Positions 1 through 3,767 of a stretch of 3,767 nucleotides of DNA are shown here, one piece after another (positions within the stretch are counted from its first letter, which is position 1; each line of letters begins with the position of its first letter). Below the pieces are notes generated by a model. The model was not told where the DNA came from and ran no database searches. It was given only the letters and a program-made list of their open reading frames with translations. The stretch lies in assembly GCF_003334815.1 (NCBI RefSeq), contig NZ_QOWO01000080.1; one strand, given 5' to 3'. Source of the DNA: Escherichia coli. GTDB lineage: Bacteria; Pseudomonadota; Gammaproteobacteria; Enterobacterales; Enterobacteriaceae. Position numbers and translations under genes: made by a program.

Positions 1-38
1 GGGGTTCCGTGGGCATTTCTGCGATAACACACGCTAAG
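1..38. repeat. Terminal inverted repeat (tnpA-proximal end), 38 bp: GGGGTTCCGTGGGCATTTCTGCGATAACACACGCTAAG
   Basis: It has the outer GGGG and inner ACGCTAAG typical of Tn3-family 38-bp IRs (compare Tn3 GGGG...ACGTTAAG). The tnpA stop codon (minus-strand TAG, plus 34-36) sits inside the IR, as is usual for this family. Its reverse complement matches 3751-3767. Confidence 0.85.
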
Positions 39-3000
39 GAAAAGTGAAGTTCTTTGGATTGAAGCGATTAGTACGAAGTGGCCTGTATCGTTCAAGGGGA
101 TGGTCAATTTCGTTCCACAGGTAATCTCCAGTGAGCGAGATATGACCCCATGGTAGTGGTGATACACTGGACAAGAGCTCTTCCGGTATAATGATCCCCT
201 GGTTGCGAATGTAATCAACAGCCCGACTGAGATAGACCGTGTTCCACAGAATTATTGCATTAACAACAAGGTTGAGGCCCGATGCCCTGTGAGCCATTGT
301 CTCGGCAGCCCTGTTCCGGAATTCGCCCAGTTGGTGAAGAAAAATAGCGCGGGCAAGTGCATGGCGGCTTTCGCCTTTGTTGAGGATTGCGTGTGATCTG
401 CGACGTAACCGAGTGTCAAGCAACCAGTCACAGATAAAAATTGAGCGTTCAATACGTCCCATTTCACGCAGGGCCAGATTGAGCCTGTTTTGTCTCGGAG
501 ATGCTGCCAGCTTTTTCAGTATTACCGATGGTGGTACCAGACCAGCGCCGATCGAGGCCTTAAGCCGCAGAACTTCATCCCAGTGCTGTTCTATTACTTC
601 CATTTTGGCCTTTCCGGCGATCAGGGCATCAAGTGGTTTATATTCCTCTGAGGGTGAAATAACGTACAACCTGCGACTGCCGAGGTTGCGAATACGGGGT
701 ATGAGTCTGTAACCAAAAGAGTGAAACATTGAAAATGTTGTTTCAGTCGCACCGGCTGTATCGGTGGCATGCTCATGAATTACCACAGAACTTTCGTTAT
801 GAAGTAAGCCGTCAAGTACGTAGGGAGCCTCGCTTTCAGAGGCCTGAATCATTCTGGAAAAAAAGGATGCAAAACGGTTCGATAAAAAACCATAAATCGA
901 CGCGCCAGGTCGTTTGCCGTATTTGGCGTTATATTCGAGGCTGGCTTCTCCTCGTCCACCCGCAGGAAAAAACTGCCCGTCCGAGGATGACACATGCCCA
1001 TCCCCCCATATAGCAGCAAAAGGATGTTCCTGTTGCGCATCGACCAGAACTGATGTGGCAGACGCATAGGTTTCAGTGCGTAAATGACGATCCATCATTA
1101 CCATCATCTGGTGAATGGTGACACCCCGGGAACTCTGCGCCATCCGTTCTGCTCCCGCATTCGTCGCATCGGCAAGGATCGCAGCCATAAGTGCAGCTTC
1201 ATCTTCCGCCTGTTCCCCGGTGCGATAATGGGTGAAACAATCAAGAAAACTGGTCCAGCTATGAACTTCTGCCAGCAAACTGGTAATTCTGATGCGTGGT
1301 ACCAGCATGTAGAGTTTACGGCTGAGAGCCTTAATTTTGTCGCTCTCTTCTTCGCGAATCGGAGACACAGACAACCCTCTGCTGGAAAGTTCTGCATCGG
1401 GTATGGCATTCTCCGAAGCAGCTTTTGCCAGCGCTTTCAGTTTTGCGTTGAGTGTGGTGGTTCGCTCAGCCCGCCATTCAGCAAAGTTGTCCGGAATGGC
1501 AAGTCCCAGCCGGGATTCTGCCCGCATCTGCCCGAAAACATGGTGAGGAAGAAGGTAGTCCTCAAAACTACGCCAGGCCCGACTACCATCAACCCATATG
1601 TCACCTGTTTTCAGGCGTTCCCGCAAATGAACGAATACGGCGACTTCCCACGCCTGCAGATCGGTATTTTCTCCATGGATGACACGACGTCGCCATTTAT
1701 GGGACATAAAATCGAGCGGAATTTGTTTGGGTAATTTTCGGCCATGATAGAACGCCTGCAAATACCCAATCGCCAACAAAACGCTATCATCCGGGCGAAA
1801 AGCTCTGAAAGAAAAAGCGCTGAAAATGAGTCGTCCAAGCTTACGTAATGATTTTTGTCGTCCGATAAGTTCATCCAGTTCAGAACAGTGATGGGAAGAT
1901 GCCACCGAAGCTGCAGCCTCCATACTGGCAATCAAACCTTCCCAGCCGAGTGATGCTGTTATTACAGATTCAATATCAGTATTACCGTCACGTGCTGCCA
2001 GGAGAGCCCGTCCCAGCTTAATATGATCCTGAGCTACGACTTCAAGTACTTCAGCGGCTTTCAGACGACGCTCTTTCTGGCTTATCTCTGCTCTGCGCCT
2101 CGTGCTGCCAATCAATTTGCAGAACATATCAATTGCCAGATCTGTAATTGCTGCCTGCTTTTCAATAACAAAGGCTACCAGCGTGGCATGACGGCGTTCG
2201 GATGCCATTCGTTGTATTTCACGCGCATGTAAAACGCGAGAATCCCGGGCAATAATACCGTAACGGTTTACATGAATCCGTTTACGTTGCTCATCGGAGA
2301 TTGCCGCTGTTCGTAATACCTCCAGCCTGGCAATTAACCCCTTAAGATTCTTGAGTTTCACGCCTTCCGGCGCTTCAGCTATCCAGCCTAAAATGCTCTT
2401 TTCTCCGACTCGTTCGGTAAGCAACTGCTCGAGAGCGCTAATGGATGAAGGTTTCAGATCCCTGATGAGTTCCCGATAAGAAAGGCGACGGGCAGCCGCC
2501 CGGCCCGCCATTGCCAGACGGATGAGTTGTGCCGGAGCAGGGGCAAGTAACTTCTGGTCCTTCAGCTTATTGATAACTGCTCTGGTGATCGGCAGTCCTT
2601 TTTCGGTGGTTGCTGCTTCGCGTGTAGCCGCGATAATGAGCATTCTGTAATCGCTACTCCGGACGGAACGAAGCTCCAAAGCCGAAACTATTTCGCGGGC
2701 ATGTTCCCGGCGGGTTTCCTCACGTTGTGCGTAAAGTGTAAAAACAGCAGGGTCAATATCCAGTTGTTCCGCAACAACGGTGATAACAGCCTCCGGGGGA
2801 ATCTCTCCTGCACGCAGTGTACGACCGAGATCACGGACAAGTGCAAGCTGAATGGCAAAACCCAGACGGTTATGAGATCGACGATGAGTTCTGGCGAATG
2901 CAATATCCTCGCAGGAGAGCGAAAACCGGGGAAGTGCATCCTCATAAAGTTCAGGTAATCCAAAAAGCGTATCGTACGATTTAGCGTCGAGAAATGACAT
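34..3000 (-). CDS. tnpA: Tn3-family DDE transposase TnpA, 988 aa
   Basis: A single uninterrupted 2967-nt ORF ending inside the terminal IR. The N-terminus carries the NRLGFAIQL motif typical of Tn3-family TnpA. Candidate DDE triad: D674 (SSSDGQ, nt 979-981), D747 (HEHATDTAG, nt 760-762), E877 (NKGES, nt 370-372), with spacing 73/130 aa close to what I recall for Tn4430 TnpA. The ATG at 3000-2998 overlaps the tnpR 3' end. Confidence 0.95.
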   Translation of the reverse strand: MSFLDAKSYDTLFGLPELYEDALPRFSLSCEDIAFARTHRRSHNRLGFAIQLALVRDLGRTLRAGEIPPEAVITVVAEQLDIDPAVFTLYAQREETRREHAREIVSALELRSVRSSDYRMLIIAATREAATTEKGLPITRAVINKLKDQKLLAPAPAQLIRLAMAGRAAARRLSYRELIRDLKPSSISALEQLLTERVGEKSILGWIAEAPEGVKLKNLKGLIARLEVLRTAAISDEQRKRIHVNRYGIIARDSRVLHAREIQRMASERRHATLVAFVIEKQAAITDLAIDMFCKLIGSTRRRAEISQKERRLKAAEVLEVVAQDHIKLGRALLAARDGNTDIESVITASLGWEGLIASMEAAASVASSHHCSELDELIGRQKSLRKLGRLIFSAFSFRAFRPDDSVLLAIGYLQAFYHGRKLPKQIPLDFMSHKWRRRVIHGENTDLQAWEVAVFVHLRERLKTGDIWVDGSRAWRSFEDYLLPHHVFGQMRAESRLGLAIPDNFAEWRAERTTTLNAKLKALAKAASENAIPDAELSSRGLSVSPIREEESDKIKALSRKLYMLVPRIRITSLLAEVHSWTSFLDCFTHYRTGEQAEDEAALMAAILADATNAGAERMAQSSRGVTIHQMMVMMDRHLRTETYASATSVLVDAQQEHPFAAIWGDGHVSSSDGQFFPAGGRGEASLEYNAKYGKRPGASIYGFLSNRFASFFSRMIQASESEAPYVLDGLLHNESSVVIHEHATDTAGATETTFSMFHSFGYRLIPRIRNLGSRRLYVISPSEEYKPLDALIAGKAKMEVIEQHWDEVLRLKASIGAGLVPPSVILKKLAASPRQNRLNLALREMGRIERSIFICDWLLDTRLRRRSHAILNKGESRHALARAIFLHQLGEFRNRAAETMAHRASGLNLVVNAIILWNTVYLSRAVDYIRNQGIIIPEELLSSVSPLPWGHISLTGDYLWNEIDHPLERYRPLRTNRFNPKNFTFP

Positions 3001-3604
3001 TGCTCTGATCCGTTGTCAGATTACGCCCCCCAGGTCCGGCCCAGCCAATTCGTCGTAGAGTATCGGTGAGCGTTGAGCGTGGCACACTGAATGCGCGACA
3101 TACTGACGCTTTACTGGCACCTCCTTCCAGAGCTGCGAGGATTTGATCAACCTTTTCAGCATCTATCGCCGGTGGCCTTCCGCCTTTTCTCCCCCGCCGG
3201 AGAGCAGCAGCCAGACCAGCATTAACGCGTTCTGTGATAAGTGTTCTTTCGTACTCCGCGAGCGTGCCAAAAAGGTTAAAGAGGAACGAGCCGTGTGGCG
3301 TTGTTGTATCAATAGATTCAGTCAATGATCGGAAAGCAATACCACGAATTTTCAGGTCTTCAATAATTCGGAGCAAATGTGAGAGTGAACGACCAAGTCG
3401 ATCCAGTTTCCAGACTATCAGTACATCACCTTCGCGAAGTTCAGCGAGACAGGACTTAAGTCCCGGGCGATTATCACGAGCACCTGAAGCATGATCCTGA
3501 TGTAAATGCCGGGGATCCACTCCAGCAGCAATCAACGCATCACGCTGCAAAGAAACTGACTGACGTTCATCATTGCTTGATACCCGCATATAACCAATCA
3601 ACAT
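2981..3604 (-). CDS. tnpR: Serine recombinase (transposon resolvase TnpR) of the Gin/Hin/Pin invertase-like type, 207 aa from the ATG at 3604. The ORF track extends to a TTG at 3613, which is probably an overcall.
   Basis: The N-terminus MLIGYMRVSSND...LQRDAL closely matches Gin (MLIGYVRVSTNDQ...LQRNAL), placing the catalytic Ser at residue 9 (nt 3580-3578). Conserved blocks VWKLDRLGRS, FRSLTESIDTT and ERV-AGLAAA-RGR-GGRP are present, followed by a C-terminal HTH (RSTLTDTLRR). An AAGG Shine-Dalgarno sits about 10 nt upstream of the ATG at 3604. The stop is TAA at 2983-2981. Confidence 0.9.
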   Translation of the reverse strand: MLIGYMRVSSNDERQSVSLQRDALIAAGVDPRHLHQDHASGARDNRPGLKSCLAELREGDVLIVWKLDRLGRSLSHLLRIIEDLKIRGIAFRSLTESIDTTTPHGSFLFNLFGTLAEYERTLITERVNAGLAAALRRGRKGGRPPAIDAEKVDQILAALEGGASKASVCRAFSVPRSTLTDTLRRIGWAGPGGRNLTTDQSNVISRR

Positions 3605-3750
3605 GTACGACAAACCTTAAAATTGAAGTTTCCGTACAGTTTCTCATTCCGACAGGGTTTGTCACGCAAAAAATCACAGATTTATGGATTCAATTTTCTT
3701 CAACTGCAGGACCTGACGGAAAACAAGTGATTTCCGTCAGGGAGAAATCG
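3605..3750. promoter_or_regulatory. Putative res (resolution) site with embedded tnpR promoter/operator
   Basis: A ~146-bp non-coding region lies between the tnpR start and the right IR, where res sits in Tn21-type elements. It contains a perfect dyad at 3713-3740 and repeated TTCCG(N)CAG half-site-like motifs at 3630-3638 and 3649-3657. No clear sigma70 -35/-10 pair could be assigned. Confidence 0.55.
3713..3740. repeat. Perfect 28-bp dyad CTGACGGAAA-acaagtga-TTTCCGTCAG; candidate res subsite I (crossover site)
   Basis: 10-bp perfect inverted arms flank an 8-bp spacer. The 28-bp length equals a typical serine-resolvase site I. It lies at the tnpR-distal end of the res region, where site I sits in Tn21-type res. 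Confidence 0.5.
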
Positions 3751-3767
3751 CTTAGCGGGTGTTATCG
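3751..3767. repeat. Terminal inverted repeat (res-proximal end), truncated by the window; the inner 17 bp are visible
   Basis: The reverse complement of 3751-3767 is CGATAACACCCGCTAAG, against IR positions 22-38 CGATAACACACGCTAAG (16/17 identical). Orientation and position are right for the opposite transposon end. Confidence 0.8.

What the first reader, a model, noticed from the sequence alone, without database searches (positions are those of the whole stretch)
1..3767. Minimal cargo-free Tn3-family transposon filling the whole window
The window holds only IR, tnpA, tnpR, res and IR; the implied full length is about 3.79 kb if the right IR is 38 bp. Tn3-family elements with no passenger genes are less common than cargo-bearing ones and serve as scaffolds that later pick up cargo. 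Because the window boundaries coincide with the element ends, the insertion context and the expected 5-bp target-site duplication cannot be seen. It may correspond to a known small cryptic element (Tn5403-like is my guess from memory), so novelty is uncertain.
Basis: partly seen in the sequence, partly recalled or inferred. Interest (0 to 1): 0.45.

Follow-up and report, generated by a model that had tools for sequence, protein, structure and literature searches.

The report
Small cargo-free Tn3-family transposon

Summary
The window holds a 38-bp left inverted repeat (1-38), tnpA (34-3000, minus strand), tnpR (2981-3604, minus strand), a 146-bp res-like region, and the inner 17 nt of the right inverted repeat (3751-3767).

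Fourteen copies that are 99.8-99.9% identical show the missing 21 nt, so the unit is 3788 bp. Nine of the 14 are flanked by perfect 5-bp duplications at different sites. This makes it a complete, autonomous, probably active, cargo-free Tn3-family transposon, not a fragment of a larger element.

The Tn5403 guess fails:
- Tn5403 TnpA is only 34.5% identical.
- Its TnpR aligns over only 76 residues.
- Its gene order is reversed.
- It is 3663 bp long.

The true relatives are cargo-free elements of 3.75-3.82 kb with the same layout and TnpA 71-90% identical. They occur in Xenorhabdus, Enterobacter, many Rhizobiales and IncP-1alpha plasmids.

One mildly unusual feature is the resolvase. It is 51% identical to the phage Mu Gin invertase but about 35% identical to Tn21-group resolvases. 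The probable crossover site is a 26-bp dyad with 12-2-12 geometry.

Full copies sit in at least 62 complete plasmids with generic annotation, so novelty is low. I could not establish a published name.

The parts
1..38 (+). Left terminal inverted repeat (tnpA-proximal end), 38 bp, GGGG...CTAAG. The tnpA stop codon lies inside it.
   Evidence: The same 38 bp bound all 14 near-identical copies.
34..3000 (-). tnpA, a 988-aa Tn3-family DDE transposase. It is intact, with the SSDGQ, DTAG and NKGE..H motifs present.
   Evidence: NF033527 at 922 bits against a cut-off of 500. Pfam DUF4158 (3-164) and DDE_Tnp_Tn3 (575-960). Aligns over residues 12-977 with the solved Tn4430 TnpA, E=5e-152. The motifs are read from the alignment.
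2981..3604 (-). tnpR, a 207-aa serine recombinase (ATG at 3604; an upstream in-frame TTG lies at 3613). Its 3' end overlaps the tnpA start by 20 nt.
   Evidence: Pfam Resolvase plus HTH_7. 51% identical to Gin over 179 aa; about 35% to TnAs1 and ISPa40 TnpR. RefSeq annotates the same start.
3604..3638 (-). Conserved block next to tnpR: TGTACG...CGTACA, two half-site-like 12-mers 9 bp apart, touching the tnpR start codon. Candidate res accessory site III and autoregulation site.
   Evidence: Conserved across 10 family members; dyad found. Function is inferred.
3645..3667 (-). Conserved block GCGTGACAAACCCTGTCGGAATG. Candidate res accessory site II.
   Evidence: Nearly invariant in 9 of the 10 aligned relatives (absent from L009, which has a deletion there) and found by pattern in 6 further loci. 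Function is inferred.
3714..3739 (.). 26-bp dyad TGACGGAAAACA-AG-TGATTTCCGTCA, two 12-bp half-sites around a 2-bp centre, 11 bp inside the right repeat. Candidate res site I (crossover site).
   Evidence: Inverted repeat I21. It is the best dyad in the region. The 12-2-12 geometry is kept in every intact relative while the central dinucleotide varies, and it is destroyed by a deletion in the IncX1 remnant.
3751..3767 (+). Inner 17 nt of the right terminal inverted repeat. The outer 21 nt lie beyond the window end.
   Evidence: The continuation is seen in L001-L004 and L072-L081.

Best explanation
The window is a near-complete copy (3767 of 3788 bp) of an autonomous, cargo-free Tn3-family transposon.

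Inferred mechanism, following the established Tn3-family pathway:
1. TnpA binds the two 38-bp terminal repeats and carries out replicative transposition into AT-rich targets, making a 5-bp duplication and a donor-target cointegrate.
2. TnpR, a serine recombinase, resolves the cointegrate at a res site upstream of its own gene. The crossover is most likely at the 26-bp dyad at 3714-3739. The two conserved blocks nearer tnpR would act as accessory sites and probably as the operator for tnpR-tnpA expression.
3. tnpR and tnpA are colinear and overlap by 20 nt, so they are probably co-transcribed and translationally coupled.

The layout (IR, res, tnpR, tnpA, IR) is that of the Tn21 group. The lineage is nevertheless distinct. 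Its transposase is only 35-39% identical to the named references I could test, and its resolvase belongs with the Gin/Pin-like recombinases.

Shown here: the parts, their integrity, the full length, the target duplications, and multiple identical copies per cell. Inferred: the cointegrate pathway, the subsite assignments, and regulation.
For: - Intact TnpA and TnpR with complete domain sets.
- 38-bp repeats and a 3788-bp unit in 14 copies differing from the window at 5-6 positions.
- Perfect 5-bp duplications (TTTTA, TATCT, AACAT, ATATA, GTAAT, AAAAA, TTCTT, TCAAA, TTATA) at nine different sites in ColE1-like, IncF, IncI2 and other plasmid types.
- Up to 9 places per genome, and copies on several plasmids of one strain.
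- Only 11 bp separate the right repeat from the dyad, so there is no room for cargo.
- The same compact layout, at 3749-3821 bp, occurs in relatives from Xenorhabdus, Enterobacter and many Rhizobiales.
- The res blocks and the 12-2-12 dyad are conserved across that family.
Against: - No experiment here shows transposition or resolution.
- Five of the 14 near-identical copies, and all 8 distant relatives that I checked and that had sequence on both sides, lack a target duplication. I attribute this to later recombination or deletion but did not show it.
- No sigma-70 consensus promoter was found upstream of tnpR.
- The assignments of sites II and III rest on conservation and weak half-site resemblance only.
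- The resolvase resembles invertases more than it resembles known transposon resolvases.
Confidence: 0.9

Rival explanations
1. It is Tn5403 or a close Tn5403 variant.
For: Both are cargo-free Tn3-family elements of about 3.7 kb with 38-bp repeats and 5-bp duplications, found on enterobacterial plasmids.
Against: Compared with the element annotated 'Tn5403 family transposase' in pKpQIL:
- TnpA is 34.5% identical.
- TnpR is 33% identical over 76 residues only.
- The order there is tnpA then tnpR.
- Tn5403 is 3663 bp against 3788 bp.
- The nucleotide search with the window returned only 27 Klebsiella records; those shown were short pieces, and none was annotated Tn5403.
Confidence: 0.01
2. The window is an internal or terminal fragment of a larger cargo-carrying or composite transposon.
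For: The window ends inside the right repeat, so its context is invisible. Tn3434 copies are known to bracket a 44-kb composite.
Against: - Nine independent insertions have 5-bp duplications directly abutting the 3788-bp unit.
- Flanking genes differ in every context: mbe genes, trbK/trbL, cvaA, a ferric reductase-like gene.
- Of the 62 plasmid records covering at least 80% of the window, all but one of those listed match as a single uninterrupted 3767-bp piece.
Confidence: 0.03
3. The recombinase is a Gin/Pin-type DNA invertase serving some switch, rather than a cointegrate resolvase.
For: - 51% identity to Gin over the whole protein, against 35% to Tn21-group resolvases.
- Some sources name it 'DNA invertase Pin-like'.
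- The dyad has the 26-bp 12-2-12 geometry that, from my own knowledge, hix and gix sites have.
Against: - There is only one such dyad per element, so there is no invertible segment.
- Conserved accessory blocks lie between the dyad and the gene, as in a res site.
- The module sits exactly where Tn21-type res and tnpR sit.
- It co-occurs with the transposase in nearly every full-length relative examined.
- Simple insertions, not cointegrates, are what is seen in finished plasmids.
Confidence: 0.08
4. It is a decayed, immobile relic.
For: Truncated pieces of it are widespread.
Against: - Both ORFs are intact with complete domains.
- Copies on different plasmids of one strain are identical or differ at a single position.
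- There are up to 9 places per genome.
Confidence: 0.03

Closest known systems
Unnamed (to my knowledge) cargo-free Tn3-family elements of 3.75-3.82 kb in Rhizobiales, Agrobacterium and Shinella plasmids and in IncP-1alpha plasmids pB11 and pSP21 (annotated tnpR/tnpA), plus the Xenorhabdus and Enterobacter copies
   Same: - The layout is identical: IR, res, tnpR, tnpA, IR.
- The repeats are 38 bp and 30-36 of 38 positions match.
- TnpA is 71-90% and TnpR 82-88% identical.
- The res blocks and the 12-2-12 dyad are conserved.
- There are no passenger genes.
   Different: - Nucleotide identity is only about 71% to the alphaproteobacterial form and 84% to the Enterobacter form.
- G+C is 50% here against 60-65% there.
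- Here tnpR is longer and overlaps tnpA by 20 nt, whereas the alphaproteobacterial forms have a 16-19 nt gap.
Tn21/Tn1721 subgroup of the Tn3 family (tested against TnAs1 and ISPa40)
   Same: - res, tnpR and tnpA are colinear, with res upstream of tnpR.
- TnpA is 988 aa.
- These are the highest-scoring named transposases (38.4-38.8% identity).
   Different: - The identity is no higher than between separate subgroups: TnAs1 against Tn5403 is 37.7%.
- TnpR is only 35% identical and is 186 aa there against 207 aa here.
- Tn21-group members usually carry cargo between the repeat and res.
Tn5403 (ISAcsp1)
   Same: It is a cargo-free Tn3-family element with 38-bp repeats and a 5-bp duplication, on enterobacterial plasmids.
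   Different: - TnpA is 34.5% identical.
- TnpR is essentially unrelated beyond the catalytic N-terminus.
- The gene order is opposite.
- It is 3663 bp.
Gin invertase of phage Mu (PDB 4m6f, 3uj3)
   Same: - 51% identity over residues 1-179, covering both the catalytic domain and the helix-turn-helix.
- The candidate crossover site has the same 26-bp, 12-2-12 geometry (gix and hix geometry from my own knowledge).
   Different: - There is one site per element, with adjacent accessory blocks.
- The gene is embedded in a transposon.
- There is a two-residue insertion in the conserved N-terminal segment just after the catalytic serine, and a C-terminal extension of about 25 aa.
- Dependence on a Fis-bound enhancer is unknown.
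TnEcO26 (BDIH01000107.1) and TnRsp12 (FO082821) in the curated Tn3-family list of Lima-Mendez et al. 2020 (PMC7157771, Table S1)
   Same: These are leads only. TnEcO26 is an E. coli element with a TnpR resolvase placed in the Tn21 subgroup. TnRsp12 is a Rhizobium plasmid element placed in no subgroup.
   Different: Not tested: neither sequence was reachable with these tools. TnEc1 from the same list is excluded because its terminal repeats are 47 bp.

Membership tests
Tn3 family of replicative transposons | Large (about 1000 aa) DDE transposase of the Tn3 type | tested here: met
   NF033527 at 922 bits against a cut-off of 500. Pfam DUF4158 plus DDE_Tnp_Tn3. Full-length match to the solved Tn4430 TnpA.
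Tn3 family of replicative transposons | Terminal inverted repeats of about 38 bp, starting GGGG and ending TAAG | tested here: met
   The left repeat is complete in the window. The right repeat has 17 nt in the window, and the remaining 21 nt are seen in 14 near-identical copies. 36 of 38 positions match.
Tn3 family of replicative transposons | 5-bp target-site duplication | tested here: met
   It is not visible in the window. It is present in 9 of 14 near-identical copies at different sites.
Tn3 family of replicative transposons | Site-specific cointegrate resolution module (recombinase gene plus adjacent res) | tested here: met
   A serine recombinase gene with Resolvase plus HTH_7, next to a 146-bp region with a conserved 26-bp dyad and two conserved blocks. 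Activity was not tested.
Tn3 family of replicative transposons | Replicative transposition through a cointegrate, and transposition immunity | not testable with these tools
   This needs mating-out and immunity assays. Some records hold 2-3 places, but I did not examine their completeness or orientation.
Tn5403 | Transposase closely related to Tn5403 TnpA | tested here: not met
   34.5% identity to the 'Tn5403 family transposase' of pKpQIL.
Tn5403 | Tn5403-type resolvase and gene order (tnpA followed by tnpR), length 3663 bp | tested here: not met
   TnpR is 33% identical over 76 aa only. The order is opposite. The length is 3788 bp against 3663 bp.
Tn21 subgroup | Colinear res, tnpR, tnpA with res upstream of tnpR | tested here: met
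Tn21 subgroup | TnpA clusters with Tn21-group transposases | tested here: inconclusive
   38.4-38.8% to TnAs1 and ISPa40 is the best among named elements. It is no higher than TnAs1 against Tn5403 (37.7%), which belong to different subgroups. No tree with a full reference set was built.
Gin/Hin/Pin DNA invertases | Close sequence relationship of the recombinase | tested here: met
   51% identity and 176 bits to Gin, against 105 bits to TnAs1 TnpR.
Gin/Hin/Pin DNA invertases | Two inverted crossover sites bracketing an invertible segment | tested here: not met
   There is a single 26-bp dyad in the element.
Gin/Hin/Pin DNA invertases | Dependence on Fis and a recombinational enhancer | not testable with these tools
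   This needs biochemical or genetic assays.

The most novel reading that the evidence does not exclude
This lineage may be an independent pairing of a Tn3-type transposase with a Gin/Pin-clade recombinase. That recombinase would have been converted into a cointegrate resolvase while keeping an invertase-style 26-bp (12-2-12) crossover site, with accessory sites replacing the Fis enhancer. If so, it would be a compact natural system for asking how serine invertases and resolvases acquire opposite topological selectivity. It may also be a separate, so far unnamed subgroup of the Tn3 family, shared between Rhizobiales and Enterobacteriaceae.
Probability: 0.3. Interest if true: 0.35.

Novelty: already known. 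Interest (0 to 1): 0.15.

Why it matters
It matters little as a discovery. The element is a textbook-type Tn3-family transposon, already present and annotated in hundreds of public plasmid and genome records.

Practical value:
- It should not be labelled Tn5403 in annotation.
- It is evidently active. Identical copies sit on up to six plasmids of one strain, disrupting mobilisation and transfer genes. It can therefore fuse and reshuffle plasmids, including small ColE1-type and large conjugative ones.
- Its repeat nature explains why it assembles as a stand-alone contig of about 3.8 kb.

The Gin-like resolvase and its dyad site are a modest curiosity for people who study serine recombinases.

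Tried and rejected
Attempts to find a published name, all without result:
- Full-text searches for the RefSeq protein accessions.
- Searches for '3788 bp'.
- Searches for the repeat terminus sequence.
- General term searches.
- Searches for TnEcO26, TnEc1, TnRsp12 and ISRsp12. TnEc1 is excluded because its repeats are 47 bp.
- A search for ISSP21.

Reference records I could not fetch because they are not in the collection: CP007733, JQ349086, KX555451 and KY887596. Tn5403 was taken from pKpQIL instead.

Other negative or unhelpful results:
- The first cluster look-up failed because of a queue and was repeated.
- Tn3434 and Tn6122 were considered as relatives and rejected. They have divergent tnpR and tnpA and 6-bp duplications.
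- The promoter scan upstream of tnpR found nothing.
- The 3712-3741 hairpin is not a terminator, because no T-run follows it on either strand.
- Rfam gave only a sub-threshold chance hit.
- The IncX1 plasmid resolvase near the remnant is not a relative of this TnpR (24% identity).
- A distant nucleotide search meant to locate TnRsp12 was swamped by generic Tn3-family hits.


Full report
**What is in the window**

The sequence begins with a 38-bp end, GGGGTTCCGTGGGCATTTCTGCGATAACACACGCTAAG. A single 988-aa ORF runs on the minus strand from 3000 to 34, with its stop codon inside that end. A 207-aa ORF lies upstream on the same strand (3604-2981; an alternative TTG start lies at 3613). It overlaps the large ORF by 20 nt.

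The last 17 nt (3751-3767) are the reverse complement of 22-38 with one mismatch (repeat I2). No such match arose in 200 shuffles.

The large protein is a Tn3-family transposase. It scores 922 bits against NCBIfam NF033527, whose cut-off is 500. It has Pfam DUF4158 and DDE_Tnp_Tn3. It matches the solved Tn4430 transposase across residues 12-977. The SSDGQ, DTAG and NKGE..H catalytic motifs are visible in the alignment.

The small protein is a serine recombinase with Resolvase and HTH_7 domains.

**Completing the element from other copies**

Megablast found copies at 99.8-99.9% identity covering the whole window in many complete plasmids. In all, 62 records hold at least 80% of it. They are mostly E. 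coli, with some Salmonella. Full copies also occur in 34 complete E. coli genomes, with up to 9 places in one genome.

In 14 copies that I fetched, the sequence continues past the window end with CAGAAATTCCCACGGAACCCC (one copy, L074, differs at one base). This completes a 38-bp right repeat that differs from the left one at two positions, and gives a unit of 3788 bp.

Nine of the 14 copies are flanked by perfect, AT-rich 5-bp direct repeats at nine different sites: TTTTA, TATCT, AACAT, ATATA, GTAAT, AAAAA, TTCTT, TCAAA and TTATA. The sites lie in ColE1-like, IncF, IncI2 and other plasmid types. Several plasmids of single strains each carry a copy, for example four plasmids fetched from strain Z1323HEC0422.

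Each of these copies differs from the window at 5-6 positions. Two of the differences change TnpA residues. Both window proteins exist as exact sequences in public collections. Many of the contigs that carry members of their clusters are 3.7-3.9 kb long. That fits the window being a repeat-collapsed assembly contig, but this is an inference.

These data exclude the reading that the window is a fragment of a larger cargo-bearing transposon. They argue that the element is currently mobile.

**Testing the Tn5403 guess**

[quoted passage not shown] It is also called ISAcsp1. I took the copy annotated 'Tn5403 family transposase' in pKpQIL.
- Its TnpA is 34.5% identical to the window's.
- Its recombinase aligns only over 76 N-terminal residues at 33%.
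- Its genes run tnpA then tnpR, the opposite order.

The window is therefore like Tn5403 only in being small and cargo-free.

**What it is related to**

A protein search of the plasmid collection put the nearest named transposases at 36-39% identity: ISPa40, TnAs1, TnAs3 and ISPa38, all of the Tn21 group. That is no closer than TnAs1 is to Tn5403 (37.7%). Subgroup placement is therefore unresolved.

A scan of one genome per species found real relatives:
- TnpA 90% identical in Xenorhabdus koppenhoeferi.
- TnpA 71-86% identical in some twenty Rhizobiales and a few other proteobacteria.

An Enterobacter plasmid carries an 84% nucleotide relative.

Where both ends could be found, these relatives are 3749-3821 bp long, apart from one 4038-bp copy. 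All have the same order: IR, res, tnpR, tnpA, IR. The alphaproteobacterial form is itself common on Agrobacterium, Rhizobium and Shinella plasmids. It also sits in the IncP-1alpha plasmids pB11 and pSP21, where it is annotated tnpR/tnpA. It is 71.5% identical to the E. coli form at the nucleotide level.

G+C is 50% in the window against 60-65% in the alphaproteobacterial copies. I take this to mean long separate residence rather than recent transfer.

**The resolution module**

The recombinase is 51% identical to the phage Mu Gin invertase over 179 residues. It is about 35% identical to the TnAs1 and ISPa40 resolvases, and it scores far lower against gamma-delta and Tn3 resolvases (E about 1e-24 to 1e-26, against 6e-50 for Gin). 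Its family counterparts are 82-88% identical to it.

I aligned the region between the right repeat and tnpR from ten family members. Three conserved features stand out.

1. A 26-bp dyad at window 3714-3739, lying 11 bp inside the repeat. It has two 12-bp half-sites around a 2-bp centre. This geometry is kept in every intact relative while the central dinucleotide differs (CT, CC, AG, GA, CA).
2. A nearly invariant block at 3645-3667, absent only from one relative that has a deletion there.
3. A block at 3604-3638 with TGTACG...CGTACA arms and two half-site-like 12-mers 9 bp apart. It abuts the tnpR start codon.

By analogy with Tn21-type res, where site I is distal and site III proximal to tnpR, I assign these as sites I, II and III. 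Only site I is well supported. From my own knowledge, the 12-2-12 geometry equals that of hix and gix sites, which fits the Gin-like protein.

There is only one such dyad per element, and it has accessory blocks beside it. A resolvase role is therefore much more likely than an invertase role. No consensus promoter or terminator was detected here.

**Mechanism**

The most likely mechanism is the standard Tn3-family pathway. TnpA acts at the 38-bp ends to make a cointegrate and a 5-bp duplication. TnpR resolves the cointegrate at res and probably represses the tnpR-tnpA operon. The 20-nt overlap of the two genes suggests translational coupling.

The parts, their integrity, the duplications and the multi-copy state are shown by the data. 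The cointegrate step, the subsite roles and the regulation are inferred.

Five of the 14 close copies lack a duplication. So do all eight distant relatives that I checked and that had sequence on both sides. Later recombination between copies, or adjacent deletion, is the usual cause, but I did not demonstrate it.

**Novelty**

The element is in at least 62 complete plasmids and 34 complete E. coli genomes with generic annotation. Its kind is textbook. I could not find a published name.

A curated list of 190 Tn3-family members contains two untested candidates: TnEcO26, an E. coli element in the Tn21 subgroup, and TnRsp12, a Rhizobium element in no subgroup. TnEc1 from that list is excluded by its 47-bp repeats.

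I rate the finding as already known, with low interest. The one mildly unusual point is the invertase-like resolvase with a gix-like crossover site, which would interest specialists in serine recombinases if confirmed experimentally.

Noticed in passing
L005 (IncX1 plasmid NZ_CP075742.1) 3077-3160 and 4339-4546; corresponds to window 1-84 and 3572-3767 plus the missing 21 nt: Roughly 160 plasmids match the window only at 80-90% identity. Most of the rows shown for this class are a piece of about 190 bp that is 86% identical to the first bases of tnpR plus res plus the right repeat. In the one example I examined, an IncX1 plasmid, there is also an 84-bp piece 96% identical to the left end. There the two ends face the same direction and bracket a P-loop NTPase gene. 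The 26-bp dyad is destroyed by an 11-bp deletion. These look like old remnants of a related element fixed in the plasmid backbone.
   Followed up: partly
window 2292-3457 and 2313-3767, matched in H73-H76: Fragments holding the tnpA 5' end (DUF4158 part) plus tnpR, at 97-98% identity, occur in several E. coli plasmids, including one from an O145:H28 strain. They are annotated 'DUF4158 domain-containing protein' and 'recombinase family protein'.
   Followed up: no
window 1-84, matched in H112-H117: The same 84-bp left-end piece, at 95-96% identity, is present alone in Salmonella and Klebsiella plasmids. It has the same boundary as the IncX1 remnant.
   Followed up: no
L085 (NZ_CP157096.1) 301-4287: One copy, in a plasmid typed IncY, has window positions 1-229 followed directly by 9-3767. 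That is a 220-bp partial tandem duplication of the left end. It is either an aberrant event or an assembly artefact.
   Followed up: partly
window 2981-3000; L009, L016, L025, L031: In the enterobacterial lineage tnpR is 205-207 aa and overlaps the tnpA start (20 nt in the window, about 14 nt in the Xenorhabdus copy). In the alphaproteobacterial relatives tnpR is 200-202 aa and ends 16-19 nt before tnpA.
   Followed up: partly
L006, L008, L015, L016, L018, L020, L025, L031: None of the eight more distant relatives that I checked and that had sequence on both sides shows a 5-bp target duplication, in contrast to 9 of 14 E. coli copies.
   Followed up: no
L074 (NZ_CP062880.1), right repeat: One copy without a target duplication has a right terminus ending ...CCACGGAGCCCC instead of ...CCACGGAACCCC. 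This is the base seen in the alphaproteobacterial repeats. It could be a point mutation, or a right end exchanged with another variant by recombination at res.
   Followed up: no
window 203, 655, 2016, 2193, 3745: The window differs from every fetched copy at these five positions. The differences give TnpA R270 (others C) and N933 (others S). This exact TnpA variant is on record from only 12 contigs.
   Followed up: partly

What the first reader, a model, noticed from the sequence alone, without database searches (positions are those of the whole stretch)
2981..3604. The transposon recombinase is invertase-like (Gin/Hin/Pin/Cin type) with a C-terminal extension
The N-terminus and catalytic core align much better with DNA invertases (MLIGYxRVS, VWKLDRLGRS, GGRP hinge) than with canonical Tn3 or gamma-delta resolvases (MRxFGYARVS). 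Beyond the HTH there is an extra tail of about 22 aa (IGWAGPGGRNLTTDQSNVISRR), and its coding sequence overlaps the tnpA start. Invertase-type enzymes normally need an enhancer and Fis and favour inversion, so how this protein is constrained to resolution between directly repeated res sites is mechanistically interesting. The tail may be a functional domain or simply a consequence of the gene overlap.
Basis: partly seen in the sequence, partly recalled or inferred. Interest (0 to 1): 0.55.

Follow-up and report, generated by a model that had tools for sequence, protein, structure and literature searches.

The report
Invertase-like resolvase of a small Tn3-family transposon
The gene encodes the cointegrate resolvase of a 3.8-kb cryptic Tn3-family transposon common on E. 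coli and Salmonella plasmids; its catalytic half does resemble phage DNA invertases, but this is typical of a large, already described group of transposon resolvases, so the finding is real but ordinary.

Summary
Window 3604..2981 (minus strand) encodes a 207-aa serine recombinase with MLIGYMRVS, VWKLDRLGRS and GGRP. It has 21-22 residues beyond the HTH, and its last 20 nt overlap the tnpA start.

It scores far better against Gin (173 bits) than against gamma-delta or Tn3 resolvase (88-95 bits). The invertase likeness is confined to the catalytic domain and helix E: 59% identity to invertases against 39% to Tn3/gamma-delta. The DNA-binding domain is no closer to invertases than to Tn3.

In a tree the protein is not an invertase. 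It sits in a 100%-supported clade of tnpR-tnpA Tn3-family resolvases, sister to TniR of Tn402/Tn5053.

Upstream of tnpR lies a res region whose geometry is conserved in seven relatives: a 28-bp crossover dyad, a conserved middle block and a 33-bp dyad. It matches the res predicted for Tn5501. There is only one crossover site and no invertible segment. Two of the five copies whose ends I checked carry 5-bp target duplications.

In the tail, R-x-G-W-x-G is conserved. The last 15 residues vary in sequence and length and are predicted disordered.

Resolvases closely related to invertases were described in 1998 (ISXc5). A paper whose title I confirmed reports that a DNA-binding-domain swap turns Gin into a resolvase. 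Interest is low.

The parts
1..38 (.). Left terminal inverted repeat (IRL) of the transposon, GGGGTTCCGTGGGCATTTCTGCGATAACACACGCTAAG
   Evidence: It matches the reverse complement of the right end at 36 of 38 positions in the full copy L001. Two copies are flanked by 5-bp target duplications, TATCT and AAAAA.
34..3000 (-). tnpA, Tn3-family transposase, 988 aa
   Evidence: NCBIfam NF033527 transpos_Tn3 scores 922 bits against a cut-off of 500. RefSeq annotates it as WP_000008826.1, Tn3 family transposase.
2981..3604 (-). tnpR, small serine recombinase (resolvase), 207 aa. Catalytic domain residues 1-100, helix E 103-136, GGRP arm 141-144, three-helix HTH 149-186, tail 187-207.
   Evidence: Pfam Resolvase plus HTH_7. 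PDB matches. AlphaFold2 secondary structure. Tree placement.
2981..3000 (-). 20-nt overlap of the tnpR 3' end (codons for N-V-I-S-R-R and the stop) with the tnpA start codon and its first codons
   Evidence: Coordinates. The overlap is not conserved in relatives: 14 nt in L007, 17 nt in L009, 4 nt in L010, and gaps of 15-17 nt in L003, L005, L006, L024 and L025.
3029..3049 (-). Codons for the conserved post-HTH motif R185-I-G187-W188-A-G190-P
   Evidence: In 64 family members R185 is 98% conserved, G187 97%, W188 97% and G190 92%. The pLDDT block for residues 181-190 averages 81.
2984..3028 (-). Codons for G192 and the variable distal tail (residues 193-207)
   Evidence: Column entropy is at least 3 bits at nearly all positions from 193 onward. 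The length after GW ranges from 9 to 37 aa among relatives. pLDDT is below 50 for residues 194-207.
3605..3637 (-). tnpR-proximal res subsite (candidate site III): a 33-bp dyad, GTACGGAAAC-N13-GTTTGTCGTAC, abutting the tnpR ATG
   Evidence: It is the second-best conserved dyad across 7 relatives: 47 of 63 outer-arm pairs summed over them. Columns are conserved in the ATG-anchored alignment. It matches 19 of 25 positions of the RIII predicted for Tn5501 (counted by eye).
3644..3668 (-). Conserved middle block of res (candidate site II), GCGTGACAAACCCTGTCGGAATG region
   Evidence: The columns GacAAAC.cTGTCGga are conserved at a fixed distance from the ATG in 7 relatives. The dyad symmetry is weak (33 of 63), so the subsite boundaries are inferred.
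3713..3740 (-). res site I (inferred crossover site): CTGACGGAAATCA-CT-TGTTTTCCGTCAG, 12-bp half-sites around a central CT
   Evidence: It occurs once in the window, with none expected by chance. It forms a 14-nt inverted repeat with a 2-nt gap. In six other relative loci representing four distinct relatives, the best 12-2-12 dyad is centred at the same place, 122 nt upstream of the ATG. It matches 23 of 28 positions of the Tn5501 RI (counted by eye). The cleavage position is inferred, not shown.
3751..3767 (.). Inner 17 bp of the right terminal inverted repeat (IRR). The window stops here and the outer 21 bp are missing.
   Evidence: The full copy L001 continues with CGCAGAAATTCCCACGGAACCCC.

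Best explanation
The ORF is tnpR, the cointegrate resolvase of a minimal 3,788-bp Tn3-family transposon. The element reads IRL, tnpA, tnpR, res, IRR, with tnpR and tnpA both transcribed away from res.

Inferred mechanism, by analogy with other small serine resolvases: TnpR dimers bind a res of about 136 bp lying between IRR and tnpR. This res has a 28-bp crossover dyad (site I) farthest from the gene, and two accessory regions next to and overlapping the tnpR start. In a cointegrate the two directly repeated res sites would synapse through the accessory sites. That synapse, rather than Fis and an enhancer, would license the site-I-bound subunits to cut at the central dinucleotide, rotate and rejoin, so only deletion between direct repeats occurs. 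Binding at the proximal sites probably also represses the tnpR-tnpA operon.

The invertase-like catalytic domain reflects common descent. Invertases, TniR-type resolvases and this Tn5501-like group form one branch of the small serine recombinases. The DNA-binding domain and the res are family-specific.

Of the C-terminal extension, the conserved R-x-G-W-x-G just after helix 3 is probably part of the DNA-binding domain. The last ~15 residues look like a disordered, freely drifting appendage. Their length depends on where the stop codon falls relative to the tnpA start, and the overlap may allow translational coupling.

Shown here: gene identity, clade placement, conserved res geometry, the single site I, target duplications, and the tail conservation pattern. 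Inferred: binding, cleavage position, synapse topology, autoregulation and coupling.
For: - Domains and matches: Pfam Resolvase plus HTH_7; Gin 173 bits against gamma-delta/Tn3 88-95 bits.
- Neighbouring gene: Tn3-family transposase at 922 bits.
- Element structure and mobility: a full element with 38-bp IRs, and 5-bp target duplications in two of the five copies whose ends I checked. It has up to 9 places per E. coli genome and is present in 363 of 5,426 genomes.
- Tree: a 100% clade with tnpR-tnpA resolvases from Salmonella, Sphingomonas, Pseudomonas and Xanthomonas; sister to TniR at 89.5%; invertases form a separate 100% clade.
- Domain-wise identity: catalytic domain 59% to invertases against 39% to Tn3/gamma-delta; DNA-binding domain 26-30% against 23-28%.
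- Gene context: relatives at 64-88% identity sit immediately upstream of a Tn3-family tnpA.
- res: site I is unique in the window. Its centre lies exactly 122 nt from the ATG in the window and in six other relative loci that represent four distinct relatives. Blocks are conserved in an ungapped ATG-anchored alignment.
- Published res predictions: the window res resembles the RI and RIII predicted for Tn5501 of the Tn3000 subgroup.
- Tail: conservation and length statistics; pLDDT below 50 for residues 194-207.
- Literature: a resolvase subfamily closely related to invertases, and a Gin-to-resolvase domain swap (titles confirmed).
Against: - No biochemical data exist for this protein or this res. 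Subsite boundaries, especially for the middle block, rest on conservation only; its dyad symmetry is weak.
- The consensus scan found no sigma-70 promoter in the res region, so autoregulation is unsupported here.
- Residues of the gamma-delta 2-3' interface (R2, R32, K54, E56, recalled from memory) are not conserved. The aligned window residues are absent, H33, E55 and R57 (alignment). How accessory-site dimers would contact site-I dimers therefore cannot be read from the sequence.
- Three of the five checked copies lack matching target duplications.
- RecA-dependent resolution could also produce simple insertions.
- The NJ support for the wider branch that joins invertases to these resolvases is only 72%.
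Confidence: 0.85

Rival explanations
1. The protein is a true Fis/enhancer-dependent DNA invertase captured by the transposon, and it flips a DNA segment rather than resolving cointegrates.
For: It is 59% identical to Gin, Cin and PinE in the catalytic domain and has the same N-terminus, MLIGY-RVS.
Against: - Only one crossover-type site exists in the 3.8-kb element, even allowing 3 mismatches, so there is no invertible segment.
- The protein lies outside the 100%-supported invertase clade.
- The DNA-binding domain is not invertase-like.
- In cin the enhancer lies in nt 19-90 of the gene. The equivalent stretch of tnpR carries a 6-nt insertion between the two candidate Fis positions, and its distal position is GC-rich. 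This is a weak test.
- Relatives consistently sit as tnpR-tnpA with a conserved multi-part upstream region.
Confidence: 0.03
2. The whole 22-residue tail is a functional module. It might contact TnpA, link resolution to transposition, or contact a host factor, and it would have been selected as such.
For: Every one of 62 relatives with the GW motif has some tail, 9-37 aa after GW. The first part, R-x-G-W-x-G, is 92-98% conserved. TniR-type relatives also carry a conserved post-HTH segment, PKGELR.
Against: Residues 193-207 have near-maximal column entropy and variable length and are predicted disordered. The overlap with tnpA is not conserved, ranging from a 20-nt overlap to a 17-nt gap. The 88%-identical Salmonella protein already differs at most distal tail positions.
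Confidence: 0.1
3. The tail is an annotation or sequencing artefact, such as a frameshift or a mis-called stop.
For: The tail overlaps the next gene, and its distal part is not conserved.
Against: The exact 207-aa sequence is on record on at least 1,000 contigs, and its 90% cluster has 341 members. RefSeq calls the same ORF in many independent complete plasmids. Relatives across several phyla all extend beyond the HTH.
Confidence: 0.02
4. In present-day hosts the module works mainly as a plasmid multimer-resolution and stability system, and cointegrate resolution is secondary.
For: The element is overwhelmingly plasmid-borne: 373 plasmid records, and 340 of 522 places in E. coli lie on plasmids. 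A paper on the Tn3 family reports that the TnpR of the related Tn6231 enhances plasmid stability. An 86%-identical fragment (res accessory region plus IRR; its site I is disrupted) persists next to parG-parA in IncX1 plasmids.
Against: This is not exclusive with the main explanation. The gene is tightly linked to tnpA inside the IRs, and target-duplicated simple insertions are seen.
Confidence: 0.25

Closest known systems
TnpR/res of Tn5501 and Tn4662-type transposons (Tn3000 subgroup of the Tn3 family)
   Same: The layout is the same: res, then tnpR, then tnpA, collinear, with site I distal and site III next to tnpR. The published res predictions match the window. RI CCTGTCGGAAAACATTTGTTTTTCGACA against CCTGACGGAAATCACTTGTTTTCCGTCA is 23 of 28. 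RIII TACGGAAACCTCGTCTTAATGGTTT against TACGGAAACTTCAATTTTAAGGTTT is 19 of 25 (matches counted by eye). Pseudomonas and Xanthomonas relatives with this layout are 64-65% identical and share the clade at 100%.
   Different: The window element carries no toxin-antitoxin or other passenger genes and is only 3,788 bp. Its hosts are E. coli and Salmonella. I did not have the Tn5501 TnpR sequence itself, so the protein-level relation is inferred from res similarity and from unnamed Pseudomonas and Xanthomonas relatives.
ISXc5 (TnXc5) resolvase, Liu et al. [quoted passage not shown]
   Same: It is a Tn3-family resolvase whose sequence is invertase-like, acting at a three-subsite res defined by footprinting. 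Its site I, GTTCAATAAAACGatCGTTTTTATGAAC, has the same A-tract/2-bp-core architecture.
   Different: Resolvases of the related Tn5563 and TIME-RES elements are 309 aa, against 207 aa here. In that group tnpR and tnpA are divergent and the group belongs to the Tn3 subgroup. The half-site sequence differs.
TniR (TniC) resolvase of Tn402/Tn5053-family transposons
   Same: It is the sister clade at 89.5% bootstrap, 51-53% identical overall and 63-65% in the catalytic domain. It shares the two 2-residue insertions relative to invertases, has a similar length (about 207 aa), and also carries a conserved post-HTH extension.
   Different: It is associated with tniABQ rather than a Tn3-type tnpA. The DNA-binding domain is only 24-28% identical. 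The tail motif is PKGELR rather than GW-G.
Fis/enhancer-dependent DNA invertases Gin (Mu), Cin (P1) and PinE (e14)
   Same: They are 48-50% identical overall and 59% in the catalytic domain. They share the MLIGY-RVS start, VWKLDRLGRS and the GGR arm. They too have some residues after helix 3.
   Different: They form a separate clade. Their DNA-binding domain is only 26-30% identical. There is no second inverted site and no invertible segment in the window. The window gene sits next to a transposase. No convincing enhancer was found.
Gamma-delta and Tn3 resolvases
   Same: They have the same role and the same overall logic: a small serine recombinase with a multi-subsite res, site I being 28 bp.
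   Different: They are only 32-33% identical. The subsite sequences and spacings differ. The 2-3' interface residues are not conserved.

Membership tests
Small serine recombinases (resolvase/invertase family) | N-terminal resolvase catalytic domain with the nucleophilic serine in the Y-x-R-V-S motif | tested here: met
   Pfam PF00239 E 7.5e-43 over residues 3-139. S9 lies in GYMRVS, and S9, R7, D68 and R69 are invariant in 72 aligned sequences.
Small serine recombinases (resolvase/invertase family) | Long helix E, a Gly-Arg minor-groove arm and a C-terminal three-helix HTH | tested here: met
   The AlphaFold2 model has helices at 103-136, 149-160, 165-172 and 176-186. G141, G142 and R143 are invariant. 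Pfam HTH_7 E 3.5e-5.
Tn3-family TnpR/res cointegrate-resolution module | The gene lies next to a Tn3-family transposase gene inside an element bounded by ~38-bp inverted repeats that makes 5-bp target duplications | tested here: met
   tnpA scores 922 bits to NF033527. The IRs match at 36 of 38. Target duplications TATCT and AAAAA are seen in two copies.
Tn3-family TnpR/res cointegrate-resolution module | A multi-subsite res directly upstream of tnpR, with the crossover site farthest from the gene | tested here: met
   Site I lies at 3713-3740, a conserved block at 3644-3668 and a proximal dyad at 3605-3637. Their positions relative to the ATG are fixed in 7 relatives. They resemble the res predicted for Tn5501. 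Protein binding was not tested.
Tn3-family TnpR/res cointegrate-resolution module | Resolution of directly repeated res sites without host factors | not testable with these tools
   This needs an in vivo or in vitro recombination assay.
Fis/enhancer-dependent DNA invertases (Gin/Hin/Cin/Pin) | Falls inside the invertase clade | tested here: not met
   Gin, Cin and PinE form a 100% clade that excludes the window protein. The window protein groups with transposon resolvases at 100% and 89.5%. Hin was not included, because my recalled sequence failed the exact look-up.
Fis/enhancer-dependent DNA invertases (Gin/Hin/Cin/Pin) | Two inverted crossover sites flanking an invertible segment next to the gene | tested here: not met
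   A single site I is found in the window at up to 3 mismatches. All three ACGGAAA cores lie within res.
Fis/enhancer-dependent DNA invertases (Gin/Hin/Cin/Pin) | A recombinational enhancer with two Fis sites 48 bp apart inside the 5' part of the recombinase gene | tested here: inconclusive
   The cin enhancer is annotated at nt 19-90 of cin. A degenerate Fis consensus, recalled from memory, hits everywhere and does not discriminate. At the homologous positions tnpR has a 6-nt insertion and a GC-rich distal site, which argues against an enhancer but does not exclude one.
ISXc5/Tn5044-type long resolvases | A C-terminal extension of about 100 residues (protein about 309 aa) | tested here: not met
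   The protein is 207 aa, with 21 residues after helix 3.

The most novel reading that the evidence does not exclude
The conserved R-x-G-W-x-G segment just after the recognition helix may be a family-specific extra contact. It could be a C-terminal arm reaching into the DNA groove at the outer end of each half-site, comparable to the C-terminal tail of the Hin DNA-binding domain as I recall it. Alternatively it could be a surface that joins accessory-site dimers in the synapse, in place of the non-conserved 2-3' interface. A related possibility is that the freely varying central dinucleotide of site I (CT, CC, CA, TG, GG, TC in relatives) keeps co-resident related transposons from recombining with one another at res.
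Probability: 0.2. Interest if true: 0.35.

Novelty: new member of a known kind. Interest (0 to 1): 0.15.

Why it matters
It matters little beyond annotation. The result gives a clean description of a very common cryptic transposon of E. coli and Salmonella plasmids: 3,788 bp, 38-bp IRs, a res map, and tnpR and tnpA with a 20-nt overlap. RefSeq labels its recombinase only 'recombinase family protein'. It also shows that automatic labels such as 'DNA invertase Pin-like' or 'hin' on such genes should not be read as evidence for invertible DNA. The conserved res geometry (site I centred 122 nt from the ATG) could help res annotation in this subgroup. Because res sites are hot spots for recombination and for Tn402/Tn5053 insertion, the map has some practical use in plasmid epidemiology.

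Tried and rejected
1. Fis and enhancer test. A degenerate 15-bp Fis consensus recalled from memory gave dozens of hits in cin, pinE and tnpR alike, so it cannot decide anything. Only the indel argument survives.

2. The sigma-70 promoter scan of 2900-3767 found nothing. The Rfam scan of the window found nothing.

3. Naming the element. Literature searches for the two RefSeq protein accessions gave no paper. Tn5403 and ISEc63 were guesses from memory. Papers mention both, but I could not link either to this sequence, so I give no name.

4. My recalled Hin sequence was not found by exact look-up, so I left it out of the tree. The Tn3, gamma-delta, Tn21 and Gin sequences were confirmed exactly there.

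5. The gamma-delta 2-3' interface residues do not map onto conserved equivalents, so no inference was drawn from them.

6. Non-palindromic central dinucleotides were seen in all the site I variants examined. At about 0.75 to the power 7, roughly 0.13, this is not significant, so I make no claim.

7. A clean dyad for the middle res block was sought and not found (33 of 63). It is reported as a conserved block only.

Full report
**What is in the window**

On the minus strand the window holds an intergenic region of about 146 bp (3605-3750), a 207-aa ORF (3604..2981) and a 988-aa ORF (3000..34). The large ORF is a Tn3-family transposase: NCBIfam NF033527 scores 922 bits against a cut-off of 500. 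The small ORF has Pfam Resolvase (residues 3-139, E 7.5e-43) and HTH_7 (142-179). Positions 1-38 are a terminal inverted repeat. Positions 3751-3767 are the inner part of its partner.

A full copy on an E. coli IncF plasmid shows that the element is 3,788 bp with 38-bp IRs matching at 36 of 38. The window therefore lacks the last 21 bp. The element is common: 373 plasmid records, and 363 of 5,426 complete E. coli genomes with up to 9 places per genome. Two of the five copies whose ends I checked are flanked by 5-bp target duplications, TATCT and AAAAA, as expected for Tn3-family simple insertions. RefSeq annotates the two genes as 'recombinase family protein' (WP_000904945.1) and 'Tn3 family transposase' (WP_000008826.1).

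**The observation**

All the quoted motifs are present, and the coordinates and the 20-nt overlap with tnpA are correct. The alternative TTG start at 3613 is not supported, because relatives and invertases all begin MLIGY or MLVGY.

Against solved structures the best matches are Gin at 172.8 and 170.9 bits. Gamma-delta and Tn3 resolvases follow at 88-95 bits. Identity is about 52% to Cin and 51% to Gin by tblastn. In a joint alignment it is 48-50% to Gin, Cin and PinE, against 32-35% to Tn3, gamma-delta and Tn21 resolvases. Cin and PinE were taken from annotated records.

**What kind of recombinase it is**

I built a neighbour-joining tree with 200 bootstraps on 187 trimmed columns.
- The window protein sits in a 100% clade with four other resolvases that lie directly upstream of a Tn3-family tnpA. 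These come from Salmonella (88% identity), Sphingomonas (77%), a Pseudomonas mer transposon (65%) and a Xanthomonas plasmid (64%).
- This clade is sister, at 89.5%, to TniR of Tn402/Tn5053-type elements and a Klebsiella Tn3-type relative.
- Gin, Cin and PinE form their own 100% clade.
- All of these together exclude Tn3/gamma-delta and Tn21, with only 72% support.

But it is not a member of the invertase group. Its nearest relatives are transposon resolvases.

The likeness is also domain-specific.

| Region | Identity to Gin/Cin/Pin | Identity to Tn3/gamma-delta |
|---|---|---|
| Catalytic domain (1-100) | 59% | 39% |
| Helix E | 52-55% | 27-30% |
| DNA-binding domain (141-186) | 26-30% | 23-26% (Tn21: 28%) |

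The window clade and the TniR clade also share two 2-residue insertions that invertases lack.

The family is very large. At least 7,900 database proteins match at E below 1e-20. Sampled relatives at 75-88% identity are mostly in tnpR-tnpA pairs. Two of them lie next to Tn5053/Tn402-type tni genes instead.

**The recombination site**

The minus-strand sequence CTGACGGAAATCA-CT-TGTTTTCCGTCAG (3713-3740) is a near-perfect dyad. It occurs only once in the window, even allowing 3 mismatches, and lies 10 bp inside IRR.

In six other relative loci, representing four distinct relatives, the best 12-2-12 dyad upstream of tnpR is centred at the same place, 122 nt before the ATG. The half-site consensus is roughly T-G/A-A-C-G-N-N-A-A-A-C-A, and the central dinucleotide varies (CT, CC, CA, TG, GG). 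A seventh relative, L005, has the same site by eye, with TC at its centre.

An ungapped alignment anchored on the ATG shows three regions:
- a non-conserved spacer from -109 to -68;
- a strongly conserved block from -64 to -40 (window 3644-3668);
- a 33-bp dyad from -33 to -1 (window 3605-3637, GTACGGAAAC-N13-GTTTGTCGTAC). This is the second-best conserved dyad in the region.

These sequences resemble the RI and RIII predicted for Tn5501 of the Tn3000 subgroup by Lima-Mendez et al., at 23 of 28 and 19 of 25 positions counted by eye. That paper describes the same layout, with site I distal and site III next to tnpR. The window therefore carries a res with the usual logic of Tn3-family resolution sites. 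The middle subsite is defined only by conservation, since its dyad symmetry is weak.

**How it most likely works**

The window shows a serine recombinase, a single crossover-type dyad, conserved accessory DNA between that dyad and the gene, a neighbouring transposase, and target-duplicated insertions.

The mechanism follows from established knowledge of small serine recombinases. Two res sites in a cointegrate synapse through accessory-site-bound dimers. This activates the site I dimers, which cut with a 2-nt stagger at the centre (here CT/AG, 3726-3727), rotate and religate.

The answer is that selectivity lies in the sites and the DNA-binding domain, not in the catalytic domain. Here the DNA-binding domain and the sites are family-specific and resolvase-like in organisation. 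[quoted passage not shown] 2000).

I could not decide the enhancer question rigorously. In P1 the enhancer is annotated at nt 19-90 of cin. My Fis consensus scan did not discriminate. At the homologous positions tnpR has a 6-nt insertion between the two candidate sites, and its distal site is GC-rich.

**The tail**

AlphaFold2, run with a 72-sequence alignment (mean pLDDT 81.9), ends the third HTH helix at residue 186. Residues 194-207 have pLDDT below 50.

Among 64 family members R185 is 98% conserved, G187 97%, W188 97% and G190 92%. Positions 193-207 have entropies of about 3 bits or more at nearly all positions. The length after GW ranges from 9 to 37 residues. Two of the 64 lack the GW motif.

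The tnpR-tnpA junction is not conserved either. The overlap is 20 nt here, 14 nt in L007, 17 nt in L009 and 4 nt in L010. In L003, L005, L006, L024 and L025 there is a gap of 15-17 nt instead.

The tail is therefore neither an annotation error nor a folded extra domain. The exact protein is on at least 1,000 contigs. It consists of a short conserved motif that probably belongs to the DNA-binding domain, followed by a disordered stretch whose length depends on where the stop codon falls. Extensions after helix 3 are common in this branch: Gin has about 13 residues there, and TniR has a conserved PKGELR segment.

**Comparison with what is known, and novelty**

The closest described systems are the Tn5501/Tn4662-type modules of the Tn3000 subgroup, then TniR, then the ISXc5 group, then the invertases. 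The protein passes the membership tests for a small serine recombinase and for a Tn3-family TnpR/res module. It fails two tests for Fis-dependent invertases (clade and paired inverted sites), and the third test is inconclusive. It also fails the length test for ISXc5-type long resolvases.

I found no paper on this particular element. It is best described as an uncharacterised, ordinary member of a known kind.

**Verdict**

Interest is low (0.15).

The most novel reading left open is that the conserved GW-G segment is a family-specific contact, or that the varying site I centre isolates related transposons from one another. I put this at about 0.2 probability, with modest interest if true.

Noticed in passing
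window 3751-3767; L001 5251-5288: The window stops inside the right inverted repeat, so the outer 21 bp of IRR are missing. The full element is 3,788 bp.
   Followed up: yes
L002 4335-4548 (IncX1 plasmid NZ_CP100668.1); window 3569-3766: A fragment of about 190 bp, 86% identical to the res accessory region, the IRR and the first 36 nt of tnpR, is present in about 160 plasmids (Salmonella, E. coli, Klebsiella). It has no tnpR or tnpA and lies between a P-loop NTPase gene and parG-parA. Its site I is disrupted, reading CTGAAAGAAATCTTCAG. It looks like a relic of a related transposon, or a retained res.
   Followed up: partly
L028 and L029 1594-3872, compared with L027: The same resolvase protein (P0080, 79% identical to the window's) has an intact site I at -122 in L027. 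In L028 and L029, Tn5053/Tn402-type tniA- and tniB-like genes sit directly upstream in place of site I. This is consistent with 'res site hunter' insertion into this res. In L030-L032 a tniQ-tniB-tniA set abuts the 3' end of another relative.
   Followed up: partly
L001 1496-1500 and 5289-5293; L020; L023: Three of five checked copies have no matching 5-bp target duplication (TACTC/AAACA, TACTC/AACAA, TCATA/TTACA). This suggests recombination between copies or adjacent deletions. L001 and L020 share the same insertion site between an HlyD-family gene and an S6 peptidase gene, on plasmids of different species.
   Followed up: partly
window 3726-3727 and the equivalent positions in L007, L005, L010, L024, L027, L030: The central dinucleotide of the inferred crossover site differs among relatives (CT, CC, TC, CA, TG, CC, GG), while the flanking CA/TG and A-tracts are conserved. 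All are non-palindromic, but that is not statistically significant.
   Followed up: partly
L010 3122-3789; L014, L015, L017 upstream of the resolvase genes: VapBC-type toxin-antitoxin pairs sit divergently just upstream of several related resolvase genes in Xanthomonas and Pseudomonas plasmids, as described for Tn3-family transposons. The window element has none.
   Followed up: no
L004 5561-10543: In a Sphingomonas chromosome, the tnpA downstream of an identical tnpR is cut to 455 aa (DUF4158 only). It is followed by a second, oppositely oriented Tn3-family tnpA with its own unrelated resolvase, which points to nested or recombined transposons.
   Followed up: no
window 3609-3616 / 3656-3663 and 3619-3627 / 3689-3697: Two further perfect short inverted repeats lie inside res: GACAAACC/GGTTTGTC, 39 nt apart, and AAAATTGAA/TTCAATTTT, 61 nt apart. 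The first pair corresponds to half-site-like motifs of the middle and proximal subsites. The second is unexplained.
   Followed up: partly

Follow-up and report, generated by a model that had tools for sequence, protein, structure and literature searches.

The 20-nt tnpR-tnpA overlap of an enterobacterial Tn3-family transposon: an ordinary, lineage-specific and apparently passive feature

Introduction

When the genes for resolvase and transposase overlap in a Tn3-family transposon, is the overlap a device that couples their translation, or a passive by-product of sequence change? The question is raised by a 3,767-nt stretch of Escherichia coli DNA (hereafter the window), in which tnpR and tnpA, both on the minus strand, share 20 nt. 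The initial annotation had read this arrangement as a sign of translational coupling, by which transposase levels would be linked to resolvase autorepression. Our analysis favors a different account, to which we assign a probability of about 0.7: the overlap would be a passive by-product, and tnpA the weakly translated second cistron of a res-promoted transcript.

The element and its genes

The window holds a minimal Tn3-family transposon with the layout inverted repeat (IR), res, tnpR, tnpA, IR and a full length of 3,788 bp, 21 bp of which are missing at the window's right end. The left terminal IR (GGGG...ACGCTAAG) spans 38 bp (positions 1..38), and the first 17 of the 38 bp of the right one lie at 3751..3767; in a full-length copy (L001) the two 38-nt arms are 95% complementary and separated by 3,712 nt. 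At least 80% of the window is spanned by 62 database records, with near-identical copies across many plasmids, and perfect 5-bp target duplications flank two independent insertions (aacat/aacat in L059 and tatct/tatct in L060). Judged from its spread over many plasmids and from these duplications, the element is evidently active with the present tnpR-tnpA arrangement. IncF/ColV and small plasmids of E. coli and Salmonella carry it very commonly; our literature search found no published name for it, and the cluster names are generic.

The order res-tnpR-tnpA is conserved. Upstream of the genes, a palindrome (CCTGACGGAAAACA / TGATTTCCGTCAGG, positions 3712..3741) whose core is conserved across the clade is the putative res site I, that is, the crossover site. 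A second conserved block precedes tnpR on the minus strand (3605..3675) and would correspond to res subsites II/III; it carries GACAAACC/GGTTTGTC half-sites and overlaps the tnpR ribosome-binding site (AAGG). Overlapping it as well, the sequence GTGACA-16 nt-(TG)nGAAACT might serve as a promoter, as which it is a poor, weak candidate.

The tnpR gene (2981..3604, minus strand) encodes a serine recombinase/resolvase of 207 aa, with the Pfam Resolvase domain at residues 3-139 and HTH_7 at 142-179. In the clade alignment the motif IGW(A/T)GPG is conserved, up to residue ~192, and the protein ends in a tail of 15 residues (3028-2984) that shows no conservation. This tail lies beyond the region covered by PDB homologues, which align with TnpR only to residues 179-181. 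Among solved structures, Gin invertase (E 6e-50) is a closer match for TnpR than the gamma-delta/Tn3 resolvases are (E 1e-24 to 1e-26). ISXc5-type resolvases are reportedly 'invertase-like' and bear a C-terminal extension; TnpR may be of a similar kind, with its invertase-like catalytic domain and an extension of ~20 aa past the HTH, a resemblance that we offer as a lead.

The tnpA gene (34..3000, minus strand) encodes a DDE transposase of the Tn3 family, 988 aa long, whose N-terminus is conserved from Met1. Residues 26-963 match the NCBIfam model NF033527 (transpos_Tn3) with a score of 922 bits, where the cut-off is 500, and the stop codon (TAG, 36-34) lies inside the left IR.

The junction is correctly annotated

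The overlap runs over 2981..3000 on the minus strand, from the tnpA ATG (3000-2998) to the tnpR TAA (2983-2981). Read on that strand, the tnpR frame is CAG AGC AAT GTC ATT TCT CGA CGC TAA, while the tnpA frame, at +1 relative to tnpR, is ATG TCA TTT CTC GAC GCT AAA. The open reading frames listed for the window are 34..3000 and 2981..3613, and RefSeq/PGAP places the tnpR start at ATG 3604 and annotates both coding sequences and their 20-nt overlap identically in independent plasmids. Sequence and RefSeq thus agree with the initial description of a 20-nt overlap between two different frames.

The start of tnpA is unambiguous, because a TGA (3018-3016) closes its frame upstream, with five non-start codons between it and the ATG, and because ATG, GTG and TTG are all absent from the first ~30 tnpA codons after the start. 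The homologous ATG, within an M-[S/A]-F-L-D N-terminus, is kept in ~30 related elements (GTG in one); M1, F3, L4 and D5 of TnpA are invariant among five aligned clade members, and Met1 aligns with the N-termini of Tn21/Tn1721-type TnpA. Since the start is conserved among relatives and aligned with these transposases, the alternative of a true start further downstream fails: all full-length relatives examined start at the homologous codon, where the initial annotation had placed the start.

A mistaken tnpA start or tnpR end would make the overlap an artefact, and a programmed frameshift would make it the site of a TnpR-TnpA fusion. Both are bare geometric possibilities of the layout, to which we give a negligible chance. 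The tnpA frame is closed five codons upstream and offers no other start in the vicinity, the start is conserved, and the junction sequence is identical in hundreds of records. Fusion by frameshift or readthrough, in turn, requires a +1 shift; sequence inspection of positions 2981-3018 revealed no slippery X XXY YYZ or prfB-like (stall) motif, and the relation between the two frames varies among relatives, which have gaps of 14, 15, 16 or 18 nt. The slippery motif and the frame reachable by -1 slippage that characterize IS1/IS3-like programmed frameshifting are likewise lacking. The annotation is therefore correct for both the start of tnpA and the end of tnpR. A same-strand overlap of 20 nt is statistically unremarkable; according to a review (PMC12548453), the shared stretch is shorter than 30 bp in more than 80% of the prokaryotic gene pairs that overlap.

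The overlap is confined to an enterobacterial lineage

We compared the spacing from the tnpR stop to the tnpA start, in nt, with negative values for overlaps and positive values for gaps. A spacing of -20 occurs in the window element and in a 97.8% variant, and one of -14 in relatives from Enterobacter bugandensis (L003) and Xenorhabdus (L007, L008). In ~25 relatives, mostly alphaproteobacterial, the spacing is +14 to +18; one distant relative (L036) has +67, and the TnAs1/Tn1721 and TnAs3/Tn21 types have +3 and +2, respectively. The comparison with homologues proposed in the initial annotation therefore gives a split answer, with the position of the tnpA start conserved and the overlap not.

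All ~30 clade members start tnpA within ~20 nt of the tnpR stop, despite a fast-evolving tail. Such steady spacing could reflect selection for coupling, in which case the overlap is perhaps not entirely neutral.

How the overlap arose can be traced in the aligned junctions. The TGA at 3016..3018 (minus strand), located at -18..-16 from the tnpA ATG, is the tnpR stop in relatives of the L004 type, which have a 15-nt gap, and other relatives stop 1-3 nt from there. The alignment and the junction comparison show this TGA kept in the window element, out of the tnpR frame, and the aligned DNA of the tnpR tail has a 17-column gap, the enterobacterial lineage being a net 17 nt shorter. Mechanistically, this lineage would have lost a net 17 nt from the non-conserved tail; tnpR, which no longer reads the ancestral stop (3018-3016) in frame, would therefore extend into tnpA up to the first stop of the new frame. 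A second position explains the two overlap lengths. The tnpR codon at 2987..2989 (minus strand) is CGA (Arg) in the window, where the Enterobacter and Xenorhabdus relatives have a TGA stop; their overlap is 14 nt because this TGA is intact. The two versions differ by C or T at 2989, which in tnpA is the third base of Leu4 (CTC vs CTT) and hence silent. Differences within the overlap leave the tnpA product unaltered, and in tnpR they are non-synonymous or change a stop. A CTT to CTC change, silent in tnpA, would thus have turned the tnpR TGA into CGA, moving the stop by 6 nt and lengthening the overlap from 14 to 20 nt.

From these alignments, the overlap seems to be specific to one lineage and to have followed from a deletion that shifted the frame of the tnpR tail, a derived accident rather than a conserved device. 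The polarity of the indel, an enterobacterial deletion and not an insertion in the sister clade, would follow from parsimony, the outgroup junctions being not alignable. At the level of sequence, what the clade conserves is an SD-poor tnpA start codon close to the end of tnpR, and not the overlap itself.

Transcription of tnpA

Conserved gene order, together with the lack of a terminator or internal promoter signal, makes it quite likely that tnpA is co-transcribed with tnpR. No terminator-like site was found at the junction, nor any sigma-70-like site on the minus strand at the standard scan threshold. A promoter of its own in the 3' part of tnpR would render tnpA independent of both the res promoter and autorepression by TnpR. 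However, a relaxed scan inside tnpR (at least 8/12) returned 0 matches vs 1.7 expected in shuffles, and synonymous-codon entropy along tnpR in 21 distinct homologues (range 0.83-1.40, mean 1.09) showed no depressed window, that is, no suppressed variation marking an embedded element. The silence of the promoter scans inside tnpR carries little weight, since the same scans also missed any convincing tnpR promoter in res, and this blind spot is what speaks for an internal promoter; overall, we consider one quite improbable. In the favored account, tnpA most likely follows tnpR as second cistron on a transcript that is promoted from res and autorepressed by TnpR, where both the autorepression and the mode of tnpA translation are what we infer. 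The initial proposal that the overlap ties transposase to resolvase autorepression is thereby half sustained: co-transcription is plausible, and the overlap is not needed for the tie, because operon transcription alone would provide it.

Translation of tnpA

The only Shine-Dalgarno-like elements before tnpA are a GGA (3011-3009) and a GAG (3005-3003), within 3003..3011 on the minus strand and inside tnpR. The best anti-SD duplex (-3.3 kcal/mol) is no better than background, since 40% of the 20-mers drawn at other places in the element equal or surpass it, in line with the weak signal noted initially. We found no RNA fold that would mask the ribosome-binding site at the junction (MFE -28.1 vs a shuffle mean of -31.2 kcal/mol, z = +0.83); the tnpA start codon is predicted to be unpaired, and an Rfam search of the junction matched no family. 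We propose that this unstructured, SD-poor start supports a low level of tnpA translation. Ribosomes that have finished tnpR may supply part of it by weak termination-reinitiation, with a small share expected at a spacing of -20.

A stronger role for the overlap would be that of a functional device, in which tnpA would lack a usable ribosome-binding site of its own and be served mainly by ribosomes that, having ended at the tnpR TAA, move back 17-20 nt to re-initiate; TnpA would then track TnpR translation. Consistent with it are the background-level SD, a start always within ~20 nt of the tnpR stop in the clade, the absence of internal promoter and terminator signals, and the fact that the element transposes with its present geometry. 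Re-initiation in the backward direction is also documented, in RNA-phage coat-lysis pairs coupled at -38 and -50 nt (PMC12548453), and because of these pairs a spacing of -20 nt is compatible with coupling. On the other hand, in a systematic E. coli series the efficiency of coupling falls more steeply with overlap than with gap and is nil at -25 nt (PMC12548453; distance dependence is also treated in PMC10666635), and -20 nt lies outside the efficient range (-4 to +3 nt). Moreover, the overlap is unconserved, being restricted to the enterobacterial subclade and of variable length even there; it appears to have arisen by a frameshift and a stop loss silent in tnpA; and there is no masking structure for tnpR translation to open. 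The overlap as a coupling device is accordingly not borne out, and we regard it as unlikely. That tnpA translation depends measurably (at least 2-fold) on tnpR translation is a separate matter, which we rate at somewhat less than even odds. Our literature search found no paper on translational coupling of resolvase and transposase in Tn3 elements.

Alternatively, tnpA could be translated independently, by de novo initiation at its SD-poor ATG, or be occluded by ribosomes translating tnpR, in which case high tnpR translation would lower TnpA. This is a tentative possibility, less likely than not. The start codon is unpaired in a region less structured than shuffled controls, and only weak coupling is expected at -20; by inferred geometry, a ribosome terminating at the TAA has the ATG 14 nt upstream of its P-site codon, approximately at the trailing edge of its footprint. 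De novo initiation without an SD is, however, inefficient. Low TnpA is what transposons generally need.

Selection of the overlap for coupling appears very unlikely to us. Less probable still is that the shift from a +15 gap to a -14/-20 overlap was selected in Enterobacterales to retune transposase output. If it were so, the ATG would sit at the trailing edge of the ribosome terminating on tnpR and TnpA would stem from rare backward re-initiation, giving a very low TnpA:TnpR ratio tied to tnpR translation, a regulatory variant undescribed for Tn3-family elements.

Comparison with known systems

The relatives from Enterobacter bugandensis and Xenorhabdus (87-89% protein identity) share the frameshifted tnpR tail and an overlap, of 14 nt. 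Unnamed sister elements lie on plasmids of Rhizobium, Agrobacterium and other alphaproteobacteria (for example NZ_CP032406.1; WP_072495413.1 / WP_055971942.1), with TnpA 73-76% and TnpR 82-85% identical. In common with the window element they have the res blocks and, in tnpA, both the ATG and an N-terminus of the form M-[S/A]-F-L-D, but their tnpR ends 14-18 nt before the ATG, without overlap, and has 9-10 unrelated residues after GPG.

Among named systems, the Tn21/Tn1721-type modules (TnAs3 and TnAs1 copies) have the gene order and orientation seen here, a TnpA of 988 aa that aligns from Met1, a tnpA start with a weak SD adjoining the tnpR stop, 38-bp IRs ending in ACGCTAAG and 5-bp target duplications. 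They differ from the window element in the spacing itself (+2 or +3 nt vs -20), in TnpA sequence (~30-32% identity over the N-terminal 300 aa) and in TnpR, which has 186 aa in these modules vs 207 aa here, with an extra tail of ~20 aa, at 35-36% identity.

The textbook coupled pairs trpE-trpD (-1) and galT-galK (+3) and the RNA-phage coat-lysis pairs (-38/-50) resemble the present one in being neighboring same-strand cistrons whose second start lies near the first stop, with a weak downstream ribosome-binding site. Coupled pairs have their efficient range at short distances, in contrast to -20 here, and the phage pairs with long overlaps rely in part on RNA unfolding, whereas no such fold is predicted at this junction.

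Seen against these systems, the overlap is short, ordinary and specific to one lineage. It appears to be passive, in an operon layout that is well known, and has little significance beyond annotation. The restraint of its transposase is of some practical interest, because the element is very common and evidently active. For translational coupling in colinear Tn3-family modules, Tn21 (+2) and Tn1721 (+3) would be better targets than the -20 case.

The tnpR/tnpA junction

Both genes lie on the minus strand: tnpR (3604..2981) encodes a 207-aa serine recombinase with a Resolvase domain (residues 3-139) and an HTH_7 domain (residues 142-179), and tnpA (3000..34) encodes a 988-aa Tn3-family transposase (NCBIfam NF033527, 922 bits; cut-off 500). 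The 20-nt overlap proposed in the initial annotation (2981-3000, minus strand), which runs from the tnpA ATG (3000-2998) to the tnpR TAA (2983-2981), is confirmed by both reading frames. The tnpR frame ends ...AAT CTG ACA ACG GAT CAG AGC AAT GTC ATT TCT CGA CGC TAA, and tnpA, in the +1 frame relative to tnpR, reads TGA CAA CGG ATC AGA GCA ATG TCA TTT CTC GAC GCT AAA. The overlap is already public: in several plasmids RefSeq/PGAP annotates these two CDS with an identical overlap.

Upstream, the tnpA frame is closed by a TGA (3018-3016) followed by 5 non-start codons before the ATG, while the first 30 codons downstream contain no ATG, GTG or TTG, which leaves ATG 3000 as the sole candidate start. 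Shine-Dalgarno-like GGA (3011-3009) and GAG (3005-3003) precede it. The signal had been called weak, and indeed the best anti-Shine-Dalgarno duplex (-3.3 kcal/mol) is at background level: among 20-mers sampled within this element, 40% equal or better it. The 9-mer ACGGATCAG (3005-3013, minus strand), 4 nt before the tnpA ATG, also forms the final three sense codons (T-D-Q) of a Tn21-type tnpR (locus L055, 1475-1483), where it lies 5 nt before tnpA; this match is probably coincidental, since the closest relatives carry GCGGACCAG or GTGGGCCAG in its place.

Conservation of the tnpA start and variation of the overlap

The relatives came from plasmids and from a set with a single genome for each species, which gave 47 loci. 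In every full-length clade relative tnpA starts at the homologous position (all ATG save one GTG) rather than at a downstream codon, in support of ATG 3000. The TnpA N-terminus, M-[S/A]-F-L-D, has M1, F3, L4 and D5 invariant among five aligned clade members, and aligns, to within three residues, with the N-termini annotated for the Tn21-type (TnAs3) and Tn1721-type (TnAs1) transposases.

The overlap, on the other hand, is not conserved among homologous elements. Counting overlaps as negative, the spacing is -20 nt in the window element and a 97.8% variant, -14 nt in Enterobacter bugandensis, Xenorhabdus koppenhoeferi and X. vietnamensis (the Xenorhabdus value from tail inspection), +14 to +18 nt in about 25 relatives with a 66-76% identical TnpA N-terminus (Rhizobium, Agrobacterium, Brucella, Mesorhizobium, Pseudomonas putida and others), +67 nt in the distant relative L036, +3 nt in the Tn1721-type module and +2 nt in the Tn21-type module. 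Tn21 has the same colinear organisation as the window module, yet is distant in sequence; in the Tn21 and Tn1721 types the TnpA N-terminus is 30-32% and TnpR 35-36% identical to the window element.

In relatives with a 15-nt gap (L004, L009-L016, L028) or an 18-nt gap (L027), tnpR and tnpA share one reading frame, with just a single stop codon and 5-6 sense codons between them, and stop readthrough would therefore yield a TnpR-TnpA fusion. The shared frame is probably fortuitous, because the frame relation is not conserved (14- and 16-nt gaps also occur).

Probable origin of the overlap in the tnpR tail

The distance from the conserved IGW(T/A)GPG motif to the ATG is 28 nt in the enterobacterial elements versus 45 nt in the closest alphaproteobacterial ones, a net 17-nt difference in the tnpR tail, seen in the alignment as a gap of 17 columns. 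In relatives with a 15-nt gap, such as L004, the tnpR stop (TGA or TAA) occupies -18..-16 from the ATG, and in other relatives it falls within 1-3 nt of this position. The corresponding TGA (3018-3016) is kept in the window element, but tnpR reads AAT CTG ACA across it, in another frame, and runs on into tnpA.

A second step separates the -20 and -14 spacings. In the -14 relatives tnpR ends GAT GTC CTT TCT TGA; position 2989 is C in the window element versus T in these relatives, a change that is silent in tnpA (Leu4, CTT to CTC) and turns TGA into CGA in tnpR, which therefore extends two codons more, to TAA. The remaining overlap differences are likewise silent in tnpA (TCA/TCC) and residue-changing in tnpR (N/D, I/L).

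Alignment with solved resolvases and invertases ends at TnpR residues 179-181. The post-GPG tail lies beyond, and is unrelated between lineages (GRNLTTDQSNVISRR, SCNLKADQADVLS, KEDEPAPPV, KTGTPETVV, KKDSPDTSH). On the simplest reading the tail would be dispensable, a frameshifting deletion would have been tolerated and the new stop would have drifted in position. The overlap is an ordinary short unidirectional one, of the type produced by stop-codon loss or shift. Most parsimoniously it would be a derived state, since no overlap occurs in the sister clade, in the distant relative or in the Tn21 and Tn1721 types; the polarity comes from parsimony only.

Among solved structures, the window TnpR (2984-3604, minus strand) matches the Gin invertase (4m6f/3uj3; N-terminus MLIGY.RVS) at E about 6e-50, with gamma-delta/Tn3 resolvase more distant (E 1e-24 to 1e-26). 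It is also extended at the C-terminus by about 20 aa, a combination that may recall the invertase-like ISXc5 resolvase subfamily.

Transcription of tnpR and tnpA

The core of a palindrome at 3712-3741 is conserved across the clade, followed by about 45 variable nt and a strongly conserved block reaching the tnpR start (res-like region 3605-3741). This block, TTTTTTGCGYGACAAACCCTGTCGGA...CTGTRCGRCAA...GGTTTGTCGYACATG, overlaps the tnpR ribosome-binding site and start; palindrome and block together resemble a res site. No good sigma-70 promoter could be made out in the res-like region, the best candidate for tnpR being GTGACA-16 nt-(TG)nGAAACT within the conserved block. ORF calling places the tnpR start at an upstream in-frame TTG (3613-3611, minus strand; 210 aa), but the annotated, conserved ATG 3604, with AAGG 10 nt upstream, is more likely; across the clade this start reads ATGTTG in all sequences but one (ATGCTG).

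The junction has no terminator-like site and the minus strand no sigma-70-like site, and a relaxed scan inside tnpR returned 0 promoter-like pairs versus 1.7 expected in shuffles. These promoter results carry little weight, as the scans recognise none for tnpR in res either. Rfam gave no match in the window. The 140-nt RNA around the tnpA start folds no better than shuffles (-28.1 versus -31.2 kcal/mol, z = +0.83), with the tnpA ATG unpaired in the MFE structure, and no window of depressed synonymous-codon entropy occurs along tnpR among 21 distinct homologues (range 0.83-1.40, mean 1.09).

Given the res-tnpR-tnpA order, the conserved proximity of the genes and the absence of any signal between them, a bicistronic tnpR-tnpA transcript from a promoter embedded in res is most likely. 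In Tn3, the promoters are part of res, and bound TnpR represses both genes (PMC7157771); by analogy, the operon arrangement would by itself link tnpA to TnpR autorepression through transcription.

Possible translational coupling

Coupling is optimal from -4 to +3 nt, a longer overlap costing more than an equal gap, and in a systematic E. coli series it declines with distance between -4 and -25 nt and is absent at -25 (PMC12548453); termination-reinitiation is nearly abolished by gaps of about +20 nt (PMC10666635). RNA-phage coat-lysis pairs re-initiate backward at -38 and -50 nt (PMC12548453), and -20 is therefore compatible with coupling. From these published distances we would expect low-level tnpA translation from an unstructured, Shine-Dalgarno-poor start, with ribosomes terminating on tnpR contributing modestly at most. 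The P site of a ribosome terminating at the TAA is 2986-2984, with the tnpA ATG 14 nt upstream and presumably near the trailing edge of the footprint, a geometry that would be compatible with weak re-initiation in the backward direction or with de novo initiation being occluded.

We thus predict weak tnpR-tnpA coupling. The reading in the initial annotation is borne out in part, for the tnpA start, the weak Shine-Dalgarno and the likely operon, but the overlap is neither conserved nor evidently selected as a coupling feature. Our search, with most of the 1980s literature outside its reach, found no paper on tnpR-tnpA translational coupling in Tn3-family elements.

The element and its spread

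The full element comprises 3,788 bp with 38-bp inverted repeats (GGGGTTCCGTGGGCATTTCTGCGATAACACACGCTAAG), and the window holds all except the last 21 bp: the left repeat is complete (1-38), with the tnpA TAG stop (36-34) inside it, and the right one partial (3751-3767). At locus L001 the element spans 2501-6288, its repeat arms complementary at 36/38 positions. Neither the literature nor protein cluster names gave a name for it.

Copies 99.8-99.9% identical occur on many plasmids of Escherichia, Salmonella and other enterobacteria; at least 80% of the window is covered in 62 records, and the exact TnpR sequence is found on at least 1,000 contigs. Two independent insertions show perfect 5-bp target duplications, aacat in a ColE1-type and tatct in an IncP-like plasmid. 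Given these duplications and the near-identical copies, the element is an active, minimal Tn3-family transposon.

In one strain set, the E. coli UTME plasmids (NZ_CP157091-CP157112), many different plasmids carry full-length copies, small ColE1-type ones of 8-16 kb included, which suggests recent transposition bursts. The common 206-aa TnpR variants P0003 and P0007, of the window TnpR's cluster, diverge after residue ~183 into ...GGSLDIENYCTVSLFFEQIYLSR, a tail that looks like an element copy truncated by insertion. IS26 adjoins one element copy, and the annotated tnpR is intact in that record.

Follow-up and report, generated by a model that had tools for sequence, protein, structure and literature searches.

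The question raised by this locus is whether it holds an intact and recently active transposon or the decayed remains of one. The stretch of DNA analysed here (the window, 3,767 nt) corresponds to bases 1-3767 of a cargo-free Tn3-family transposon of 3,788 bp, the far end of which was found from copies with identical DNA sequence. The element is arranged in the order left inverted repeat (IRL), tnpA, tnpR, a putative res region and right inverted repeat (IRR), with tnpA and tnpR both on the minus strand, and between its ends it contains tnpR-tnpA and the putative res region with no cargo. The window starts at the outermost base of IRL and stops 21 nt short of the tip of IRR. IRL (GGGGTTCCGTGGGCATTTCTGCGATAACACACGCTAAG, positions 1-38) forms a 38-nt left boundary in every full copy retrieved, and the stop codon of tnpA (TAG, 34-36, minus strand) falls within it. 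The inner 17 nt of IRR occupy positions 3751-3767 and complement bases 22-38 in inverted orientation with a single mismatch (16/17), the outer 21 nt lying beyond the window. In the DNA-identical copies the full IRR, read inwards, is GGGGCTCCGTGGGAATTTCTGCGATAACACCCGCTAAG, and the outer 21 nt close the element on the plus strand as ...CAGAAATTCCCACGGAGCCCC. With the complete right end taken from these window-identical copies, the two 38-bp repeats match at 35 of 38 positions. A preliminary description of this DNA had called the repeats near-identical; the window itself contains the right repeat only as the 17-nt part given above. The repeats have the form found in the Tn3 family, with a length of ~38 bp, a GGGG start and a TAAG-type inner motif. 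The window also contains a number of internal repeats (D1-D7 and I2-I4); each of these is short, has two copies that match at 76-88% and is taken to be due to chance.

The tnpA gene (34-3000, minus strand) encodes a 988-aa DDE transposase of the Tn3 family. Its reading frame runs from an ATG start through 988 codons with no internal stop, in agreement with the unbroken frame reported in the preliminary description, and the same frame is annotated by RefSeq in near-identical copies. Antisense ORFs of up to 216 aa are present within tnpA and are taken to be by-products of the long coding frame. Residues 3-164 (2509-2994, minus strand) match the DUF4158 domain (PF13700, E 8e-41), and residues 575-960 (121-1278, minus strand) match the DDE_Tnp_Tn3 region, comprising the RNase H-like domain and scaffold (PF01526, E 2.3e-134), with the match spanning model positions 2-389 of 389. 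The NCBIfam equivalog for Tn3 transposases, NF033527, was matched with 922 bits (cut-off 500). This combination of an N-terminal DUF4158 domain and a C-terminal DDE_Tnp_Tn3 region in a protein of ~1,000 aa (988 aa here) is the layout of Tn3-family TnpA proteins, and by every sequence criterion tested the element is a member of that family. In the Tn4430 TnpA, the corresponding N-terminal part of the protein holds the DNA-binding domains (PMC9579193), and a DNA-binding role for the N-terminal part of the TnpA described here is predicted by homology.

A phmmer search of this TnpA against all PDB chains detected Tn4430 TnpA only (7QD4, 7QD5, 7QD6 and 7QD8; E = 4.6e-152), with residues 12-977 aligned to residues 15-981. 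The relationship is not a chance one, given the phmmer E-value of 4.6e-152, the Pfam E-value of 2e-134 and the 922-bit score to NF033527. The structure paper names D679, D751 and E881 as the DDE triad of Tn4430 TnpA (PMC9579193), and both that paper and the alignment bear out the triad numbers given in the preliminary description. The register of the Tn4430 numbering was verified at T750 (directly before D751), R899 and R901, all of which were found at the indices cited in the same paper (PMC9579193). Opposite D679 stands D674 (codon GAC, 979-981, minus strand), the first catalytic Asp, in the motif SSSDGQ (residues 671-676); opposite D751 stands D747 (GAT, 760-762, minus strand), the second catalytic Asp, in HATDTAG (residues 744-750); and opposite E881 stands E877 (GAA, 370-372, minus strand), the catalytic Glu, in NKGES (residues 874-878). 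These are the residues and motifs that had been proposed from the sequence, and the interval 370-981 runs exactly from the codon of E877 through that of D674. The triad is spaced D-73-D-130-E in this protein and D-72-D-130-E in Tn4430, as near as had been suggested. Further towards the C terminus, R895 and R897 (codons at 310-318, minus strand) correspond to R899 and R901 of Tn4430, two residues in contact with the transposon end (PMC9579193).

Conservation of these residues was assessed in an alignment of 29 full-length homologues, ranging from 38 to 90% identity, together with the catalytic region of Tn4430. The columns of D674 and D747 contain Asp in 31/31 sequences, and the column of E877 contains Glu in all 30 of the sequences that have the position, one homologue of 955 aa being deleted there. 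R895 is kept in 29/30 homologues and R897 in 30/30. The TnpA of Tn5403, at 34.5% identity, has D, D and E in these columns as well. The protein thus carries Asp, Asp and Glu at the positions of the triad in a characterised relative, and neither misalignment nor substitution of the triad, on which the earlier reading had been made to depend, was found: the three residues lie in the catalytic columns and are invariant in the homologues having the position. By homology, D674, D747 and E877 would constitute the metal-binding triad of an RNase H-like domain, and the fold uniting them is likewise predicted from homology to the solved structure.

The tnpR gene (2981-3604, minus strand) is co-directional with tnpA, overlaps the start of tnpA by 20 nt, and encodes a serine recombinase (resolvase) of 207 aa in an intact reading frame. 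The ATG at 3604 (MLIGYMRVSS...) is the start used by RefSeq and is conserved in relatives; an alternative TTG start at 3613, which gives the 210-codon frame of the ORF list, is unlikely to be used. TnpR matches the Pfam Resolvase domain, and matches Gin with an E-value of 6e-50 and the gamma-delta resolvase with an E-value of 5e-26; Ser9, in a VSS motif, is its putative active-site Ser. A simple consensus scan, which is uninformative in this setting, found no sigma-70-like promoter upstream of tnpR. The 146 bp between tnpR and the right inverted repeat (3605-3750, minus strand) contain a 30-bp palindrome at 3712-3741, CCTGACGGAAA-N8-TTTCCGTCAGG, and two further motifs resembling half-sites at 3630-3639 and 3647-3655. 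Across the whole element there are four occurrences of the motif CTG(N)NCGGAA, and all of them fall inside 3630-3740. Relatives with TnpA identity as low as 70% still have the palindrome and the distal block. We infer that the 3605-3750 block is the res region. The state of these components bears on the notion of a decaying relic, in which the tnpA frame would have stayed open by chance or for want of elapsed time. Derivatives of this kind do exist elsewhere, in the form of fragments with DUF4158 only, a copy interrupted by IS100 and a derivative with a 394-bp internal deletion, but in this element the 988 codons are free of stops, the nearly invariant family residues that were examined are all retained in TnpA, and tnpA, tnpR and the putative res region are all intact, leaving decay as an explanation with next to no probability.

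Activity requires an intact triad but is not guaranteed by one, and footprints of movement were therefore sought. Records of the exact TnpA protein come from at least 24 contigs. Of eight loci retrieved, five match the window at every one of its 3,767 bases, and a sixth differs by 1 nt. The window-identical copies are 3,788 bp in length and occupy four distinct sites, where they are flanked by the duplications TAATA, TCGTA and ATATT (5 bp) and TGGTAT (6 bp). Target-site duplications of 5 bp were thus found at three of the four sites of the identical allele, and also at 12 of 15 copies of a sister allele; the copy in the window comes without flanks.

This sister allele is separated from the window sequence by five fixed SNPs, which include the TnpA changes R270C and N933S. 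It is present at full length in 62 plasmid records and in 34 of 5,426 complete E. coli genomes, some of which have up to 9 matching places, and chromosomal copies are included. The perfect 5-bp duplications in 12 of the 15 copies checked differ from one another and are AT-rich. The chance of a 5-bp flank match is ~1/1000 per copy, so that this pattern is a signature of Tn3-type transposition. Genes split by sister-allele copies include traI, bcsB, a colicin gene and mbeA. Within a strain the copies are identical and have private SNPs in common, which is what spread inside one genome would produce. Most replicons carry one copy, even in strains with up to six element-carrying plasmids, which is compatible with target immunity and is weak evidence for it. 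No duplication was found at three sister-allele copies on IncF plasmids, which have one common left flank, or at one further copy, so that some copies are something other than a simple, fresh insertion.

The IncF-plasmid copies fit inheritance followed by rearrangement, and copies of Tn5403 are known as recombination substrates (PMC5142620). Both observations would suit a history in which the copies arose by homologous recombination, by plasmid fusion or as part of a co-inherited segment, with copy number then being uninformative on the activity of the transposase. Against such a history, most copies stop exactly at the tips of the inverted repeats and are bounded by differing, perfect 5-bp direct repeats, and copies split otherwise contiguous genes (traI, bcsB and the colicin gene), a pattern foreign to recombination; as a general account of the copies it is very improbable. 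Transposition is the reading that we retain, and it is well supported, by inference from these sites, that the element is mobile in enteric bacteria (E. coli and Salmonella) and has moved recently. The preliminary description had argued from the intact frame, triad and repeats that the element was recently active rather than decayed. The window-identical copies at four sites with target-site duplications, and the spread of the sister allele to many replicons of single strains, agree with the proposed recent activity, which is deduced from sequence.

The two coding differences between the alleles raise the matter of whether the exact copy in the window is itself functional, as its TnpA differs at two residues (R270 and N933) from all copies in complete E. 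coli genomes. An intact gene could still belong to a functionally silent allele, whether auto-inhibited, poorly expressed or hurt by R270/N933, with the window copy travelling as a passive passenger. The intrinsically low activity of Tn3-family TnpA proteins, of which Tn4430 TnpA is an example with low activity reported in vitro (PMC9579193), and the failure of the simple scan to find a promoter are in keeping with this idea. However, DNA identical to the window, and thus encoding these same residues, is found at four sites with target duplications. Moreover, R270, the state found in the window, occurs in 30/30 homologues and is the conserved state, and position 933 is freely variable, so that the window allele is not suspect on account of either residue. 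A silent allele is accordingly considered improbable, and the exact window copy is presumed to be active at present.

With high confidence, the locus can be read as nearly all of a Tn3-family transposon that encodes a full-length DDE transposase with the triad D674/D747/E877 and that would move by the standard replicative mechanism, followed by resolution by TnpR. In this process a dimer of TnpA would bind the 38-bp ends, as suggested by its homology with Tn4430 TnpA, and end binding would cause the catalytic RNase H-like domain to refold. The triad would then nick the 3' ends and join them, in a staggered fashion, to an AT-rich target. Replication by the host would be expected to produce a cointegrate and the 5-bp target duplication, and TnpR would resolve the cointegrate at res. 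The chemistry, the replicative pathway and resolution at the proposed res are all predicted for this element by its resemblance to others.

Literature searches by protein, length, inverted repeat and host strain, with ISfinder and TnCentral outside their scope, did not yield a published name, and a cluster look-up of TnpA gave the label "Tn3 family transposase" only. Public databases already contain the exact protein, whose triad, mechanism and family are textbook, and the element, an ordinary member of the Tn3 family, has already been catalogued. It is possible, if on balance somewhat doubtful, that there is more to it: a minimal Tn3-family transposon that has yet to be named and is at present spreading through the plasmids and chromosomes of E. 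coli and Salmonella from pigs and humans, with its nearest relatives outside the Enterobacterales in Rhizobiales (78-79% TnpA identity) and with a resolvase much nearer to the Gin/Hin-type DNA invertases than to the gamma-delta/Tn3 resolvases. If this is true, the element would be a convenient natural system in which to study the recruitment of an invertase-like serine recombinase to the resolution of cointegrates. Genes can be inactivated by cargo-free elements of this sort, examples here being traI, bcsB, the colicin gene and mobilisation genes. Tn3-family elements can also fuse replicons via cointegrates and supply homology for plasmid recombination, and are therefore relevant to plasmid evolution. 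The main value of the present analysis is good annotation, and little beyond.

Among known systems, the Tn3/Tn2 transposases belong to the same family at a distance, with ~25% identity to this TnpA. The alignment to a Tn3-type TnpA that was proposed in the preliminary description was made with the Tn2-type TnpA fragment adjoining blaTEM-1 in KY271404. In this fragment the two Asp residues align, in the motifs ASADG and MTDTAG, and since the fragment is truncated by IS26 before the Glu, the comparison covers the two Asp only. Tn3 itself has divergent tnpA and tnpR genes and carries bla.

An intact Tn5403 was located, guided by PMC7319535, in Klebsiella pneumoniae pKPN3-307_typeA (KY271404, 15537-19200). 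Like the element described here, Tn5403, the most familiar element of this kind in enterobacteria, is a cargo-free Tn3-family transposon of ~3.7 kb that contains only tnpA, tnpR and 38-bp inverted repeats, produces 5-bp target duplications and is found on enterobacterial plasmids; its triad is kept as D671, D744 and E874. It differs in TnpA (34.5% identity) and TnpR (32%), in its length of 3,664 bp as opposed to 3,788 bp, and in its inverted repeats, which are perfect and, beyond sharing the GGGG and TAAG ends, are unrelated to those of the present element. The tnpA and tnpR genes of Tn5403 are divergent, whereas those of the window are co-directional and overlapping. The possibility that the window is Tn5403 is ruled out by the 34.5% TnpA identity, the different inverted repeats and the different gene order.

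The TnpA of Tn4430, from Bacillus thuringiensis, is homologous over its full length, with identical domain order, the same DDE columns and R899/R901 represented as R895/R897, although identity in the catalytic region is only ~39%. Position 907 of the present TnpA is Ser, as in wild-type Tn4430 (S911), whereas the second deposited Tn4430 chain has Arg there. For the resolution of cointegrates Tn4430 relies on an irs site and TnpI, a tyrosine recombinase; in place of TnpI, the element in the window encodes a serine recombinase.

The closest relatives are unnamed 3.8-kb tnpR-tnpA elements, found on an Enterobacter plasmid (84% DNA identity), in Xenorhabdus, Serratia and Morganella (88-90% protein identity) and in Rhizobium, Ensifer and Brucella (78-79%). 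Those in Rhizobium, Ensifer and Brucella, together with a relative on an Enterobacter plasmid (P0045, P0049, P0052 and L017), have TnpA proteins that are 78-90% identical to that of the window. They resemble the present element in their co-directional tnpR-tnpA genes, a similar inverted repeat (GGGGCTCAGTGGGAATCTCTGCAATAATACCCGCTAAG) and the conserved palindrome of the putative res region. They are nonetheless distinct, species-level elements, with DNA identity of at most 84% (the Enterobacter plasmid), TnpR proteins of 201-205 aa as compared with 207 aa, and, in the Rhizobium copy, no 20-nt overlap between the two genes.

The right end of the element lies 21 nt beyond the last base of the window, so that only part of the right inverted repeat (IR) is included (bases 3751–3767); the complete length is 3,788 bp. 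In the allele carried by the window, the two IRs mismatch at 3 of 38 positions; in the common E. coli allele they do so at 2 of 38. Window 34–36, the TAG that ends tnpA, is located within the left IR, and the repeat itself therefore encodes the final 11 codons of TnpA. The two alleles also differ at two TnpA residues, both read from the minus strand: codon 270 (window 2191–2193) specifies R in the window and C in the common allele, and codon 933 (window 202–204) specifies N and S, respectively. Every copy retrieved, whether from a complete E. coli genome or from a plasmid, carries C270 together with S933. Because R270 is kept in 30 of 30 homologues, the derived residue at this position belongs to the widely spread allele.

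Three copies carried by E. coli and Salmonella IncF plasmids (L001, L003 and L016) have the same left flank, GCATACTC, and in none of the three was a 5-bp duplication present. This combination points to an insertion of some age that later underwent rearrangement or recombination between copies. Elsewhere, the copy at NZ_CP019561.1 133765–139490 is interrupted by an IS100 insertion, and at locus L021 (1–2460) another transposase gene of the Tn3 family, distinct from the first and encoding 992 aa, occupies the place of the tnpR side. A 394-bp miniature derivative was identified in the IncK2/Z plasmid pDETEC45 (NZ_CP116070.1 24593–24986), in which window positions 1–213 are fused to 3603–3788; both IRs and the res region are retained, tnpA and tnpR are gone, the left end carries a mutation at its outer tip (GGCG), and no target duplication surrounds positions 24593–24986. 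In about 160 plasmids, a stretch of ~190 bp exhibits 86% identity to window 3569–3766, covering the tnpR 5' end, res and the inner right IR, and many of these plasmid records contain it in two places. The two plasmids examined (L027 and L028, at 4501–4691) are both of the IncX1 type. This stretch looks like a relic of the end of a related transposon that has become fixed in the plasmid backbone.

Of the relatives compared (L029–L033), those whose TnpA is at least 70% identical maintain the co-directional tnpR-tnpA layout. The res region is about 59 bp shorter in the Rhizobium chromosomal copy L029 than in L030; the TnpA proteins that these two loci encode are identical. In Tn3, by contrast, tnpR is divergent from tnpA, an arrangement also found in one relative at 58% TnpA identity. 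The resolvase encoded by tnpR (window 2981–3604, minus strand) resembles the phage Mu Gin DNA invertase (PDB 4m6f; E = 6e-50, 173 bits) much more closely than it does the gamma-delta or Tn3 resolvase (E about 5e-26, 95 bits); such a Gin-like affinity is unexpected in a cointegrate resolvase of the Tn3 family.

Follow-up and report, generated by a model that had tools for sequence, protein, structure and literature searches.

Positions 3605-3741 of the window (the whole 3767-bp stretch of Escherichia coli DNA analysed here) very probably constitute the res of a Tn3-family transposon of 3788 bp, in which a dyad at the end distal to tnpR would be the crossover site I; we put the probability of this reading at about 85%. 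A res is an ordinary and expected feature of Tn3-family elements, and this one is not a new kind of system. The region has several of the properties by which such a site is recognised: it lies beside tnpR with the crossover subsite at its distal end, this subsite has a 12-2-12 structure, the spacing between subsites is fixed and helically phased, and the adjacent gene codes for a small serine recombinase. The initial annotation had proposed a multi-subsite res with the dyad as site I, and this proposal is supported by the spacing kept in about 70 relatives, by the conservation of both dyad arms, by natural hybrids and by collinearity with Tn5501. The coordinates of all features are collected in Table 1.

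The element and its genes

The window represents the first part (the left 99%) of the element. Complete copies found on plasmids are 99.8-99.9% identical to it, and their right inverted repeat (IR) runs 21 bases past the window end. Its 38-bp terminal IRs, its 5-bp target duplication and its Tn3-type DDE transposase are those of a Tn3-family transposon, and the duplications TTTTA, AACAT and TATCT flank three independent insertions (complete copies L001, L002 and L004). Given this anatomy of IRs, tnpR and tnpA, the element consists of res-tnpR-tnpA between two 38-bp IRs, without passenger genes. TnpR harbors a Resolvase domain (Pfam PF00239, E 7.5e-43) followed by an HTH_7 domain (PF02796, E 3.5e-5), as in small serine recombinases. 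The solved structure closest to it is that of the Gin invertase, with E 6e-50; gamma-delta resolvase follows with E 5e-26, and Sin is only distantly similar (E about 1e-7 to 1e-6). The end of tnpR and the start of tnpA overlap by 20 bp (2981-3000), which suggests that both genes belong to a single operon and are possibly translationally coupled.

The element or fragments of it were matched in 373 PLSDB records and in 363 of the 5426 complete E. coli genomes, at up to nine places per genome, and many of its plasmid hosts belong to Escherichia, Salmonella and Klebsiella. The existing annotation consists of just a "Tn3 family transposase" and a "recombinase family protein", with no res feature. 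No published name was found for the element, and the NCBIfam and cluster names available for TnpA and TnpR are generic only. An identity with Tn5403 was considered and rejected: Tn5403 in p271A has divergent tnpA/tnpR, and its TnpR and TnpA are 33% and 35% identical, respectively, to those of the window.

Base 3745, located between site I and the right IR (IRR), is an A in the window and in the plasmid relic L097 (GGGAGAAATCG) and a G in copies L001-L004 (GGGAGGAATCG); it is the sole difference from most plasmid copies within the stretch compared. One copy, L003 (NZ_CP012683.1), has no matching 5-bp target duplication, being flanked by ATACTC on the left and AACAAC on the right, and an IS26 is present about 240 bp to its right; a later rearrangement of this copy is suggested.

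Table 1. Features of the transposon and of its predicted res site in the window
Feature	Position	Strand or direction	Evidence and remarks
IRL, left terminal inverted repeat	1-38		Bases 22-38 pair with 3751-3767; full 38-bp IRs in L001, L002 and L004
tnpA, Tn3-family transposase, 988 aa	34-3000	-	ORF; NCBIfam NF033527 transpos_Tn3, 922 bits (cut-off 500)
tnpR, small serine recombinase, 207 aa, ATG at 3604	2981-3604	-	Pfam domains; RefSeq annotates the same protein
Site III, accessory subsite by tnpR, GTACGACAAACC - 9 bp - AAGTTTCCGTAC	3605-3637		Inverted half-sites A and B
Half-site A	3605-3616	Points right	Family-mean score 8.4
Half-site B	3626-3637	Points left	Family-mean score 0.7
Weak candidate tnpR promoter: -35 GTGACA (3665-3660), 16-nt spacer, TG-n-GAAACT (-10, 3643-3638)	3638-3665	-	Relaxed custom scan
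Second accessory block, candidate site II	3643-3667	-	Half-sites C and A' head-to-tail; conservation profile; overlaps Tn5501 predicted RII
Half-site C	3643-3654	Points left	Family-mean score -4.3
Half-site A'	3656-3667	Points left	Family-mean score 5.8
Spacer, accessory block to site I, unconserved	3668-3713		Information about 0; length constant apart from insertions of about 10, 29 or 32 bp
Site I, predicted crossover subsite, TGACGGAAAACA AG TGATTTCCGTCA, 12-2-12	3714-3739		11/12 positions symmetric; PWM; homology to Tn5501 predicted RI
Predicted crossover dinucleotide AG	3726-3727		On the symmetry axis; information content 0, both arms conserved
IRR, inner 17 bp	3751-3767		Pairs with 22-38; other 21 bp beyond the window

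The predicted crossover dyad

The perfect 10-8-10 dyad reported in the initial annotation is present exactly at 3713-3740 (CTGACGGAAA-acaagtga-TTTCCGTCAG), and it extends with one mismatch to a 14-2-14 arrangement at 3712-3741 (CCTGACGGAAAACA AG TGATTTCCGTCAGG). From comparison with relatives, its functional register appears best read as 12-2-12 around A3726-G3727. It is the single dyad of this type in the window: its arms score 19.6 and 18.4 with a half-site position weight matrix (PWM), and the next best half-site scores 9.6. When the window was resampled 300 times with a first-order Markov model, 8 of the resamples contained a perfect inverted repeat of 10 nt or more with a loop no longer than 10. 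Between the tnpR ATG and the start of the dyad, 110 nt upstream, lies the accessory block, making the putative crossover subsite the one farthest from the gene. On its other side it does lie immediately inside the right IR, as had been observed, since IRR begins 11 nt beyond the 12-bp right arm. A crossover is expected at the central AG, where a cleavage with a 2-nt stagger would take place by analogy with the serine recombinase family.

Conservation among relatives

Relatives were gathered from plasmids and from one genome per species, the latter set giving 80 loci whose TnpR is 61-88% identical to that of the window and which span Alpha-, Beta-, Gamma- and Epsilonproteobacteria, plus some MAGs of other phyla. 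Of the 72 loci with a recognisable site, 66 have their best 12-2-12 dyad starting 108-111 nt upstream of the tnpR ATG, and the consensus of this dyad among relatives is TGTCGGAAAACA-NN-TGTTTTCCGACA. The six exceptional loci have offsets of 120-121, 139 or 142 nt and none in between, amounting to few independent indel events; they correspond to about one or three helical turns inserted in the spacers, with the accessory motifs otherwise in place.

The information profile of 71 distinct sequences is high in the accessory blocks (3605-3616, 3629-3634 and 3645-3663), close to 0 at 3675-3714, high again in both dyad arms, and 0 at 3726-3727. Within the arms, positions C4, G5, A8, A9, C11 and A12 are essentially invariant and are kept by each arm separately. 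Across 55 distinct sites, the two arms are complementary in only 38% of cases at position 10, which is A or T, and in 44-47% at positions 1-3. An A/T-indifferent position beside an A-tract would be consistent with minor-groove reading by the conserved GGRPP arm that TnpR shares with Gin. The perfect symmetry of the dyad had been regarded as unusual, which it is not in this family: 11-13 of 12-13 positions are symmetric in the enteric and Acetobacter relatives, and 8-9 of 12 in many others.

The central dinucleotide takes ten values in the 55 distinct sites, mostly non-palindromic (TC 14, TG 10, CT 8, CC 5, AG 4, GG 4, GA 4, AC 3, CA 2 and AT 1). The central CT of L005 is the reverse complement of the AG of the window, so the polarity of the dinucleotide relative to tnpR is not fixed.

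The dyad of L012 and L040 is followed by passenger genes, without an IR, and the distance of about 110 nt to tnpR is kept; annotated genes are also present beyond tnpR in L011, L014 and L016. Since passenger genes can lie beyond the dyad with the tnpR spacing maintained, the dyad belongs to the tnpR module rather than to the transposon end. Regarding the two genes, the TnpR and TnpA of L014 (with an ISMpo10-family TnpA) are 74% and 38% identical to those of the window, and both genes are 78-83% identical in Rhizobiales relatives, L007, L011, L012, L014 and L100 being among the loci compared. The sequence comparison implies that tnpR-res modules have been swapped between Tn3-family transposase lineages.

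Putative accessory sites and a candidate tnpR promoter

Two TTCCG(N)CAG motifs had been proposed as accessory sites nearer tnpR. The motifs are real, with four copies of TTCCG(N1-2)CAG in the window, all within 3630-3740, for 0.24 expected and none of 200 shuffles reaching four; the coordinates given for the second one and the spacing between the two have to be corrected. The first does start at 3630, but reads TTCCGTACAG (3630-3639), with two Ns, and the second is TTCCGACAG at 3647-3655, with one N, instead of 3649-3657, placing the two starts 17 bp apart rather than about 19. They do correspond to accessory half-sites, the first lying inside B and the second inside C, but these are two of four, and the strongest two had been missed, namely A (GTACGACAAACC) and its inverted copy A' at 3656-3667.

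Accessory half-site scores are family averages, for which the background is -21.9 (sd 7.2), and the four positions lie 2.4-4.2 sd over it. They are visible only in these family-averaged scores, a strict PWM made from the site I arms having detected none of them in the single window. Half-sites A and B are clearly an inverted pair of 12-9-12 geometry, whose center is 105.5 bp (about ten helical turns) from that of site I. The site III half-site reads TGTCGG... in relatives, with an outer T complementary to the A in the tnpR ATG; in these loci the outer end of the site overlaps the start codon. The Tn5501 counterpart of its inner 25 bp is the predicted RIII.

The second accessory block shows the strongest conservation of all non-coding blocks, and the information content at 3649-3663 is the highest outside the dyad. 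Its half-sites C (TGTCGGAATGAG on the minus strand) and A' (GCGTGACAAACC on the minus strand) are arranged head-to-tail, with no conserved inverted partner, and A' forms with A a perfect 8-nt inverted repeat (GACAAACC/GGTTTGTC). Two inverted partners of A' were tried, that of the RII parse of PMC7157771 and a rightward half-site at 3633, and neither is conserved. The layout of site II may be a Sin-like direct repeat or, following the parse of PMC7157771, a degenerate inverted pair.

The sole promoter-like sequence on the tnpR strand, GTGACA-16-TGaGAAACT (3665-3638), lies inside the accessory block, and a standard sigma-70 scan found no promoter. As the accessory sites cover both the tnpR start codon and this sequence, bound TnpR may also repress the tnpR-tnpA operon. 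Autoregulation of tnpR is plausible by analogy with other resolvases, if weakly founded given the negative outcome of the standard scan. A perfect 9-nt inverted repeat, AAAATTGAA / TTCAATTTT, is also present at 3619-3627 and 3689-3697, 61 nt apart, bridging site III and the spacer; L005 shows a matching double change in this repeat (AAAATTGAG / CTCAATTTT), absent in L009 and L010.

Natural hybrids and relics

Three sets of natural hybrids provide indirect evidence for strand exchange at the center of subsite I. The Ciceribacter locus L077 has the sequence of L076 as far as the end of the dyad, and from the dyad on it has that of L040; its tnpR side is of the type of the minimal element L076, and its passenger side is as in L040, from a Pseudorhizobium plasmid with MFS efflux genes. 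Because L076 and L040 are unrelated on their respective other sides, the exchange interval is the 23-bp dyad core that they share. The second set is L049 and L050, with 99% identity on the tnpR side and divergence starting 2 nt past the central TG. The third consists of the plasmid relics L097-L099, whose identity to the window is 55% on the tnpR side and 87-98% between 3720 and the end of IRR, with their last left-side mismatch at 3719. Serine-recombinase chemistry requires the same central dinucleotide in both partners, and the partners do share it in all three sets (TC, TG and AG). The breakpoints bracket the dyad center within intervals of 8-23 bp and are not pinned to the dinucleotide. 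Such hybrids are the signatures that would be expected of site-specific exchange at the dyad center.

The relics L097-L099 (around 4380-4575) are found on E. coli and Salmonella IncF/IncX1 plasmids, with no tnpR or tnpA near, and are composed of the res-like region of a different relative joined at the dyad to a window-like right arm and IRR. A decayed relic was also identified at 4501-4687 of L006 and in about 200 similar plasmid records (IncF/IncX-type), where it is about 84-86% identical to the window. It retains the first 30 bp or so of tnpR (frameshifted), the accessory sites and IRR, and has lost about 8 bp exactly at the dyad center, the crossover site being thereby removed; it is flanked by partition genes, one of the ParA family and parG.

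Comparison with known systems

For Tn5501, Tn4662a and TnTsp1 (Tn3000 subgroup), Table S2 of Lima-Mendez et al. (2020, mBio, PMC7157771) lists predicted res subsites, their RI being gCCTGTCGGAAAACatTTGTTTTTCGACA. The Tn5501.3 sequence was taken from pAKD4, where it was found via its published RII+RIII sequence; no exact Tn5501-type site I was present among the loci of relatives collected earlier. The site I of Tn5501 (CCTGTCGGAAAACATTTGTTTTTCGACA) matches that of the window (CCTGACGGAAAACAAGTGATTTCCGTCAGG), which shows the site I of the Tn5501/Tn4662a type (TGTCGGAAAACA-NN-TGTTTTYCGACA) together with its spacing to the tnpR-proximal subsite. From the tnpR ATG to site I, Tn5501.3 and the window align without net indel, so that the region is collinear with the predicted res of a related Tn3-family element, and the order site I, accessory sites, tnpR is common to both. 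In the window, the counterparts of the RI, RII and RIII predicted for the Tn5501 group are the dyad, 3645-3680 and 3612-3636, respectively. The TnpR of Tn5501.3 is 66% identical to that of the window over 193 aa, whereas its TnpA is just 25% identical, over the C-terminal half only, and the transposase of the window is not of the Tn3000 subgroup. With TnpR and res homologous and TnpA diverged, the resolution module is related to that of Tn5501 and the transposase comes from another lineage. Beyond site I, Tn5501 carries a toxin-antitoxin pair, whereas the element of the window has its IR directly.

The alignment also suggests that the symmetry axis of the Tn5501 site I lies on TT/AA and not on the "at" marked in PMC7157771, and that the RII parse of this study takes the strongest half-site of the second block (gtgcggaaaa) for spacer. 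The head-to-tail organization of the second accessory block disagrees with that parse.

ISXc5 (TnXc5) has an invertase-like enzyme and yet is reported to be a true resolvase system (Liu et al. 1998, cited in PMC7157771); its res, as summarized in PMC7157771, has three subsites defined by footprinting, with site III by tnpR. According to the same summary, the ISXc5 site I has a 2-bp center flanked by AAAAC-N (GTTCAATAAAACG at CGTTTTTATGAAC), like that of the window, but its outer half-site is GTTCAAT against TGACGG/TGTCGG here, its center is a palindromic AT, and its tnpR/tnpA are divergent. The resolvases of the ISXc5 group are moreover about 310 aa long with a C-terminal extension (309 aa in the example of Tn5563), against 207 aa here.

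The three-subsite res of Tn3 and gamma-delta is the paradigm, and the region resembles it in its length of roughly 120-140 bp, in its place upstream of tnpR, and in having a distal crossover site and accessory sites over the tnpR regulatory region; the outer TGTC of the half-sites is present in most relatives of the element. Helical phasing matters in the Tn3/gamma-delta res (PMC12217951), and the spacing data obtained here are phased too. Differences are that TnpR is nearer to Gin, that the center is non-palindromic and variable, that the second block is apparently head-to-tail, and that the spacer between site I and the accessory sites is about 46 bp against about 22 bp in Tn3/gamma-delta. 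Because of this longer spacer, a host bending protein may be needed.

The hix and gix sites, of 26 bp and 12-2-12 structure with an A-tract and then C-N beside a non-palindromic center, resemble the predicted site I of the window. The catalytic domain and GGRPP arm of TnpR are highly similar to those of Gin/Hin in the TnpR-Gin alignment. Unlike in the Hin and Gin systems, each element has a single site, the accessory sites are not a Fis enhancer, and the context is a transposon. The apparent head-to-tail half-sites and the long unconserved spacer resemble the res of Sin and beta recombinases, which combines site I and a direct-repeat site II with a host bending protein; the inverted accessory site at 3605-3637 is extra here. 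A literature search found no experimental study of a res of this clade.

Alternative explanations for the dyad

The dyad could serve only as a TnpR operator, repressing tnpR/tnpA or read-through from outside, with the crossover occurring elsewhere, for example at 3605-3637. This region is likewise an inverted half-site pair, and in Tn3 and gamma-delta the resolvase sites usually serve as operators too. However, the breakpoints of three independent hybrid sets all lie in the distal dyad and none in 3605-3637. The invariant inner CA and 2-bp gap of the crossover sites of PMC7157771 are also found in the distal dyad only, and according to PMC7157771 every characterised co-linear res of the Tn3 family has its crossover at the subsite most distant from tnpR, which makes a purely regulatory role very unlikely. 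Even less probable is a function as a nucleic-acid hairpin, either a terminator shielding the element against transcription coming from outside, or a structured element of RNA or DNA. Both strands of the dyad do fold into an 11-bp stem, with -20.6 to -22.2 kcal/mol and z-scores of -2.8 and -3.4 for the surrounding 68 nt, and both arms have changed together in L009 (CAGAC...GTCTG). On the other hand, there is no T-run, a terminator scan was negative and no Rfam match was obtained. Complementarity is low at positions 10 and 1-3, many sites have 8/12 symmetric positions and each arm retains its own consensus; arms that keep a consensus without mutual complementarity are the signature of a protein dimer site, and the A or T at position 10 is what minor-groove reading would give.

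Its location 11 nt from the inner end of IRR, also seen in the minimal relatives L005, L008, L009 and L010, could indicate that the dyad belongs to the transposon end, as a subterminal site bound by the transposase or by a host factor for transposition or immunity. We give this very little credence, since the PWM finds one site only in the window, with no copy by IRL, and since L012 and L040 have passenger genes at the place of the IR with the 110 nt to tnpR unchanged. The similarity of TnpR to Gin would also fit a DNA invertase acting on the dyad as a hix/gix-like inversion site, and the 12-2-12 geometry and inner AAAAC-N are presumably shared with hix and gix. Inversion by Hin or Gin involves two sites, however, and the half-site PWM reveals no second inverted copy in the window; in addition, the gene is part of a tnpR-tnpA transposon operon with a conserved accessory block, and ISXc5 provides a precedent for a true resolvase of invertase-like sequence (Liu et al. 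1998, as cited in PMC7157771). An inversion system is hence hardly to be expected here.

Proposed resolution mechanism

With the dyad read as site I of a res, the following scheme may be proposed. Replicative transposition would fuse the donor and target replicons into a cointegrate carrying two directly repeated copies of the element. Dimers of TnpR, an enzyme nearer to DNA invertases than to Tn3/gamma-delta resolvases, would bind 3714-3739 and the accessory half-sites within 3605-3667, and the accessory sites of the two res copies would intertwine into a synaptosome that pairs both site I dimers. A 2-nt staggered cut of all four strands at A3726-G3727 would follow, subunit rotation would exchange the half-sites, and religation would leave the cointegrate resolved. 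TnpR bound to the accessory sites may in addition keep expression of its own operon in check.

It is rather doubtful that the res of this clade departs from the Tn3 paradigm as such, through a Sin-like head-to-tail second block with a possible need for host DNA bending and through a compatibility code formed by the central dinucleotide. If such a code were true, resolvase-mediated exchange would be limited to elements with the same central dinucleotide.

Significance

These results leave the understanding of Tn3-family resolution unchanged and would not surprise a specialist. Their main use lies in annotation, by providing a res feature for a common enterobacterial plasmid element. The comparative set also refines the prediction for the Tn5501 group, in which the symmetry axis and crossover dinucleotide are moved by one base and site II is re-parsed. 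The predicted crossover point at 3726-3727 would explain the hybrid junctions and the relics made of res and IR on IncF and IncX plasmids. The resolution module appears to travel between unrelated transposase lineages, and module exchange by the resolvase, as well as plasmid rearrangement, is likely to be concentrated at the dyad.

Follow-up and report, generated by a model that had tools for sequence, protein, structure and literature searches.

Slightly imperfect terminal inverted repeats (IRs) are routine among transposons of the Tn3 family, and this also applies to the two IRs of Tn21/Tn501-type elements, TnAs1, TnAs3, and ISPa38. Tn5403 represents a small cryptic element of this family, whose sole components are tnpA, tnpR, a res site, and the IRs. 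For Tn4430 from Bacillus thuringiensis, the cryo-EM structure of TnpA on its IR revealed base-specific contacts of DBD1 between IR positions 21 and 36, with the contact between R44 and T36 being conserved (PMC9579193). R97–G32 and R267–G14 were described as the only residue–base pairs that strongly co-vary across the family, and much of the IR conservation was explained not by base contacts but by an indirect read-out of DNA shape (PMC9579193). Furthermore, Tn4430 relies on the tyrosine recombinase TnpI, acting at irs, for cointegrate resolution, and site III adjoins tnpR in the usual Tn3/Tn21 arrangement of res (PMC7157771).

The Escherichia coli DNA analyzed here, a stretch of 3767 nt referred to as the window, represents a nearly complete cryptic Tn3-family transposon of 3788 bp, being short by 21 nt at its res-proximal end. 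The element is organized as IR, tnpA, tnpR, res, and IR, and carries no passenger genes. Its tnpA gene (34..3000, minus strand) is an open reading frame encoding a DDE-type transposase of 988 aa, which matched the NCBIfam model NF033527 (transpos_Tn3) with 922 bits (cut-off 500) and showed full-length homology to the TnpA of Tn4430 (E 5e-152, alignment of residues 12–977). The tnpR gene (2981..3604, minus strand) encodes a serine resolvase of 207 aa featuring the Pfam domains Resolvase (PF00239, 7.5e-43) and HTH_7 (3.5e-5). Its 3′ end overlaps the start of tnpA by 20 nt (window 2981–3000), and the position of the tnpR stop 20 nt inside tnpA suggests coupled expression of resolvase and transposase. 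Between tnpR and the IR, a putative res region of 146 nt (3605..3750) contains clustered, paired half-sites related to TGACGGAAA; 6 of the 20 matches to this motif in the window (≤2 mismatches) fall within it. Candidate site I (3714–3739) is a perfect palindrome of the form TGACGGAAA-N8-TTTCCGTCA, and candidate sites II and III were placed at 3662–3702 and 3629–3654, respectively. The reading of this region as res and the order of the subsites follow from the usual Tn3/Tn21 arrangement (PMC7157771).

Compared to Tn4430, the element features a homologous TnpA and 38-bp IRs of the type GGGG...CACGCTAAG found in both transposons, but encodes a serine resolvase instead of TnpI and differs at IR positions 14 and 31 of its res-proximal end. 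The co-linear order of res, tnpR, and tnpA, with res located upstream of tnpR, corresponds to that of the Tn21/Tn501 type, TnAs1, TnAs3, and ISPa38, which likewise have a serine resolvase, 38-bp IRs, and a 5-bp target duplication. This resemblance is only organizational: the amino-acid identity of TnpA to TnAs1, TnAs3, and ISPa38 is only 36–38%, and all these elements carry passenger genes, in contrast to the element studied here. The same architecture was found in unnamed alphaproteobacterial tnpA–tnpR elements of about 3.8 kb, in the IncP-1 plasmid pSP21 (CP002153.1, where the element is annotated as tnpA3/tnpR), and in a 3792-bp element of Enterobacter sp. JBIWA003. These elements are 3792–3810 bp long, share 72–84% nucleotide identity in tnpA, and possess 38-bp IRs and 5-bp duplications, but bear C/A, C/C, or A/A at position 31 (tnpA end/res end) instead of A/C and differ at several other IR positions. 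In the NCBI annotation of near-identical copies, the genes are termed only ‘Tn3 family transposase’ and, for tnpR, ‘recombinase family protein’, which suggests that the element lies outside the named families. No registered name was found in the literature searched, including full text queried for the IR strings, which returned only primer and vector matches. ISYps3 was ruled out as a candidate (7.3 kb with 34-bp IRs), the pECTm80 paper covers no more than a Tn3-like remnant of IncX1 that it leaves unnamed, and the pSP21 literature provided no name.

The tnpA-proximal IR is complete in the window (1..38, GGGGTTCCGTGGGCATTTCTGCGATAACACACGCTAAG), opening with GGGG and closing with TAAG; under the tnpA-left-to-right convention, it corresponds to IRR. 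Of the res-proximal IR, the window includes the inner 17 nt (3751..3767, IR positions 38–22 as counted from the outer GGGG), and the full IR would reach 3788. A repeat search of the window paired the arms 22–38 and 3751–3767 over 17 nt with 16/17 matches (94% complementary). Since chance alone would yield only about 0.02 inverted 17-mers matching at 16/17 or better per 3767 nt, and since the arms lie exactly at the ends of the tnpA–tnpR–res unit, the IR pair is real. Window positions 22–38 read CGATAACACACGCTAAG and the reverse complement of 3751–3767 reads CGATAACACCCGCTAAG, the sole difference being IR position 31, which is A in the tnpA-proximal IR (window 31) and C in the res-proximal IR (window 3758, G on the plus strand). 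The original prediction, which had taken these features for terminal IRs contacted by TnpA and had described a minor difference between CACACG and CACCCG, was exact in this respect. The ends are those of a Tn3-type element, as all hallmarks of this family that can be read from sequence are present: the transposase, 38-bp IRs of the type GGGG...TAAG, the 5-bp target duplication, and a resolvase next to a res region. The full res-proximal IR (GGGGTTCCGTGGGAATTTCTGCGATAACACCCGCTAAG) was read from 12 plasmid copies of 99.8–99.9% identity to the window and compared with the left end. This uncovered a second mismatch beyond the window at IR position 14, with C in the tnpA-proximal and A in the res-proximal IR; the corresponding base would be window position 3775 and is position 4075 of locus L001. 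Therefore, the mismatch is single as far as the visible part of the IR is concerned, whereas the complete IRs (GGGGTTCC...CGCTAAG) match at 36 of 38 positions.

Copies of the element are widespread. Matches to the window were detected in 373 plasmid records and in 363 of 5426 complete E. coli genomes, 34 of them with at least 80% coverage and with up to nine places per genome, and many copies reside on different replicons of one strain. All 12 plasmid copies examined are 3788 bp long and have the identical IR pair, the tnpA-proximal IR being unchanged throughout. Seven of them are flanked by perfect 5-bp target duplications, each at a different AT-rich site (TATCT, TTATA, TTCTT, TCAAA, TTTTA, AACAT, and ATATA), and duplications were also seen for the relatives at loci L089 (ATTCA) and L095 (TCTCT). 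The remaining five plasmid copies (L019, L026, L001, L002, and L046) are without matching duplications; L019 and L026 share a common left flank and have different right flanks, which fits recombination between copies or intramolecular transposition. Taking all loci from plasmids, genomes, and metagenomes together, the IR sequence of the tnpA end occurred unchanged next to 21 different flanks, and that of the res end next to 23. Degenerate-pattern scans of species-representative genomes and metagenomes added 71 loci to the collection. The scan pattern fixed most of positions 15–38, leaving positions 1–14, 22, 23, 30, 31, and 38 free, so that the variability per position is unusable for ranking position 31 against the fixed positions. 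Taken together, the sequences of these copies demonstrate that the base at position 31 is real and fixed and that both ends are used in transposition.

The window itself deviates from all 12 plasmid copies at positions 203, 655, 2016, 2193, and 3745, the last of these falling in the interval that separates candidate res site I from the IR. Among the copies found, the metagenome locus L081 came closest, with three mismatches, and none was identical. A res-proximal end identical to that of the window, including the window-specific base 3745, occurs in Anaerobiospirillum succiniciproducens DSM 6400 (L011, 2923–2960), a member of the Aeromonadales and hence outside the Enterobacterales hosts dominating the plasmid matches.

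The TnpA studied here retains R40, R93, and R264, which are the equivalents of R44, R97, and R267 of Tn4430, i.e., of the arginines contacting T36, G32, and G14. The IR of Tn4430 (GGGGTACCGCCAGCATTTCGGAAAAAAACCACGCTAAG) is contained, at 100% identity, in 178 plasmid records that stem almost exclusively from Bacillus, and agrees with the oligonucleotide table of PMC9579193. The tnpA-proximal IR matches it at 28 of 38 positions, including C14 and A31. Hence, the base of Tn4430 is found at both mismatched positions in the tnpA-proximal IR and at neither of them in the res-proximal IR. Given the conserved arginines and the Tn4430 contact map, position 31 is predicted by homology to lie within the zone read by TnpA, beside the G32 contact, and position 14 itself would be a contacted base. 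The assumption that inner IR positions are contacted by TnpA accordingly holds by homology with the 21–36 contacts of Tn4430, and a modest difference in TnpA affinity between the two ends is possible.

The comparison with IRs of homologous elements revealed that position 31 varies between A and C at both ends. Counting distinct variants, C31 is present in 17/20 res ends and A31 in 7/10 tnpA ends. The arrangement of the window, with A31 in the tnpA-proximal and C31 in the res-proximal IR, was also found in Xenorhabdus sp. TH1 (86% identity), and C31 at the res end is shared by Morganella and by a relic on an IncX1 plasmid. The reversed arrangement (C/A) occurs in Xenorhabdus koppenhoeferi (L016, 85% identity), where tnpA is truncated and no target duplication is present, and in Enterobacter sp. 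JBIWA003 (L089, 83.7%), where tnpA and tnpR are intact and the duplication ATTCA flanks the element. A Photorhabdus copy (L010) without a long tnpA open reading frame has C31 at the tnpA end; its other end was not found. At 72% identity, the 3809-bp elements of Agrobacterium and Roseibium have intact genes and C/C, no target duplication being seen, and the likewise intact 3810-bp elements of Aminobacter, Rhizobium, Shinella, and pSP21 have A/A, with TCTCT as the duplication in pSP21. Furthermore, a 2277-bp derivative with two A31 ends of the tnpA type is flanked by the duplication ATATA. All four combinations of A and C thus occur among intact relatives, and some of the exceptions (L016, L010, and L005) are copies with a broken tnpA. 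At position 14, the C/A direction recurs in Agrobacterium and Roseibium (72%; L090 and L092), whereas C/C is present in other relatives and A/A in the relics of IncX1. A conserved and hence functional asymmetry had been suggested by the first relatives analyzed; this idea fell to the reversed element L089 and to the C/C and A/A alphaproteobacterial elements, and L016 and L010 with C31 at the tnpA end also counter it, though their tnpA is broken. Selection for one A end and one C end, an idea raised by the A/C and C/A arrangements, was ruled out by the A/A and C/C elements.

Several derivatives and relics of the element were also encountered. The 2277-bp derivative (L035, 9233–11509; a similar arrangement exists in L041) is bounded by two tnpA-type ends, corresponding to window 1–341 in direct and window 592–1 in inverted orientation. 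It encloses approximately 1.3 kb of AT-rich foreign DNA with an open reading frame of 186 aa that weakly matches Peptidase_C58 (YopT-like, E 2.5e-5), and the unit as a whole is flanked by the target duplication ATATA. In Xenorhabdus yunnanensis, a miniature element of 299 bp is present in two copies (L012, 3770–4068, and L013, 744–1042) with different 5-bp duplications (ATTAT and TATTA). One of its ends combines a res-type IR with a site I-like palindrome, and the opposite end has a divergent IR (GGGGCACCGTGGGAATTTCTGCAACAATACACGGTAAC). These miniatures resemble TIMEs, i.e., Tn3-derived inverted-repeat miniature elements. Another derivative of 394 bp, arisen by internal deletion (L008, 401–794; also L054, L057, L059, L063, L070, and L073), has an outer IR mutated to GGCG and constant flanks without target duplication, and therefore resembles a single deletion passed on within a plasmid backbone more than a mobile miniature. 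Backbones of the IncX1 type contain relics of both the tnpA end and the res end of a related element, which are in direct orientation and lie on either side of a ParA-family gene (L007, 289–326 and 1676–1713, in pOLA52; equal spacing of 1387 nt in L033, L053, L064, L079, and L086). In the plasmid search, 162 records fell into the 80–90% identity band, and the matches listed in this band all represented a 198-nt relic (window 3569–3766), except for four tnpA matches.

Regarding the origin of the mismatch, the original prediction had considered a sequencing error. The probability that window base 3758 was misread or misassembled is practically nil: the location of this base 10 nt from the window end is the only point in its favor, whereas the same base is present in 12/12 plasmid copies, and none of the E. 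coli-type copies had another base at position 31 (119 ends in the loci collected at that time), so that every res-proximal end of this type agrees with the window. Furthermore, the relatives of 84–86% identity in Xenorhabdus, in Morganella, and on IncX1 plasmids have C31 at the res end. Because the base recurs in all independent copies from plasmids, genomes, and metagenomes, the mismatch is not a sequencing error. It also seems very improbable that the difference is kept by a signal overlapping one of the ends, such as the 3′ end and stop codon of tnpA, a tnpR promoter, or a resolvase/IHF site. Overlaps do exist, as the tnpA stop codon TAG (reverse complement of 34–36) and the last Pro codon (37–39) lie within the tnpA-proximal IR at positions 34–39, and candidate res site I ends approximately 10 nt from the res-proximal IR. 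However, position 31 is located 3 nt past the tnpA stop and is thus free of coding constraint, a consensus scan detected neither a sigma-70-like promoter nor a terminator-like site over the res-proximal IR, and relatives of the same layout bear the other base at each end. With position 31 outside the tnpA frame and no promoter-like site over it, coding or promoter overlap was ruled out.

A functional asymmetry, in which the res-proximal IR (A14 and C31) would be a weaker or different TnpA site than the tnpA-proximal IR (C14 and A31), is considered unlikely. As a result, the paired-end complex might, for example, be assembled in a set order, or the ends might differ in one-ended transposition or in their immunity signal. 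This proposal is consistent with the location of both mismatches at or beside base contacts of Tn4430 (R267–G14, R97–G32, and DBD1 at 21–36; PMC9579193), with the conservation of the contacting arginines as R264 and R93, with the Tn4430 base at both positions of the tnpA end, with the recurrence of C14 at the tnpA end and A14 at the res end in the elements of Agrobacterium and Roseibium, and with C31 in 17 of the 20 distinct res-end variants. On the other hand, the arrangement is reversed in the intact Enterobacter element with its target duplication, the intact alphaproteobacterial relatives have A/A or C/C, the 2277-bp derivative has a target duplication despite its two A31 ends, and the dominance of C31 at res ends is explained by shared descent. 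An end-specific role, as proposed in the original prediction, is therefore not supported by the comparison, intact relatives carrying A/C, C/A, C/C, and A/A.

The element is probably an active transposon with a fixed and tolerated A/C polymorphism at position 31. The 3788-bp cryptic transposon would be active with two ends differing at positions 14 and 31, and A31 at the tnpA end versus C31 in the res-proximal IR would be an inherited polymorphism that is fixed here, the site itself appearing to switch between these two bases across the clade. The transposases of the clade seem to accept A or C at either end, since apparently functional relatives show all four combinations. As far as can be judged from sequence comparison, these data speak against an effect that is strong or specific to one end, and we infer that the difference probably has little or no effect on the function of the ends. 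Against a neutral reading stands the invariance of the arrangement within the E. coli-type lineage; together with the 17/20 C31 res ends and 7/10 A31 tnpA ends, it could reflect selection rather than shared descent. Moreover, the transposases of the relatives are somewhat different, and their tolerance need not transfer exactly to the element studied here.

In summary, the mismatch is ancient, fixed in the lineage, and ordinary, and the original prediction was right to call it minor. The finding matters little, as the element has already been sequenced and annotated in hundreds of enterobacterial plasmids. It may be of use in annotation, the element being defined by its 3788 bp, its IRs matching at 36 of 38 positions, and ends distinguishable by positions 14 and 31, which helps to call complete copies, solo ends, and miniature derivatives. 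A res end designed as a weaker site for the transposase, with functional asymmetry built into a minimal Tn3-family transposon, appears quite improbable; if real, such a weaker end might order synapsis or damp one-ended events. If the asymmetry alters TnpA affinity, the element would provide a natural test of the Tn4430 contact map at R267–G14 and R97–G32.
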